Virus record (IMG/VR): IMGVR_UViG_3300047509_000125
Coordinates: 2,019-66,018 of that record
Origin: a virus
Lineage: Duplodnaviria > Caudoviricetes
Reading direction: 5' to 3' (one strand)
DNA length: 64,000 nt
The position numbers and the translations under genes were made by a program. Shown piece after piece: positions 1-64,000 of this stretch; within the stretch, counting starts at the first letter, position 1; each line of letters starts with the position of its first letter. The notes beneath the pieces were generated by a model, which saw nothing but the letters and a program-made list of their open reading frames with translations, had not been told where the DNA came from and ran no database searches.

Positions 1-17
1 TGAGTGATATTCCTACC

Positions 18-350
18 TTGCCACAAGGCGACTTTAACATGCCACCGGGTGTCCGAGCATCAGATATTCCAGGGACTGAAATTGAGAAAGCAATTCGATC
101 ACCAGCTAGGGAAGCAGCTAACAGGAAACACGGTAAAACGCTGGGCAAGTATTGGTCTGGTGCCTCAATCCCGGCCAATACTGTTACTGAGCGCGAGATT
201 TACACAGAATCAGCCGCACAAGACGCGCGCAAGTATAAATGGGAAGGATGGACGTGGAAGGATTACCAATCCGCTATTGTCCGACAGAATCATCGCATAT
301 CGCAACTGGAAGCTGGTCAGACTGAGGCAGCTAAATCCAATAAACCATGA
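18..350 (+). CDS. Hypothetical phage protein
   Basis: ATG start; stop overlaps the next ORF (ATGA at 347-350). Confidence 0.55.
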   Translation: MPQGDFNMPPGVRASDIPGTEIEKAIRSPAREAANRKHGKTLGKYWSGASIPANTVTEREIYTESAAQDARKYKWEGWTWKDYQSAIVRQNHRISQLEAGQTEAAKSNKP

Positions 351-631
351 CGGCACTTCGATCACAATCTCACAACCTTGTCTACCTAATGAACACACTC
401 ACGCCTAATCAGATTGAAAAGCTGACAGCCGATAACAAGGCTGACATTGCCACGGCTAAGCACATCCTCGAAGCACTCAAGATCAGGATAGACAGCGAGG
501 CTAGTAAGCGCATCGGCGACACGCCTCAACAGCCGTGGTTTGATAAAGCCGTGGAGCGCATCGAATCCGAGGGACTACGCAAGCTGGAAACAATCGACAA
601 AGTGATTGCAATGCTGGAGGTGCTGCAATGA
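347..631 (+). CDS. Hypothetical phage protein
   Basis: Translationally coupled ORF, helical composition. Confidence 0.55.
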   Translation: MTALRSQSHNLVYLMNTLTPNQIEKLTADNKADIATAKHILEALKIRIDSEASKRIGDTPQQPWFDKAVERIESEGLRKLETIDKVIAMLEVLQ

Positions 632-785
632 TTCTCTACCAATGGGAATGTCCCGATTGCGAGAGCGTAACTAATGGCAGTGAACCGCCGTCAACGTGCA
701 CCTACTGCGGGCAAGGTAACATCGTTCGCAACCTAGAGGCTGAAGAAGCGGAAACAGACAACGAAGCAATGGCAGAATTAAGCGT

Positions 786-995
786 ATGAAAACTATCCTG
801 ATAGCTAAAGAAACATTCACTGAGGAGATACCGGCAAGCAAATTTCGTTTCGAGGATTGCTTTGGCCGTGACCTAGGCGAAGCCGTGACAATCCCGGCGC
901 GGACGGCCACAACCTACAAGGGCGAGAAGTTTACGGCTCGTAACAAAGCTGAACTGCAAAGCGCACTTGCCACCGGGAAATGGGAGCGCCGATGA
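786..995 (+). CDS. Hypothetical phage protein
   Basis: Part of a run of coupled small ORFs. Confidence 0.55.
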   Translation: MKTILIAKETFTEEIPASKFRFEDCFGRDLGEAVTIPARTATTYKGEKFTARNKAELQSALATGKWERR

Positions 996-1390
996 AGCCC
1001 GAACCTAAGATCATTGTCAGCCACAACCAATACAAAACATTCGCTTACATGAAAGAAAAACCTCTACCAGTAGGCTCCCAGCGATTGCCGTGCGGCTGTT
1101 ACCATACAGACAATAGCGCGGGGCCGATCTATTGGAACCAGTTTAACAAAGTCGTGCAATGCCACAAGTGCGGAGCTACCTACGGCACAATGCCAAGGCT
1201 CCCGGTTGATTGGAACGCTAAGCATCCTATCCGCTACCGCACATACCAGGATGCGATCTTAAACCGTAATCCTATTCACAAGGGAGATGGCGGCTATCGC
1301 AAGGCGCAATTCGAGCAGCGATTTATCCGAACTGACGGAGTGATAGTTGCACAGCTATTCTCTAAAAATCGAAATCCGAAACCATTATGA
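992..1390 (+). CDS. Hypothetical Zn-ribbon protein
   Basis: PCGC and CHKCG motifs; ATGA coupling at both ends. Confidence 0.55.
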   Translation: MKPEPKIIVSHNQYKTFAYMKEKPLPVGSQRLPCGCYHTDNSAGPIYWNQFNKVVQCHKCGATYGTMPRLPVDWNAKHPIRYRTYQDAILNRNPIHKGDGGYRKAQFEQRFIRTDGVIVAQLFSKNRNPKPL

Positions 1391-1704
1391 GCGATATAAC
1401 ATGCAAGATTCACGTCGGACACTTTTTCCCTAAGGGATACGACCCGCTGGCTGAACCTTACCGTTCGATCATCAACGCTTGTAACAATTACGAGCGATTG
1501 GCGGAGCAATGCGACTACCTAACGCAGCAGAATACGGAACTACGCGAGGAACGCGATTACGCCGATGGCTGGCAATGGGCCGAAAAGCTGGCCGACGTAA
1601 CCGAACTACTCATGATAAGTTGCTCAGATAAAGAATCGTGGGCGGAAGCAAATAGTACGCTGGGGTGGTACTACGCCGCCAAGAGACACGCTGAAACCCC
1701 ATGA
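1387..1704 (+). CDS. Hypothetical phage protein
   Basis: Coupled ORF with a coiled-coil segment. Confidence 0.55.
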   Translation: MSDITCKIHVGHFFPKGYDPLAEPYRSIINACNNYERLAEQCDYLTQQNTELREERDYADGWQWAEKLADVTELLMISCSDKESWAEANSTLGWYYAAKRHAETP

Positions 1705-1895
1705 GCCTGTTTCCCGCATTGCCGATAGCTGTCGGTCTAATTCTCATGTCTCTACTGGCATGGCTGCGTAAACCGGGCAAGGGCGGCAAGGTTGGTCGCG
1801 TAATTCGTCACTCTGATTGGCTGTCATGGCAAAACGCAGTTGAGGAGCGAGAGCGCCAGCTTGAGGAATTAAAACGAGCCGAACCAAGGATATGA
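1701..1895 (+). CDS. Small membrane protein
   Basis: N-terminal hydrophobic helix LPIAVGLILMSLLAWL. Confidence 0.55.
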   Translation: MSLFPALPIAVGLILMSLLAWLRKPGKGGKVGRVIRHSDWLSWQNAVEERERQLEELKRAEPRI

Positions 1896-2353
1896 GCGAG
1901 CACAATCCCAACTGTAAACCAAGCGATAAAGAATTGATCTGGCTATGCCATGAGTGCGGCGGGCACGAATCCGCCATTGCACTACTCGAAGCGAGCGAAG
2001 CATGGATTAAGCTATATGATCGAGGTACCTATAACGCTGAGGCCTACGATGCGCTAACAGCCGCCTTAGCTAAATCGCCTCTAGAAAAAGGATCTACCCG
2101 CGATTTACAAGATTTCATCCAGTTTCATCACAATCCCATTGTCGCACAACTGAACGAGGAAAAGAAACACCTAGCTAGCAAGCTCCTCAGGGTAGCCAAG
2201 GAACTGCGCGAAGCGTGCGCTGCCTGTTTCCGCGTGATTTGCGATCACGGCGCCATTGATGCGGTAGAAGCTGAATTAAAGCGTATCGGGATTAAAGACG
2301 GATTCGGGAAACGAGCACAAGACACAATCGCAGAGGTAGAAAATGGACTTTAA
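1892..2353 (+). CDS. Hypothetical phage protein
   Basis: Coupled ORF, CxxC motifs. Confidence 0.55.
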   Translation: MSEHNPNCKPSDKELIWLCHECGGHESAIALLEASEAWIKLYDRGTYNAEAYDALTAALAKSPLEKGSTRDLQDFIQFHHNPIVAQLNEEKKHLASKLLRVAKELREACAACFRVICDHGAIDAVEAELKRIGIKDGFGKRAQDTIAEVENGL

Positions 2354-2356
2354 ACA

Positions 2357-2629
2357 ATGAAAAATCTAACCGCTTCACAACTGAGCATATTCGCAGATTG
2401 GTACGATACGTTCGACCGAAAGGACGATCCTTTAGCGATGGCAAAAGAAGCGTTCAAATTCGGATTGCACATCGGCTCCAGGCGATGCGAAATAAACCAA
2501 GACTTGCTTACCGCGAGCGAAAATCTCTTATCCGAACAAAATAGATGGTACCCTGAAGCAGCTAAGGGTATGTACAGTATCGCGTTGAGAGACGCGATTG
2601 AGAAAGCCAAACGCACAAATGAACTTTAA
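2357..2629 (+). CDS. Hypothetical phage protein
   Basis: ATG 3 nt after the previous stop. Confidence 0.5.
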   Translation: MKNLTASQLSIFADWYDTFDRKDDPLAMAKEAFKFGLHIGSRRCEINQDLLTASENLLSEQNRWYPEAAKGMYSIALRDAIEKAKRTNEL

Positions 2630-2966
2630 TTACGACTGCAAGATTGAGGGATGCGGACGCGAATCGGTCAACGCTTCCGGTTACTGCAAAAAACACATTA
2701 AGGCTTGGCTGAAAGAACCTTTCCATACAGAGGAAACGCCATTACCTCGCTCGATCTGGTGCAAGGGAAAGAATAGACCTATCCCGAACGCTCTAGCCCT
2801 CCTTACCGATGCTGTAATTGACGAAGGCGAAGGATACTCCGCGCAAACCGTGATTGACCTCCGGGACAACCTAATCGCATCACGCCACGAAACCCAGGAA
2901 GTCGCAGCACTATGCGTCCGATTCTGTACCGCCTTGCGGGAACTAGGAATATGGAAGGACTTATGA
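2619..2966 (+). CDS. Hypothetical protein with N-terminal CxxxxC...GYCxxH Zn motif
   Basis: CKIEGCGR...GYCKKH. Confidence 0.55.
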   Translation: MNFNYDCKIEGCGRESVNASGYCKKHIKAWLKEPFHTEETPLPRSIWCKGKNRPIPNALALLTDAVIDEGEGYSAQTVIDLRDNLIASRHETQEVAALCVRFCTALRELGIWKDL

Positions 2967-3088
2967 TTTTAACCACCGTGCTTGTCCTGGCCGAGTCGAA
3001 TCCGGGGATGCGCGGACATCCTGGCGAAGTGCGAGAAGGACTGTCTGACGAAAGTCTGCAAAAGTTTCGCAGCGGTGGTTAAAACTTT

Positions 3089-3463
3089 ATGCATCCTGAA
3101 TGTCCACACTGCGGAAAGTGCCACAACGAATGGCACGGGTGCCCCACAAGCACGTATGACCCGAATCTTTACAGCGATTACACCCCCGAAATGGCTGATG
3201 CTGCTTCGCTCCTGATGGTGGAAGCTGCCAAGCGAGGATGGTCAAAGCATTGGGTGTTTAAGGGACTGACCCCGTACGAATCTTTTTCAGAGATGCTGGG
3301 GCCGAATCTAAACGAGCTATCCGAATGGCGAGCCGTAGCTAAAGACTACGATTGCAAGACGCCGGATGATCTACTCATGCTCCTCGAAAGAGCGTGGAGT
3401 GGGCTACCCGAATTTCGTGCCCTGCTAATGCGTTTTGAAGCAAGAGGAACAGTAGGTAAATGA
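3089..3463 (+). CDS. Hypothetical phage protein
   Basis: CPHCGKCH N-terminus; coupled to the next ORF. Confidence 0.5.
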   Translation: MHPECPHCGKCHNEWHGCPTSTYDPNLYSDYTPEMADAASLLMVEAAKRGWSKHWVFKGLTPYESFSEMLGPNLNELSEWRAVAKDYDCKTPDDLLMLLERAWSGLPEFRALLMRFEARGTVGK

Positions 3464-3678
3464 ACGACCTCCGTATAACCCTCCTGGAACGCTGGCCCAA
3501 TGAGATCATCCGCCACTCTGTCCCTACCCCGATCACAGAACGCGCCCTAGACGTGCTGTGGCTCGACCAAAGGCTGCTCAATTCTTTAACCCCAGGATAC
3601 ATTTTGAGATACCCAGAGCCACAAGGCCAATCCCCTCAGGATTACACAGACAACACGAAAGAACTAAACACATTATGA
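3460..3678 (+). CDS. Hypothetical phage protein
   Basis: ATGA coupling at both ends. Confidence 0.5.
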   Translation: MNDLRITLLERWPNEIIRHSVPTPITERALDVLWLDQRLLNSLTPGYILRYPEPQGQSPQDYTDNTKELNTL

Positions 3679-4169
3679 GAACAGCACTTATGGAAGCATT
3701 ACGGAAAACTGCAGATCAGATTGAGAAAGGCACCATTCGCTACAAATGGACTTCAACAATCCAGTGTAACTGCGGGACACTACTCCAAGTCATAACCGGA
3801 TATGATGACGAGGCACTCACTGAACCGCTTTATTCTTCGTACGATGCCCGCGATTATTACCCAATAGGCGATGTCCGCCATTCTCTCTACCATTGTTACA
3901 GTGCTCTTGCTGAAAAGTTAGGAGTCGAGATTACCCGCTGGGAACTAGTTGCATTAGAACAGTGCAATGATCCCGAAGTTTGCCGCCGAGTAAGGGGTTG
4001 GCGAATATGGAGGGTGATTCAGCGGAACAAACCTGCCAGCGTTATTCGCTACATGCGTACTTGGGCAGACATGCTTGAACGCGAAGGTCGTGACAACCTG
4101 ATGCCACGCACTCATTTCATGCAACCCGTTATAAAATGCCCTCAACCAATACCACAGACAACCCGCTAG
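3675..4169 (+). CDS. Hypothetical phage protein
   Basis: Start MRTALMEALR coupled to the upstream stop; CNCG motif. Confidence 0.55.
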   Translation: MRTALMEALRKTADQIEKGTIRYKWTSTIQCNCGTLLQVITGYDDEALTEPLYSSYDARDYYPIGDVRHSLYHCYSALAEKLGVEITRWELVALEQCNDPEVCRRVRGWRIWRVIQRNKPASVIRYMRTWADMLEREGRDNLMPRTHFMQPVIKCPQPIPQTTR

Positions 4170-4437
4170 GAGAACAGAAGTAAATGAAACAAAATCAATT
4201 AGTTGAATACCAAACCAATGACAAATCATAAATCGCAAACCCAAGGTTACGCTGATCTAATTCTCACCGGCACACAAGAACAACCCGACCACACAACCCA
4301 AACCCTGCGCTTAATCGTGGACCTTACCGGGGTAGTCGATAAAGCCCTGGACAGGGTTATTGAACTGGAACGGAAGGTGAAGAAGCTGGAGACGGTGGTG
4401 GATCGCATCAGGGAAATGGTGCCGAGCGTTGAATAGT

Positions 4438-4472
4438 TGTTGACAGTAAACAAACACGGTTGACAATATGAT
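4438..4472 (+). promoter_or_regulatory. Sigma70-like promoter with two TTGACA boxes that are also inverted copies of the iteron GTCAAC
   Basis: TTGACA at 4440-4445 and 4460-4465; GACAAT/TATGAT downstream. Confidence 0.55.
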
Positions 4473-4947
4473 GCGGATGCAGGGTTATACAAAGCTGTTT
4501 GGTTCCATTGTGGCCTCCACCATTTGGCGCGAACCAAACGAAACCCGAATCCTGTGGATCACCATGCTAGCACTGAAAAACAAGGATGGGATAGTTGAGG
4601 GTTCTGTCCCCGGGTTAGCTGACCTTGCCCGGCTTAGTATCGAGGATACCGAAAAGGCTCTGCATTCCCTGCGCTCACCTGACAAATATTCACGCACAAA
4701 GGAATTTGAAGGCCGTAGGATTCAGGACATTGAAGGCGGATGGTTGGTCCTAAACCATGAAAAGTGGCGCAAGAAGATGAGTGCAGACGAACGCCGGGAG
4801 TACCTCAAGATCAAACAGCGGGAACATCGCAACAGGGTACGTGAAACTGTCAACAGCCCTGTCAACACACGTATACACAAGTCAACAGAGTCAACACATA
4901 CAGATAAAGATGAATATAAATATCCAAACGAAGATATTGGCGGGTAG
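4468..4947 (+). CDS. Phage replication initiator-like protein (wHTH, replisome-organizer type)
   Basis: GYTKLFGSIVASTIW...LWITMLAL...SPDKYSR...GRRI...GW pattern typical of phage initiators; iterons in the 3' part. Confidence 0.65.
   Translation: MMRMQGYTKLFGSIVASTIWREPNETRILWITMLALKNKDGIVEGSVPGLADLARLSIEDTEKALHSLRSPDKYSRTKEFEGRRIQDIEGGWLVLNHEKWRKKMSADERREYLKIKQREHRNRVRETVNSPVNTRIHKSTESTHTDKDEYKYPNEDIGG
4848..4925. repeat. Putative iteron array / replication origin inside the initiator gene
   Basis: GTCAACA at 4849, 4861, 4881, 4890 (GTATACA variant at 4871), 9-12 bp spacing, followed by an AT-rich tract. Confidence 0.65.
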
Positions 4948-5146
4948 GTGTACCTTTCTGTACATCAATACCTCTGGTACATGGATACCCGACGCGTCAA
5001 CATCATGAACACAACCTACAAACAAGCCTGTTCTTCGCGCCAACCAAAACGCAAAAGAACCAAGGTAAAACCCTATGCCCTCAATGGTCCCGATGTTTTA
5101 ACCTGCCCCAACTGCGGGTGCAGGTTCGTAACTCGAATATTATACC

Positions 5147-5452
5147 ATGAACCTTAAACACCGCGACTGCTGCATCACCAAAACCTTCCTGATCCTGATT
5201 CTGCTGGTGGTTGCGCTTTACAATTTGAATGCCGTGCCTTTGCTGGCCGATCTTAACCGACCTGAATCGAGATCACTTCAACATCCTGTCGTGAGCGGCG
5301 AAGCGCGAGAGAGCATATCCTTACAAGACGAGCAGTGTGCCATGACAAGCACGACGCCCGACTCTCGCGGCGGCATTCAACTTTTCCAAACCGTGGAGAT
5401 TTACCCGCCTCCGCGCCCAACTCCAACCCCGACACCCAAAGTTGCAATATGA
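5147..5452 (+). CDS. Membrane-anchored or secreted protein with Pro-Thr tail
   Basis: Hydrophobic FLILILLVVAL; C-terminal PRPTPTPTP. Confidence 0.5.
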   Translation: MNLKHRDCCITKTFLILILLVVALYNLNAVPLLADLNRPESRSLQHPVVSGEARESISLQDEQCAMTSTTPDSRGGIQLFQTVEIYPPPRPTPTPTPKVAI

Positions 5453-5973
5453 CCGAAACAATTAACGGACTACTCACTCAACGCCCCGAACGCCCGCCTG
5501 AAGCGGGCCAAATCAAATGCTTTACCGTAGAAAACCGAGTCTCCGCAGCCGGTAAACCGTGGATCAAAGTAAAGAACGCCACCCCCGACAAAGGCGGAAG
5601 GGACTACCGGATACTCAACGTCCAACCAACGGACTTCACCGATGCCCACGGCAACGTGAGCTTCAACATCGAACTGGAGCAAGTAAACGGCCAACAGCTC
5701 CAACCCGCTACTTCTACCCTCCCAACCCATCAAAACCTCGTACAGGACCCCGTAGACGCTTGCAACAGGCATCTGTTCAGGGCTTGCCAAGCCATGATGT
5801 TGTGCTTGGACACGGCAAGCTCAATCGGGGAAATCTGGGAATCCAAACACAAACAGCAACTAACCCCCGACCAATTCCAAGCCATCACCTCCACCTTATT
5901 CATCAACCTAGATAAGTCCGGGCTTATTAACCAACTGCCCTCCGCGCCCATCGAGAAGGAGAAAGAGTTTTGA
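5449..5973 (+). CDS. Hypothetical protein, possibly ssDNA-binding/annealing partner of the exonuclease
   Basis: ATGA-coupled; lies upstream of the PD-(D/E)xK nuclease. Confidence 0.45.
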   Translation: MTETINGLLTQRPERPPEAGQIKCFTVENRVSAAGKPWIKVKNATPDKGGRDYRILNVQPTDFTDAHGNVSFNIELEQVNGQQLQPATSTLPTHQNLVQDPVDACNRHLFRACQAMMLCLDTASSIGEIWESKHKQQLTPDQFQAITSTLFINLDKSGLINQLPSAPIEKEKEF

Positions 5974-6157
5974 GCTGTGATCTTTATTTAACGCGGGCGA
6001 AACCTATGCGGATAGAGTTTGTTTGTTATGCCTGCGGGGAGCCAATCCACACTAATGTAGCAACCGGGAGGATTTACGGGCATGAAAACTGCGAACGGGA
6101 ACGAAACAAGAAATGGGTAATTCCCGCCAATATCGACGTTAGCAACCAAGAAGACCC

Positions 6158-6946
6158 ATGATTACAGCAACCATTGCATCGCAGTCAGGGCATTATTACG
6201 ATTCTGTAACCGGGGAACCTAGGTACGCGGTCATAGGCAAAAACGGCAACGAACGTCCAACCCGCATCACCGATGCCAAGGCGAACAAATGGTATCCCTC
6301 GGTTACACTGATCCTCAAACTGATAGATAAACCGGGCTTACGGCAATACTTCCGCAAACAGATGTACGACGCCGCCTTCACTACCCCTCGCACTCCCAAG
6401 ATGACTGATGAAGAACATTTCGAGGAATGTTGCCATTGGGCTGATGAACATGCCGAACTAGCCAGAAGCTCGGGGAAAGAACTTCACAAGGCAATCGAGG
6501 ATTACATCAGGGGTCAGAGGTCTTTGATTTGGTTCGAGCATATCACGAACATCGAGGCCAAGCTGTCTTCGCTGGGCATAGATTTAACCCAAGGCAACTC
6601 GGAACATTCATTCGCCTGCGACCTCGGGTATGGCGGTAAAACGGATTACGTGTGCAAAGATCCTGAAGTAATTCTCGACTTCAAAAACAAGAAGGTAATC
6701 GAGGAAAAGAAATTGAGCTACGATGAACACTTGATGCAACTGGCAGCCTACTCCCGTGGGCTCGGGATGCCGGACGCCCGCTGCCTGAACGTGTTCGTGG
6801 GCGTGGAAGATAAAAAGGTGGTTTGTCTGGAGTACGCCCAGGAAGATTTACAGAAGGCGTGGGGCATGTTCACTACTCTCTTGACTTTTTGGCAACTGAA
6901 GACCGGATACTTCCCAAATGAAAAAATCTCCACTCAAGCGAGTTAG
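6158..6946 (+). CDS. PD-(D/E)xK exonuclease (Cas4-like/phage exonuclease superfamily)
   Basis: YPSVT, GKELH, EHSF...GYGGKTD, ILDFK, QLAAY motifs. Confidence 0.85.
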   Translation: MITATIASQSGHYYDSVTGEPRYAVIGKNGNERPTRITDAKANKWYPSVTLILKLIDKPGLRQYFRKQMYDAAFTTPRTPKMTDEEHFEECCHWADEHAELARSSGKELHKAIEDYIRGQRSLIWFEHITNIEAKLSSLGIDLTQGNSEHSFACDLGYGGKTDYVCKDPEVILDFKNKKVIEEKKLSYDEHLMQLAAYSRGLGMPDARCLNVFVGVEDKKVVCLEYAQEDLQKAWGMFTTLLTFWQLKTGYFPNEKISTQAS

Positions 6947-7193
6947 CAAAAAGAAGGGTCAACAGGATCGTGCCTTCAGGATACTAAAACCCATCTACAT
7001 ACGGTCCCACCCGTACTGTGAAATGTTCGATGACTGCTTTAATGAAACTATTGACATCCATCACATGAAAGGGCAAGCCGGAGAACTGATGTGCGATGAG
7101 CGTTGGTTCAAAGCTACGTGCCGCCCTTGCCATGATTGGGTGGAAACTCACAAAAACAAAGCCCGCGCCATGGGTCTCATCCTCTACAAATGA
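6918..7193 (+). CDS. Small HNH-type Zn-binding nuclease
   Basis: PYCE...C...DIHH...CRPCHDWV. Confidence 0.7.
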   Translation: MKKSPLKRVSKKKGQQDRAFRILKPIYIRSHPYCEMFDDCFNETIDIHHMKGQAGELMCDERWFKATCRPCHDWVETHKNKARAMGLILYK

Positions 7194-7615
7194 CTGACCA
7201 AGAGCTAGAGCGGGTAGCCAGAGACCTTTGGATGCAATTAGCTCTCAGGCACTACGCCGTTGATCTGGATTACTCCTGTTCGCAATACGCCGAAGCGATC
7301 GGGCTCATCCTCTCCGCGTTAAAGCAGGTGCACAACTCGTTAGGGAAGCAGGAGAATTTGGTTGATTCCATTGCGGTTAAGCCACAGGGCCAGCAAAGCG
7401 AGGAGACTAAAGGCAACGCAACGGAGTTGAAGGGACTAACACGCGAGCAGTGGATTCGGAGCGTAGCTCACGAATTAGGCTTTGAGACCTGTACGGAGGA
7501 AGGTCAAAAGAACAGAATGGCCTACGCCGAGTCGTTAGCGCAATCCTACTACGACGACGATCCAACCGAATACACACCGCACCAAGCATTATTGGAGGAC
7601 GCTACCTATGCCTGA
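7190..7615 (+). CDS. Hypothetical modular phage protein
   Basis: ATGA-coupled; Q-rich linker between two segments. Confidence 0.5.
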   Translation: MTDQELERVARDLWMQLALRHYAVDLDYSCSQYAEAIGLILSALKQVHNSLGKQENLVDSIAVKPQGQQSEETKGNATELKGLTREQWIRSVAHELGFETCTEEGQKNRMAYAESLAQSYYDDDPTEYTPHQALLEDATYA

Positions 7616-7901
7616 TTCTGAGCAGGTACAGCCAAACAGGTGCAGGAAGTGGAAAGTTTGGGTTAATGATTATAATGACATCGCGTTGGAGCCTAGTGAC
7701 AGCGAGCATCGCAAGGAAATAGTCGTCACCGAGCTTTCCGCTGAACACCAAGCCGACGAGCGAGTAGGACTGGAACCTCACGAAGAATGGAATGAAGTAA
7801 AAAGACAAATGGTCGAACGCATTGGAGCGAACCAAGCCGACGAGCGAGTAGAAGTGATAACCAGAGGACCAGACAGAGTTCCAAGGTGGAAAAAGAAATA
7901 A
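7608..7901 (+). CDS. Modular hypothetical protein with two QADERV repeats; paralog of the ORF at 63655
   Basis: SD GGAGG upstream; shares 5' and 3' blocks with 63655->64000. Confidence 0.6.
   Translation: MPDSEQVQPNRCRKWKVWVNDYNDIALEPSDSEHRKEIVVTELSAEHQADERVGLEPHEEWNEVKRQMVERIGANQADERVEVITRGPDRVPRWKKK
7749..7875 (+). repeat. 127-bp direct repeat, copy 1 (copy 2 = 63874-64000); contains the 21-bp repeat ACCAAGCCGACGAGCGAGTAG at 7747-7767 and 7831-7851
   Basis: Direct sequence comparison. Confidence 0.95.
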
Positions 7902-8323
7902 TGAACTGGGAAATTTGGCTATCACTCTACCTCGCTTACAGCATTCTATTTGTCGTTTCGATGAGAAAGGGATTTTGAACCCCAAAATGTTACTGTTGAT
8001 CCTTTTATTGGCCTTTACGCTGGTTCCTTCGACAACTTTCGGTGAGGCACTGCTTGAATGGGCAACCTTCCTCGGGTTTTGTTGGTGTGTTGCACAGAAC
8101 CCACCCAAGGATGGGAGTAAACCTAAACAACAATCGGAATGAAATCGAGGCTAATTTGGCTGTTCTGGTTTTCGGTGTTTCTAATTACGCTCCCGCTGTG
8201 CTGGATAACCTTTGTCTCGGACCTAAATGCTTATGCCTTTGAACGAACATAATCTCAAGGGCCGTGTGGAGGTATTGCGAGCAATGACTGAAGCCAAAGG
8301 CGACGCCTTACCTAAATAAAAAT

Positions 8324-8518
8324 ATGGGCCGACAAATCTACGATCCGGTCACCGTGGCAACCGCAGCCGTTGAATATCAAGACCTAAAGCCCGGCAGCGG
8401 CCACCGCGTTACGTTGGCATCGGTGGCTAGGCACCACAGAATCAGTGTGGATTCGCTCTTCAATTTCCGCCGTTCGGGAAGCCCTAACAAGTTTGTGCCT
8501 AAAGGCAACACGCCATGA
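8324..8518 (+). CDS. Small HTH-like DNA-binding protein
   Basis: TLASVARHHRISVDSLFNFR resembles an HTH. Confidence 0.55.
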   Translation: MGRQIYDPVTVATAAVEYQDLKPGSGHRVTLASVARHHRISVDSLFNFRRSGSPNKFVPKGNTP

Positions 8519-8766
8519 ATAAGCTAAATCTTGATCTGGATGATGCCTTTGAAAATTTCATGCGGCAGGTTCATGGCGGTAAAGTAGCTGAGACTTCTGT
8601 GCAATGGAATGAATGCCGCCGAGTGTTTTTCTGTGGGGTTGAGCAGATGTTTTCATTTTCAATGCAACTAACCGCACTTCCCGACGACGAAGCAGAAGCA
8701 GGACTTGCGAATATCCAGCAACAACTGAGGGATTTCGCGCAGCGGCTAAAGGAGGACAAAGCGTAA
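8515..8766 (+). CDS. Hypothetical phage protein
   Basis: Coupled ORF; QWNECRRVFFCG. Confidence 0.6.
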   Translation: MNKLNLDLDDAFENFMRQVHGGKVAETSVQWNECRRVFFCGVEQMFSFSMQLTALPDDEAEAGLANIQQQLRDFAQRLKEDKA

Positions 8767-8952
8767 ATGGATACACGAACAGGAATGATACTACCGGAAG
8801 ATCACGTTCCCACAGGGCAACGACAGCACTTTGTAAAGGTTGAACGCGACTTGACGGCGAAGGAACGATGCGAGGCGCAGATTCGCCTTTACGCTCCATG
8901 TGGTTGCGGAAGCGAAAAGAAATTCAAGTTCTGCTGCTACAAACCAAAATGA
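8767..8952 (+). CDS. SEC-C motif Zn-binding protein
   Basis: PCGCGSEKKFKFCC matches SEC-C. Confidence 0.8.
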   Translation: MDTRTGMILPEDHVPTGQRQHFVKVERDLTAKERCEAQIRLYAPCGCGSEKKFKFCCYKPK

Positions 8953-9350
8953 GCGACTCTGACTCCTTGTGTGCGGGTGATAAGAAAGTGTTCTATTTCG
9001 GCTGCATGAATGTGCCTGGACACTATCTCTACGGGCAGGATGGTCATTCGGTTCCGCATTATCGCGCCAGCGCAATTCTTCCATTTAGATACGAAATACT
9101 CGACGGCGGATTGCTACCTCAAAATGGCCAGCAGGTTCAATCGGAGAAGCATCTGGCAATCATTAACGGTTGGACAATCGTAAGCATGTGGGATCGCACT
9201 GGTGACTCACGCGCAGGCTCTAATTCATCCTTCATCGCGGAGGGCATCCGAACACGCGAAGAAGTGCTGGACATAGCCAAACTGGTGTTTCCGAACATCG
9301 TGAATCGAATCTTCTACATAACGGGTAAAGACGTAAACGTTGGTAACTAA
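8949..9350 (+). CDS. Hypothetical phage protein
   Basis: ATGA-coupled; FYFGC...GH, WDRTGDSRAGSNSSF. Confidence 0.6.
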   Translation: MSDSDSLCAGDKKVFYFGCMNVPGHYLYGQDGHSVPHYRASAILPFRYEILDGGLLPQNGQQVQSEKHLAIINGWTIVSMWDRTGDSRAGSNSSFIAEGIRTREEVLDIAKLVFPNIVNRIFYITGKDVNVGN

Positions 9351-9696
9351 GCAAATGGAGGTAACTAGCGCCGTGACAACTAACCAAAACTGTGCGGGTG
9401 ATAGGCTCAAAGCCGAAGCCAAAGAATACTTTGCTAAATGGGCAATGGGCCAATGTCCCTCAAGCACTCACGGAACCCGTCATCACCAAAGATGGATTGG
9501 ATTCTGGGCTGGCGTTGAATGGATGATGCAGCGGAACCGCCGCGTCCCCGAGCAGCAGCCCAACGCAGAGAAGATGCGAGAGGCGTTGGAGAAACTTGAC
9601 GAATTAGCTACTAAATCCATCAAATACCCGACATCCGGCAAGGCTCTGTGGTCATGGGACGTCCGGGACATCGCTCGTGCCGCTCTCTCTGATTAG
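9340..9696 (+). CDS. Hypothetical modular phage protein
   Basis: MREALEKL...IARAALS ending common in phage early proteins. Confidence 0.5.
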   Translation: MVTKQMEVTSAVTTNQNCAGDRLKAEAKEYFAKWAMGQCPSSTHGTRHHQRWIGFWAGVEWMMQRNRRVPEQQPNAEKMREALEKLDELATKSIKYPTSGKALWSWDVRDIARAALSD

Positions 9697-10924
9697 GAGA
9701 AGAAATGATCTGCCGCTCTTTCGATCACTTGTGACCGAGCCCGACCCGATACCGCCACTGGTTAGTCAGGCTCGCGCTCATAACTGGCGAGCTGGTCAGT
9801 TCGATTTTAAGAAAGCGCTGCGACCCGGTATAACGTATCTCAACTGCGCGTTCGTTGAGCGCGATGACGGGCTCTGGTTAATCACGCGCCAGAGTGAGGA
9901 CCGAGTTGGTATGCCTTTCGGGTTTAATTCGCTGTGGGCATTCAAAATCAGTGAAGACGATCTCCAGCCGCTTTTCGGTAAGCACATGATATTTCAGGGC
10001 GCGCGGGACATGGAACAATTCGAAGATGGTCGTCCGATGTTTTTCAACGGGCAGACCTGGATTTCGTGCTGCAATTTTATCTGGTTTCCGGACGGAAGCT
10101 GGACCGGTGCGCATCAGACGATTGGGGTATTTGATTCGGACTGGAACTGTATGTGGCGCCATAACCCTGAGATTGGCGGGAACGAAGAATCGGTTGAGAC
10201 CAAAGTCACCGGGCCAAAGCACGAAAAGAATTGGGTGTTTTGGATACATAACGGCCGGCTACATTTGCTTTATAGCCAGGAACCGTGGCTGGTGATCGAG
10301 TTTGGGAACAAGTGGTTTGAGCGGACGAATCACCGGGGGAACCGCTACGGGGTTAAGTACGACTATGGTCTTATCCGCGGTGGCACGCCGCCGATTTTGC
10401 ATGATGGATTTTACTGGACGTTCTTTCATTCCTCCTTGCCGTGGGAGGGACGGTTACGCCGTTACTTTATGGGCGCGATCGGGTTCAAACCCGAGCCGCC
10501 GTTTACCCCGGTTCGTTACACCGTTAAACCGCTTTTGATTGGAAGCCGGAATGATACCTGGGCGCCGAACAAACCACTCGTGGTGTTTCCTTGTGGCGCG
10601 GTGTTGCGCGGCGATAAGTGGTTAATCAGCTATGGGATTAACGATCTGACCTGTGGTTGGGTTGAGATACCGCACTTCGATCTTTATCAGCGGACCGTGC
10701 CGGTCCCGAATTATTGTCGTGAACTCATGCTGTATCCGGACTGGTTCAAACCGGCGATGTCTTCAAATAATGGAGAAAAAACCAACACGGACTTAACGCA
10801 GCGTCGCCGTGAACATGCAGCCAAGATTCGACAAATTCTGGCTGAGAAACGCGCTCGCGGTGAGGTCACAATTAAACGGCGTCGGAAACGGAAAAGGATT
10901 GCACGCAGGAGGGTTAGGGCGTAG
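9677..10924 (+). CDS. GH130-like five-bladed beta-propeller glycoside hydrolase/phosphorylase with basic C-terminal tail
   Basis: LNCA, FEDGR, EKNWVF, RGGTPP, FFHS, VVFPCG, ISYGIND motifs. Confidence 0.7.
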   Translation: MPLSLIRRRNDLPLFRSLVTEPDPIPPLVSQARAHNWRAGQFDFKKALRPGITYLNCAFVERDDGLWLITRQSEDRVGMPFGFNSLWAFKISEDDLQPLFGKHMIFQGARDMEQFEDGRPMFFNGQTWISCCNFIWFPDGSWTGAHQTIGVFDSDWNCMWRHNPEIGGNEESVETKVTGPKHEKNWVFWIHNGRLHLLYSQEPWLVIEFGNKWFERTNHRGNRYGVKYDYGLIRGGTPPILHDGFYWTFFHSSLPWEGRLRRYFMGAIGFKPEPPFTPVRYTVKPLLIGSRNDTWAPNKPLVVFPCGAVLRGDKWLISYGINDLTCGWVEIPHFDLYQRTVPVPNYCRELMLYPDWFKPAMSSNNGEKTNTDLTQRRREHAAKIRQILAEKRARGEVTIKRRRKRKRIARRRVRA

Positions 10925-10935
10925 AAGGCGAAGCG

Positions 10936-12057
10936 GTGCCTACACGCGGCGAAACGAAAGCCCTTCTCGGCCGATACGTTGGGGCAAACAATAATCCCAA
11001 CGACCGGATCGATCTTGTCCGCGAGCGCTACATCAGAGCTGGCAATTACAAGGGACTGAAAGAAACCGTTCGGTTCGTGGTGTATCCGGACGCGCAAGGT
11101 CGCGGAATGATAACCCTGCCGCGGCGATATTCCGGCATTATCGGCCTAACTATTGACGGGTTCTGCGGCGGATTGGCTCTACCTGTTCGTAATCCGTGGT
11201 ATGATTTTGCTCCCGGTGGAGCTAATCGGTTAGACGGATCAACCTTTGGTCGTGGAGCGATACCAATCGAAGGACGGTTCACTACTTTTGCCGACTGGAA
11301 TGTGCCACTCATGCTGCGGATTAAAGTCGAACAGCCCGAGAACCCAGGCACAATCATCTTTCGCGGGACACTAAACGGCCAGAAACTTTATTCCCTCAAT
11401 TCCTCGGCGATGTGGATTGAAGGGGTTGCCCTCGATTTTTCAAACACCACTGCTACAACCGCGCAGGTGTTTGATGCGCCGCCGTATTCGGTCGTTAAAC
11501 CAGTGACGCAAGGGCGAATTTTTCTCTACACCGTTGACGCGGACGGGCTCGAGACATTGGTAGCTATCTACGAACCGACCGAGACGTTACCGAAATGGCG
11601 CCGATACAAGGTGCCCGTCTTACCGTCGTTCGTAACCTCACCCCAGGCGCCGGTCCAAGTCCCGCCGAGCGGAACCGGCGGCGTCTTCTATACTAAGAGC
11701 GAGATCGACGCGATGTTTGGCGATGCCGGTGTACTCACGGTAAACACCGATGGCACTGACGATTTGTCAGCGGCTCTACCATACGCGCTTCGAACGATTC
11801 AGTTAATCGCTCAAGCCGGGGTCGGACCGTACACGCACAATTTCACGCTGAACCGGTTCCCGCCAAAAGTCGGAGCGATTTACCGGATACGTTTACAGGT
11901 CGATCAATCGTCTAACCAAATCCTTGTGTTCTACGATCAGAACGTTGGTGGGACGCTACTTTACCAGGTCAACGGGGATTCGAGTAACCAATATTTCGTG
12001 ACGTTAGTCTTCGAGTTTGACGGGAACTCCTGGCACTACAGCGGAACTGAACCATGA
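10936..12057 (+). CDS. Putative virion head-tail adaptor/tail tubular protein (N-terminal part) with an added C-terminal beta domain
   Basis: Starts the structural block; ITLPRR...YEPTET.P.WRRYKV; positional inference. Confidence 0.45.
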   Translation: MPTRGETKALLGRYVGANNNPNDRIDLVRERYIRAGNYKGLKETVRFVVYPDAQGRGMITLPRRYSGIIGLTIDGFCGGLALPVRNPWYDFAPGGANRLDGSTFGRGAIPIEGRFTTFADWNVPLMLRIKVEQPENPGTIIFRGTLNGQKLYSLNSSAMWIEGVALDFSNTTATTAQVFDAPPYSVVKPVTQGRIFLYTVDADGLETLVAIYEPTETLPKWRRYKVPVLPSFVTSPQAPVQVPPSGTGGVFYTKSEIDAMFGDAGVLTVNTDGTDDLSAALPYALRTIQLIAQAGVGPYTHNFTLNRFPPKVGAIYRIRLQVDQSSNQILVFYDQNVGGTLLYQVNGDSSNQYFVTLVFEFDGNSWHYSGTEP

Positions 12058-12374
12058 GTACGCCTCCGTTCAATACGTTTACCTGCATCTGCAAAATCGC
12101 TTACTTTCCGTTAGCCGATGACAACGATGAAGTGACCCCCGGCAATTTGGGTGCGATTCGGCTTGGGCTCGAAGCGCTACAAAAAGAGGACGCGGGGGAT
12201 CTACTTCGGGCCGGTCAACTGTGGGATGAAGGCAGAAGATTATTAGCCGAAGAATCGGAAGACGATGTCGGCGCGGCGTCGGAAGGAAAAGTCCAGGTCG
12301 AAGACGATTTCGAACTTGGGTGTTTAGGTGGCGAAGGTGGCTGGGGTTATGGCGGATACGGCTATGAATGGTGA
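12054..12374 (+). CDS. Putative virion protein, possibly the split-off C-terminal part of the adaptor
   Basis: CKIAYFPL...PGNLGAIRLGL...W helical segment; ATGA-coupled. Confidence 0.45.
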   Translation: MSTPPFNTFTCICKIAYFPLADDNDEVTPGNLGAIRLGLEALQKEDAGDLLRAGQLWDEGRRLLAEESEDDVGAASEGKVQVEDDFELGCLGGEGGWGYGGYGYEW

Positions 12375-12804
12375 CGACGTTAGGAAACGATCCATGTCGC
12401 TAGCGGTCTTTCGGCAGATTGCTACCGGCTCGCCAACCGGCACCGATTTTGAAGCGACCTTTCGCCATAACGCTCCGTATAGTCCCAGCGGTACGAATTG
12501 GGCGAACACATTCCGGCAAACTACTGCGCCCGCAGCGGCACAGCCTAACTTGTCGGGTGGAACAAAACCGACAAACCAGCCTTACACGTTGGAACTGAGT
12601 CCATTTTCAAACCCGCCGAGAGTGACACCGGTCACTCCGAAACCTACGTTGACGCAGTTAGCTGATACATTCGAAGCGCCCAATGCGATTGGAACGCCCT
12701 CCGCGGCAAGCGATACGTCTCTCACCACTTCTTTGGCGCCACACCCGTTGGCGACTCAGTACGGATTTATGAGCGACGGCGGCGAAGATGACGAAGAGGA
12801 ATAA
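12364..12804 (+). CDS. Low-complexity putative internal virion protein
   Basis: P/T/A-rich with acidic tail; position in block. Confidence 0.45.
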   Translation: MNGDDVRKRSMSLAVFRQIATGSPTGTDFEATFRHNAPYSPSGTNWANTFRQTTAPAAAQPNLSGGTKPTNQPYTLELSPFSNPPRVTPVTPKPTLTQLADTFEAPNAIGTPSAASDTSLTTSLAPHPLATQYGFMSDGGEDDEEE

Positions 12805-13848
12805 ATGCCTCCCCCGAATTTAGCCGTCGAACAATCAGACGATCTTAATCGCGCGATTGCGACAGCGGTTGCCAATCGGCCGCAGGGAGCCGCGCAACCT
12901 GCCCGAACAGTTCAGCCAACTGGCGCCGTTAGTGCCGCGCCAGCGACCGAACAATTTGCGGTTCCTCAACAGACCAGCGACCAACTGCGTTCAGGTCTAG
13001 ACACAAGAGCACTGATTTCCAGCGCGGTCAGCCGCAGACAAATGATCGAAAGCGGCGTCGATCCGGATGCGCCAGCGTTGTATCCGAGTCGTCAGAGACA
13101 ACGTGGCGGTGGTCCGAGCCGATGGGAACAACTGCAACAGGAGCACCGAGAGTTAGGGTCCGACATCGAACATTATTCGTTGCTGGAAGCGCGACAGAAT
13201 CACGAAAGTTATATTCAGAATCGAAACGCAGCCGCGGCACAGCAATTCTCAGGCATGGTTAACGAAATGGAACAGCTTACATCGCCAATCGGTTCAAAAG
13301 AGCACGCCAAAGATGTGCTGGCGATTGCGGCGAAATATCCGGTGGGAGCGATGAGCACGGCTGGCCGGGAATTACTGCAACGACATTCGACGATGCACGA
13401 TTCGACGGCCGAATTACTCGATCAGATTCACCAAGCGTATCCGGAGCTGAAACTGAAACCTTCGCATATCGGGCCGGGAGGCGTGTCGTGGACGGTGGAC
13501 AAGCCTACTGACGAGCCCGCTGGAGCCGACAAACGTCGTTATTCACGGTTACAAGCCTCGATTGAGCAGCACAAAACTCAAGCCGCAGCCGAAGCGCAGA
13601 CTAACCGCAAAGCCGGACAAGAGAACGTCCCTTACAGCCAATCAGCGGAATGGGCTGGCGACCAAGCTGAACTCAAAGCGTTGGAGCAACAGTATCCGTC
13701 ACTACGTCCGGCGCCGCCGGCGGGCAAAGAAGCTGCGCCAACAGCTACTCCACCATCCTCGGATAAAGAAGTTACACGGATGACGAAGGATAACCGAAAA
13801 GCGGTATTCGATTCGGAAACGAAGAAGTTTTTGCGGTATGCCGAATGA
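12805..13848 (+). CDS. Putative internal virion/ejection protein
   Basis: A/Q-rich helical protein directly before the giant protein. Confidence 0.55.
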   Translation: MPPPNLAVEQSDDLNRAIATAVANRPQGAAQPARTVQPTGAVSAAPATEQFAVPQQTSDQLRSGLDTRALISSAVSRRQMIESGVDPDAPALYPSRQRQRGGGPSRWEQLQQEHRELGSDIEHYSLLEARQNHESYIQNRNAAAAQQFSGMVNEMEQLTSPIGSKEHAKDVLAIAAKYPVGAMSTAGRELLQRHSTMHDSTAELLDQIHQAYPELKLKPSHIGPGGVSWTVDKPTDEPAGADKRRYSRLQASIEQHKTQAAAEAQTNRKAGQENVPYSQSAEWAGDQAELKALEQQYPSLRPAPPAGKEAAPTATPPSSDKEVTRMTKDNRKAVFDSETKKFLRYAE

Positions 13849-16800
13849 GCCGACCTGGGAGACCACAACCGAAGAAGCCCCAACGTGGGACGCGACTACC
13901 GGGCCTGAGAGCCAGTCACGCAGGAGCACTTACGATCCAAACAAACTGCCGCCAGTTGGCGTAGCTGGGGTCGATATTACTCCGCCGCCGTCACCGGAAG
14001 TGATGGATCAACCGATTGTTTCGGTGCCGAAAATTGGAGAGATAGGTGGACAAAAGTCCGCACTTGCCCAAGTGGGAGCTGGCATTGTCAACACAGCCGC
14101 CAGAGCCGCAGAGGGGCTCGAGAGCGGAACCAATATCGCGCTTGCGCCAATCTTGGCGATGCCGGGTGTCGGTCGTGTTGCGGGCGCCGCGTTCGGTGTT
14201 CAACAATTCGCGGATGTTTCCGACGCGATCAAGGAAGCTCGTGCGCCGGGGAGAACGATTCAGCAACGGACTGAGTCGGTCGGCCGCGGTCTAACCGATA
14301 TTTTATTTGGGATTCTCGGCGCTCGTTTTGCTGGCAAGGGCGTCGGAGAAGCAGCAAAACCAGGCGCCGCGGCTAAACCGGAAGTGGCAGCACCGGAAAC
14401 TGAAACGCCAACCACAGATGCAGTAACAAAGGAGGTGACAAACGATGCCGTCCAGCCAAGTGATGCACAAATACAAACAGGGCAAGCTCCACTCGGGGAG
14501 CAAGCACGGCCAGCAGGTGAAGTCCCACGAACAAGCGGTGGCGATAATGTTGAGCGAAAAACGTCAGGAGCAGAAGCAGGGAGGCCATTACCACCGGAAC
14601 GCGAGGCACCCACACAACAGCCGGTAGCACCGCCCCCTGCTCAGGTACAGGAGGTTCCTGCTTCAGAAATTGGTCGGTTAAGAGATTTACTCGGCGATCA
14701 GGTGCAAGGGCAAGCTGGCGGAATTCATGTGGTAATACGCAATAAGGAGGGAACACAAGTTAGGGCTATTTTCGTGGACAAGGATTTACCGACTAACGAG
14801 AAAGCTTCAATCGTTGAGCATGAACAAAGACACGCCCGGCTAGATCAGGATTCCTCGGCCCAGCGAAATGCTCAAGCAATCGTTGATGCGGTAAACGAAG
14901 ATCCCGCACGCGATCCGTATCTCCACGAATTTATTCAGGCCGTACGCAAAGCTGGCTATCCCGAAGATGAGATAGCAAAGGAACTAGTCGCTGAAGGTAT
15001 CTTGTCATTTGAACACCTGAGTTCTGATCTACGGGACATTCAGGCTGGAAAAGGAAACGCTGGTAGGCGCCACCTAGAAAATGTAGGAAGAAAGCGTGCC
15101 CAAGAAGAAATGGCGCATCCAGAACGCTTCATCGGTAACGTATTCGAACAGACAATTCCGCAATGGGCGCGCGACGAAATGGGTAGACGCGGTCTCTCAC
15201 CAGGGCGCACATTCAACGATGTAGATCTTGGAAATCCGAGCGTCCAAGAAGCGATAAGGCTTGATCCAACTCTAACAAACGAACAAAAATCCAGCCTACT
15301 GAGGATAGGCTCGCTGCCAGTTCCGGCCGTTCCGCAAGCCAAAGGGCAGGAACCGAAACCCGAACCGGCACCGGCCGTAACCCAGTTTGAAAATGTTCCA
15401 ACGGTTGAACTACCGATTGACCAAATCAAGCTGAGTAAGGATGTGCCTAACTTCAAAGAAGGCGCTTCGGCTGAGACCGGCGTTGTCCCGCAGGAACAGT
15501 TAGCCGGTAAATACACTCGCCTTGGCACTGGCGCTATCACAGTTTGGGAACGCGCCAACGGCGATAAAGAGATTATCAGCGGGCGGCACCGGCTGGATTT
15601 AGCCAAGCGGAGCGGGGAAAAGACGATACCAACACAGGTAGTTCGGGAAGCGGACGGCTTTACCCGCGCCCAGGCGATAACGTTTGACGCCGAAGCCAAT
15701 ATTCGGGATGGTCAAGGGTCGGTTTCCGACTATGCCAACTACTTCCGCAACTCGGACATCACGCCCGAAGAAGCATCCGGCCGAGGGCTTCTTGCGCGAG
15801 ACAAGGGCAGGAAGGGCTTCGCAATCGGCCGCAATGCCTCGGATGATCTCTACGCCCTCTATCGAGGCGGTAAGATTAATGAAACCCGAGCCGCCGCAAT
15901 AGCGGAAGCCGCACCGGGCCAGCCTGAGCTTCAGGGCGTCGGGATTCGAGCTGCGAACGAAGGCGCGTCTCCCGCCGAGATTGCCGGCCGAATCGAAGCG
16001 GCCTCAAATGCTGCGCGAAGTGAAGCGCCCGCCAAACAAGGCGACTTTTTCGCTGACACGTCACAGGACGAGATTTGGAAAAAACAGGGGCAGTACGTCT
16101 CTCAACAGCGCCGCGCTTTACAAGACGTAATCACGACTCGCCGCGCGATTGTAAACCGATATGAAGCAGCAACAGCAACGGGCTCAATCAAAGCGGAACG
16201 GAGCCGAGCGGAAACGGAATTGGCCGATGCTCAAGCCCAACTCCAACGGTGGCAAAATTGGGCGACCGATCCGGATCTCCGCACGCAGGTTGAAACTCTA
16301 GGCGCCGAAACCAAGGCGCCGGCTGCGGCAGAGCCACCCACACCACCCGAGCCAGCGGCAGCGGAGCCACAGTTACGCGCGGGTGAAGCGGGCACTGGCG
16401 ATCTGTTCCAAGGCGGCGACCAGCCGTTCAATCTGGCCGGCGAAACTGGCGTCGATTACGGCGCACAACAAAAAGCCGCCGAAGCTGCCGCGGCCGAGCG
16501 TGCCAAAACTGCCGCGGATCATCCGACACTGAATTTTGGTGAACCAGAAAACCAGCCCGAAGCGGTTGAAAACGGTGTTGCACCCGAGAAAACAGTAACG
16601 ATCGGATCAACCGAACCGCGGGCAAATGAGATCAGTCCACAAGCGTTAGGCGTCACTCATCCGATGCCGGGATTCATCAAGGAAATTGCAGATTACTTCG
16701 TCAATTTCACGCCCTCGCAAATTGCGAATAGTCTGCGAAGTTCAATCAAAGCCGCGCTTGGCGAGACCTTCGCCAAAACCACAATCGCCGATCGTGAATC

Positions 16801-19033
16801 GGGCGAACTTGGGGCGCGTTGGGTTTCAGCGCGAATCGCCGCGCCTCATTTGGCCGATTCGTTTGTAACGCAAGTGCTTGAGGGAACGAATGTCGATAAG
16901 ATCAAATTCGGTGCTGCGCTGACCGAAGATAATTTGCGTTCCGTTCGGGCAGCGGCGGAAACACCAGAAGCCGCACAAGCTGTTACTTCGATTATCGGCG
17001 CTAAAAATTCTCCATTTAAAACCGAAGCTGAATATCAAGCGTTTCTGAATGATCCAGGGACAGCAAAAGCGATTGAACGGCATCGCGCGTTATGGTCGGA
17101 AGTGATTGACCCGATGTTTCGAAAAGCGCAGCTGCTTGATCCAGACGTGGAACTGGCCTCCCGAGGCGAATCAAGCGGGGCGCGAATCAATTTGTTCAAC
17201 GATGCTGAAGGCCGTGGTGGCTCCATTGTTAGCGGAACCGCTACCGGCAACCTGACGGCGACGTTTCGGAGAAAATCGCCGTTTGCGATCAGAGCTAAAG
17301 GGACCGGGCAAAACTACAACATCAATTACTCAGACATCATGGCGAACACCTTTGGGCGCCAACTCGAGATTGCTGCCAAAAATGCATTCGAGCAAAGATT
17401 AGTGGATACGGGTAACGCCGTGATAGCAAAAGTCGGAGAGAAGCCGACGCTTCCAGATGGTGAAGACACGGTCGGATTTCCGCTTAAAAGAAAAAGCTCC
17501 GCAATCTTTACCAACGCCGAGGGCCAACCGCAAACCGTCCCGATCAATCAAAATATCTATGTCCGAAAGTCCATGGCTGGCGAATACCGACGCGGCGCCG
17601 ATGTCGATTTGATAAAGGTGCCTGGCGCGGTGAAAGCGTTTACCAACGCTGCAAACCGAGCCGCGCTTGCCGGTCTAACTGATGCCAGTGTTCACGTTCT
17701 TAATCTGAATACGGCGCTGCTGACGCGGCCATCAGTGACCGGCAGTCTCGTTGTCGATTCGCTGCTCTCTGCAACTGGCCGGGCCGATGTGCCCGTTATG
17801 CTCGCCAAAGTGCTCATCAAAGCGACCAAGGATAATCGGGCGCAAATGGCCGAGCTCGCCGAGATCGGGGCGTTACGTGGCGACAGACCAACAGCCAATC
17901 CACTCGGGAACGTAATCAAGTGGTACGATAAAACTACCCGGCTAATGCTCGATGACGCGTATCAGAGCATGAGGAAAAGCGGGTTGGTCGAAGACAGCGA
18001 AACTGCGCGTCGAGAATTTATCAATCAGGTCGGTCAATATAATAAGAGAGCGCAAGGCGATCTTAGGCGCCTCGCTCGAGATACTGGTCTTGGTCCATTC
18101 GTTACCGCCGGCACAACCTTCAACACTCTCGGGCTACGCACACTGATTCTCGATCCTGGGGTGAAAGCCGCGTCTCCGATGGCTGCGGCCGCGATGCGCG
18201 CGAACGTTCTTTCAAAGTGGGTCGGCGCGGCCGTGTTTATCGGAACCGCGAATTATCTACTTACTCACAACAAAGGCGGGGGAGTTATGGGTCGTCCCGG
18301 CGTACCGATTGGACGATTGGATAGCGGGCTCAATGACGAAAACGGTCGGCCGCTGTCCGTGCCGGTATTCGACATATTGGGTCTCGGCCGAGCGTTGCGG
18401 GTAACAGGGGCGCGCGGATTTATCGAGTCACAGCGCAAAGGTTTAACTCTGGCCAACTCGTTTGATGCCGCGGCTCGAGACGCGTTCAACACCAACATCA
18501 GTCCGTTCACCGGGCCACCGTTACGATTTCTCAGCGTGGGAGCGACCGGTTATCAGCCGGCGGTCTCCGTTGGGCGCGAGTCGCGCGTGGTCCCGCCAGG
18601 CCAAAGTCAGTGGCAAGAGAATATGAAACAAGCGGTGCTCGACGCCAATCCTCTACTTCGATCCTTGCAGCTCTCCCGAACTTCGGGTGAAGGCGTCCGA
18701 TCAGCCGTTCGCCAACAGATTCCGAGATTGTCGCTGCAACCGAGTCAATCGGCTGAATTTATGTCCAAGTATCCCGAAATCGTTCGCAAAGCGCAGGCGC
18801 GCGATTATGTGAACGACGTGATTGGACGGGCCAGGAAACTTAATCCACAGGACAAAGCTGCATTTGTTAAAGACGCACTTTCAAAACTGGCACCGGAAGA
18901 CCGCGACAACGCGATTCGAACGATGAAATATTCGCGGATTTTGGACAAAAACGATCCGGCATTTCGGGAGTCTGGCACACCCAAAGGCAGGACCGGCCGC
19001 AGCCTGTTGCGTCGTAACCGAACTGGTCGATGA
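13838..19033 (+). CDS. Large polyvalent internal virion/ejection protein (1731 aa) with HExxH zincin-like and ParB/Srx-like domains
   Basis: HEQRH at 14819-14833 plus ELVAE; IISGRHRLDLAKRSG ParB-like motif near 15570; A/P/E-rich linkers; helical C-terminus. Confidence 0.75.
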   Translation: MPNEPTWETTTEEAPTWDATTGPESQSRRSTYDPNKLPPVGVAGVDITPPPSPEVMDQPIVSVPKIGEIGGQKSALAQVGAGIVNTAARAAEGLESGTNIALAPILAMPGVGRVAGAAFGVQQFADVSDAIKEARAPGRTIQQRTESVGRGLTDILFGILGARFAGKGVGEAAKPGAAAKPEVAAPETETPTTDAVTKEVTNDAVQPSDAQIQTGQAPLGEQARPAGEVPRTSGGDNVERKTSGAEAGRPLPPEREAPTQQPVAPPPAQVQEVPASEIGRLRDLLGDQVQGQAGGIHVVIRNKEGTQVRAIFVDKDLPTNEKASIVEHEQRHARLDQDSSAQRNAQAIVDAVNEDPARDPYLHEFIQAVRKAGYPEDEIAKELVAEGILSFEHLSSDLRDIQAGKGNAGRRHLENVGRKRAQEEMAHPERFIGNVFEQTIPQWARDEMGRRGLSPGRTFNDVDLGNPSVQEAIRLDPTLTNEQKSSLLRIGSLPVPAVPQAKGQEPKPEPAPAVTQFENVPTVELPIDQIKLSKDVPNFKEGASAETGVVPQEQLAGKYTRLGTGAITVWERANGDKEIISGRHRLDLAKRSGEKTIPTQVVREADGFTRAQAITFDAEANIRDGQGSVSDYANYFRNSDITPEEASGRGLLARDKGRKGFAIGRNASDDLYALYRGGKINETRAAAIAEAAPGQPELQGVGIRAANEGASPAEIAGRIEAASNAARSEAPAKQGDFFADTSQDEIWKKQGQYVSQQRRALQDVITTRRAIVNRYEAATATGSIKAERSRAETELADAQAQLQRWQNWATDPDLRTQVETLGAETKAPAAAEPPTPPEPAAAEPQLRAGEAGTGDLFQGGDQPFNLAGETGVDYGAQQKAAEAAAAERAKTAADHPTLNFGEPENQPEAVENGVAPEKTVTIGSTEPRANEISPQALGVTHPMPGFIKEIADYFVNFTPSQIANSLRSSIKAALGETFAKTTIADRESGELGARWVSARIAAPHLADSFVTQVLEGTNVDKIKFGAALTEDNLRSVRAAAETPEAAQAVTSIIGAKNSPFKTEAEYQAFLNDPGTAKAIERHRALWSEVIDPMFRKAQLLDPDVELASRGESSGARINLFNDAEGRGGSIVSGTATGNLTATFRRKSPFAIRAKGTGQNYNINYSDIMANTFGRQLEIAAKNAFEQRLVDTGNAVIAKVGEKPTLPDGEDTVGFPLKRKSSAIFTNAEGQPQTVPINQNIYVRKSMAGEYRRGADVDLIKVPGAVKAFTNAANRAALAGLTDASVHVLNLNTALLTRPSVTGSLVVDSLLSATGRADVPVMLAKVLIKATKDNRAQMAELAEIGALRGDRPTANPLGNVIKWYDKTTRLMLDDAYQSMRKSGLVEDSETARREFINQVGQYNKRAQGDLRRLARDTGLGPFVTAGTTFNTLGLRTLILDPGVKAASPMAAAAMRANVLSKWVGAAVFIGTANYLLTHNKGGGVMGRPGVPIGRLDSGLNDENGRPLSVPVFDILGLGRALRVTGARGFIESQRKGLTLANSFDAAARDAFNTNISPFTGPPLRFLSVGATGYQPAVSVGRESRVVPPGQSQWQENMKQAVLDANPLLRSLQLSRTSGEGVRSAVRQQIPRLSLQPSQSAEFMSKYPEIVRKAQARDYVNDVIGRARKLNPQDKAAFVKDALSKLAPEDRDNAIRTMKYSRILDKNDPAFRESGTPKGRTGRSLLRRNRTGR
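14445..14627 (+). CDS. Nested out-of-frame gene, DUF6496-like small basic protein
   Basis: SD AAGGAGGTGA at 14429-14438, 6 nt before ATG; VMHKYKQGKLHSGS...VKSHEQAVAIMLSE. Confidence 0.75.
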   Translation: MPSSQVMHKYKQGKLHSGSKHGQQVKSHEQAVAIMLSEKRQEQKQGGHYHRNARHPHNSR

Positions 19034-19106
19034 AACTTTTGCTTCTCTTAGTCCGACTATTTTGGAGTTGGGAATTTGCAGTTCTACCTAACGGATCACC
19101 AATACT

Positions 19107-19529
19107 GTGAACATCATTATCAAAGTCATTCCTGAATCTGAACAGCGGCCGGAAGTAAACGGCGCTGATTGGTTTTTTGATGAGAATGCAGATTTACAGG
19201 TACGGGTATCGCCGATGAGCGATTGGAGGTATGAAACACTACTTGCCATTCACGAAGCGGTTGAAGCGATCATGTGTAAGCATAACGGCGTCACCGTCGA
19301 AGCGGTTGATGCCTTCGATCAGGAGTACGATAAAACTCACACGTTCGACGTGAATGCCGGGGATGAACCGAATGCGCCATACATGCGCGAACATTGCCTT
19401 GCAACAGCCATCGAGCGAATCTTGTGCGCCGAACTCGACGTAAATTGGGCTGAGTATGATCGTGAATTGGCTGAATCGTATCCAGGGCCGTCGAAGAAAA
19501 TGATTCCGGTCAATTATCCCGGTGTATGA
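19107..19529 (+). CDS. Zincin-like HExxE metal-binding protein
   Basis: LLAIHEAVEAIMC and PYMREHCLATAIE; ATGA-coupled to the ATP-grasp gene. Confidence 0.6.
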   Translation: MNIIIKVIPESEQRPEVNGADWFFDENADLQVRVSPMSDWRYETLLAIHEAVEAIMCKHNGVTVEAVDAFDQEYDKTHTFDVNAGDEPNAPYMREHCLATAIERILCAELDVNWAEYDRELAESYPGPSKKMIPVNYPGV

Positions 19530-20827
19530 AGGACGCCAAAGAAGTCGTAGCCTGCGTGATCGACTACGGCTACTTTATCTCGTTAGCCGACAAGCTCTCT
19601 GAAACTTTCGACACGGTTTACTATTATAGCCCGTTCGAGCACGAGTATCTGAATCTGAACGATTGTGTTGTTGGTGACGGTCTGGATCGAGTCGAACGGA
19701 TGGACGAGTTTTTCGCGCCTGAGATATTTGACACGATTGACCTGTTCATATTTCCGGACATAGGGTTTGCACCACTACAGCAGCATTTACGCTCGTTAGG
19801 TAAAGCGGTTTGGGGATCGTTTGAAACCACCGAACTGGAAATGGTTCGAACCAAGTTTTTGGAAGTAATGAAAGAACTGGGATTGCCATTAGCCAAGCAT
19901 ACGATCGCGGAAGGTATAACAGAACTGGCTGACCATCTTCGGAAGGTCGATGACAAGTGGATCAAGATAGATCGTTACCGCGGGGTCATGGAAACATGGC
20001 ATCACCGGGATTGGCAGCACAGCGAACGTGAACTGGAGCGATTGGCTCTCACTCTAGGGGCAGCTAAAGAGTACGTGACCTTTGTCATTCAAGACCCAAT
20101 TCCAACTGACATTGAGTTAGGATACGACGGGTGGTGCGTTGACGGCGAGTTTCCGTTTTCTTCTTTTCAGGGATACGAAAATAAGAATGAACTTTACATC
20201 GGCGCCCTAAAGAAATATTCGGACATTCCCAAAGAAATCCAGATGGTTAACGAGGCGTTCGATCCGATTTTAACCAAAGCCGGCTACCGGAACTTTCTAG
20301 CAACTGAAGTTAGGATAAAAGATAAGGAGCCATACTTTATTGACCCGACGTTTCGAATGCCTGGACAGACTGGCGAACAACTGTTGGAGACATGCTCCAA
20401 TCTTGCTGACGTGGTTTGGCACGGCGCCAACGGGCAAGTATTAGAGCCGAAGTTCAAATACAAGTTTTCGGTGAGTGCCACGCTGCATTACGACGCTTTG
20501 CCGGCCGATCAGTGGCGAGTACTCAATGTTCCCGAGAAAGTTAGGCAATGGGTGAAACTGATGTACTACTGCCAGATTAATGACGTGTTCCATATCATCC
20601 CGAGTTTGAAGGACGAAGTCGGAGTGGTGCTTGGGGTTGGTAACACGATTCAAGAGACATTCGCTCATCTAAAAAAGAACTTGGACATTCTCTCGGTGGA
20701 ACCAATTTCCTGTCAGTTAGATGGATTTTTTGATTTGCTTGATTCAATTCGCGCGGCCGAAAAGCGCGGGATGAAATTCAGTGACCAACGTACTCCGACC
20801 GATCAGGAAATACTGAAGTTAATGTAA
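19526..20827 (+). CDS. ATP-grasp ligase, divergent PurD/GAR-synthetase-like
   Basis: Rossmann-like N-terminus (DLFIFPD, VWGS..TELEM.R), WIK, FVIQ..I...E, GYE.K, IDPTFRMP resembling PurD EFNxRFG. Confidence 0.7.
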   Translation: MKDAKEVVACVIDYGYFISLADKLSETFDTVYYYSPFEHEYLNLNDCVVGDGLDRVERMDEFFAPEIFDTIDLFIFPDIGFAPLQQHLRSLGKAVWGSFETTELEMVRTKFLEVMKELGLPLAKHTIAEGITELADHLRKVDDKWIKIDRYRGVMETWHHRDWQHSERELERLALTLGAAKEYVTFVIQDPIPTDIELGYDGWCVDGEFPFSSFQGYENKNELYIGALKKYSDIPKEIQMVNEAFDPILTKAGYRNFLATEVRIKDKEPYFIDPTFRMPGQTGEQLLETCSNLADVVWHGANGQVLEPKFKYKFSVSATLHYDALPADQWRVLNVPEKVRQWVKLMYYCQINDVFHIIPSLKDEVGVVLGVGNTIQETFAHLKKNLDILSVEPISCQLDGFFDLLDSIRAAEKRGMKFSDQRTPTDQEILKLM

Positions 20828-22707
20828 TGCCTACGCCGAGACCCCTATTGCCCCCGCCAGGCACGCCGGTTCGATCTACCTACGCGACCGATGGCGCGCC
20901 GGCCGAATACATCGAGCGGGTTGATTCTTCCTCCACCGAATATCAGAAATATCCGCGCGGTACACTCTATTCGACGCTGCCCAACGCTGACCAACGGATC
21001 ATTGACGCGTATCCGGACCTGTTCCTGTTACGGGAAACTAACGAGCCGACTCAGTATCCATTCACGTTCAGAGTTTGGTCAACGCAACCGCGTCTTGTTA
21101 CCCAAAAGATAGGCCAGGAAAATCTGACGCCCGCGAAGTATCGCCGGTTAGTCCGTAACATCGAGACAAACGAACTGGTCAGCGCTGACTACCAATTCCC
21201 AGTTAACCTGAGTGGCGACCAAACCGAAGTCGAGCTGCAACAACAAACGATCGAAGAAGCCCGGCTAAAGACGATCGAGGAAATCATCAACGTTGGCGGT
21301 GACGCGCTTCTCGGTGGTGAAGTCGGCGAGTACGGCCAACTGGCAATTTATGAGAGTGTGGTGCCGGAAGGTACGCCGGTTGACGAAGGTTTCTTTGTTG
21401 TCCGTTCGACGGTCACGCCGTTTGGGAACGGGAAAGCAGTCAAGATCACGGCCAAATACGCCCAGTTTTATCAGGTCGCTACGATCAAGATCACGAGCGG
21501 CGGATCAGGCTACACGACGCCTCCTACGGTAACGATAACGGGTGGGGGCGGGACCGGAGCAACGGCGGTAGCGGTTGTCGAGGGCGATCAGGTTAGCCGG
21601 GTCGATGTGACTAATCCAGGGAGCAATTACACTTCGATCCCAACAGTGGCGTTCTCGTCTGGTGCGGCGACCGCCGTAGCGATAATGACAATCGCGCGGT
21701 TACTCGGGCAGGATTACGACGAAGTTCTCGATGTTGGTATCCCGTATTTCCAAGCGGATGTCGCGGCTGGCACAACGGGCCTTAACCGTAGCGATGTTAG
21801 ACCGATTGATTATCTCCGGAGCCGGATCAAGTCGATCGACATTACTGCGGCCAAGACCGTGCTGGACAATTATCTGCTATCGTTTCCGAGCACGACCAAT
21901 ATTGATGCGCCAGATATTCTTAATGACATCCTAATCGGGTTCGAGGACTCGGTCGGCGCAGGTTCTTCTACCGATGAAATAACTACCTACGGCTGGAGCG
22001 GCAACCATTCGTTCACATTCCCCTCCAGAGCGACCGCGCAAGGCAGTTCAGGTCTGACTGGCGACGTTATCCCAATGATAACCCCGTTCTACGGGATCAA
22101 GCGGCATGTGACCAATTACCTATTTTTCATGCCCGCACCGGTAACATCGGACCAGATCGTGGCGAGACTCGAAGCGTTGACTGGACTAACTGTTACCGAT
22201 TGGTCCGATTTCCATCCTACGAACATTACAGTCACACTCATTTCGACCAAACTATCCGCACGCGTTGAAGCAGGATTCACGACTCATCACAGCGTGAGCG
22301 ATTCGGGAAACGCAGATGTCGAGAGCACAAGCACCGGTACATCGAAGGAAGTGACAGTGGTAATTAAAACCGTTCGCATCCCGCCTACAGTTCACGGCGA
22401 TGTTATCCCGAAGAAACTGGAGGACAACACCTCTCTGTTTAGCGGAAGCCACATTGACGGTATGGATTTAACTTACGACTCGGCCGGCGCAACAGTGGAA
22501 GCTCACGCGGCCGGCGCCGGTCCGCATGCTGATGCCTCGGTAAACATAGTCGGCACGATGCGGGTGATAGCCCGAGGTTTATCCGCTACCAGTGGCCCAA
22601 CGAGCCTGCCGGATACAGGACTTTTAATCGTTAACACCAACGCTGCTCCCTACAAATATGGATACGTCAGAATCCACGCCGAAGTCATCGACGCTAGTAC
22701 GCTTTGA
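20827..22707 (+). CDS. Putative virion tail/structural protein
   Basis: ITSGGSGYTTPPTVTITGGGGTGATA beta-repeat seen in tail proteins; S/T/G-rich. Confidence 0.55.
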   Translation: MPTPRPLLPPPGTPVRSTYATDGAPAEYIERVDSSSTEYQKYPRGTLYSTLPNADQRIIDAYPDLFLLRETNEPTQYPFTFRVWSTQPRLVTQKIGQENLTPAKYRRLVRNIETNELVSADYQFPVNLSGDQTEVELQQQTIEEARLKTIEEIINVGGDALLGGEVGEYGQLAIYESVVPEGTPVDEGFFVVRSTVTPFGNGKAVKITAKYAQFYQVATIKITSGGSGYTTPPTVTITGGGGTGATAVAVVEGDQVSRVDVTNPGSNYTSIPTVAFSSGAATAVAIMTIARLLGQDYDEVLDVGIPYFQADVAAGTTGLNRSDVRPIDYLRSRIKSIDITAAKTVLDNYLLSFPSTTNIDAPDILNDILIGFEDSVGAGSSTDEITTYGWSGNHSFTFPSRATAQGSSGLTGDVIPMITPFYGIKRHVTNYLFFMPAPVTSDQIVARLEALTGLTVTDWSDFHPTNITVTLISTKLSARVEAGFTTHHSVSDSGNADVESTSTGTSKEVTVVIKTVRIPPTVHGDVIPKKLEDNTSLFSGSHIDGMDLTYDSAGATVEAHAAGAGPHADASVNIVGTMRVIARGLSATSGPTSLPDTGLLIVNTNAAPYKYGYVRIHAEVIDASTL

Positions 22708-22820
22708 GGAAGAATTGGACCGGGACATGATGCAGTGGTTCGATGAACTGCAACGGAACAAGAAGCCGATCCAAGAACACAAAATCCAAGTTGAAATTCA
22801 AACGTTCAAAGTAAAACCCG

Positions 22821-23354
22821 ATGGAAATTCAGGTCGAGGAAATTGAGATACCGGCAGTACCGTTTGAAGGGTTTGAACTGCCTTTCTTTGTTCCTCGGGT
22901 GATCGAGGGCACTGGAACCGGATCGGGCGATTTTGAGGGTGATTACACTGGTGGCGACGAGGAACTAGTAAATGTAAACATAAGTCTTCCATCGGACATA
23001 ACGATTGTGTGGATGGAGCTTAACGGAACTCCAACTTTAGCAAACACTAATCTACAGGTAGGGCCAATGGGGGCGACATCAACATTCGTGGATTTTTACC
23101 ACCTTGACGGGATGGGTTCACCAGTGGATGAAGGAACGGAAATCGCGCAAACTTCTTCCGTAGTCAGGCACTTGTGTCATCAATTCGTCCCCGCAGGTGG
23201 GTTCATTTTGCTTAACATAGGAGACTGGGAAGATCCGGCCCTTGATATAGGAACCTCTCACTACAAAATCCACTACACCACCGGGGCATCGGACACTACC
23301 GAATACGATCTACTGTATCTACGTGAACCAACGTTTGGTCCGTTCTTCTCTTGA
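22821..23354 (+). CDS. Acidic hypothetical structural protein
   Basis: Located in the structural block. Confidence 0.45.
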   Translation: MEIQVEEIEIPAVPFEGFELPFFVPRVIEGTGTGSGDFEGDYTGGDEELVNVNISLPSDITIVWMELNGTPTLANTNLQVGPMGATSTFVDFYHLDGMGSPVDEGTEIAQTSSVVRHLCHQFVPAGGFILLNIGDWEDPALDIGTSHYKIHYTTGASDTTEYDLLYLREPTFGPFFS

Positions 23355-23379
23355 ATAAACAACGATCGCAACGTAGCCT
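23351..23379 (+). promoter_or_regulatory. Sigma70-like promoter
   Basis: TTGAAT-17 bp-TAGCCT, 9 nt before ATG 23389. Confidence 0.5.
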
Positions 23380-23388
23380 CGCTTTTTA

Positions 23389-23739
23389 ATGGCCGCAGAT
23401 GTAAAACCCGTAACCTACTTCGGTGCAGGCTATGCAGCCGATGGCACGAATCATCTTGTTAAACTCAACAACCATGACGCGGGTAGCAATAAGCTGCTCA
23501 AACACCTAACGGATGCTCAGTCTGATCCGACAACCGGCGACAGTAGACAGATCCTCCTAGCTCTGTTTGAAATGGCTTATGAAGCCTATATCGCGCAGGT
23601 CAACGCCAACAATCGGCCGAAACAGATGAGCCTTCAGCGAAACGTATCGACCGATGCCAGCGGCAATTTCACGATCCAAATTTCCGGTACGTTCACCTTT
23701 GTCGAGGACGGAACCTGGACCATGACGGCGGAAATTTGA
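23389..23739 (+). CDS. Hypothetical structural protein
   Basis: First gene after the promoter, upstream of the portal. Confidence 0.55.
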   Translation: MAADVKPVTYFGAGYAADGTNHLVKLNNHDAGSNKLLKHLTDAQSDPTTGDSRQILLALFEMAYEAYIAQVNANNRPKQMSLQRNVSTDASGNFTIQISGTFTFVEDGTWTMTAEI

Positions 23740-23742
23740 TCC

Positions 23743-24051
23743 GTGCTGTGGATCAAAGACACCTCGACTGTTCCGCCTAGCGATTGGGTCTATCACGTCG
23801 AGGCCACTAACTACGATGTTCGGGTAAAGAATTACGCGATCCTCTACCCCGAAATCGTTAAGCATTGTCGGTCGAACAATGTTCCTGTTCCGAGCCAAGA
23901 GGATGTGATTCGCCAACTGTGCGAGCGGCTGTATATTCCGTGCGTGGAGGGCACTCAACCACTGGTCAATACTTGGACGCAGAGACTACCGCCTCCGGCG
24001 CCTAAAGGTTGTTGCGGACAGGGAATGGTTATACCCCGGCGTCAACCGTGA
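23743..24051 (+). CDS. Hypothetical Cys-containing protein
   Basis: PPSDWVY...HC..N...LC; GTGA coupling. Confidence 0.55.
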   Translation: MLWIKDTSTVPPSDWVYHVEATNYDVRVKNYAILYPEIVKHCRSNNVPVPSQEDVIRQLCERLYIPCVEGTQPLVNTWTQRLPPPAPKGCCGQGMVIPRRQP

Positions 24052-24356
24052 CCGTTTTCCACTTTATCATTCTCTCCCTTGCCACGTATCGTCTCACCGT
24101 TCTTGTCGCAAGAGACCTTGGACCGTTTAACGTTTTCTGGAACCTGCGGCACACCGGCCGCCCCTTCGATCATTTCCTGTCTTGCCCGTTCTGCGTCTCG
24201 GTTTGGATCTCGGCTGGCGTAAACCTGGCCTACTATTTCTATTGTGTGAAAAGTCCCTTGGTCTTATTACTGGCCCTAATCTTTGCCATGTCAGCGATCA
24301 CAATCTTCTGTCATAGGGCCTTCACCGTGGATCACGCTCCAACTCCTCCGCACTAA
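24048..24356 (+). CDS. DUF1360-like membrane protein
   Basis: LATYRLT.LV..D.GP...LSCPFCVSVW with three hydrophobic helices. Confidence 0.7.
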   Translation: MTVFHFIILSLATYRLTVLVARDLGPFNVFWNLRHTGRPFDHFLSCPFCVSVWISAGVNLAYYFYCVKSPLVLLLALIFAMSAITIFCHRAFTVDHAPTPPH

Positions 24357-24362
24357 ATAGAT

Positions 24363-26651
24363 ATGTCAGCCGGCGAAATTCCACGCGGCATAATTCAGGG
24401 ACCAAAGGGAAAACCGGAACTGCCAGAGGAACGCTTCGCGGACGCCGAAGAAGTCCGTCAACTGTGCCGGAACATGATCTGGTACGACCGCGATTTTCGG
24501 GCTCCAGCGCGAGCACGCATTGACGGTCTGTTTGCGGGCAACCCGACCTTCTCCCTTCAAAAGCTGAAACAAAAAGGGTTCGGCTGGTTGCCTAGGGTAA
24601 ACTATCGGGAGGGCGAAGCGGATTTAGCGGCTCTCCAAACGCCGTTGTACGACTTGGTCAGCGAAGTCGATCATCAGATAGAAGTCACTCTAGACATTGA
24701 TAACGTTACCCAAACCGAACTGGACGCGTACGAAAACGCGATTCAACAACATTTTACCTGGCTCAATTTCACCCGTAGCCGAACCGATTTTAATTTCAAC
24801 ATGCTCGTTAGTCAGAGGGAAATGTTGCTGCACGGTCTCGGCTACAATGTCCGGCTAAACGATAATTGGATGGGCCGTGTTCCGATCTCCGGCCGGATCT
24901 TGTTTCCCGAAACTTGCCCGCTCAATTTCAAGCGGGACGGCAAATACTTTTTGCTGCGCGAGTTTGTTCCCGGCGAAGATGTTTACGGCTATATCCGGAA
25001 CGAGAAAGCCGCTCGCGCCGACGGCTGGCTACCGGACAACCTTTGGCAAGCCTTGGTTCTCTCTACTAAACCGGATCGTTACCCGCAAAATACCGATCTA
25101 CAGGAGATTCAGCGTAACATGCGCCGAGGCGACATCGGGTGGAGTAGCAGCACCCAGGCGGGTCTATGGCTCAATCACCTTATCACGGCCGAATACGAAG
25201 GCGGGTTCTCTCATTATATAGTGGAAGAAAATGTCTCGGTGAACGCGGAAAAAGACGCCAAAGGTTATCTCTACCGCAACCGCTACAAATTCGACTCGTG
25301 GCCGTTAACCATCTACAACTTCGACATCGGCGACGGCGGTTTTATCCATTCCGTTCGCGGTTTGGGGATGCGCTCGAAGGATTTCTACGAACTGTCCAAT
25401 CGCCTGAAAAACGCGATGGCGGCACAGGTATTAATTGGCGCCTTTCCGATGGTGAAACTGAACGGGCAAACCGTCGATCAAGACAAATTACGGCTGTGGC
25501 GTATGGGCGCGCTCTCTCTTATCCCGCAGGGAGTGGAGCCGACCATGATCCAATTTCCGCCGCTTGCCCAAGGACCGTTGGCGCTGGACAAATCGTTGCG
25601 CGAAACGCTCGAGCGAAACAGTAAATCGTCCACACCGACTACACCCGAAGCGAAGGACCGAGAAACCGCTTACTCATTTTCGATGCGCGCCCAGGATGCG
25701 GCTCGAATCAGTAACGGGATGCAAAGCCTCTATGAAAGCAATCTGCAACAGGATTACGACATGCAGTTGCGAATGGTGGTTAAGACACCGAAAGGGCCGC
25801 GTGATTATCAAAAGATGGCCCAAGAATTTCGTGACCGATGCGAGAAAACGCCGCGGCTAGATAAAAAGGTGTGGGCCGACATCTGGCGCCGGCCGGGAGC
25901 GATTGCTGAAGTGCGCGAGAATACCAGTACCGGCGCTGGTAGTGCGGCAACCCGGCTCAATGCGCTTCTGGCACTGATGCAATACATCTATCCCAATACG
26001 GATGAGGGCCGCAAAATCACGATTGAACGCGACCTGGTTTCAACGCTCATGGGCGGCTCCAAGGTCGATCGTTATGCTCGTAACCCGGCCGACATCGAGT
26101 TACCCGACAGTGACGATTCGTTGGCAGCGGTAGAAAGCGACGCGCTTGTTCTCGGTGGCGATGCGGTAGTGTCATCGAAACAAAACCACGTCAAACATTC
26201 TAAGGCGCATCTTGGAAAAGCGTTGGAGATCGTCCAAGCGGTTCAGAACGGTGAAATGCCTCCGGAACAAGCCTTAGCCGCTATCCGTAAACTCGGGCAG
26301 CACACGGCGGATCACCTACAGCAGATCCAAAATAATCCGATGCGGAAAGCTGAATTTGACGAGCTCTATCAAGAGTGGCAAGCACTCGGAAAAATCTCGA
26401 AAAAGCTCGAGAGCCAGATACAAGCGCAGAGTCGCCAGCAAGAGCGCGGCCAACAAATGTCGGAGCAATCACAGATTAAGGATAAGGTCGCGCAGTCCGA
26501 CATCGCCCGAAAAGACCGGAAAGCTGATGCCGACATTGTTCGCCAATTCCGAAAAGACGCTGTTAAAAACCGGCTGGCTGACGCCTCGACCGCGGCGAAG
26601 ATCTCAAGGCAAGGGACTAACGGCAATCGGCAACCTGCTTCTGCTGCTTGA
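24363..26651 (+). CDS. Portal protein (podovirus type)
   Basis: 762 aa; RARID..F.GNP, GLG, ETA motifs; Q-rich helical C-terminus; order portal, small protein, scaffold, capsid. Confidence 0.75.
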   Translation: MSAGEIPRGIIQGPKGKPELPEERFADAEEVRQLCRNMIWYDRDFRAPARARIDGLFAGNPTFSLQKLKQKGFGWLPRVNYREGEADLAALQTPLYDLVSEVDHQIEVTLDIDNVTQTELDAYENAIQQHFTWLNFTRSRTDFNFNMLVSQREMLLHGLGYNVRLNDNWMGRVPISGRILFPETCPLNFKRDGKYFLLREFVPGEDVYGYIRNEKAARADGWLPDNLWQALVLSTKPDRYPQNTDLQEIQRNMRRGDIGWSSSTQAGLWLNHLITAEYEGGFSHYIVEENVSVNAEKDAKGYLYRNRYKFDSWPLTIYNFDIGDGGFIHSVRGLGMRSKDFYELSNRLKNAMAAQVLIGAFPMVKLNGQTVDQDKLRLWRMGALSLIPQGVEPTMIQFPPLAQGPLALDKSLRETLERNSKSSTPTTPEAKDRETAYSFSMRAQDAARISNGMQSLYESNLQQDYDMQLRMVVKTPKGPRDYQKMAQEFRDRCEKTPRLDKKVWADIWRRPGAIAEVRENTSTGAGSAATRLNALLALMQYIYPNTDEGRKITIERDLVSTLMGGSKVDRYARNPADIELPDSDDSLAAVESDALVLGGDAVVSSKQNHVKHSKAHLGKALEIVQAVQNGEMPPEQALAAIRKLGQHTADHLQQIQNNPMRKAEFDELYQEWQALGKISKKLESQIQAQSRQQERGQQMSEQSQIKDKVAQSDIARKDRKADADIVRQFRKDAVKNRLADASTAAKISRQGTNGNRQPASAA

Positions 26652-26974
26652 GCGCAATCACCGATTTCCAGACCGAGCACGGCGAAGCGTGGCTTAAAAT
26701 TGTTAAATCGCCCGCGTTCATGGCTGCGATGCAGCACTTGAACCAGGTGAAGATTAACGAAATTATTGGGCTCGAGCCCGAAGCCATCACCAACCATAGC
26801 CGCGAAATACTGAGTGAACTACAAGGGCATCTTCGGCACGAAAACGATTTGATTAGCCTAGCGACGGCAAAGGAACTTGATTTTGAAAGTTTACCTGATG
26901 AAACCTATCCCGATCCTAACGAGGAACTAGCACCACCACCGAAGAAGCGTTCAACCACAAAACGAAAGAAGTAG
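26648..26974 (+). CDS. Small head-associated hypothetical protein
   Basis: Position between portal and scaffold. Confidence 0.55.
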   Translation: MSAITDFQTEHGEAWLKIVKSPAFMAAMQHLNQVKINEIIGLEPEAITNHSREILSELQGHLRHENDLISLATAKELDFESLPDETYPDPNEELAPPPKKRSTTKRKK

Positions 26975-26977
26975 TTT

Positions 26978-28192
26978 ATGGCCGACTCAGCCGTTCAAGA
27001 CCCGCCAGCACCACCACCGGCGACCACATCGTTCGCAGACAAATTCAACGCTGCTATGGAGCAGAACAAGACCACTGAGCCCGTAAAGGCAAAGGGTGAG
27101 GACAAAACCAAGCAGCCAGAGCCGAAAAAGAAAGGTGCGCTTGATGTAGCTATTGAAGGCAAAAAGCCCGAGACCGCAACCACCACTACGGTACCGGACA
27201 ACGACGCTGATGCCTTTCTGAAAGATCACCCCGAAGACGCCAAAAACGTTAACTGGTCGCGGGCGCGAAAACTGATCGAGACGCAAAAAACTCTCATTGG
27301 AGAATTGACCAAGAGCAAAACCGACACGGAAAGTCGGTTAGGCGAATACAAGGATTACGGCGACATTAAAACCAAGGCGGAACGAGCCGCGGCGATTGAA
27401 GCGGAAAACAAGGAACTGCGCGAAGCTATCACCGCAATCAACGTCGAATACGAGCCCGGCTTTCGCTCGAAATATGTCGAGGGCCGACAAAAACTTCTCG
27501 ATAAAGCGGTTGCCCGAGTGAAGGAATACGGCGGGAACGTCGATCTCTTTAATGACGCCCTGGCCCAAACCGGCAAAACCCGAACGGCAACGCTCAAAGA
27601 AGCGCTCACCGACGTAGACGAACTGGACCGGCCACGGATCATTTCCGTGCTCGACCAGGTGCAAGCCTTGGACGACGAACGAGCCGATTTACAGAAAGAC
27701 CCTCAAAAAGCCTGGGAAACACTGCAAGCCCGGCAATCCGAACAGAATCGGACCAACGCTGAGAAAGAAGCTCGCCGCAAAGAAGACGCGTTTGAACGGA
27801 TCGTGATGGCGATTGCCGACGATAACCCGACACTTCGGACTGTCGATGACACGACCGAAGGCGCCGCGGACTGGAATCAGCCAATTAAAGAGGCGCTAAC
27901 CAAGGGCAAAGCGTTGTTCCTCGGTAACGGCGAAATTGAGACCAAAGATTTAATCCTGGCCTCGATTTACCGTTACGATTATCCGCGGATCTCAAAAATG
28001 TTGCTGGACACCTATTCCGAACTCCAGACCGCCAAACAACGATTAGCTGAAATTGACGCAGCCCAACCCGATTTCAGAGGCGGTAAAGGGCCAGCTGCTA
28101 CGGCTGCTACTGCAAATCAACCGGAAAAGAAACGCTCTGAGGTTTATCAGGACGCGCTCCGAAACATCGAGCAAGGTGTCGCCAACGAATAA
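26978..28192 (+). CDS. Capsid scaffolding protein
   Basis: Charged coiled-coil protein with disordered N-terminus directly before the capsid gene. Confidence 0.7.
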   Translation: MADSAVQDPPAPPPATTSFADKFNAAMEQNKTTEPVKAKGEDKTKQPEPKKKGALDVAIEGKKPETATTTTVPDNDADAFLKDHPEDAKNVNWSRARKLIETQKTLIGELTKSKTDTESRLGEYKDYGDIKTKAERAAAIEAENKELREAITAINVEYEPGFRSKYVEGRQKLLDKAVARVKEYGGNVDLFNDALAQTGKTRTATLKEALTDVDELDRPRIISVLDQVQALDDERADLQKDPQKAWETLQARQSEQNRTNAEKEARRKEDAFERIVMAIADDNPTLRTVDDTTEGAADWNQPIKEALTKGKALFLGNGEIETKDLILASIYRYDYPRISKMLLDTYSELQTAKQRLAEIDAAQPDFRGGKGPAATAATANQPEKKRSEVYQDALRNIEQGVANE

Positions 28193-28198
28193 TTCCCA

Positions 28199-28406
28199 TT
28201 GACACCGTAGCGGTTTGGTCCCATAAGAGCATCGCTGCGACATATTTTACCGAAAGGTAAGCCGGACATCAGCAATTCGGTTACGGGCGTTAAAAGTGGG
28301 TTCGCCACCGCCGGACGAGCAAACCAGCACGACATCGTTGTGCGCTTCGCTTGCCGTCTGGAAAATAAAAAGCGCCAATTAAAAACCGAACAAGAAAGAA
28401 AACTTT
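28199..28406 (+). promoter_or_regulatory. Capsid promoter and long structured leader
   Basis: TTGACA(28199)-17 bp-CATAAG; TTACC-GAAA-GGTAA GNRA hairpin at 28246-28259; GCACGAC/GTTGTGC hairpin. Confidence 0.55.
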
Positions 28407-29624
28407 ATGGCAGATACATGCCCCGAACTCGCTGCATTCCGTATCGCGGTGGAATCGCTCGAGGATAATGTTCTACGCAGTCCGCAATTCGCTCGCGCCA
28501 ATTATTTCCGAAACATGTTCCCGATGGGCGAGTTTGTCCGAAATCAGGGAACGACACGGTCCAACTTCACGATCAAAGCTTCCGCGCCGTCGGATGACCA
28601 GTCCAAGTGGGCTCCGGTCTCAATCAATCCGAACGCGAGTGGCCTAACCATTCCCGGTTGTAACCCAGTGTACGAAGACATCGGAGTAGGTTTCTTCGAG
28701 CGCACCTGGAGCCCGCAACGGCGCGACTTCCGCGGGCCGATCGTGTGTAAGGAACACTTCCAGTTCCAGCACAGCATCGCGCAATTCATCGACGGTTATG
28801 TGGCCGCGATGAGACAATGGCTCGCGTTGACCTGGGAATTTGGTCTGCGCGGTAACACAATGGCGCTTGGCGACTGGTTCGTTGACGGGGTCAAATACGT
28901 CGGTCCCAATGCAGCCGCGTCCGCTCCTCGGGCGTACCAGGGTTTGACCCAGGACATCTTGGACGACGTTGCCCAGGACCGAATCAATATCGGTGTCCAG
29001 GTGGGTGAAGAAAACGGCGATTACGTAGTCAACGGGAACGCCGGCCCGATTTACCCACTCTTTATTAATATGCGGGAAAGCGGCAACATTCTCCGCGCTA
29101 ACCATGACATCCGAGACGATGCCCGGTCTGCCTCGATGGGATGGGACGGCGAAGGAAACTTCTCGCTCTGGAAAGCCCTTGGCTCGACTCGGACAATCGG
29201 CAACTTCCGGCACGTTTCCACCAACGTCGAACCCAGGTTTAATTATACGGCTTCGGGCTACCAAACCGTGCCACCGTATAAGGACATTACGGTTGTCGGA
29301 ACCGACCAGGAAATTATCACCGACGCCTACAAGAACGCGCCGTTCCGCGCAGCGATCATGGCCGTGCCGTCGGGATTCGCGATTGAAGCGGTGCGGCCAC
29401 AGACAGCTGGCCTCAACTTCAAACCGCAGGATTACAACGGCGATCTTGAGTTTATCACGGGCGGCTACCGGATCTGTGATCCACCGATTCACGATCCGCG
29501 GGAAGAAAAAGGGCGGCACTACGCGTCAATCCAGTACGCCGCGGCGCCGAAGTACCCGCACTCCATGGCTGTCATTATTTCAAAAATTTGCCCTGTCGAT
29601 AGGCAAACGGTGTTCTGCAGTTGA
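28407..29624 (+). CDS. Major capsid protein
   Basis: 405 aa after the scaffold with its own promoter; composition fits an HK97-fold capsid protein. Confidence 0.75.
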   Translation: MADTCPELAAFRIAVESLEDNVLRSPQFARANYFRNMFPMGEFVRNQGTTRSNFTIKASAPSDDQSKWAPVSINPNASGLTIPGCNPVYEDIGVGFFERTWSPQRRDFRGPIVCKEHFQFQHSIAQFIDGYVAAMRQWLALTWEFGLRGNTMALGDWFVDGVKYVGPNAAASAPRAYQGLTQDILDDVAQDRINIGVQVGEENGDYVVNGNAGPIYPLFINMRESGNILRANHDIRDDARSASMGWDGEGNFSLWKALGSTRTIGNFRHVSTNVEPRFNYTASGYQTVPPYKDITVVGTDQEIITDAYKNAPFRAAIMAVPSGFAIEAVRPQTAGLNFKPQDYNGDLEFITGGYRICDPPIHDPREEKGRHYASIQYAAAPKYPHSMAVIISKICPVDRQTVFCS

Positions 29625-29714
29625 TCTGGTCGTTAGACTGATACAGAGAGGTGTATGTGGTTGGTCCGGCGTTATGAGACTAACTATCTTCGTAACGCCG
29701 GACTTTCTCTTTTT

Positions 29715-30005
29715 ATGAAACGATTACTTTGTTTGTTCATCATCGCCCTAACGTGTTCCTTTGCCGCGGCTGATCAGTTCGGCCAGCGACAGGTCAGCGT
29801 TCATCCCCTTACTGGCACCGGCACGATTAAGCATGGGTGTCGCTACGTGTTGTTCGATCTCGTCGGATTCAGCGGTTCAATCGGGAACGTAACGTTTTCG
29901 AGCATAACCAAATTGCTCCCAATTCCGGCGCAGAGTCAGGACACACTCGGCGACATTCCTTACACCGTGACTGGTGGAACATTAAACGTCATTGAGGAAC
30001 GGTGA
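29715..30005 (+). CDS. Small protein with signal peptide
   Basis: MKRLLCLFIIALTCSFAAA; GTGA-coupled to the next gene. Confidence 0.6.
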   Translation: MKRLLCLFIIALTCSFAAADQFGQRQVSVHPLTGTGTIKHGCRYVLFDLVGFSGSIGNVTFSSITKLLPIPAQSQDTLGDIPYTVTGGTLNVIEER

Positions 30006-33000
30006 AAATATGGCGCACATGGGCGTTCCTGCTGCTGACGGCTGGCTTGCTCTATTCTGATCCGCCGCCTTTTCCACCGGCCAAACCGCTCACCTATTCT
30101 CCCGACGGGACGGTTCTCCCGACTTCGGTTAACGGGCAACCGTTAAAACTCCCGCAAGGCACCGAAGTTTTCTACTTAGGTAGCTATGTACCCATCAATC
30201 CGATTGGTGGAGGTGGCGGCGATGTTGCCAGCGAACAATTAAACTCGAGCCCAAACGCGACCGTAAACTGGAACGGCGGTAAAAAGTTCCTTCGTCAGAC
30301 AGTCGCGCTCACTCAAAGCGTTCCTGGCCATCTTCCACCGGCCAACAGTTTTGTTGCTGGCACAATCATTACTTACACCGATCCGGTTACGGCCGACACG
30401 CTGACCTACAGTGTAGCTTGGACGCCACAGGGCGCGGACACTCTCAACGGCGGGACCACTCCCTACAGCTTCTTTTTTGGCGGGGGCACGGTACAACTCG
30501 AAACCGACGGCGTAAGCGCGTGGACATCGTTACCGCGTCACCTGTCGATAAATCAGATTCAGGACACAGGAAATCCACTAATCAAAGTCGCTTTCGATGT
30601 GAGTCTGATGCCGACTGGAGTAAGTATAATTCCCGTTACGCCCAATTCCCCATTAGGCGTGTTCGATGATCCTGGCCACGATTTCGTATCTATATTTAAG
30701 ACCGCCGACAAATTTTATCGGGTAGCGATCGGTACCGGCCTCAATATCACCGGTGCCTCCCCGAACTATACGTTAAACGCGACCGCCTCAGCACCAGCCA
30801 GCATCGCTTCGTTCATGGGCACGAGCACGGTTCGTGGCATGAACAATGATGTCTATATCGCGATCCGGACCGACGGGAAACCCGGCACCGGAACGGCTGA
30901 AGATCCGTTCGACGGAAGTACAGCAGTTAAGTTCGATGCAATCATGGATGGGGTTGCAGCCGGTACTCGCGTCATTCTTCAAAAGAACACGATTTTTCTG
31001 ACTAACGGTGTGAAATGGCCGGATAACTCCAAGGGATGGACGGTTAAAGATTCAGAATATATCCAGGGTAATGGCGCTACCCTGAAACTAGCCACCTACC
31101 CAAATTCATGGGACGGCGTAACTGCCAACCAAAAAACGGCCGTAGTGGGAAACAGATATTTCGAAGCCCCGGTTAACGACGTCGTAATTGAGAATATCAC
31201 GATCGATTGTAACTGGGGGACGATCGGTCAAGCCGGAACCATCCAATCGCCTTGGACTAATAAAGCAGCGATGGCCGCATTCATCTATGGATCGAACTGG
31301 CATTACATTCGTTGCACGCACATAAATTCCTATGGCGACATAACTAGCGGCACCGAATGCTTCGCGTTAGGCGGTCAGGTTCCCGACCAGACTCATAATC
31401 CAGGCGCAGTTTGCGACACGCCATGGATTCAGGATTGCGTGGGACTCAATCCTCATGGTGGATACGTCGATGGGTTTTTTATCTTCGGAGTTGATAACAC
31501 GCACCTCGCTACGAATGGACGAATGACGGGATGTCGGACAGTCGGTGACTTTCATCCGGGTTGTTATCACTGGGCCTATGTTAAGGATCTAGAGATCGCG
31601 AACAACCTGTCCAATGGGGGTGGCGGGTGCTATACCGATACCGGAATGACGGATGGAGTCCGGGTAATCGGAAACAACCTTTACTGTAACGAACTTGGAA
31701 TAGGGATGGTTCAGGTTGACGGAGTCCCCCAGAGACGGATATGGATTGAGAATAACCGAATTCGTTATGCTTCAAACACGGTTTACGAGGGAATAGCCAT
31801 TAACGCTACAGCAGGGCAGGGCGATGATGTGATGATAAGTCACAATAAGATTGGACCTCGAACTGATGTTGAAATCCCCACTGGCGGTCAAGCTGCGATC
31901 GACATCGCAAACGGAATTACAAATGTCAAAATCATCCAGAACGAGATCAGTCGCTCTGCCGGATTCGAAATCTACGCAGGGACATCTCAGCCTAACGGTT
32001 ACTTAGTCGCTCATAATATCAAGCCGAGCGGGGCACCGGTGAGCCTGGTTAACAATATCACCAATATTCCGATTGATCCGATGACGGGAGGCGGGGGCGT
32101 GGACAATCAGTTTAATCGCAATTCATCACTGACCGGAGCACTCCGGATTACTGGCACGTATCCCGGCGACATTGACCGGGTGATATTCTATTATTTTCCA
32201 TCCAGCTACGTCATTCAAGCTGGCGACACGTTTCAGTATGAAGTTTTCAGCGAGGAAAGTAACGCGCGCTGGTATCCGAGCACTTGGATTAGGTTTACCG
32301 ACGTAACGGATACCGGGGCGAGCGTTGACCAAAACGGCGTCGCTAACTATCAGGGAGATATTCCTAACTACGGACGAGGACGATGGTATTTTCGGAAAAC
32401 AGATATGACGCCATATGTAGGTAAGACGATCCAGCGGGTTATCGTGGGTGCCAATAGTGGCGCAAGTGAGGTGTTAACCGAATACTGGCGCAACGTGCGG
32501 ATCGTGGATGTAAACGGGAAAACAGCCGCCATGTTTTACGAGGATAACGGACCCATTCCTTCAGTGCATTACGTTACCTCAATCACCAATCCGTCTGCGG
32601 TGGCCGTCCCTCCTCCTCTTTATTCTTACGACGGCACCGCAGGCGCATCCGCAACCACTGGCGGCGCGACGTTCAAGAACGGTCTTTACACCAGCGGCTC
32701 TATTTCCGCTGGCAGCACAATCGCCACCGACCCGATCTGGGCTGCGCTTGGTGACACGGTCTACGGGACGGGCGCGAGCACAGGCGCGAAGCTTTCGGGT
32801 AACACAACCGCAACCCGTAAGTTTTTGCGTCAGACCGGCAATGGGAGTGTGTCAGCCGCGCCCGCCTGGGACACGTTGGTTGCAGGTGATATACCTGATC
32901 TTAGCGCGACCTACGAGGTAGTCGGCACCACTGCCGGGCTAATCTCCGACACGGCTTACAACGCAACCACATGGGACGGTGACACGACTCATGCGCCATC

Positions 33001-35257
33001 GAAAAACGCGGTTCGGGATAAGATTGAGTCTTTGGCGTTTGTCAATTCCGTCACGACCGTCAACGGTATCAGCGGCACAAACACGGCTGGCGCCCTGACT
33101 CTCTCGCTTGGGGCGATTACACCGACGAGTATAACAACTGACGGCGAGGCTTCGGCAGCAGCGCAAGCTACAGGCGGTGCAGGCACAGAGGGGAGTCCGT
33201 ATACTTCATCCGATAACACTGGTGGGATTCAGACTGCGGTTAATAACCTAGCTGCGCTTCGAGGTGGTCTGGTCAATCTCGGAGCTTCACGTTTCAACGT
33301 GACAGCCGCCGACGGCGTTAGAGTCACAACTCCTGCGATCACGATAGCAGGTAAAGCCACTGCATTCAACGTTGACCCGAACGGAGTAGCTGAAGGCATC
33401 AACGGACCGAAGATCAAGTCTACAACTCACGGCATTCGTTTTGGGTTGGCGGCTAATAAGCTAGGCGGATTGGGTGCTCGTGACCTGTATCTTTATGGCC
33501 CGTCAAAAAGCACGACCAAAGACGGAATCACGGTAGATCAGAACGTTGACCAGATTCGATTTAGCAACCTCCAGATCACGAATTTTCAGTATGGTTTTGA
33601 TTTCAGTGCTTCGCAAACCGATGCCGGATATATAACGGACAGTAGTGTGCTTGGGTGTGGGGAAGCGATACACGCGCCGGGCGACGTTTCTTACCTCAAG
33701 GTTGCGAATTGCGAGTTTAGCGACAATGACCGGATTGGGATAAATATTTCAGGTTCAAATTGGGTGCGGCTCATCAACTGCACGATCGTTCGCAACGCAG
33801 CCAACGCTGGACTTAGTAATTCTTCAAACGTCTATCTGGGCGCGAGTAACTCAGTAATTTCTGACTGTGTGATTAGAAACGCTGGTGCGTCGGAAACTGG
33901 CGGCGCAGCGAGCGTTGGTGATGGCATTATTCTACATGGCAATAATAACTTAGTCTCTGCGTGCCAGATTCTACTGAACGACAAAGGAGCCGGAATACGA
34001 ATCCAGGGTAATAACAACACAATCGCTGCCGGAAACAATTTCGCCGGGAACGCGACCGATATTATCCTCGATTCAGGAGCTTCTGGAAACGTTATATATG
34101 CAGCCTCGACCGTCAGCATTACCGACAATAGCGGCAACTCCACAAACCAGATTATTCGTTCGGGATTTAATGCCAGCACAGTGCCAAACCTACAGTTATG
34201 GCTAAGGTCTGATACACTCGCCCTAACTGATGGTGCCGCAGTTGCGTCTTGGGCTGATTCAAGTGGGAACGGAAACACCGCCGCTCAGGCAACGGGCGGT
34301 AGCCAGCCAATATTTAAAACTGCCCAAGTCAATGGCAGTCCGGTAGTCCGGTTCAACGGATCGAGTCAATTTCTAGCAACATCGGGGAATCTTATCCAGG
34401 TTGGAACCGCAGATTTTGCGGTATTCCTTGCCGTAAAAGCCAGCGGGGACTCTGCTGCAAACCATACTGTAGTAGGAGATTTACAGTCCGGTAGCCCGTT
34501 TGGTGGCTTTGTCTTAAAAACTAATATCGCAAGTGCTGGTGGCCCGAGTGAAACGGCCACTAGAGATACAACTAGCGGAAGTGACACGATAGACGCAGCT
34601 TCCGTGACTGGGTGGCAAATTTTAGAAGCGGTTAGGGTAAACGGTGTTCTTAAACTTTATCGAACAGGAGTAAGCATCGGGACATCAGCTTCGACGCACA
34701 CGATTAGCTCCGCAGCACCATTAGCAATCGGCAAAGACCGCACCGGCGGCAGTGAGTATTTCGACAGTGATCTAGCGGAGGTCTTGGTTTTCAATTCGAC
34801 TATCACACCGCAACAGCGCAACACGGTCGAGCAATATTTGGCAACAAAATATGGATTGACCCTTCCTTCGATTGGTTCAACTCCGGTCATCGTATCGCGT
34901 GAACGCCTAATAGCACAGACTGGAGCGGTAACGGTTTCATCTTATCCGGTCGGTTCCTCGGATGGATCGTTTTATGTCTCTATGAACATGAACGTAACTG
35001 CAGCAATAGCTGTTTCGACAAGCATGAACTGTGGTTACACGGACGAGACGAATACTGGCCGCGTAATGATTCTCCCAGTTACCGGACTAGCTGGAACATA
35101 CTTAGCCGGAGGTTTAGTGACAACGACCGGGCCATTTGAAAGTTCGGTTATGCACATTCGATGCAAGGCCGGAACTAATATCAATCTCACGATCGCGAGC
35201 GGAACCTTCACTTCAACCACGTTCAACGCTGAGGGTATTATTCAGCAGCTACAGTGA
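30002..35257 (+). CDS. Giant fibre/adhesin-like protein (1751 aa): signal peptide, two right-handed beta-helix regions, carbohydrate-binding insert, LamG/ConA-like domain
   Basis: MKIWRTWAFLLLTAGLLYS; GTGTAEDPFDGS; IxNN/IxGN repeats; LQLWLRSD...WADSSGNG...AEVLVFN. Confidence 0.75.
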   Translation: MKIWRTWAFLLLTAGLLYSDPPPFPPAKPLTYSPDGTVLPTSVNGQPLKLPQGTEVFYLGSYVPINPIGGGGGDVASEQLNSSPNATVNWNGGKKFLRQTVALTQSVPGHLPPANSFVAGTIITYTDPVTADTLTYSVAWTPQGADTLNGGTTPYSFFFGGGTVQLETDGVSAWTSLPRHLSINQIQDTGNPLIKVAFDVSLMPTGVSIIPVTPNSPLGVFDDPGHDFVSIFKTADKFYRVAIGTGLNITGASPNYTLNATASAPASIASFMGTSTVRGMNNDVYIAIRTDGKPGTGTAEDPFDGSTAVKFDAIMDGVAAGTRVILQKNTIFLTNGVKWPDNSKGWTVKDSEYIQGNGATLKLATYPNSWDGVTANQKTAVVGNRYFEAPVNDVVIENITIDCNWGTIGQAGTIQSPWTNKAAMAAFIYGSNWHYIRCTHINSYGDITSGTECFALGGQVPDQTHNPGAVCDTPWIQDCVGLNPHGGYVDGFFIFGVDNTHLATNGRMTGCRTVGDFHPGCYHWAYVKDLEIANNLSNGGGGCYTDTGMTDGVRVIGNNLYCNELGIGMVQVDGVPQRRIWIENNRIRYASNTVYEGIAINATAGQGDDVMISHNKIGPRTDVEIPTGGQAAIDIANGITNVKIIQNEISRSAGFEIYAGTSQPNGYLVAHNIKPSGAPVSLVNNITNIPIDPMTGGGGVDNQFNRNSSLTGALRITGTYPGDIDRVIFYYFPSSYVIQAGDTFQYEVFSEESNARWYPSTWIRFTDVTDTGASVDQNGVANYQGDIPNYGRGRWYFRKTDMTPYVGKTIQRVIVGANSGASEVLTEYWRNVRIVDVNGKTAAMFYEDNGPIPSVHYVTSITNPSAVAVPPPLYSYDGTAGASATTGGATFKNGLYTSGSISAGSTIATDPIWAALGDTVYGTGASTGAKLSGNTTATRKFLRQTGNGSVSAAPAWDTLVAGDIPDLSATYEVVGTTAGLISDTAYNATTWDGDTTHAPSKNAVRDKIESLAFVNSVTTVNGISGTNTAGALTLSLGAITPTSITTDGEASAAAQATGGAGTEGSPYTSSDNTGGIQTAVNNLAALRGGLVNLGASRFNVTAADGVRVTTPAITIAGKATAFNVDPNGVAEGINGPKIKSTTHGIRFGLAANKLGGLGARDLYLYGPSKSTTKDGITVDQNVDQIRFSNLQITNFQYGFDFSASQTDAGYITDSSVLGCGEAIHAPGDVSYLKVANCEFSDNDRIGINISGSNWVRLINCTIVRNAANAGLSNSSNVYLGASNSVISDCVIRNAGASETGGAASVGDGIILHGNNNLVSACQILLNDKGAGIRIQGNNNTIAAGNNFAGNATDIILDSGASGNVIYAASTVSITDNSGNSTNQIIRSGFNASTVPNLQLWLRSDTLALTDGAAVASWADSSGNGNTAAQATGGSQPIFKTAQVNGSPVVRFNGSSQFLATSGNLIQVGTADFAVFLAVKASGDSAANHTVVGDLQSGSPFGGFVLKTNIASAGGPSETATRDTTSGSDTIDAASVTGWQILEAVRVNGVLKLYRTGVSIGTSASTHTISSAAPLAIGKDRTGGSEYFDSDLAEVLVFNSTITPQQRNTVEQYLATKYGLTLPSIGSTPVIVSRERLIAQTGAVTVSSYPVGSSDGSFYVSMNMNVTAAIAVSTSMNCGYTDETNTGRVMILPVTGLAGTYLAGGLVTTTGPFESSVMHIRCKAGTNINLTIASGTFTSTTFNAEGIIQQLQ

Positions 35258-38200
35258 TGATGCCCAACTCCTCGCACCCGAAAAGGCCCTGTGGAACCAA
35301 GTGTTTCGGTGACTTACATGAGCAATTCAAACGGAAATGGCCGGGCAAATTGAGAATATTTTGCCTAACCGTTTGTCTATCCTGGCTATTCGTTAGCCAG
35401 CTGTTTGGCGCGATTTATTATATTGACTCCGTAGGCGGCTCTGACGCGAACAACGGCACATCCCAGTCTACCCCCTGGGCGCACGCGCCTGGCATGTCTA
35501 ACTGGACGGGCTCACACGTCCCAGTGAGCGGCGACGTGTTTGATTTTAAGGGTGGGTCGAGTTGGGTAATCAGTTCGACGTGGAATATTTCGTGGTCTAA
35601 CACGACATGGAAATCGGACTGGGGAACAGGTAGAGCGGTGTTTGATGGACAATTCGCCGTCGCCAGTGGCTTGGTAAACATTAGCGTATCAAACGTTACT
35701 TTCGGAAGTGGTCTTGACGTTGGTAAAATGACGTTCCCGGCCAACCCGAATTTTGGCATTGGAGTTGTACGCGCTTCTGGCAACAGCCGAATTACTAACT
35801 GCATAATCCATGATTGGGCGTTTCAGTCGCAGTCTGACGCCCTCAATCAATCAGGAGGATGTGGCGGAACTTTTGCGACTTCTTTTGTCGATCACTGCGA
35901 ATTTCATCAGTTGAACGCCGGGCAAATATCGGGGTCGGCAACCATAAATACGTTCAATAGTTCGTTTAACGACATTCACGATACCAATACCGCGTTTCAG
36001 GTGGGGTTTGTCTCAGGAGCAACCTTCAGATCCGATCACGATCACATCCATAACTGCCCTCGGTCGTGGAACCCTAGCGACCACGCGAATGCCTACTCGA
36101 TCTCATGTCCGACCGCGATAATCTCTAACGCTTGGGTCCATGACCTATCGTATAACAACGGACCGGTTAACCTTCAGGCCGGAACGGGTAGGCATACCAC
36201 TATCTATAATTCCCTATTCTACAGGACTGGCGGAACGCTGAGTGGAACAGCCCAAAACATTGTCTATCAACGGTCACAGTCCTCGAACACGATCGACATT
36301 TATAACTGCACTTTCGTAGCTCCTGCTTGTGAGCCCGCCATTACCAACAATCCGTCGATCATTAGAACGGTCCAAGACACTGGCACGACACAGTTTGGCA
36401 TCCTGACGATTCGTAATTGCCATTTTATCACTAACGGTGGAGGGACTGTCTCATTCGATTCCGGAACAACCCCACTTCAATATTTTAACGACAACAACAC
36501 CACGCAACCACTCGCTACCGCAAACGCGCAGGGTTACGTGCTTACCAATCTTTATCAGCCGAGTTCTGGCGGCGACACGATCAACCACGGTTCACAAACC
36601 TTCACTAACGGACCGGTCACAGACCTAACAACACTTTTCACTACCGACCGGCTTAGTGCTGCGCGCACGCCACCTTGGGACACTGGTGCCTACGAGTTTG
36701 GCGGAATAATCACACCTACCCCTACACCAACTCCAAGCGGCACCCCGACGCCAACACCCACCCCAACCCCGACGCCTACCCCGACGCCGAGCCCTGGGAT
36801 TGTTCATACCTATGGCGCTGGTTCCGGTGGCAGCGGAAGCGAGTTTGTTCCTAACGGAGCGGTTCAGGGTTTCTTTGAGGTTTGGGGAGGTGGTGCTGGC
36901 GGAGGCTACAGTAACACCGGATCGGTTGGACGCGGAGGTGGCGGCGGCGCCTACACATTCAAAGCGCTTCCCTTAACGTTTGGCGACTGGGGAAAGAACG
37001 TTCCTTGGGTTAAAGGGACTGCCGTATCGGGTGTGACTGGTGGCGCGAGTGTTCCCGGCACTGATGGCAATGATACTCTGATTGACGCAAGTCTGCTTCA
37101 CTGGGGCGCACAAGCCTCGGTATACGCACATGGCGGCGCCCACGGTTCGATTGCTACGAGTGGTGCGGGCGGCACTGGCGGAATTGGTAGCGGCGGCGAT
37201 TTCTCACTTGCGGGTGTCTCGGGCGATACGACTGGGCAAGGTGGCGCTGGAGCAAACGGTGGAGCCGGTGGTGGACTTCCAGACACGGTTGGGAAAAACG
37301 GAACGAATCCCGGTGGCGGCGGCGGTGGCGGTTGGACAACTTCCGGCGCGGCGGGCGGTGGAGCGGCCGGACAGGTTCGTTACACATGGAACTTTGTAGC
37401 GATCCCGACACCAACCCCCCCTCGGTTTACGACCGTCACGCATCAAGGCGAACAATGGTATATCAACGGCGTTGAAACATTTAACACGAACCCGAAACTA
37501 GCGGGCCTATTGCCTAACGTCCGAACGGTTAACGCTACGTTCGAAGACGCCACTAACGCTTTTTCTCTTACTTACCCGTCGCCGAGTCCAGCGTATGATC
37601 CAATCCGGCAAACCAACGAGTTCTGTAACGCTTTGCACAGTTGGAAACTTAAAGGCGTGCTCGCCGTCACTCTTAATATGCAAGGCGGCAATCCGGTTAA
37701 CGGAACTTCACTGGTCTGGAGTAATAGCGCGTACAACTCGGATAGCAGTCTTAAACCCAATTACATGACGCGGGTCCAGCAATGTATCGACAAACTGGAT
37801 TCAGAAGGCATGGTTGCCATTCTCGGGTTGTTCTACGGACCACAAGCGACTTCGCTTACTTCAACTCAGATAACGAATGATCTGGTCTCAGCGGTGGATT
37901 GGGTAGTCGATCACGGTTACACCAACGTCATCATCGAAGTCGCTAACGAGATAAATCAGACGAATCCAGGTGGCTCACCGTGGTATCCCTCATTCATGTT
38001 GGAAGGCGGCAATCCCGGCATCGAATATTTTATGAACTTGGTCACAAGCGAATCGACCAGCCGCGGCCGGCGCCTCATGGTTACGGAAGATATGACTGGC
38101 GGCAATTATCCGTCGGACGCGATGATCGCCGCGGAAGACTTGATTGTTTTGCATGGCAACAATCAAACCGCGCAATGGATCGTACAAGCCGTTGGCGCGA

Positions 38201-40161
38201 TGCGAGCGAAGAACACGAACAAGCCTATCGTGTTCAATGAAGACAGCGACGGTGGCCCGGCATCGAGTCTATATCCCGGTTCAACTATTCCTAACTATCT
38301 TGCGGCAAGAGACAATGGCGCGTCGTGGGGGTTTCATCCCAATTACCTGAACGATTACATAACTGGTTTCCAAGGTCCGCCGACAAATTGGGCCAACATC
38401 AATACCAGTTCGCCAACACCGACCAGCTCGCCTAAAGCTACCTGGTTCAACCAGCTCGCCGCTGACGTAGCCCTAACCCCGACACCCACGCCAACAATCG
38501 GTCCATTCGTCAATGGCAGCTTCGAATCTGATTACACCGGTTGGCAGACACATACCGGCAATCAGAACATCAACACTATCGCCAATTACCCGGTCACGGA
38601 CGGCACTAAAGATGTCCAATTTAACGGTCAACAGCTTCCGGTAAACGGGGTTTTGTCCCAAACGTTTACGACTACGCCTACCCAGCCGCTAACCATGTGG
38701 TTCGATCTTGGCGTGTTCTCATTTAACGCCAGCAACCAAATGGGCTTGAACGTCAAAGTCGTTAGTAATAGTTCAACCCTGGTTAACCAAAATTTCACTA
38801 AGAACGGTGCGGGAAATGTCGGTGGCGTAACCGCTTGGAACACGAATCAATCGGTTAATTTCACGCCAGCCGGGGCCACTACAACGGTCACGTTCACGGA
38901 TGTATCGACCGCCACGACTAACATTGATGTCTTTCTGGATAACGTCCGCATTGGCACTCCAACCCCTACGCCTACCCCAACTCCCACTCCCACACCTACC
39001 CCGACCCCCACACCGACTCCAACGCCTACACCGACGCCAACCCCGACCCCAACACCTACGCCCACGCCAACCCCGACTCCAACGCCGGCTGTAGTCACCT
39101 CGGCCGCTACCAACATTGGCGTAACTACTGCAACTCTTAACGGCGCAGTTAATCCCGAAGGCGCCGCTACAAATTATCTTTTCAATTACGGTCTAACTAC
39201 GGGTTACGGATCGACCACGGCGACCAATAACGCCGGATCTGGAAATGCACCGCTGACTCAGAGTGTTGGTGTAACCGGGCTTTCACCAGCGACCGTCTAT
39301 CACTACCAAATTTCAGCGACCAACGGAGGCGGAACAGCGTTAGGTGCCGATGTCAGTTTCACGACTTCGCCCACTCCCACGCCGACGCCAACGCCGACCG
39401 TGCCAGCGACGCCTACCCCGACGCCCACTCCGACCCCAGCAATCCTGAATATAACGACATCAACAATCAATTTCGGCACGGTTCTCGTTAACAGCACACC
39501 GGCTGACATAAATATGGTTGTCGCCAATACCGGATCAGTTTCAGGAAACCGCACACTGACAGCGTTGTCTGCTCCGTTTTCCTTGGTTAACGGTACCAAC
39601 TACACGTTCAATGTCGGGAATACCAATGTGCCGATCCGGTTCCGGCCAACCTCGGCCAATAGCTATATGGCGACGGTAACGGTAGACAACAGTACCGCCG
39701 TAATTGAGGGCGTTGCGGTTACGCCTACGCCAACACCTACTCCAACACCCACGCCGACACCTACTCCGACACCCACGCCAACACCGACACCGACTCCCAC
39801 GCCCACGCCGACCCCTACGCCAACTCCGACCCCGACGCCGACGCCGACGCCCACACCGACCCCCACGCCAACACCCCTTCCGGCGCTAACAATCGTTATT
39901 AACGAAGCCATCACGGTTGGACCGGTGCCGCTGCCAGTGACCTTTACCACTTCAGGTGTCGGGACTCCGACTACTTGGGCGTGGACTTTCGGCGATGGCG
40001 GGACTTCAACCTCGGCTTCGACTGTGAACCATAATTACACGAACCCCGGCACTTACCCCGTTACCCTGGCGGTGACTGACGCGAATGGCACACGCGCGAC
40101 CGCCGCGGCGCAAGTGACTACGATGACCGCGCCATCGAAATCAATTATTATCGTGAAATGA
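35254..40161 (+). CDS. Giant multidomain secreted-type protein: beta-helix, Gly-rich domain, clan GH-A (GH5-like) TIM barrel, DUF642-like, FN3, ASH/Ig-like and PKD domains joined by Pro-Thr linkers (likely start TTG 35350)
   Basis: Signal peptide then YYID...[12 protein letters not shown]; IEVANE and IVFNED glutamate pair; FVNGSFE; LSPATVYHY; WTFGDG...HNY..PG.Y. Confidence 0.8.
38956..39087 (+). repeat. Pro-Thr coding repeat (others at about 36712-36795, 39370-39438, 39721-39876)
   Basis: ACN-CCN hexamers with varied third codon positions. Confidence 0.9.
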
Positions 40162-40853
40162 AACTTCTACGCCTAATTAAACGAAAGCTGGACGACTGGT
40201 TCGGGGAAGGTCAGCCGTCAGTAAAAGAAGTAATTGGTTCTTCTATCGGAGCATTCATCGCGGTAGGAATATTCGCGGCCGCGCTATTTTTTGTTCAGCT
40301 AGTCTTCGGCGAAGATTACCCCAAACCCGACCCGGTCATGTATGTGAAGGAGCGTGACAACAACATGACTCTCTACGTGGCGATTATCGCTACCATCGTG
40401 TCTCCTTCAATCCTCGCGTTTTTCAACAATCGCGCCCGACGTAAAGAAAAACAGGCAGAATGGGAACGAGAGGACAAGGTTAAAAAGCAAGAGAGAGAGG
40501 AAAGGGCGGCAGCAGCCTCAGCAATAGCAACAGCGGCAGAGCTAGTGAAAAAGACCTTAGCGGCAAACGAACTAGCGACCAAGAACACGTTAGCCGGAAT
40601 CGTTGATACCGGAAACAAGGTCCACATCCTAACCAATAACAATATGGAGATCAGCTTGACAAACACGGTCGAGTCACGAAGAGCGGGCTTGGTTTCTTTA
40701 CAGCGGATAGCCAAATTAACAAAAGACCCAGTGGACTCAGAACTTGCTCGGTTAGGAGATGTGGCGCTGAAAGATGCAGAGAAAAAGCTTGAGGAGCACA
40801 GAAAGAAACAAGCCAAGGTGGATTCAATGCCCCACCCCCCTATAGTGGAATAG
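40158..40853 (+). CDS. Membrane protein with coiled-coil (lysis region)
   Basis: Two hydrophobic segments plus a charged helical tail. Confidence 0.55.
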   Translation: MKLLRLIKRKLDDWFGEGQPSVKEVIGSSIGAFIAVGIFAAALFFVQLVFGEDYPKPDPVMYVKERDNNMTLYVAIIATIVSPSILAFFNNRARRKEKQAEWEREDKVKKQEREERAAAASAIATAAELVKKTLAANELATKNTLAGIVDTGNKVHILTNNNMEISLTNTVESRRAGLVSLQRIAKLTKDPVDSELARLGDVALKDAEKKLEEHRKKQAKVDSMPHPPIVE

Positions 40854-40892
40854 CTTGACAAAGATGAAAAGAGTCCGACACGCTCATTGGCC

Positions 40893-41126
40893 ATGAAGCT
40901 CCTGATTCTACAGGGGGCACTTTTCACGATTATAGGTGCCCTTACCCCGGTAGTGACAACGTTAGGCAGCGACAGCCCGATAACTCAGCGCACGATCGTA
41001 GTTATAGTCGTGGGAGGCATCTTGTCCGGCTGTAATAGTCTCAAAAGTTTTTTGAGCACTACATACGGAGATTCGCAGGCTAATCCCCGGAATCAACATC
41101 CGCCAGAGCCGCCAAAGTGGCCATGA
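40893..41126 (+). CDS. Putative holin
   Basis: Small protein with two TM helices; TTGACA at 40855 upstream. Confidence 0.55.
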   Translation: MKLLILQGALFTIIGALTPVVTTLGSDSPITQRTIVVIVVGGILSGCNSLKSFLSTTYGDSQANPRNQHPPEPPKWP

Positions 41127-41803
41127 CAGCTTGCGTTTATAGTATTCTGAATCTGCTTAACGGTCATCGTTATATCGGCAGCGCCAAAAACTTCAGGAAG
41201 CGAAAATGGGCACATACCTCCATGTTGAATTGCGGCACGCATCCGAATATCAAGCTTCAGCGCGCATGGAGAAAGTACGGCTCATCCGCATTTCGGTTCG
41301 TTGTCCTAAGTGTAATTCGGTGCATGGACAATCTCCTAGAATCGGAGCAGGCATGGCTGGACGGATACGATCCTGAATATAACATCGCCAAGTCCTCTAC
41401 GGCGCCAATGCGAGGCAGATTGCATAGCGAAGACACGAAACTCCGAATAAGCCTGTTCTGGAGGGGTAAGACGCGTTCCAAAGAAACTCGCCGGAAAATG
41501 AGCGAGGCTAATCTAGGTAAGGTTTATTCGTCGGAAACACTCGCCCGAATGAGTGCTGCGCAAAAAGGCAAGAAACAATCGCCAGAGTTGATAGAGAAGA
41601 AGCGCCAAGGAAATTTGCGGTATTGGAAGGATCACAAACATTCTCGATTATCTCTAACCTGCAAAAATCCGAAGTGCGGAAAAGTGTTCGAACGCCTGCC
41701 TTGTCAATTAACTCACCCTAACTCCGGTAGCTTCTGTTCTGTTTCGTGCCGAGGCCAAGTGATTGGCTGTCGGCCTTGGCAGAAAGTTCAAATAGAAAAC
41801 TAA
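41117..41803 (+). CDS. Free-standing GIY-YIG homing endonuclease with NUMOD3 repeats and C-terminal Zn motif
   Basis: CVYSI.N..NG..YIGS...R...H...L, EQ.WLD, YNI, HSEDTK.RIS / SKETRRKMSEA. Confidence 0.9.
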   Translation: MAMTACVYSILNLLNGHRYIGSAKNFRKRKWAHTSMLNCGTHPNIKLQRAWRKYGSSAFRFVVLSVIRCMDNLLESEQAWLDGYDPEYNIAKSSTAPMRGRLHSEDTKLRISLFWRGKTRSKETRRKMSEANLGKVYSSETLARMSAAQKGKKQSPELIEKKRQGNLRYWKDHKHSRLSLTCKNPKCGKVFERLPCQLTHPNSGSFCSVSCRGQVIGCRPWQKVQIEN

Positions 41804-41809
41804 TCCCTA

Positions 41810-42583
41810 ATGCAATACAAATTCGGTCTAATCCCATACAAGCCTCGCCTAACCGATCTCCAGTTCGGCAAGTATAGAACTGCTGCGCCCCTGGCCCCTC
41901 ATCCATTGCAATTCGGACACGAATCGTTAGTCGCCGATTGGGGAATGAACGGCAACGATCAATACGGTTGTTGTGCCCCAGCCGGTGCCGGACACCAGAC
42001 CATGCTCAACACGGCGATTGGTGGACATCCCGCCATCGTTACAACCGAAAACACGCTGGCGGATTATGGGGCGATTACGGGTTTTTCGCCCGATGATCCA
42101 GCCAGCGATCAAGGAACCGACCCCCACGAGCTTTTCAAATACTGGCAGACCACCGGCATGGTGGACTCCGCTGGCAACAGACATAAAATCCTAGCCTATT
42201 TATTCTCCGATCCGACTAACTACGACCAATTCTTGGAAGCAATCTATCTGTTTGGTTCAGTTGGACTCGCGATTGCCGTTCCGCAGTCAGCGATGGATCA
42301 GTTTAATGCAGGACAACCCTGGCACGTTGTTCCAGGCTGGCATTGGCAGGGCCGACAGATAATTGGTTATCATTACGTGCCCGCAGTAGCAGACCGTGCT
42401 ACCCCGGTCGTGATAACGTGGGGAAAAACGCAAGGTTTAACCGTCGATTTCTTCCGCAAATACGTCCAGATGGTCGCCGTTCCACTATCAACAGAAATAC
42501 TCACGTCAGGAATCAGCCTTGAAGGTTTTAACATCAGTCAGCTACAATCAGACCTCAACGACCTACAACAACAGCCAGCATGA
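41810..42583 (+). CDS. Papain-like cysteine peptidase, candidate lysis/cell-envelope enzyme
   Basis: GNDQYGCCAPAG (Cys), GYHYV (His), ITWG. Confidence 0.7.
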   Translation: MQYKFGLIPYKPRLTDLQFGKYRTAAPLAPHPLQFGHESLVADWGMNGNDQYGCCAPAGAGHQTMLNTAIGGHPAIVTTENTLADYGAITGFSPDDPASDQGTDPHELFKYWQTTGMVDSAGNRHKILAYLFSDPTNYDQFLEAIYLFGSVGLAIAVPQSAMDQFNAGQPWHVVPGWHWQGRQIIGYHYVPAVADRATPVVITWGKTQGLTVDFFRKYVQMVAVPLSTEILTSGISLEGFNISQLQSDLNDLQQQPA

Positions 42584-43245
42584 AAACAATTCTCACATCC
42601 TTAATCTGCCTAACGGCATCACTCGCACTAGCTGGACCTGTTCTCGAACAGGCCCCGGCGCCAACTCCAGCCGCCTACTTCAAAGCTGGCGAGTTTGATT
42701 TCAACCTTGGCGGTCTCGGATCATATACCCAGACCGATTACAAGAACGATCGCTACTTTGGCCTCGACCACGCATTCGGCGGAACGCTCAACGCTCTTTA
42801 CTACCCCTGGCTCAACTTCGGTGGTGGCATTTCGTTCAGCGGTTACGACGCGCGCAATTCCAATTCAATCCAGACCGGGTTCCTTGGGCAGAAACTACCC
42901 GGTGCATTACTCGCAACCGGGACTAGCGGATTTGTCGGCGACGTTTTGGTTAGGTTAGTAGCACGGTACCCCATTGGTCAGATCGCGCCGTACGCCTTCC
43001 TCAGCGGCGGCGCGATCTTCAATGGCGGAAACTCAACCGTCACTACTCCGAGCGGCACGATTGGTAAAAAGGTAGAAGCCAACCTAATATCGCACGACGT
43101 AAAGATGCTTGGGGAAGCTGGAGCCGGGGTTGAATACCGGTTTACGCCTAACTTTGGAGCGTTCGCCGAGGGCGCGTTCGATAAGATCGACCGGCCGCAA
43201 TCCAATTTCTGGTCAATCCGTAGCGGCTTAACCGTCGCGTTTTAA
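42580..43245 (+). CDS. Outer-membrane beta-barrel protein
   Basis: Signal peptide ending ALA; alternating amphipathic strands, APYAF.SGG, GAGVEYRFTPNFG, terminal Phe. Confidence 0.85.
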   Translation: MKTILTSLICLTASLALAGPVLEQAPAPTPAAYFKAGEFDFNLGGLGSYTQTDYKNDRYFGLDHAFGGTLNALYYPWLNFGGGISFSGYDARNSNSIQTGFLGQKLPGALLATGTSGFVGDVLVRLVARYPIGQIAPYAFLSGGAIFNGGNSTVTTPSGTIGKKVEANLISHDVKMLGEAGAGVEYRFTPNFGAFAEGAFDKIDRPQSNFWSIRSGLTVAF

Positions 43246-43251
43246 ACTTCA

Positions 43252-43530
43252 ATGTGGCCTTTCAACGACAAAAAGCAGCTAGACAGAATCGAACAAAACA
43301 CCAAACAAATTATGATAAACCAAGCACAATTCGACACCGACCTTGCCGGCTTCCTAACCGCATTCGGCAATCTCATCACCGCAGTTGACAACTACATATC
43401 GTCTCAGACGCCAGCGGACCTAACGGCTGAGGACAACCAGTTGCTCACCGCCGCGCAAACCGCCGCGACTGAGTTAAACAAGCTGAACCCGCCGGCACCG
43501 GTTCCAGTTCCTCCGACCCCGACACCTTAA
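43252..43530 (+). CDS. Hypothetical helical protein with Pro-rich tail
   Basis: Lysis-region ORF. Confidence 0.55.
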   Translation: MWPFNDKKQLDRIEQNTKQIMINQAQFDTDLAGFLTAFGNLITAVDNYISSQTPADLTAEDNQLLTAAQTAATELNKLNPPAPVPVPPTPTP

Positions 43531-43535
43531 AATCC

Positions 43536-43910
43536 GTGAGAGCGTTGGCCGCTCTGTTAATCCTGTCGATCGCAGGATGCGTTGACACGCGCACCCGCGT
43601 TTACGAGGGAGGCAGTCTGGTTTTGTCTACCGGAGCGGACATGCAGAGCGTCTCATTCCGTACTCCAGGCGGGACACAGCTAACCGGTGTCGGGGTTAAT
43701 CATTCAACGCCGATTCTGGCCAATGGCACAGCCGTAGCGACAATTCTTGACGCGGCCGGTCGGCTCGCGGGCGTCGTTGGCGCCGCGGTAGTTGGCGGGA
43801 TTTTGGCCGTGCCTCACCCGGCCGCGGCTGCGACATCCGCCGTTGTGCCAGCAGCCGCCAGCCACGTCAACGGCATGGTGAATCCGCCGTCGAAGGTCGT
43901 TCACCCATGA
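43536..43910 (+). CDS. Lipoprotein (spanin-like candidate)
   Basis: Lipobox IAGC after a hydrophobic core; second hydrophobic segment near the C-terminus. Confidence 0.65.
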   Translation: MRALAALLILSIAGCVDTRTRVYEGGSLVLSTGADMQSVSFRTPGGTQLTGVGVNHSTPILANGTAVATILDAAGRLAGVVGAAVVGGILAVPHPAAAATSAVVPAAASHVNGMVNPPSKVVHP

Positions 43911-44410
43911 TTGGGTTTCAGGGTGAAGTAACTCTGATCCCGTTAAGCAAGTGGGACATTCAGAGAAGGGGATTGCCCGTTCGGTTCTATGGAGAGTTCC
44001 AGTCAGATTTGGTATGTGAGTCTGCCTTTTGCGGCACCTTCACGATCCCAAAAGGATTTCTCAGTGACGGCGCAACAATCCCTAAGCTGTTCTGGAATTT
44101 ACTGAGCGACACCGATCCAAATATCTTTTATCCGAGTCTGGCGCACGACTTCGGATATTCCACGCACGGGAACATCGGACCAAGAATAGTGACCAAGGAC
44201 CAGGTCGATCAAATGTTGCGAGAACAGATGAAAGCAGTTGGCGCACCCGCTTGGCAATATGACCAGGTCTATTGGGCAGTTCACTGGTTCGGAGGGTTCG
44301 CCTCAACCGCACGGCTCGTTGGAATAAAGCAGGGCTGGAATGAAACCACTCACCCGGCCAAACTCCGTAACACCGAATACAACTTCAAACCGCAAGTGAG
44401 ATCGCCTTGA
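43907..44410 (+). CDS. DUF1353-like protein
   Basis: IPKGFLSDGATIP...AHD..Y...D.M.RE...Y.AV..FG. Confidence 0.8.
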   Translation: MIGFQGEVTLIPLSKWDIQRRGLPVRFYGEFQSDLVCESAFCGTFTIPKGFLSDGATIPKLFWNLLSDTDPNIFYPSLAHDFGYSTHGNIGPRIVTKDQVDQMLREQMKAVGAPAWQYDQVYWAVHWFGGFASTARLVGIKQGWNETTHPAKLRNTEYNFKPQVRSP

Positions 44411-44538
44411 CTAAACTGGTGCTAATTCTGGCCGCACTATGCCTAACAAGTTGCCGATACTTCGATCCTGGCACCGAAATCGAGTTTGATTGGAAACACA
44501 TTTGCTACCCAACTCCACACCCAACCCCTCACAAATGA
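44407..44538 (+). CDS. Small lipoprotein (43 aa), not in the ORF track
   Basis: TTG start; MTKLVLILAALCLTSC lipobox; overlapping start/stop coupling at both ends. Confidence 0.6.
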   Translation: MTKLVLILAALCLTSCRYFDPGTEIEFDWKHICYPTPHPTPHK

Positions 44539-44681
44539 AGACAAGTCCGTTTTGGATGGCCCACCGCGCTTTTGACGCCGAACTCGCCAAGGAACGAAAA
44601 CGCCGAATGTGGATAGGTATTGCCCGGCTCCTATTTTTTGGAGCTGGCCTACTCGCTTTCTACCTGTTGCTTAAATCGTGA
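44535..44681 (+). CDS. Small membrane protein
   Basis: C-terminal TM helix; coupled at both ends. Confidence 0.5.
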   Translation: MKTSPFWMAHRAFDAELAKERKRRMWIGIARLLFFGAGLLAFYLLLKS

Positions 44682-45040
44682 CCAAGGCGCGGGCGACGAG
44701 TTTTTCGGGACTTTCTGACTTGCGCGCGTACATCAAGTGCCGCGATGCCGGCGGCAGTCCAGAGCACTGCCTTAGCGTCGGCGATAACGGTTTGGGCGCT
44801 TTTGGTCAAGTCATGGCCACGCTCAAAGTGGCGTATGTCGCGCTACCTCGGGGCGTGGCGGTTGAGGGTAAAATGGTAACAGTAACACTCAACGGCATGG
44901 GTCACGGCAACCCGTTTACCTGTATCGTCGGCGACATCGCACCAGCCGGCGTAGTGGATCTCAATCCTGGCGCCCTCATCGCTGCCGGACTTCCTAGTGA
45001 CACGGAGCTTGATTGCCCGGCCCAATGGGACTGGGCATAA
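44678..45040 (+). CDS. Double-psi beta-barrel (RlpA/3D-like) lytic transglycosylase, candidate endolysin
   Basis: ATSF...GDNG.GA.G...VALP...V.V...VGD..P...VDLNPGA. Confidence 0.6.
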   Translation: MTKARATSFSGLSDLRAYIKCRDAGGSPEHCLSVGDNGLGAFGQVMATLKVAYVALPRGVAVEGKMVTVTLNGMGHGNPFTCIVGDIAPAGVVDLNPGALIAAGLPSDTELDCPAQWDWA

Positions 45041-45066
45041 AATAGCCAAAAGATTTTTCTTGCGCT

Positions 45067-45080
45067 CAAGTTGCAACTTG
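45067..45080. promoter_or_regulatory. Perfect 14-bp palindrome, putative operator in the early promoter
   Basis: CAAGTTGCAACTTG between TTGCGC (45060) and ATG 45097. Confidence 0.6.
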
Positions 45081-45096
45081 GGTATGCATTGTCTTG

Positions 45097-45270
45097 ATGT
45101 CAGCACCAAGACTTGAAAAAGAAGCGATCGTGGTTCGGGTAAAACGAACCGTCCGCAGGGATTTGGACAGATTGGCCCCCAAACAGAATGAACCAACTGG
45201 TAATTCTCTAGCTGCGAAAATCATCACCGATGCCGTCGCAAGGTTGGTGCGGAAGTTTCAACTCCGATGA
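45097..45270 (+). CDS. Ribbon-helix-helix (Arc-like) regulator, 57 aa, not in the ORF track
   Basis: AIVVRV strand followed by RRDLDRLA and NSLAAKIITDAV helices; ATGA-coupled to the next gene. Confidence 0.65.
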   Translation: MSAPRLEKEAIVVRVKRTVRRDLDRLAPKQNEPTGNSLAAKIITDAVARLVRKFQLR

Positions 45271-45620
45271 GCCAAGAGACTAAATCTACTTTTGATGAAT
45301 GGGCGTTGGTCGAGCTATTCGGCCATGCGCGTATCGTCGGCAAAGTCACCGAGGCCACAATCTCAGGCGGGGCGTTCATTCGTGTCGATGTTCCAGATAA
45401 AGACGGCAACACCGTTTTCACAAGGTTCTTCGGACCTGGAGCGATTTATTCGATGTCTCCAATCGACCGAGACACGGCGATTGCGCTAGCGCAACGGCAA
45501 AGTGCCGAGCCGGTGAAACAATACGAACTACCTGCGCCACGATTGGCAACACCAGACCCCGATGAACAGGTATTCACCGGCCATCCAGATGAAGAGCAGG
45601 ACGACGACGGAGTATTTTGA
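45267..45620 (+). CDS. Conserved hypothetical phage protein
   Basis: WALVELFGH...G.V...FIRVDVP...AIYSMSP. Confidence 0.7.
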   Translation: MSQETKSTFDEWALVELFGHARIVGKVTEATISGGAFIRVDVPDKDGNTVFTRFFGPGAIYSMSPIDRDTAIALAQRQSAEPVKQYELPAPRLATPDPDEQVFTGHPDEEQDDDGVF

Positions 45621-45645
45621 AAATCAACACACCAAAAACCACAAA

Positions 45646-46647
45646 ATGAATACTGAAAACGCAATTACTGTACCTACTGACGAAAAATCCACTGTGGAAA
45701 TCGTGCCGTTTGGCACCGATGAACGAATCCGGCTCAGTATAAAAATGGTTCGCGATTTAATCGCGCAACCGACCAGATCGGGAAAACTGCCGGATGACAG
45801 GCAGTGCATTAAATTCATCATGCTGTGTAAAGCGCGGCATCTAAATCCGTACGAAGGCGATTCGTTTTTGCTTGGGTACGACACTCAGAGCGGGCCGCAA
45901 TTCTCCCTGATTACGGCCCATCAAGTTTTCTTGAAGCGCGCGGAAGCCAGTCAGGGGTTTAACGGAATGCAGTCCGGCGTCATTATTAAGACCGAAGATG
46001 GCCAAGTCACCGAGCGCGAAGGCGACATCGTTTTCGAAGGCGAGAAATTACTTGGTGGTTGGGCGAAGGTTTTTCGCAAGGATCGGGAAATTCCGTTTTA
46101 TCGGCGGCTGAAACTCGAAACGTTTTCTACCGGGCAATCCAGGTGGGCTAAGGATGGCGCCGGCATGATCGTAAAATGCGCGGAAGCGGATTCGCTCCGA
46201 AGCGCGTTCCCGACGCATTTAGGAGGACTCTATGTCGCTGAAGAAGCGCCACCGATTGATGTAACCGCCGCCCAGGTTCCGATACCGCGGCCACAGATCG
46301 GCAACGGCAAAGCGACAGCCGTAGTCGCCGAAGCTGAACCAGAGCCACAGCCCGAGAAACCTACAAAACGCCCGCGCCGGCCGCGAGAAACAGCGCCAGC
46401 TAAAGCAGAAACGCCAGCCGCGTCGCCCCCGCCACCGGAAACCAACGCGCAAAAAATCGCTGCCCGTCTTGAACTGACGGGGAAACATAAGGTCACGGAC
46501 CTACTGAAACTGGCGAGGAAGATGGAGTGGGTTGACGAACCGACCTCGCCCGAGGGGTTAACGCTGGAAAATGTCGGTGAGGATAAACTGGCGATCTGGC
46601 TCGAGGATTGGACAACGGTCGTGGAACTGCTCGACGCGCAAAAATGA
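45646..46647 (+). CDS. RecT/Redbeta-family ssDNA annealing protein
   Basis: FIMLCKARHLNPY, LLGGWAKVFRKDR, W...MIVKCAEA..LR.AFP..LGGLY..EE. Confidence 0.9.
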   Translation: MNTENAITVPTDEKSTVEIVPFGTDERIRLSIKMVRDLIAQPTRSGKLPDDRQCIKFIMLCKARHLNPYEGDSFLLGYDTQSGPQFSLITAHQVFLKRAEASQGFNGMQSGVIIKTEDGQVTEREGDIVFEGEKLLGGWAKVFRKDREIPFYRRLKLETFSTGQSRWAKDGAGMIVKCAEADSLRSAFPTHLGGLYVAEEAPPIDVTAAQVPIPRPQIGNGKATAVVAEAEPEPQPEKPTKRPRRPRETAPAKAETPAASPPPPETNAQKIAARLELTGKHKVTDLLKLARKMEWVDEPTSPEGLTLENVGEDKLAIWLEDWTTVVELLDAQK

Positions 46648-46889
46648 CAGCAATAATGGGTTGGCTGCTTGTCGTCATTGGTGGATTGGTGCTGCTGTTA
46701 ACGGGGGCATACAACCTTGCCGAATGCATTGCAGATCGGTACGACAAACCCGAGACGGTCCAAGTTGGTCAGTGCATCTTTATCTACCGTAACCACAACG
46801 ACGCTCAGATCATGCGCGATGCGCTGGCCAAGCACCCCGACGCTGTAGTTCGGACAGAAATAACCAACACGCCAAACGTGTCGCCATGA
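46644..46889 (+). CDS. Small membrane protein
   Basis: N-terminal TM helix; coupled. Confidence 0.55.
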   Translation: MTAIMGWLLVVIGGLVLLLTGAYNLAECIADRYDKPETVQVGQCIFIYRNHNDAQIMRDALAKHPDAVVRTEITNTPNVSP

Positions 46890-48034
46890 TGCGCCCAGTC
46901 ACGTCGGCGTCGAATATTCACAGAAGATTTTTATGCGCGGGAAGTGAGCGCATGGAAGCGAACTGTCCCGATGATAATTCATCCGATGACGCCAAGATGG
47001 GCCAGTTATTACACGGCTACTACGCCAATCCAAAGCTCGATAGGTTGGTATTGAAACCCGCGCACCGGGATCTTCTAAAGATTGCGGACGACATCGACAC
47101 ATTCATTTTCCAACGTGTAGCCGAACAGTTTCAAATCGCGGATAACGAACCGTTCGAGGAGGGGCGTGAGGATAGAGAATTAGTTGCATTGGCCGGCACC
47201 GAGGTTGCAACTCCCGGTCACTGCGATCGTTGGCGGCTGTATCCCGAGAAAAAAATTCTTGTCATAATTGATCTGAAAACCGGGTTTAAGGAAGTCACTC
47301 CAGCCGCGGCCAATTACCAACTACGCACGTATTGTATTGGTGGGGCCGAAGAATGGGACGCCGAACAAATTGTCGTCGCTATTTCACAACCGCGGTTGTC
47401 ATTCGATCGCCGTGTGACTATGGCCGCGTATTCGCGTCAGGATGTCTTTGACGCGTCGGCTGAACTGACTTCTATCCGAGCCGCATCAGCGCGCAAGGAT
47501 GCGCCGCTTGTGGCCGGCGACGAACAATGCCGATGGTGCCGCGCCAAACTCGTATGTCCCGCTTATCAAGCCGCCATTAACGATGGGATGGCGCTGGTCC
47601 AAATCGAACCTGGGACACCGACTAAGCGAGAGGCTGATGCGCGGGAAATCGTCGCAAATTGCTCCGACGAACAACTGGACCGACTTTTGGTTGCGATTCA
47701 ATTCGCTGGCTACGTGGCAGATCCAGCCAAAGACGAAGCGCGCAAACGTAAAACGGAAAACCCCGACCGTTTACCGGAATGGAAACTGGGTAAGGACAGC
47801 GCAATCCGTGAAATAGCGGATACGAAACGAGCGGTTAGCCTGTTATCGCTCCGTGGCGAACTCAGCAAGGATCAGATTTTTGATTGCGCCTCTCTGGCCA
47901 TCGGTAAACTGGAAGAACTTTACCGGCAAAAAACCGGGTGTACTTGGAAAGAAGCCAGGGACGTGATTGAGAAAACGATCGGAGCAGTGATCGAACTCAA
48001 ACCTAAACGAGGTAGCCTAACTAGAGTGAAATGA
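46886..48034 (+). CDS. DUF2800/Cas4-like PD-(D/E)xK nuclease
   Basis: SAS...R...C.GS, G..LH, GHCD, IDLKTG, QLRTY, QPR, QCRWCRA...CP. Confidence 0.85.
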   Translation: MMRPVTSASNIHRRFLCAGSERMEANCPDDNSSDDAKMGQLLHGYYANPKLDRLVLKPAHRDLLKIADDIDTFIFQRVAEQFQIADNEPFEEGREDRELVALAGTEVATPGHCDRWRLYPEKKILVIIDLKTGFKEVTPAAANYQLRTYCIGGAEEWDAEQIVVAISQPRLSFDRRVTMAAYSRQDVFDASAELTSIRAASARKDAPLVAGDEQCRWCRAKLVCPAYQAAINDGMALVQIEPGTPTKREADAREIVANCSDEQLDRLLVAIQFAGYVADPAKDEARKRKTENPDRLPEWKLGKDSAIREIADTKRAVSLLSLRGELSKDQIFDCASLAIGKLEELYRQKTGCTWKEARDVIEKTIGAVIELKPKRGSLTRVK

Positions 48035-48219
48035 CGCGAGCCCAACAGATAGCCATCGAGAATCACTGCCGACTGGCCGCGGAAACAATCCGACAACTGT
48101 TCGCTAACAAGATGTCGCGGGGATTGACTCGTATCCTAACGGTTAATACCGGTTATGAGTGAATCGAAGAAAACTTTGGCGGGCCGGTCTGGCACGTCTC
48201 GATTTGCGATCACCGGGGG

Positions 48220-48456
48220 ATGACGACGCGATTGGAACGTCGGCTGATTGCCAACCAGCAGCTTGACGGGGTTGGTGACGCTTCGCTTGGCGAGTGGATC
48301 GAGGAAAACGGGCCTTTCGTCCATCTGCGCCGACGCCTCAACCGTGAAGAAGAAAAGATCACCGGCCCTGTGGTCGATATTCGCAGCGATTCGTCGGAAG
48401 TTAAGCGGCGACTACAGCCGATTAAACACTTGCTGCCGGTAGGGTATCGCGAATGA
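48220..48456 (+). CDS. Hypothetical phage protein
   Basis: Coupled ORF. Confidence 0.5.
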   Translation: MTTRLERRLIANQQLDGVGDASLGEWIEENGPFVHLRRRLNREEEKITGPVVDIRSDSSEVKRRLQPIKHLLPVGYRE

Positions 48457-48740
48457 GCGCATCATTCGTCCTGGTCTGGCGAGTTGTTCCGCCCTCGGAC
48501 GTGACGTTAATGGTACGGTCCGGCGCGAGTGTATTCGATGCGTACCACTCCAAATGGCGTAACGAGTGGTTTGCGCTTGTCCCAGGCGGCCTCGAGGAAC
48601 GCGTTCCGGAACCACAATTTTGGTGGTGCGAAGATGAGTACGCCAAGACTCATCAACGCGATATTGCGCCGCCAATCGCCAAGCACAGCCCGCGGTTACG
48701 CCGCAGCAAAAAGCCGCAGCAAATGGCGCTCAATTTATGA
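48453..48740 (+). CDS. Hypothetical phage protein
   Basis: ATGA coupling at both ends. Confidence 0.5.
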   Translation: MSASFVLVWRVVPPSDVTLMVRSGASVFDAYHSKWRNEWFALVPGGLEERVPEPQFWWCEDEYAKTHQRDIAPPIAKHSPRLRRSKKPQQMALNL

Positions 48741-49237
48741 AAAACGAAAATAAAAAGAATTTCTTCGGTCAGGACGGAATGAAGCCGATGCTGATTCTTC
48801 CGCCCAACGCCGTCAGTGCGGCTGACATCGAAAAACTCAACGACAACGGAATTTGCACCGTGGTCGCTAAGAACCCCCGCGCTCTCAAATTCGTTGACCC
48901 AATTCCGTCAATCATGCAGCGCACCAAGATTGAGGATACCGCGATCAAATTCTCCCGCAAAATCCTGAACCGTGGCACCGGGTATTTCCCTTATGATAGC
49001 TACGAAAGGGCATCAAAGTCGGATTTGTGCGTGTTATTCGTCAACTTGTTAGTCGATGGCACGCCGCTTGATCCAGATGGCACGATCGAAGAACAACAGC
49101 AGGCGGTTTTTGATGAGGCGAAGAGAGATGAACTGCGGCGGCTGGCTCGAGAAGAAGCCAGAGCCGAACGAGTCGCCAAAAAGAAAGAAGCTACTGGCCT
49201 GAAAAAATCGTTGACTCCTGTTCTTCCGACAGCGTAA
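48737..49237 (+). CDS. Hypothetical phage protein
   Basis: Coupled ORF. Confidence 0.55.
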   Translation: MKNENKKNFFGQDGMKPMLILPPNAVSAADIEKLNDNGICTVVAKNPRALKFVDPIPSIMQRTKIEDTAIKFSRKILNRGTGYFPYDSYERASKSDLCVLFVNLLVDGTPLDPDGTIEEQQQAVFDEAKRDELRRLAREEARAERVAKKKEATGLKKSLTPVLPTA

Positions 49238-49258
49238 ACATTTTAGTTCCGTCCCGAA

Positions 49259-49366
49259 ATGTTTGGCCTACGACTCTCCAATGCTGCATCTGACCACGCT
49301 TCCAGCCTCAGGGTTGTGAGCGGGCCAAACTGGTGCGGGTGCAGCACTGGAGGGTTGTTTGGGTGA
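49259..49366 (+). promoter_or_regulatory. Structured leader / 35-aa leader peptide coupled to the helicase start
   Basis: Long hairpin 49271-49296 with 49331-49357 masks GGAGG; leader TGA overlaps GTG 49363. Confidence 0.6.
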
Positions 49367-51072
49367 GTCTTTCAGCCTCCGAAATCCGCGCGCAACTGCG
49401 TGCTAAAAAGGCCCCACCGCCGCCGGAACAGATTAGAGAAGCCGGGTTAGACAACGGATTAGAAAAACCGGTTAGAAAAGAGACCCCGCTTCTCGACCGG
49501 GCGCAGCGTAGCACTTCGAAACCCAAAAAGAGCGTATTCGAAGTCAAAAACATCGAGGCTGACCAAGTCGAAGTCGCTGTTCTGTCGGCCCTCTACACGC
49601 AGCCGGAAAAGAGCTTCGAGATATTCGCTCAGGAACACGGTCGCCGGGAATTTCTGGCCAACCCGATTTGTCGCGCCTTTTTCGATGAACTGACCTCCTA
49701 CTACAAAGCCCATCACGGCATTGATCCAACGGCGTTTGTCCAGAATTTGCATGACACTGGGAAAGAACAAAACCTGGGCGGTTCGGCCTTTCTCGGTCAG
49801 GTTATCTCGTTTGTTGTGCCGCCAAGCGCGCTGCCGCTACACCTTGGGATTTTACGGGACAAATATATTGCGCGTGAAATGGTCCGGTCAGCCGCGGTGC
49901 TGGCTGGTCGCGTCTCGGCTGGTGGCGCCGAAGATATGTGGGCTGCGATCGAGGAGCATGAACAAAAAATCATCAAACTGCGCTCGTTCGCGGACACAAC
50001 CGAAGGCGCGGAGAATTTCGGGTTTGATGATCTGACCAACTTCAATTCGCGGAGTGATCCGAACTGTCTGATTGGCCACAGGTGGGTGTCGCGCGGTACG
50101 ACTACGATTTGGGCTGCTGCATCCGGCGCTGGCAAGAGTACTTTGGAAATGCAGCTCGCTCTGTATTGGGCCATTGGCGCGCCGTGCTTTGGCCTAAAAC
50201 CCGTCCGGCCGCTGAAAAGCCTCATTGTCCAGGCTGAAAACGATCTAGGCGATACAGCCGAGCAATTCCAAGGGGTTCTCGCCGGCATCAAAGCCACTGG
50301 TGACGTGAATCTCAACGGCGAAGTTGAGAAGATGGTGAGCATAAACCGTGTTATCGGCGTGGCTGGAACCGAATTTTTGCGCGTCCTGACCGCCCTCATC
50401 AAAACCCATCGGCCAGACATAGTCTGGATTGATCCGTTCCACGCCTTTGCCGGGGTTAATTTACTCGATGCCAAGGAAGTCGGGTCGTTCCTCCGAGAAG
50501 GTCTGATACCAATCGCCATCGAATACGGCGTCGGAGTACAGGTCATTCATCACGCTGGGAAAAGCAGCCAGGATAGCAAAGCGAAATCCCATTGGGCCGA
50601 AATCGACTTTCAATACTTAGGATTCGGCTCGAGCGAGATTCAGAACGCGTTTCGCGCCGTAAACGTCCTTGTGCCAATCTCGGGCCACGAAGGTAATTGG
50701 CGCCTGATCTTCTCCAAGCGCGGCGAACGTGCCGGCGCCAAAGACACCGAGGGCCATCCGGCCAAAAGCATATACCTGTCACATTCGAAAACGGGCTGTT
50801 GCTGGCTCCAGGTCGATAAACCCGAAGACCCGGTTAAATCCAATGCTAGTGCGGCCACGCAATTCCAGGCGAAATTCAACGAAGACTCGGTTTTGGAGGA
50901 AATGAGCGCGATCGACGAACTGACCACAACTCAACTTTCCAAACACGTGATGGGCGAAACCGGTATGTCTCGGATCACATTTTTCCGGCTGTTCAAAGAA
51001 CTGAAAAAAAACGGCCGCATCCGCATCCGAGACAAAGGTTGGGTCAAAACCCCGCGCGCTGAATTGCCCTAA
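49363..51072 (+). CDS. Replicative helicase: DnaB-N-like domain, RepA/AAA_25 ATPase, C-terminal wHTH
   Basis: E.AVLSAL...LGG..FL; Walker A AASGAGKS; VQAEND; WIDP; IHH.GK; GSSE. Confidence 0.85.
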   Translation: MSLSASEIRAQLRAKKAPPPPEQIREAGLDNGLEKPVRKETPLLDRAQRSTSKPKKSVFEVKNIEADQVEVAVLSALYTQPEKSFEIFAQEHGRREFLANPICRAFFDELTSYYKAHHGIDPTAFVQNLHDTGKEQNLGGSAFLGQVISFVVPPSALPLHLGILRDKYIAREMVRSAAVLAGRVSAGGAEDMWAAIEEHEQKIIKLRSFADTTEGAENFGFDDLTNFNSRSDPNCLIGHRWVSRGTTTIWAAASGAGKSTLEMQLALYWAIGAPCFGLKPVRPLKSLIVQAENDLGDTAEQFQGVLAGIKATGDVNLNGEVEKMVSINRVIGVAGTEFLRVLTALIKTHRPDIVWIDPFHAFAGVNLLDAKEVGSFLREGLIPIAIEYGVGVQVIHHAGKSSQDSKAKSHWAEIDFQYLGFGSSEIQNAFRAVNVLVPISGHEGNWRLIFSKRGERAGAKDTEGHPAKSIYLSHSKTGCCWLQVDKPEDPVKSNASAATQFQAKFNEDSVLEEMSAIDELTTTQLSKHVMGETGMSRITFFRLFKELKKNGRIRIRDKGWVKTPRAELP

Positions 51073-51095
51073 AAATGAACCCAAAAACGGCAGTT

Positions 51096-51235
51096 GGTAT
51101 CACGGGGTTTCAACGGCACAAGTATCAAGGCCCTGATACTGGGCAGTATCAAGGGGGATACTCTATAAGAGTATATTCCCCCCATGATACTTTACCGCCA
51201 GTATCAGATATCACGCGCCCATGAAACGATACCAA
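51096..51235. repeat. Putative replication origin: GTATCA/TGATAC repeats around a central hairpin
   Basis: Several GTATCA and TGATAC copies in both orientations; GGGGGATACTCT-AT-AAGAGTATATTCCCCC inverted repeat at about 51153-51183. Confidence 0.65.
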
Positions 51236-51242
51236 AAATAAT

Positions 51243-51530
51243 ATGAGCAAAAAACGAGAAACCAAAGCATACAAAGCCGTCGCCCGAATGCCGGCTGGCA
51301 TGTCGCATAATCCGCACAACCGAAAATATCCGGACTTCGACCTTGCCGAATCGGAAGTAATCCAATGGATCATCAAACAGCCGCCGGTCCTCCAAATGCT
51401 GTACGACTATTACCGCTTGAACAAAGCCATCGTATTCGATCCGGAAACGAAAACATGGAGCGGCACCGACGGAGCTGGCGCCGAAAGCGATACGGGAGCG
51501 CCTGAGGCGCAGGAAACGACATTCCCATGA
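51243..51530 (+). CDS. Hypothetical phage protein
   Basis: Coupled to the nuclease gene. Confidence 0.55.
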   Translation: MSKKRETKAYKAVARMPAGMSHNPHNRKYPDFDLAESEVIQWIIKQPPVLQMLYDYYRLNKAIVFDPETKTWSGTDGAGAESDTGAPEAQETTFP

Positions 51531-51979
51531 AGAGTGAGACTCGCCGATTATCGCGGGAAGAACTCGGCCGGATGTTCCCGCGGGCCAGTAAAACGTTTTT
51601 CCAAGCGAACGTTGACCCTGTCCTGCTGCCACCAGCTCCGCCAGTCAACGGCAAAGTCGAAGTCCAAGTCAAACCGCCGCGCGCTATGAACGGGACCGAG
51701 CGCAGTTTTGCTGACATACTCGAAGCCCGCTGGCGCAAAGGCGAAATCATCGCCTGGGTTTACGAAGGGCTGCGGCTCAAGTGGGGTGATTCAATGCACT
51801 ACAAACCCGACTTTGTCGTGCTGGCAGAAGACAAACCCATTACGCTAATCGAAGTGAAAGGCGCCCACATCTGGCCGCGGGATCTCGTTCGGTTCAAAGG
51901 TTGCGCCGCGGAATGGAAACAGTGGTTTCACTTTCAAATATGGCAAAGGGTGAAGGGCGTATGGACGCAACTCCGGTAG
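51527..51979 (+). CDS. PD-(D/E)xK nuclease (DUF1064-like, possible resolvase)
   Basis: MN.TE..FA..L, YKPDF, IEVKG. Confidence 0.8.
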   Translation: MKSETRRLSREELGRMFPRASKTFFQANVDPVLLPPAPPVNGKVEVQVKPPRAMNGTERSFADILEARWRKGEIIAWVYEGLRLKWGDSMHYKPDFVVLAEDKPITLIEVKGAHIWPRDLVRFKGCAAEWKQWFHFQIWQRVKGVWTQLR

Positions 51980-52204
51980 TTATGCCGCATAAAGGCGAAA
52001 CAGGACGGATGAGCGAAGCGCGGCGGCACGATCGAACTTGGCAACGCTACGAATCAGCCAGCGGTAAACGCGCGTTACTGGATACCTGGACGAAGCTGAT
52101 GGGGTCGCCAGTGTTCGATTACGAGTATGTGCGGGATCTGGAGAAGCGCGTGGTTAAAGCCGAGGAACGGATTCGAAACGGGTTGTGAAAAGAAATATCC
52201 GGTG

Positions 52205-52579
52205 TCATTTCGTCCAGTGAATCAAAAAGCCCTCGAATGGAAGACCGTGATTCGCGGCGAACCATTGACGCATTTCGAGCCAATTCGCGAAGCCGTCGGC
52301 TCGAGCGACCTTCTTTGAATCGAGTCGCGGTCGAGCGGAAAGGTCCGGCCGGTAAATTCCATGAGCCGACACAATGACCGGAAAGACGAACTTCACCACG
52401 CGCTGGCAAATCTCGCGCTGTTTAGATCGATACGGCTTTCCCTTCCAAACCCGAAGCGACACTCGCTCTCCCGGTCGCGCGTTCGGCTTCCCGTCTTTCC
52501 GCTTAGGCCGAATCGTTGTGTCTTTTGTCTCGGCGGCGATTGTCGGTTCGAATCGCGACTGAAAGAGAATCACCCTCAT
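52205..52579 (-). CDS. ASCH-domain protein
   Basis: F...I...TK.TTIR, W.GKPYRSKQ, ARADGF...EM..WF...HGLPF.G..I.W. Confidence 0.8.
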   Translation of the reverse strand: MRVILFQSRFEPTIAAETKDTTIRPKRKDGKPNARPGERVSLRVWKGKPYRSKQREICQRVVKFVFPVIVSAHGIYRPDLSARPRLDSKKVARADGFANWLEMRQWFAANHGLPFEGFLIHWTK

Positions 52580-52586
52580 GTAACTT

Positions 52587-52811
52587 TCATCGCTCCAAAC
52601 CCCATCCGTAAAACCGATGCCTGAACTCTTGGCGCCGGTTAAGGATGTAACCGTAAACCCGGTTCTTACGCCACCAATCCAACTTGAAAGGGCGATCGTT
52701 AAGCCGGTAGAACCCGCTGACGGGATATTCCCGCAGCTTGTGGTCAACGTCGTGGATTGCCAAAAGAGTCTGGGCCGGTGGCGCTTTCGCCGCTGAGTTT
52801 ATTTTAGGCAT
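52587..52811 (-). CDS. Hypothetical phage protein
   Basis: Member of the leftward operon. Confidence 0.45.
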   Translation of the reverse strand: MPKINSAAKAPPAQTLLAIHDVDHKLREYPVSGFYRLNDRPFKLDWWRKNRVYGYILNRRQEFRHRFYGWGLER

Positions 52812-52955
52812 AAAGTGCGATCATAACGGCGGTTAGTAGGAGAGCCAAAATCTGCAAGACTTTAATCAGGCAGAGACGGCGATAGGTGATGTTTTTATGT
52901 GTGTTCACATTTCGCGGCGCCTCGTTCGCGAAGACGCCGCGCCTACGCGAACACG

Positions 52956-53357
52956 CTAAGACGTAGGAACGTCGTTTACATCCCAATGGCAAACCGGGCA
53001 TACGAAACTCGAATAGCCTAACCAGCCGTCGTAATACACCAGTTCCCGGTCAGGATGCGATGGGCATCTAGCTTGCGGTTTCTGCTCCTCCTCCGGTTTA
53101 ACCGGCTCGGGCATACTCAGCCCAAAGCCGATCTCGTTTAGGTCGCAGATGGTGTCATAAAGGAAATTCTCGCGCTCGTTGCGCGTGTGGGTTTCCTCCA
53201 GGTGATCGAAATCAATCACCTCGATGTCGGCGCGCTCCAAGTCGGTGTAAACCGATTGAACAACTCCGCCTTCAACGTGGATTCTGATCTTGGGCAGTGG
53301 TGGTGCGCTTACTGCCGGCGCCGTGGCCTTGTGTGTTGTTGTTGTTTGCGTATTCAT
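52956..53357 (-). CDS. Hypothetical protein with C-terminal Zn ribbon
   Basis: VEGGVVQSV; CPSH...CPVC. Confidence 0.6.
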   Translation of the reverse strand: MNTQTTTTHKATAPAVSAPPLPKIRIHVEGGVVQSVYTDLERADIEVIDFDHLEETHTRNERENFLYDTICDLNEIGFGLSMPEPVKPEEEQKPQARCPSHPDRELVYYDGWLGYSSFVCPVCHWDVNDVPTS

Positions 53358-53399
53358 ATCAGCGCAGCCGCGGGCTTGAACCGTGGCCGCGCGGTATAA

Positions 53400-54056
53400 T
53401 CACGACTCGTTAGCGAAAGCTGCGGTAACTAAGGATTGGAATTGTTTACGTTGTTTCGATTCCGCAGCGGCCCGTGCAGCGGCCCATGCAGCGGCCCATG
53501 CAGCGGCCCATGCAGCGGCCCGCGCAGCGGCCCATGCAGCGTCCCGCGCAGCGGCCCATGCAGCGTCCCGCGCAGCGGCCCATGCAGCGGCCCGCGCAGC
53601 GGCCCATGCAGCGTCCCATGCAGCGGCCCGCGCAGCGGCCCATGCAGCGTCCCATGCAGCGGCCCGCGCAGCGTCCCGTAATTCTTCCTTACCCGTTTCG
53701 AGGTATTCTTTAACTACTGCGGGAGCATCCCAAAGGTGGATAACCGATAGGGCGCACCAACGGGCGAAGTTACGCAGAACCGTTTCGGCGTTTATTGAGG
53801 CAATGATTTTGCGTTCGCGTCCAACCCACTTGTCGATTGGGTTGTCGTGGCTCACTAAATCGCCTCGAAGTACAACTTTATGCAGTAGGTTGCCAGGGGC
53901 GTATTTCAGGGCATCGAAGGGATGTTGCGAAGCATGGAGACCTGCCACGCACGGTTCAATCGCGCCATCGTGTTTCAACCATTCACCGACCAGCGGAATA
54001 GATTGACCATTTCGTAAAGTGTCACCTGTGAAGTGGAATCCTGTTATTTGTTTCAT
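53400..54056 (-). CDS. Phage protein with AAWDAA/AARAAA tandem repeats
   Basis: C.AGLHAS N-terminal domain, FARWCA, then 4-aa repeats. Confidence 0.75.
   Translation of the reverse strand: MKQITGFHFTGDTLRNGQSIPLVGEWLKHDGAIEPCVAGLHASQHPFDALKYAPGNLLHKVVLRGDLVSHDNPIDKWVGRERKIIASINAETVLRNFARWCALSVIHLWDAPAVVKEYLETGKEELRDAARAAAWDAAWAAARAAAWDAAWAAARAAAWAAARDAAWAAARDAAWAAARAAAWAAAWAAAWAAARAAAESKQRKQFQSLVTAAFANES
53464..53679. repeat. 18 x 12-bp tandem repeat GCAGCG(G/T)CCC(AT/GC/GT)
   Basis: Direct reading. Confidence 0.9.
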
Positions 54057-54222
54057 TGTGTCACCTCGCTTTCCTGTTCAACCGCGCGCCGTAACTCCTC
54101 TTTGCGCGCTTTGAATTGTTCCTTCACTTGTTCCAGCCGACGCCGACGTTCATCAGCCGCGCGTTGTATCGCGGCTTGAGCGCTTGGCGTCTGCCACCAT
54201 TTCGAGAGTGCAATGGTGTCAC

Positions 54223-54966
54223 TCATATTCCAAGCCTCCCTTGTCCGCTGCCCAGCCTTCCGCTACTCCCGCGAAGGTTGATCGAGGCGCCAGCCCGCCG
54301 TCCCGCGTCCCTCGCGCTTTCGTTGTAGGTCGTCCGATGCGAACCACCCGAACGCAGCCGCATATTCTTTTTCGTCCATTCGTCTACCTCGGCCGCGCGC
54401 TGAACCATTAACGCAGCCGATTTCTCAACGATCATCAGCGCATGCTGCCCGCCAGTCTGGAATGCCTCGCTTTTAACCGCGGCGATTGTTTCAGTTGCCG
54501 ACTCGCGCAACCGCTTGGCGACCGACTCAACCGCGCCAAGTCTGAAATTGTTCCAGTAGGTGCGCCCGGCTCCTTTGCAATCGCGCGCAGCCAGCCGTTC
54601 AATCTCCCGCACTAACCAAGCGAACATGTACCGGACGGTCTGAACGTCCGACGCGCGCCCAATTAAGCAGATTCCGCCATTGCCGAGATAGACCCGGCAC
54701 TGATTGGCCTTAGCGATACTGACTGACAACTGAGTTTTCCAACGGTCAACCTTAGTCGCGCGTTCCAGTGGATCGAAATCGAAATTGGCAATCGGTTCGT
54801 CACTGTGGACCTCGCTCCCGGCGCCATTAACCGCGTCAGCGGATAACTTGAACCTGTCCATGATTTCCTGCGCGCGACTCAGCGCAAGCGCCGCTTCGTG
54901 CGGATTAGAGGAAGTTGAGAGGCGAAGGAGTTTCGCCGCTTTTTGTAATGCTTCGGCATGATTCAT
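54223..54966 (-). CDS. DUF2786-family protein
   Basis: KAAKLLRLS.SSNPHEA.LAL.RAQ.IM; IGR.SDV; NNFRLG; GR.AG. Confidence 0.8.
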   Translation of the reverse strand: MNHAEALQKAAKLLRLSTSSNPHEAALALSRAQEIMDRFKLSADAVNGAGSEVHSDEPIANFDFDPLERATKVDRWKTQLSVSIAKANQCRVYLGNGGICLIGRASDVQTVRYMFAWLVREIERLAARDCKGAGRTYWNNFRLGAVESVAKRLRESATETIAAVKSEAFQTGGQHALMIVEKSAALMVQRAAEVDEWTKKNMRLRSGGSHRTTYNESARDAGRRAGASINLRGSSGRLGSGQGRLGI

Positions 54967-55394
54967 TGCGCCACCTCCGCTTTCTCGCCGGTCTCAATTT
55001 CATGCGTCTGACCTATGTCAAACACCGTTCCCAGGATGAAACCAGTCTTCTCGTCCAGTTCACCCGTCTCCTTATCCTTCCGCCCAATCGGAACCCATAT
55101 AATTGAACCGTGCTGGCCTTTGGTGACGCATCGCCCATGCTTCAACCATTGCCGGAACCCGCCCACAACCGACGCAACCGGGTTCTGCATAGCGATCATG
55201 ATCTGATTCCGTAACGTCAAGCCGCGGCCGTCAATGGTCGTAATCCCAACCCGTGCCGCCCATGCCGCCAATTCCGTCTCACTCAGCGCTTTGATCTGTT
55301 GCGCATACTGCCCCGCCAGCGCTCGCCGGGCAGACCCGCGGGAAGTCTTTTCAGGCGCTTCCGTGCCGTTATCGTTTTCTTGTTGCGTGTTCAT
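54963..55394 (-). CDS. ArdC-N-like ssDNA-binding antirestriction domain protein
   Basis: RNQIMI..Q.P.A..V.GF.QW...GR.V.KG..G..I..P...F....VFD..QT. Confidence 0.8.
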   Translation of the reverse strand: MNTQQENDNGTEAPEKTSRGSARRALAGQYAQQIKALSETELAAWAARVGITTIDGRGLTLRNQIMIAMQNPVASVVGGFRQWLKHGRCVTKGQHGSIIWVPIGRKDKETGELDEKTGFILGTVFDIGQTHEIETGEKAEVAQ

Positions 55395-55444
55395 CAGACC
55401 GGCCGGCGGCGCCTCCAACGCTCCGGCCGGGTTTGTTAAACGCG

Positions 55445-55858
55445 CTATGCTCCAAAACAGGCATTCGACGCATCCGAGCCGCGCGCCTCATGCGGCCGGC
55501 GCGCGGGTTTGGGCTCAGCTCTGGCGATAGCTGCGCGCGCACATTCAATCTCGGGCTGCATAGGGCTGTAGGGATTGCCGAGCGGGTCGTTGGCGATCGC
55601 CAACAGCGCCTTGCATGACTCAAGTAACAAATTGCGCTGTTCGATCATGCCTGTGAGCTGGCGCACGTAGTCCTCGAGCTGCCCGCGAAGCTCATCGGCT
55701 CGCCGCGCGTTCATTAGCGCGCGCCGGCGCCAATCCTCAAGCTCACTCTGTAGCCGCTCTTCCCGAAGCAAGGCTTCGTGTAATTTGATGCTCGCATATT
55801 CCGCAGCGGTAACTTCTTTCCCCGCGGCCATTGCTTCCGGTTGCGTGTTCTTCTTCAT
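55445..55858 (-). CDS. Coiled-coil hypothetical protein
   Basis: LLESCKALL...ARAAIARAE ending typical of phage early proteins. Confidence 0.55.
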   Translation of the reverse strand: MKKNTQPEAMAAGKEVTAAEYASIKLHEALLREERLQSELEDWRRRALMNARRADELRGQLEDYVRQLTGMIEQRNLLLESCKALLAIANDPLGNPYSPMQPEIECARAAIARAEPKPARRPHEARGSDASNACFGA

Positions 55859-55922
55859 GCCAGCAGTAGACAGCATGCAAGCAAGATACGCAACCAACTA
55901 TTTGCGCCAAACGAAATAAACC

Positions 55923-56087
55923 CTATTCTGGCACGCTCTGTGCTACTTGCTTGCAAGATGCTTTCCGCTTCGCTTGCCACGCTTTACCAGCTTTCCGCGC
56001 GATCTCCGCCCGCCTCTCCGCCGTCAAACTCTCCGCTCGCGCTTTCCCGCCCTTCGCCGCAAATTGTTTCAACGTCATCCCACTCAT
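55923..56087 (-). CDS. Small basic KGG-motif protein
   Basis: KGGKARAESLTAERRAEIARKAGKA. Confidence 0.7.
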   Translation of the reverse strand: MSGMTLKQFAAKGGKARAESLTAERRAEIARKAGKAWQAKRKASCKQVAQSVPE

Positions 56088-56097
56088 AATTAGAAAC

Positions 56098-56158
56098 AAG
56101 CTAGCAAGATCAACCGCAATCGTCAACGCTTGACTATCAGCCCGATTCAACGTAAGCC
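56098..56158. promoter_or_regulatory. Back-to-back divergent sigma70-like promoters
   Basis: Minus strand TTGACG(56126-56121)-17-TAGCTT; plus strand TTGACT(56130)-17-TAAGCC. Confidence 0.55.
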
Positions 56159-56174
56159 TTTACGCACGTCTTCC

Positions 56175-56633
56175 ATGCCTCAAGATCAGATCGACTGGCC
56201 AGGTATCAGAGCCGCGGCCGTCGTTGCCGGTGTTCGTAGAGCTGCCCGCGAAGCTGCCGGCGATTTGCCTCCAACAGAAGTGCGGACATTCGTAAATCGT
56301 GTTATGCGACGTGCCAGCCGCGAACATTGGCTAGATAAAGCTAACAGCGCGAAAGATTTAACTCCCGCCGGTAAGCCGATGTCCGCACCAGTCCGCACTG
56401 GTGCCCGTTCCCTCGAAAATCTGCTACAGCGTGATAATCACGAAACAAAATTTGCGCTCTCGACCGCCGCTCGCAAGGGTGCGCAGACCTTAGCTAAGAT
56501 GCCTGGCGGGAAGGTCTTAGACCGTAGCAAAGAGCTGAAAGACGTGACCTCGGCCGCGTCCCAGGTGCACGGATGGGACCAACGGTTTACCGGCGTGACG
56601 ATTCAGCTCAACGTGTTGAATGTCGAACGCTAA
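56175..56633 (+). CDS. Putative terminase small subunit
   Basis: IDW..IR...HTH...RRASREHW N-terminus, helical core, beta-type tail VTIQLNVL; near TerL. Confidence 0.55.
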   Translation: MPQDQIDWPGIRAAAVVAGVRRAAREAAGDLPPTEVRTFVNRVMRRASREHWLDKANSAKDLTPAGKPMSAPVRTGARSLENLLQRDNHETKFALSTAARKGAQTLAKMPGGKVLDRSKELKDVTSAASQVHGWDQRFTGVTIQLNVLNVER

Positions 56634-56759
56634 GTGCCTCAGTATCAACGGCCGCCAATTCGGATTTGTTATGGTGGCTGTAGCTGAGAATGATACACGC
56701 TAACGATCTCGCGACCAGCTACTTGCGATAACATCAGACAATGGTCCATCATATAAAGT

Positions 56760-56775
56760 TGTTCCACATGGAACA
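56760..56775. promoter_or_regulatory. parS-like palindrome
   Basis: TGTTCCACATGGAACA, one mismatch from TGTTCCACGTGGAACA. Confidence 0.55.
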
Positions 56776-56888
56776 TGATCGAAGCATTCTTTCTCTCTCA
56801 GCGCTCGCGGCCGGCACCCCGGCAGACCCCCCAGGCGGCACCCACGATGATATAAGGTGCCGTCGTGAAATTTTCCCTCCAAAAAAAG

Positions 56889-57005
56889 GTGAGCAGCGTT
56901 GTGGACGGGGACACAATAAAGGTTGGACGACTTGAACCTACAAGTCGGAGCGTCAAGTATGACGAGTCATAAAACTACAGCGGGTTCAATTCCCGCCTGC
57001 TCACG
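56889..57005 (+). ncRNA. tRNA-like structured RNA (8-bp acceptor-like stem, canonical T-arm, no canonical anticodon arm)
   Basis: GTGAGCAG/CTGCTCAC stem; GCGGG-TTCAATT-CCCGC; flanked by the 14-bp direct repeat CCCTCCAAAAAAAG. Confidence 0.6.
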
Positions 57006-57459
57006 CCCTCCAAAAAAAGAGTGGTTAGGGCGAGAAGGTGTGATAGTGTTACGGCCCAAGACTGGAGGTGATTCGTATCTCTTTACTGAATCTATTATAC
57101 TGGGTTTTGCTGGTGTTAGGGTTGGTGATCCTATTTGTGCCGATGTCGATGTATGCAGGGCATCCGTATGTGCCTGGGCTGCTGTGGGTGGCACTCTTTG
57201 TGATAATCGGGTTGAAGAGTTTTCGGACGCCGTTGAGTTGAAACGACAATGCCCGCAAAAATAACGGATTTGAACCTAAAACACCGGAGCGACTGCCCGC
57301 TTCATTTGGCGCAGTTACAGAGACGACTTCGAGTTAAGCGAGGTGGAAGCGTTGCTGAATACCGGGTGCAATGTCCGAATTGCGGGATGTCCGTACCATT
57401 TCATCCCCCGCCACTTGGAACAGAACACCTTACTGGGAATCGCTGGCGAGACATTGAGA

Positions 57460-59343
57460 TCAAAACATAGCGTCCTCGGATTCGAGGGCGTAAGAGTCTG
57501 AGTAGGAGTTTTCGTCGGAATCGAAATCGAGTTCGCGGGCAGCTTTTTCGAAGGATTGGGTAGCGGCTTGGGTGGTGGTGGTGACAATGGCGGCGTTGAT
57601 TTGTTTTTCCTGGCGTAGGAGGTCGATACCAGCGGCGAGCGCGTCCATTTCGTTTGGGGAAGGGATACCGCGGGATTTCATGTCCTCCTTTTTTTCGACG
57701 GATATTTTTCGGCCTTTGAGGTCGTGGAGGCGTGAACAGAGTTGGGCGGCGGTTTTTTCGTCGAGCCCTCGGATCATGTCCGCTTCGATGAAGAGTTTGA
57801 TGGAGAAACAGAGTTCGGTGATACGTCGATCATAACGCTCTTTGGCGGGGGTAGGATCTTGGTCGGAAGTAATGGAATCGGATGGAGCTCCGCCTTCTTC
57901 GCAGGTGTGGATAAGTTGGGAATATTCTCGTTTGAGGACAGCAGCAGCACCTCTTCCAGTACCGGTGGACGCGATAACGAATTCGTCTGGGGGAATGGAT
58001 CTGGACTGATTGAGTTCCTGAACTTTACGCGCGATTTGGTATTCGGCTGGGTTATTCGGGTCATCAGCGTTGATGGGTATCTGAATAACTTCATCGAGCA
58101 TTACTCGGAGTTTGAGGAGAGAATGATCGGTTTCCTCGAGGTTAAGAGAGAGGCCGCGTTTGAAGGTACGATAGATACATGGATCGCCGCCGAACCCTGG
58201 GTCGAGCATGGCGGAGGTGATAAACGATGAGTGCCACTTCACTTTGTCGCGGCAACGGAAGCGAGAGATCATGGCTTCGGAACAGATGGTGTTATCGGCG
58301 CCTTCAGGGGGTTCGAGGCCGCGGTACATGATCCAGATGATTGGGGCGTTGGGGGAACCGGCGTCACGCACGGCTGAATCGATGTCACATTGGCGGACGA
58401 TCCCGGTCCACTTGTTATTGTCGCGGAGATTGGGGCTATCCCAGGCATCGAACCGGAGACATTTGACGCCAGTGGTGGATAGCCAGGATTTGTGGGAGAC
58501 CGTGACGGGTTTACCTGGGCTTGGTTCCATGAGTTTACCGAGGGGATTGAACATCGATGGTCTATTCCCGAGCCAGATACATTGGAACTCTTTTGTGCCT
58601 GAGCGGAGATTGGCGCGGGAATCGGGCACGGCTTGGGTGATGGAATCGGTTTCATCCCCGATTAGGAGGATTCGTTTGGCGTGGAACCCCTTTACCTTAT
58701 TGATTTGGGTTTCGAGATCGCCTTCACCTACGCCGATGATATGGATACCGTGACCTTCGTCCCGTTGGGAGTTGGCCAGGAGTGGACAGATTGAGGGCAC
58801 GGGGGAACCCAACATCCGACTTTCGTTGTACCCGGTTTTGCGGACGAACTCGGAGAAGTAAGCCGAGACCGATTTCCATATCCGCATTTTCGCGCCTTTG
58901 ATGGTGTTGGAGACGATAATGACGGCGGTTTGGGCGGTGTTACAGAGGTAGAACGTGAGACCGTAGAGGCCGGCTGAAGTGGATTTAGAGGACGTGGTAC
59001 AGCCACAGATGGCGGTTTGTTCGTTGGAACAGAAATCTTCGGTGGCTCTGGCTGACCAGTCCTGAAACTCGAACGTGTGGGGGAACGCGAGTTGACAGAA
59101 TTGGCGGAAATGTTGGTAACGACCGGTACCGGTGTAAGAGCGTTTTGGATCGTCTTGCGGGAACGGCCAGGAGAAGGGATCTTGTTCGAGTTGGGGAGCG
59201 AACCGGAATAGGCCGAGGATACAGGTGACATCGGGCCACGCGGAATCGAACGCGATCCCGTCAATAATTTTCCAGTCGCGCGGCGGTTTTGTGTTGCGCT
59301 GGGGTTGTTTCGGTGGTTTAACCTTAGGCGTAGGAGAGATCAT
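57460..59343 (-). CDS. terL: Terminase large subunit
   Basis: Walker A-like GCTTSSKS, KGFH, Walker B LLIGDE, GN.P, nuclease LDPGFGGD and SPNEMDA; start uncertain (59343 or 59433). Confidence 0.85.
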   Translation of the reverse strand: MISPTPKVKPPKQPQRNTKPPRDWKIIDGIAFDSAWPDVTCILGLFRFAPQLEQDPFSWPFPQDDPKRSYTGTGRYQHFRQFCQLAFPHTFEFQDWSARATEDFCSNEQTAICGCTTSSKSTSAGLYGLTFYLCNTAQTAVIIVSNTIKGAKMRIWKSVSAYFSEFVRKTGYNESRMLGSPVPSICPLLANSQRDEGHGIHIIGVGEGDLETQINKVKGFHAKRILLIGDETDSITQAVPDSRANLRSGTKEFQCIWLGNRPSMFNPLGKLMEPSPGKPVTVSHKSWLSTTGVKCLRFDAWDSPNLRDNNKWTGIVRQCDIDSAVRDAGSPNAPIIWIMYRGLEPPEGADNTICSEAMISRFRCRDKVKWHSSFITSAMLDPGFGGDPCIYRTFKRGLSLNLEETDHSLLKLRVMLDEVIQIPINADDPNNPAEYQIARKVQELNQSRSIPPDEFVIASTGTGRGAAAVLKREYSQLIHTCEEGGAPSDSITSDQDPTPAKERYDRRITELCFSIKLFIEADMIRGLDEKTAAQLCSRLHDLKGRKISVEKKEDMKSRGIPSPNEMDALAAGIDLLRQEKQINAAIVTTTTQAATQSFEKAARELDFDSDENSYSDSYALESEDAMF

Positions 59344-59489
59344 CGGAGTTGGGTGAGATGAAATCAAACCGTAAAGAGCACGGCAGTACTTGTGACCGAG
59401 GCGACAGGCTCCCGTTTGTTGACCTTGGGACATCTCACCCAGATGATCGATCCCGCAAGATACTGTCGTGCCTTTTGCGGTTAGGTTGA

Positions 59490-60404
59490 ATGAGCAGCTT
59501 GACCTTAGCGTACATCACGGCCCGCGAAGAACCACATAGCGAATGGTTTTTCAGTTCGTTGCGACATCAGTTAGGCGAGAACGACCCGTTACCGAAAGTG
59601 ATGGTGGTTGATCGACTGTTCGACCCGATAAATCGTTTCCCGCACGGTGCTGGTTACGTTGGCCCGATGCAGCGGACAGCGCCAAAACCGACGGTGTGGC
59701 AAGGACCGCATCGGTTGACCAAGGAAGACTGGTTTGCGATGGCCAACGCGCGGAACACTGCACTATGTTTGTGCGATACCGATTGGATTGCCTATGTGGA
59801 TGATCTATCCGTGTTAATGCCGGCGTGGTTAGGGTGCGTGAAAGAGGCAATCAGTGGCAGCTACAACGTCGCGGGCGCTTACCGGAAAGTGAAACAGTTA
59901 GTTGTGGAAGAAGGGATCGTAAAATCCTTTATTCCGTATTCGGATGATGTCCGGATCAGGTTATCGATGGGTTATAAGGTACCATGTGACTGTGACGGTG
60001 GCTGGCTATACGGTTGTTCGTGCGCGTTTCGGGTGGAAGATTTATTGGCGGTAGGCGGTTGGCCCGAGATTTGTGACGGGATTGGGAGCGAAGATTACTG
60101 CCTTGGGATCGCGCTTAAAAACGCCGGGAAACCGTTGATGTATGACCGGAGAATGATGACCTTTGAAGCCGAAGATTTACATGGGATTGGGACACCGTTA
60201 CGTCGGACGGACAAAGGGATTTCACCTAACGACAAGAGTCACGCGTTACTCGGTATAGCGCGATCGAGTGTTTATTACCCGAACTATTTCCCGAGTGGCG
60301 GGATAAAAGCGGAACGTGAACGGGTGTTAAGTGGGAAACATTTTACGCTTGTCCAGATTCCAGATCGAGACTGGTATGATGGACAGTTGTTAGCGGAAAT
60401 GTGA
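59490..60404 (+). CDS. GT-A fold glycosyltransferase (GT2-like)
   Basis: VMVVD, ANARNTAL, IAYVDD, VGGWPE..DG.GSED. Confidence 0.85.
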   Translation: MSSLTLAYITAREEPHSEWFFSSLRHQLGENDPLPKVMVVDRLFDPINRFPHGAGYVGPMQRTAPKPTVWQGPHRLTKEDWFAMANARNTALCLCDTDWIAYVDDLSVLMPAWLGCVKEAISGSYNVAGAYRKVKQLVVEEGIVKSFIPYSDDVRIRLSMGYKVPCDCDGGWLYGCSCAFRVEDLLAVGGWPEICDGIGSEDYCLGIALKNAGKPLMYDRRMMTFEAEDLHGIGTPLRRTDKGISPNDKSHALLGIARSSVYYPNYFPSGGIKAERERVLSGKHFTLVQIPDRDWYDGQLLAEM

Positions 60405-60405
60405 A

Positions 60406-60573
60406 ATGAAATGGCAGCACCTATTAGGACTATCAATCATACTTTTGGTGTTTGGATTTTTTGTATATCAGATGGCAAGGGACATCGGATGGGCGATGAC
60501 GATTAAGTTATGGGCAGTAATCTTATGCGCGAGTATTCTTATATCAATCGCAATTACACTGCTAGCCACATGA
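60406..60573 (+). CDS. Small two-TM membrane protein, not in the ORF track
   Basis: MKWQHLLGLSIILLVFGFFV...; ATGA-coupled to the GroES-like gene. Confidence 0.55.
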   Translation: MKWQHLLGLSIILLVFGFFVYQMARDIGWAMTIKLWAVILCASILISIAITLLAT

Positions 60574-60851
60574 CAAATTTCACTCCGTTAGGCGACATCG
60601 TGATGGTGAAAGAAATCGTTTACGATGAGATCCGCGGGTTCAAGTTACCGGATGAATGCGCGGAGAAACGGTTTCCGGACAAAGGGACAGTTGTAGCGAT
60701 TGGGACCGGAAAAGCGGTTAAAGCGTTGGGATTGAATATCGGTGACGAAATCATTCTGCCAACGGCCGCGCCACATACCTACATGGAGTTAGGAGGGAAC
60801 CGTTACCGGCTGGTCCGGAGTGAGCGCGTGATTGGGAAGATTGAGCGATGA
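60570..60851 (+). CDS. GroES/Cpn10-like co-chaperonin
   Basis: FTPLGD.V.V, G..LPD, GTVVAIGTG, L.IGD.I. Confidence 0.85.
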   Translation: MTNFTPLGDIVMVKEIVYDEIRGFKLPDECAEKRFPDKGTVVAIGTGKAVKALGLNIGDEIILPTAAPHTYMELGGNRYRLVRSERVIGKIER

Positions 60852-61396
60852 GACGGCTACATACCCACGGCCAGTACGCAGAGGATGGCAAGGAGCGTCG
60901 GCTAAAGGTCCGCGAGGAAGCTGGCCATCGTTGTATTCGATGTCACCATCCGTTCGAGACCGGTAAACACGGCAAAGGCGAATGGTCGCCATGCGATAGT
61001 CAGTGTGTTCACGGCGGGCCGATTCGTTACGGTGTTGAAGGCGGCAAGACCAGAATATCGACTGCGGTAGACGAGGCGAATAAAGAAGGAGTCAGGGCAT
61101 TACTGGCAGTTGGGTTTAAGGTCGAAGCCCAATGGCGCATCCTAACGGTTCATCATTTTGATGGCGATAAGGCGAATGACGCATGGTGGAACACAATTGC
61201 GCTCTGTCAGCGGTGTCATTTACAGATTCAATGTAACGTCGATCCTGACATTCCGTTTTTCTTGGAACACACCGAATGGGCGAAACCATACGTCGCGGGT
61301 TTCTACGCCTTCAAGTATGAGGGGCGCATGATTGACCGGGATGAAGCGATTAGGCGAATGGACGAGTTGTTAGCCTACGAAAACATGGAAGCGTAG
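60848..61396 (+). CDS. HNH-type nuclease
   Basis: CIRC...LTVHH.DGDK.N...N..ALCQRCH. Confidence 0.8.
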   Translation: MRRLHTHGQYAEDGKERRLKVREEAGHRCIRCHHPFETGKHGKGEWSPCDSQCVHGGPIRYGVEGGKTRISTAVDEANKEGVRALLAVGFKVEAQWRILTVHHFDGDKANDAWWNTIALCQRCHLQIQCNVDPDIPFFLEHTEWAKPYVAGFYAFKYEGRMIDRDEAIRRMDELLAYENMEA

Positions 61397-61398
61397 CG

Positions 61399-61614
61399 AT
61401 GAGTATTAAAAACGAACCACTAGCGACTGAAAACAAGGACAAAGAAATATGGAGAAAGAAGGTTGGCGATTTTTATTCCCCTAGCATCCACGTTACGGAA
61501 CACGGAAACATAGGGATAAACTGCGGTGGCCATGTGATCGTTATGTCGGTTGAGAAATGGCACGCAGCAGGCAGGCTTAGAATCGCTCTCGATGATCTTT
61601 TGAATCCGCGATGA
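61399..61614 (+). CDS. Hypothetical phage protein
   Basis: ORF in operon. Confidence 0.5.
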   Translation: MSIKNEPLATENKDKEIWRKKVGDFYSPSIHVTEHGNIGINCGGHVIVMSVEKWHAAGRLRIALDDLLNPR

Positions 61615-61760
61615 GAAAAACGACAGTCAAACTACTTCGGCGCACGCATCCTAGGTTGCCTAAACCAGCGTTTCGGAAACTGAAAAAGATGTGGAACCTA
61701 TTGCCGATTCCGGCGTCACATCGCATGGCGAAATCACTTCGGGCACAACTTGAATGACAT

Positions 61761-61967
61761 ATGAAAAAAGAAATTGGATACGATAAGCGACCACGGTTTG
61801 GTTGGTGCGATGATCTAGACAAACAACCGCAGAAGATTGTCGAGAACAAGTCTCCGATTTATTCTCATCCCGTAGTCGTTATACCGTTGCCCTTTATGTC
61901 GCCGAAAACCAAAGCGCTATTCCGCGAGTTTACCAAAGGTTTTTGGAGCAAATTCAGGAAAATCTGA
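61761..61967 (+). CDS. Hypothetical phage protein
   Basis: ORF in operon. Confidence 0.45.
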   Translation: MKKEIGYDKRPRFGWCDDLDKQPQKIVENKSPIYSHPVVVIPLPFMSPKTKALFREFTKGFWSKFRKI

Positions 61968-61969
61968 AA

Positions 61970-62578
61970 ATGATGTTACCCGAAATCATTTCATCCGCGA
62001 TTGACGATTACATTCCCAAGATGGACGGGTGGACTACGACCGAGCGCTGCTGTGAAATAGCCCGAGTAATCTTGGAGAGTAAGGCCCAGGTGTGCGTTGA
62101 CATTGGAGTGTTCGCCGGCCGGTCAACTATCTCGATGGGGTTCGCGGTTAGGCAGCAAGGGTTCGGGCACGTTTACGGGATTGATCCGTGGCGAATTGCT
62201 TACGCGATTGAGGGCGATGATAACGAGGAAAACGCGAAGTGGTGGGTGGAAAAGGCGGATTTAGAGAAGATGCACCAGGAAACTATGGCCGCGATTTGGG
62301 CGCACAATCTTGATCCGTGGGTAACGATTATCCGGAACGCGTCACAATTCGTGGCTCAACTGTTTCCTTCGATTGACGTACTCAATATTGACGGCGCACA
62401 TTCGGAACTCGCGTCATGCCGGGATGTGGAATTATATCTGCCGCGAGTAGTTCATGGTGGATACGCATTTGCCGATGATAGCGACTGGCCGACAACCCAA
62501 AAAGCGATGGAAATGTTAGGCGAATCGTGTGAACTCATCACCAACACCGGGAAAGCAAAAACGTTTTTCAAGAAGTGA
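61970..62578 (+). CDS. Class I SAM-dependent methyltransferase (Methyltransf_24-like)
   Basis: VDIGVFAGRST, VYGIDPW, IDGAH, GG....DD..W. Confidence 0.85.
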   Translation: MMLPEIISSAIDDYIPKMDGWTTTERCCEIARVILESKAQVCVDIGVFAGRSTISMGFAVRQQGFGHVYGIDPWRIAYAIEGDDNEENAKWWVEKADLEKMHQETMAAIWAHNLDPWVTIIRNASQFVAQLFPSIDVLNIDGAHSELASCRDVELYLPRVVHGGYAFADDSDWPTTQKAMEMLGESCELITNTGKAKTFFKK

Positions 62579-62579
62579 T

Positions 62580-62828
62580 ATGACCGCTAAGTCCCTTACA
62601 GGCGTTTGTTATGCCTGCTCCCAACAGGGAGCGTATTCGACTGATTCCTACGCTAAAGCGTTGGCCGCTCTTGTGCGCCTAGCAGAGGCCAACGACAATC
62701 TCTTCAGAATCAAACAAAAGACGGTTGTGGAAAACGTTAAACTCAAAGCTGAATTGAAAACCGCGTTAAATCAGGTGAACTCGTTAGGGCTTTCGGCTTC
62801 GCCGCATAAAACTGATGAAGCACCTTGA
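62580..62828 (+). CDS. Hypothetical protein
   Basis: ORF in operon. Confidence 0.4.
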   Translation: MTAKSLTGVCYACSQQGAYSTDSYAKALAALVRLAEANDNLFRIKQKTVVENVKLKAELKTALNQVNSLGLSASPHKTDEAP

Positions 62829-63306
62829 AATAAGATTCGACGGCGAGACGGCGATACGCTTCTGGTCGCGGGTAGTTACCACTCCGCATTGCTGGTTATG
62901 GACGGGATCGCAGCGAAACGGCTATGGCAGTATGACCATAGATGGCCAAAACGTTTTCGTTCACCGGCTGTCATGGACAGTCAATCGAGGTCCTGTCCCG
63001 AACGGATTGTGTGTGCTTCATAAATGCGACGTTAGGAATTGCGTAAATCCCGATCATTTATTTCTCGGAACTTACAAAGACAACGCCCAGGACGCCTCAC
63101 GTAAGGGACGGCAGAAAAATCAGAACAGCGGCAAGACGCATTGCAAGCACGGGCACGCGCTCACGGCAGGTAACACCTATATATCAATACGGCAAGGTAA
63201 GCCCCATCGAGCTTGTAGGACGTGTGTATTAACCCGTGGCGCACTGCGCGACCGTCACGCTGAATATCTGCGCTTCAAACAACGGAAGGAACACAATGGA
63301 AGATGA
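62815..63306 (+). CDS. HNH homing endonuclease
   Basis: RFW..V...CWLWTG...GYG...HR.SW...LHKCD.RNCVNPDHLFLGT..DN; KTHC.HGH...CRTC. Confidence 0.9.
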   Translation: MKHLEIRFDGETAIRFWSRVVTTPHCWLWTGSQRNGYGSMTIDGQNVFVHRLSWTVNRGPVPNGLCVLHKCDVRNCVNPDHLFLGTYKDNAQDASRKGRQKNQNSGKTHCKHGHALTAGNTYISIRQGKPHRACRTCVLTRGALRDRHAEYLRFKQRKEHNGR

Positions 63307-63356
63307 CGTGCCAACGAACGAAACACGCGAGGACTTCGGTGATAGGGACATTTCGT

Positions 63357-63391
63357 GAGAAACAGAGAAACAGAGAAACAGAGAAACAGAG
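63357..63391 (+). repeat. 4 x 8-bp tandem repeat GAGAAACA
   Basis: Direct reading; lies just upstream of ATG 63406. Confidence 0.85.
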
Positions 63392-63405
63392 TAGAAAGGT
63401 AGAAA

Positions 63406-63555
63406 ATGAACGATAAAGAAAAAACAACCGCAGATGCGCTGCTCGACAAGCTAGCGAAAGCCGCACCCGAAGATGTTGTTCAATTCGCACAGGCATATCA
63501 GGCCCTGACGCAAGGCGCGACAAATCGCACAAACGCGGAAAGAAATTCCAAGTAA
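63406..63555 (+). CDS. Small hypothetical protein (49 aa)
   Basis: AAAGGT SD-like sequence upstream; followed by a GGAGCA/TGCTCC hairpin. Confidence 0.5.
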   Translation: MNDKEKTTADALLDKLAKAAPEDVVQFAQAYQALTQGATNRTNAERNSK

Positions 63556-63654
63556 TGGTTTAACCGGAGCATGAAGTTACTAAGTGCTCCCATACCATCA
63601 CTGGAACCAGTGGCAAGCGACGCAGCCAAAGGCATGACGTAAACCCATAACAAT

Positions 63655-64000
63655 ATGAAAACATCTGATTCTGAGCGTGTACACCCAAACAGGGAGAAGC
63701 AACACGCTTTGTTGCTTGAATTGGTTGTGTCGTGGCGAGACCACAAGATTTCTGACGGTGCTGCAATGATGGTCGTGAACTGGATTGTTAATCCGCCCGT
63801 GATTACCGAACAGGACATTGCCACGGCTCGCCGCATCGTCTCAGAACACCCGGAATGGTCTTCGGCTGAACGTCAAGCCGACGAGCGAGTAGGACTGGAA
63901 CCTCACGAAGAATGGAATGAAGTAAAAAGACAAATGGTCGAACGCATTGGAGCGAACCAAGCCGACGAGCGAGTAGAAGTGATAACCAGAGGACCAGACA
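63655..64000 (+). CDS. Modular QADERV-repeat protein, open at the window end; paralog of 7608-7901
   Basis: MKTSDSERVHPNR...AERQADERVGLEPHEEW... Confidence 0.65.
   Translation, partial: MKTSDSERVHPNREKQHALLLELVVSWRDHKISDGAAMMVVNWIVNPPVITEQDIATARRIVSEHPEWSSAERQADERVGLEPHEEWNEVKRQMVERIGANQADERVEVITRGPD
63874..64000 (+). repeat. 127-bp direct repeat, copy 2
   Basis: Identical to 7749-7875 up to the last base of the window. Confidence 0.95.

Follow-up and report, generated by a model that had tools for sequence, protein, structure and literature searches.

We found an intact gene of the DUF6496 family (Pfam PF20106) lying wholly inside a far longer open reading frame, on the same strand and in another frame, in a 64,000-nucleotide stretch of a tailed-phage genome (hereafter the window, whose numbering is used throughout). 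From the homology of the small protein, the layout of the two ORFs, its recurrence in other phages and the marks of selection on the small frame, we infer translation of both frames and an order of events: positions 14444-14629 would encode two proteins, the small gene being the older one, engulfed when an upstream frame came to read through it. We give this joint reading a probability of about 75%.

A DUF6496 gene inside a large ORF

The features of the locus are the following (the larger ORF is called the host ORF).

13838..19033, + strand: host ORF P0002 (from the ORF list), 1731 aa, a large multi-part protein in the virion-gene region
14429..14438, + strand: Shine-Dalgarno-like motif AAGGAGGTGA, 6 nt upstream of the nested ATG
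14436..14438, + strand: TGA stop in the small-gene frame, two codons upstream of the small-gene ATG
14444..14629, + strand: host-frame reading of the overlap, residues 203-264, a hydrophobic-poor linker rich in P/E/Q/G/A (from composition, the 7-host alignment and the linker profile)
14445..14627 (TAG included), + strand: nested gene P0001, encoding a 60-aa DUF6496 protein, +1 frame relative to the host ORF
15407..16279, + strand: conserved region, host residues 524-814, with a weak ParB-like signal and 41% identity to P0005
16715..18943, + strand: conserved C-terminal region, host residues 960-1702, common to other large proteins

The architecture at 14445..14627 is embedded, i.e., a small ORF with its own start signal lies inside a larger one, on the same strand but in another frame: the nested ORF is wholly within 13838..19033, and (14445-13838) mod 3 = 1. 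The spacer between AAGGAGGTGA and the ATG at 14445 is CAAACG. Upstream of this start the small frame (+0) reads ...stop-QRR-stop-QTMPSS, and because of the TGA at 14436-14438 the small ORF cannot begin further upstream. The product is basic, with 11 K+R, 3 D+E and a pI of 10.5. The first-pass annotation, which had pointed to a 60-aa basic +1-frame ORF behind a strong Shine-Dalgarno (SD) motif, was thus correct in coordinates, frame and charge.

Alternative-frame ORFs of 40-219 aa are numerous between 10 and 19 kb in the ORF list, and the length of the nested ORF is by itself within chance expectation. What is beyond chance is the match of its peptide to PF20106, at 36.3 bits (E 7.4e-9; residues 5-42 on positions 12-50 of the 58-position profile), above the curated gathering cut-off of 24 bits. 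The profile search therefore confirms the family membership named at first pass. When the whole 66-kb record was searched in six frames, the nested ORF was the only match to PF20106 (35.9 bits, E 7e-10).

P0001 keeps all 14 invariant columns (M1, P2, L15, S17, G18, K20, G22, V25, Q30, A33, I34, S37, E38 and R40) of a 121-sequence alignment with 120 relatives. Its identity to these aligned small proteins is 52-75%, reaching 82% locally in BLASTP, and its small relatives number 640 proteins. In the Atlas it falls in DUF6496 clusters, which are mostly viral. It resembles the phage subfamily of PF20106, MPSSxVMHK...KQAVAIMLSEKR, in its invariant residues, its size (48-80 aa in the subfamily) and its predicted helix-hairpin-helix core; the AF2 model (pLDDT 84) places a predicted helix at residues 3-12, then a hairpin, then a helix at 28-45. 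Most members of the family are stand-alone genes, whereas the gene of P0001 is wholly within another gene. The family had been described as usually stand-alone, and 113 of the 120 distinct sequences compared are indeed not nested. Some members form the N-terminal domain of proteins of ~300 aa (in-frame fusions are always N-terminal), the other parts of which matched nothing in Pfam or PHROGs. Soil phages commonly carry DUF6496, IMG/VR yielding 171 matches and the JGI metagenome contigs 366; a literature search for 'DUF6496' or 'PF20106' found no mention of either.

We found no fold or family indicating a function for P0001 in PDB sequences (best E 0.38), in the PDB searched with Foldseek (best E 5.1), in BFVD or in a wide structure comparison (VIA, best Z 3.2). 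The best BFVD matches to the predicted model were uncharacterised phage homologues only (TM 0.6-0.67, 38-51% identity). NCBIfam gave no match, and PHROGs only two families of unknown function (E about 0.01). In phages, stand-alone copies are often found ahead of the portal gene, behind the terminase gene or between the primase and DNA polymerase genes; these contexts differ, and we discarded them as a guide to function. Our guess, a tentative one, is that the 60-aa protein may be produced alongside the late proteins and act as an accessory protein that binds nucleic acid or is associated with the virion. The DNA-condensing or core role suggested at first pass is likewise a guess.

SD motifs of such strength are indeed scarce elsewhere in the window, as had been claimed: AAGGAGGTGA is the sole 10-nt complement of the anti-SD preceding any of the 50 starts examined, and the 49 other putative gene starts all match it over at most 5 nt. 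Near any candidate start, GGAGG, AGGAG or GAGGT was seen for only 7 of the 57 plus-strand ORFs. The occurrence of the motif is by itself within chance expectation, with 21 copies of AGGAGG (21.2 expected), four exact copies of GGAGGTGA, and 1-mismatch counts at chance level. The other genes of the phage hardly use SD motifs, and the ribosomes of its host may rely little on SD pairing; given this scarcity, the motif of the nested gene may matter less than it looks. Neither a promoter-like nor a terminator-like site was found in 13.5-15.5 kb, which fits internal initiation on a long mRNA, and the same interval gave no Rfam match. The sequencing runs found to contain this DNA comprise one soil DNA run, which may be its source, and no listed RNA run.

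Gene callers had been expected to miss the nested gene. The public call does so: it contains P0003 (1676 aa, beginning at M56 of P0002) but not the small ORF, and P0001 has no self-match among the 640 small proteins found with BLASTP.

P0002 itself has no Pfam family at E <= 1 and no match in NCBIfam or PDB sequences. Its weak PHROG match is to phrog_3264, a ParB-like partition protein (E 0.041), and no ejection or internal virion protein was matched in Pfam, PHROGs, PDB or NCBIfam; these searches do not support the label 'ejection protein' given at first pass. Protein relatives cover residues 524-814 or 960-1702 only, the latter region with 47% identity to P0004 and 27% to P0006; the AF2 model of residues 950-1731 (pLDDT 55.6) was too poor for searching. 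The ORFs downstream of P0002 match virion structural, tail-fibre, beta-helix and PKD families, and within the window we recognised no gene for a portal, terminase or capsid protein. Neither a blastn search among phages, for the whole phage and for the N-terminal part of P0002, nor a pattern-based scan of IMG/VR using P0002 revealed a close relative. Residues 203-264, which span the overlap, are 11% hydrophobic (25% in the rest of P0002) and 77% P/E/Q/G/A/T/S/D (58% elsewhere); this composition, as the one property considered, supports their earlier description as a disordered linker. The coding potential of the host frame is positive on either side of the overlap. Within it, the log-odds are -3.5 for the host frame and -6.4 for the small frame, neither being typical for the phage.

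Recurrence of the layout and selection on the two frames

We fetched 160 DUF6496 loci, 120 of them distinct. At six (L015, L026, L083, L091, L101 and L090), a longer ORF completely encloses an intact DUF6496 ORF, the two frames being offset as in the window. All six are on contigs of uncultured phages, and their host ORFs range from 304 to about 2000 aa. The nested ORFs start with ATG, except for GTG in L101. Partly overlapped forms also exist: L040/L041, and L090, whose 304-aa host ORF ends 62 codons past the small gene. A long open +1-frame span covers the small gene in L097/L098 and L123, which were not counted as nested because such a span need not be a gene.

SD-like sites accompany most of these loci. 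GGAGGTGA or a near copy lies 5 nt upstream of the start in L015, L083, L101 and L026 (GGGGGTG in the last), and an SD-like site, AAAGGAGAG, lies upstream in L091; a GGAG-type motif is present in five of the six, the exception being L090 with only AAAAGGA. The host frame reads the motif of the window in another phase, as K-E-V instead of G-G-D/E. This difference of phase points to selection on the nucleotides, not on the residues of the host protein.

As no near relatives of the phage were found, we compared the two frames across nested copies from other phages, i.e., seven sequences (the nested gene of the window and the six other copies) with 45 columns per codon position. By small-gene codon position, 22, 22 and 38 of the 45 columns are variable, and the summed pairwise differences are 223, 194 and 437. 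The second position of the small gene is the wobble position of the host frame and should vary most if the host frame alone mattered; differences are instead fewest there. Identity between the seven copies is 64-78% for the small protein and 30-57% for the host frame. The excess of changes at small-gene wobble positions and the higher identity of the small protein indicate purifying selection on the small frame. Both frames are conserved in the nested group, the small one with a wobble bias and the host one by remaining open in all seven. The dual coding proposed at the outset therefore gains from six more contigs with the same layout and from their substitution pattern, the per-frame comparison favouring the small frame. 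Outside the overlap the seven hosts have little in common, so part of the divergence between small genes may predate nesting, in which case the wobble pattern would partly reflect an earlier stand-alone history.

The same observations bear on whether the small gene is still translated. It could be a relic, a DUF6496 gene absorbed so recently that it has had too little time to decay, with only the large protein being made. The near absence of relationship between the host flanks is compatible with repeated and recent nesting, nested copies are not united in the protein tree, and SD motifs are mostly absent from the genes of this phage. We nevertheless consider this unlikely. The copies differ from one another at 32-51 of 135 bases, and yet all keep the start, at least 55 open codons and the conserved residues. 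In simulations of 20-35% divergence that constrained nothing but the host frame to stay open, the start and 55 open codons of the small gene survived in 4-13% of the trials, a figure that applies per lineage. The peak of differences at the small-gene wobble position and the SD motif, kept in the window at another phase of the host frame, also argue against a relic.

The reality of the host frame is the second point to consider. Relative to the small ORF, the host frame is the +2 frame. It stays open along the entire small ORF in just 3 of 68 distinct viral copies, a pair of nested ones among these three, whereas it does so in 7/7 of the nested group. Searching 1.84 billion proteins with a profile of the host-frame linker gave 50 matches (E <= 1e-3), 33 of them to proteins of at least 300 aa. 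For 31 of these 33, the +1 frame could encode 22-25 of the 25 near-invariant DUF6496 residues, and the best score elsewhere in the same proteins is 11-15 of 25; for 28 further hosts this check used protein sequences only. Going by these sequences, about 30 clusters of large phage proteins probably conceal such a gene, and annotation pipelines would then be systematically losing nested DUF6496 genes. In IMG/VR, the linker profile matched L026 and L015 alone, both already in the nested set, and a scan of genome contigs returned only two MAG contigs.

These results make it highly unlikely that the large ORF is not one protein, i.e., that a frame open by chance joins an N-terminal protein, the DUF6496 gene and a separately started downstream protein. 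Such an arrangement would be in line with the drop of host-frame coding potential to about -3 to -5 in the overlap, with relatives of P0002 that match residues 524-814 or 960-1702 but never the N-terminal part, and with the short host ORF of L090. Against it, the 1731 codons contain no stop, so that ribosomes starting at 13838 would read through, the frame is open over the small ORF far more consistently in the nested group than in other viral copies, and the host-frame reading of the small gene is embedded in 31 long proteins. Least probable of all is a programmed frameshift or an assembly error that hides a DUF6496 domain really in frame with the N-terminal part of P0002: in-frame fusions with other domains exist, though with DUF6496 always N-terminal, but a TGA lies two codons ahead of the small-gene start both here and in L026, the ORF begins at the N-terminus typical of the family (MPSSQVMH), homopolymer runs of at least 6 are absent from 13838-14300, an assembly error would require two compensating indels, and the identical layout occurs in six contigs from other samples.

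Origin of the nested arrangement

Under the joint reading of two encoded proteins, the 1731-aa protein would be read from 13838, with 14444-14629 supplying a hydrophobic-poor linker between its domains. Ribosomes that bind the internal AAGGAGGTGA of this same long mRNA would start at the ATG at 14445 in the +1 frame, and this internal initiation would yield the basic 60-aa DUF6496 protein as a separate molecule. Of the two frames, that of the small gene would be the older and more constrained. The small gene may once have stood alone, next to a gene encoding what is now the N-terminal part of the large protein, until translation of that upstream frame extended across it into cargo domains further on. 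Such an origin by read-through of a pre-existing small gene, already suggested at first pass, is supported by three observations: the DUF6496 family extends far beyond the nested copies, conservation of the host frame is poor, and partly overlapped forms exist (L040/L041 and L090).

The DNA and protein trees disagree on whether nesting arose once or several times. The nested copies form a single clade in the DNA tree (SH-aLRT 99); in the protein tree, which is poorly resolved, they are not united and four changes are needed. Host-frame constraints in common could draw the nested DNA sequences together in the DNA tree.

Comparison with known systems and significance

In phiX174, the overprinted genes B (in A) and E (in D) have both frames of one DNA stretch coding, and the nested genes are thought to be the younger ones, created de novo. 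Nested DUF6496 differs from this, since it belongs to an older, widespread family and it is the host-frame reading that would be younger. The layout is like that of lambda Rz1 in the +1 frame of Rz, where the small gene has a start of its own and is read in a different frame from the phage gene enclosing it.

Passages of a study of two-component spanins (PMC6139136) give 182 of 528 systems as embedded and discuss their origin by loss of an upstream stop codon. As with embedded Rz1 in those passages, the nested gene is of a kind often missed by gene callers. There are two differences. Spanin products are partners in one complex, whereas the hosts of nested DUF6496 genes are mutually unrelated large proteins. 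Moreover, no spanin family is reported in these passages to span embedded and other architectures, whereas the DUF6496 family occurs stand-alone, fused and nested.

Hosts of nested DUF6496 genes outside the window are also like polyvalent proteins, which passages of Iyer et al. 2017 (PMC5512222) describe in phages and conjugative elements as large, multi-domain proteins with swappable enzymatic domains, ParB-type domains being typical of them. They too are large multi-domain proteins among late or virion genes. We found a DarB-like region in L026 (E 4.5e-13), a ribonucleotide-reductase-like region in L091, and, in other hosts, Strawberry-notch-type helicase with InPase, HATPase_c, glucosaminidase and pyridine-nucleotide oxidoreductase domains. 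In P0002, the sole domain signal of this kind is the weak ParB-like match (E 0.041), which makes it at most a candidate member of the class. The passages of the polyvalent-protein paper make no mention of genes nested in linkers.

A more speculative and rather doubtful proposal is that the DUF6496 gene and the overwritten linker form a conserved cassette of ~180 bp, acting as a homology patch for the swapping of cargo and supplying an obligatory small basic partner. If so, the cassette would be the only segment common to otherwise unrelated giant cargo proteins, whose cargo domains would be swapped downstream of a common N-terminal module. The cargo proteins would need the small partner, e.g., for packaging or for action after injection, and a whole class of polyvalent virion proteins would have a hidden obligatory companion gene.

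Aside from this proposal, the locus would offer a clear example from nature of an old frame nested in a long newcomer, and a tractable model of how giant mosaic phage proteins may grow by welding neighbours through an intervening gene. The two frames can be separated by single changes: T14446C turns the small-gene ATG into ACG and the host codon GAT into GAC, which is silent. Since this change removes the start of the nested gene and leaves the host protein intact, the function of the nested gene could be tested cleanly in a cultured related phage.

A DUF6496 gene inside a large open reading frame

The small gene lies within a much longer open reading frame (the host ORF) and, since the two starts are offset by 607 bases, occupies its +1 frame, preceded by a Shine-Dalgarno (SD) motif as the first-pass annotation had described.

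Features of the overlap
13838..19033, + strand: host ORF, 1731 aa (product P0002), from the ORF listing
14429-14438, + strand: SD-like motif AAGGAGGTGA, followed by CAAACG (6-nt spacer) and the ATG at 14445
14436-14438, + strand: TGA in the small frame, two codons 5' of the ATG
14445..14627, + strand: small ORF, 60 aa (product P0001), from the ORF listing, wholly within 13838..19033

Many alternative-frame ORFs of 40-219 aa occur in the window, so the length of the small ORF is not unusual by itself. AGGAGG is not enriched (21 observed, 21.2 expected), and the four exact copies of GGAGGTGA are at chance level. Rather than ORF length or the SD motif, the decisive evidence for the small gene is homology. 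P0001 matches Pfam PF20106 (DUF6496) at E 7.4e-9 and 36.3 bits (curated cut-off 24), the family named in the first-pass annotation, and a six-frame search of the entire 66,018-bp virus record gave this site as the sole PF20106 match (E 7e-10). Among 5.8 billion proteins, a word-indexed search (E <= 0.01) returned 640 small relatives; among the 120 matches listed, lengths are 48-79 aa, BLASTP local identity reaches 82%, and PF20106 is present in nearly every one. In an alignment with 120 relatives, all 14 invariant columns are retained in P0001. The search gave no self-hit, so the small ORF is uncalled in the public record, which has the large ORF (P0003, 1676 aa); gene callers had indeed been expected to miss it.

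P0001 is basic (pI 10.5; K+R 11, D+E 3, H 8). Its AlphaFold2 model, built from the same alignment (pLDDT 84), has a helix at 3-12, a hairpin, a helix at 28-45 and a loose tail. It matched only uncharacterised phage homologues in BFVD, and neither sequence nor fold searches of the PDB gave a useful match. In the ESM Atlas it falls in DUF6496 clusters, mostly viral; a literature search for 'DUF6496' or 'PF20106' found no mention. Elsewhere the family is found stand-alone in several genome contexts and as the N-terminal domain of ~300-aa proteins. Six of the latter (P0136, P0137, P0142, P0143, P0145, P0148) share a recurrent build, in which a Met/Pro/Gly-rich linker joins DUF6496 to a C-terminal domain that is conserved, spans about 150 aa and has no Pfam or PHROG match. 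A DUF6496 gene that is identical in three contigs from three samples (L004 2764-2913; L005 and L006 8001-8150) has an in-frame TAG at codon 30, the family's invariant Gln; either this phage decodes TAG as Gln, or the three contigs have a nonsense mutation in common.

The SD motif sets this gene apart from its neighbours. SD motifs are almost absent from the phage's genes, and none of the 49 other starts examined in the window exceeds a 5-nt match, in line with the earlier remark on their rarity; the perfect 10-nt SD of the nested gene is the exception. Regions 5' of gene starts are often A-rich, and SD pairing may be little used by the organism this phage infects. A search near the nested gene found no promoter-like or terminator-like site and no Rfam element.

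P0002 has no match in Pfam, NCBIfam or PDB sequences, and its best PHROG signal is weak (ParB-like, E 0.041). Its relatives cover residues 960-1702 (P0004, 47%) or 524-814 (P0005, 41%), and none was found for the N-terminal 500 residues. Genes 3' of the host ORF match virion-structural, beta-helix and PKD families, which places it in a virion-gene region. Further along, an ORF that strongly matches homing endonucleases (41117-41803; phrog_314, E 5.7e-31; GIY-YIG/HNH-type families) stands between structural and recombination genes. Codon-usage log-odds of the host frame (per 183 nt) are +10 to +20 upstream of the overlap and positive downstream, and drop to about -3 to -5 over it; those of the small frame, about -20 to -34 before, climb there to between -5 and -6. 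Hydrophobic residues make up 11% of the overlapped host segment (203-264), vs 25% elsewhere in P0002.

A single late mRNA would carry both frames: ribosomes from 13838 would pass through the overlap, using it as a flexible linker, and the internal SD would capture ribosomes that initiate at 14445, giving the 60-aa protein. The closest described parallel, as outlined in PMC6139136, is Rz1 embedded in Rz, whose products are partners; a link of that kind between the nested DUF6496 protein and its host would be hypothetical.

The same layout in other phages

Scans with P0001 gave 171 relatives in IMG/VR and 366 in metagenome contigs; 80 loci were kept from each, and these 160 loci with a DUF6496 gene represent 120 distinct sequences. 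In six of them, all from other uncultured-phage contigs, an intact DUF6496 ORF is entirely contained in a longer ORF on the same strand, and the two frames are related as they are in the window.

Host ORFs of the six other nested loci, motif before the small gene, and host regions matched
L015: 614 aa; GGAGGTGA, 5 nt 5' of the start
L026: 1352 aa; GGGGGTG; DarB-like antirestriction region, residues 573-844, E 4.5e-13
L083: about 2004 aa; GGAGGTGA, 5 nt 5' of the start
L090: 304 aa; AAAAGGA only
L091: 1403 aa; AAAGGAGAG; ribonucleotide-reductase-large-subunit-like region, residues 385-690, E 6.9e-22
L101: at least 849 aa (contig ends within); GGAGGTGA, 5 nt 5' of the start

A GGAG-type motif thus precedes the small gene in five of the six. 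Because the window's spacer is 6 nt, its motif is in a different host-frame phase and encodes K-E-V, vs G-G-D/E elsewhere, which argues for selection on the nucleotides themselves. Outside the overlap the hosts are almost unrelated, with few exceptions: downstream of it, L091 and L101 share 56-66% identity. Upstream genes are common to L015, L083, L091 and L101 (30-57% identity), and the sole further gene common to the window and these loci encodes 433 aa and comes shortly after the host gene in the window (19526-20827) and in L015 (10382-11689; 36% identity, E 2.5e-85). At their N-termini, hosts have two or three copies of a short motif: PTWE/PTWD in the window (13838-13960), SPYDALL in L083 and L090, DPNQDFIDAV in L091, FNPFGD.PIG in L101. 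A TP[AE]TD motif comes next in L015, L083, L091 and L101, then a Gly/Ala-rich hydrophobic stretch in L083, L090, L091, L101, L015 and the window; the hosts may share an N-terminal module that has diverged beyond BLAST detection.

A profile of the host-frame overlap, from the window and six other hosts, was searched against 1.84 billion representative proteins and gave 50 matches at E <= 1e-3 (20 at E <= 1e-10), of which 33 are at least 300 aa and up to 4571 aa long. In 31 of these 33, by protein-level inference and judged codon by codon, the matched stretch could encode in the +1 frame 22-25 of the 25 near-invariant DUF6496 residues; the best score elsewhere in the same proteins is 11-15. P0003 of the window is among the 31, as are the L090 and L026 hosts. 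Of 29 long hosts scanned with Pfam, 22 have no match at E <= 1e-5. Host domains drawn from Pfam and PHROG include, besides those of L026 and L091, pyridine-nucleotide oxidoreductase (three proteins), HATPase_c, glucosaminidase and, in the 4571-aa protein, a Strawberry-notch-type helicase with InPase, a make-up like that described for polyvalent phage proteins (PMC5512222).

Constraint on the two frames and origin of the nesting

We compared the seven nested copies (the window and the six others) over their first 45 codons, which align without gaps. Variable columns at the small gene's codon positions 1, 2 and 3 number 22, 22 and 38 of 45, and differences summed over all pairs come to 223, 194 and 437. 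The small-frame products are 64-78% identical to one another, vs 30-57% for the host-frame readings. Changes peak at the small gene's third position, and its second position, the host wobble, varies least, so the small frame is the main constraint. In simulations where only the host frame was kept open, the small-frame start and 55 open codons survived in 13% of trials at 20% divergence, 8% at 25%, 5% at 30% and 4% at 35%. The intact starts and ORFs of all seven copies, with their SD motifs, argue for function even if nesting arose repeatedly.

That the small gene is an untranslated relic is improbable, given the recurrence of the layout, the stop before the ATG and this substitution pattern. 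The same three observations make it quite unlikely that the large ORF is not one protein, and leave a frameshift or assembly error the least credible explanation. The nested gene is real, and the initial reading of it was largely right; its ejection-protein label for the host and its DNA-condensing or core role for the small product are putative.

That reading also supposed a pre-existing small gene, and the small gene is probably the older frame, because its family extends far beyond the nested group, in stand-alone and N-terminal-domain forms. In a tree of the 120 distinct DNA sequences (135 nt), the seven nested copies are united in a single group (SH-aLRT 99), all with an open host frame, and the nested label needs one change (0 of 500 shuffles as low). 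In the protein tree (45 columns, three supported branches) it needs four changes and is clustered all the same (none of 500 shuffles as low). Since host-frame constraints common to nested copies could also pull their DNA sequences together, nesting may have had one origin or several; if several, the wobble pattern partly dates from a stand-alone history. Among 68 distinct viral copies, only 3, of which two are nested, have the host frame open over the entire small ORF. Compared with other pairs at the same protein distance, the first three nested copies show few synonymous differences (low-tail fractions 0.006-0.07), which may reflect younger common ancestry or added second-frame constraint.

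Other overlaps were seen. In L040 (7742-8225) and L041 (152-635), an upstream ORF in the nested-host relative frame enters the DUF6496 gene for ~190 nt and then stops, a possible intermediate from a separate to a nested layout. In L097 (4946-6055) and L123 (5747-7024), the overlap is a different one: an open span of 1.1-1.3 kb, +1 to the DUF6496 frame, extends over the small gene, a part that may or may not be coding, and runs on into a Cys-rich region (CPDCGAE).
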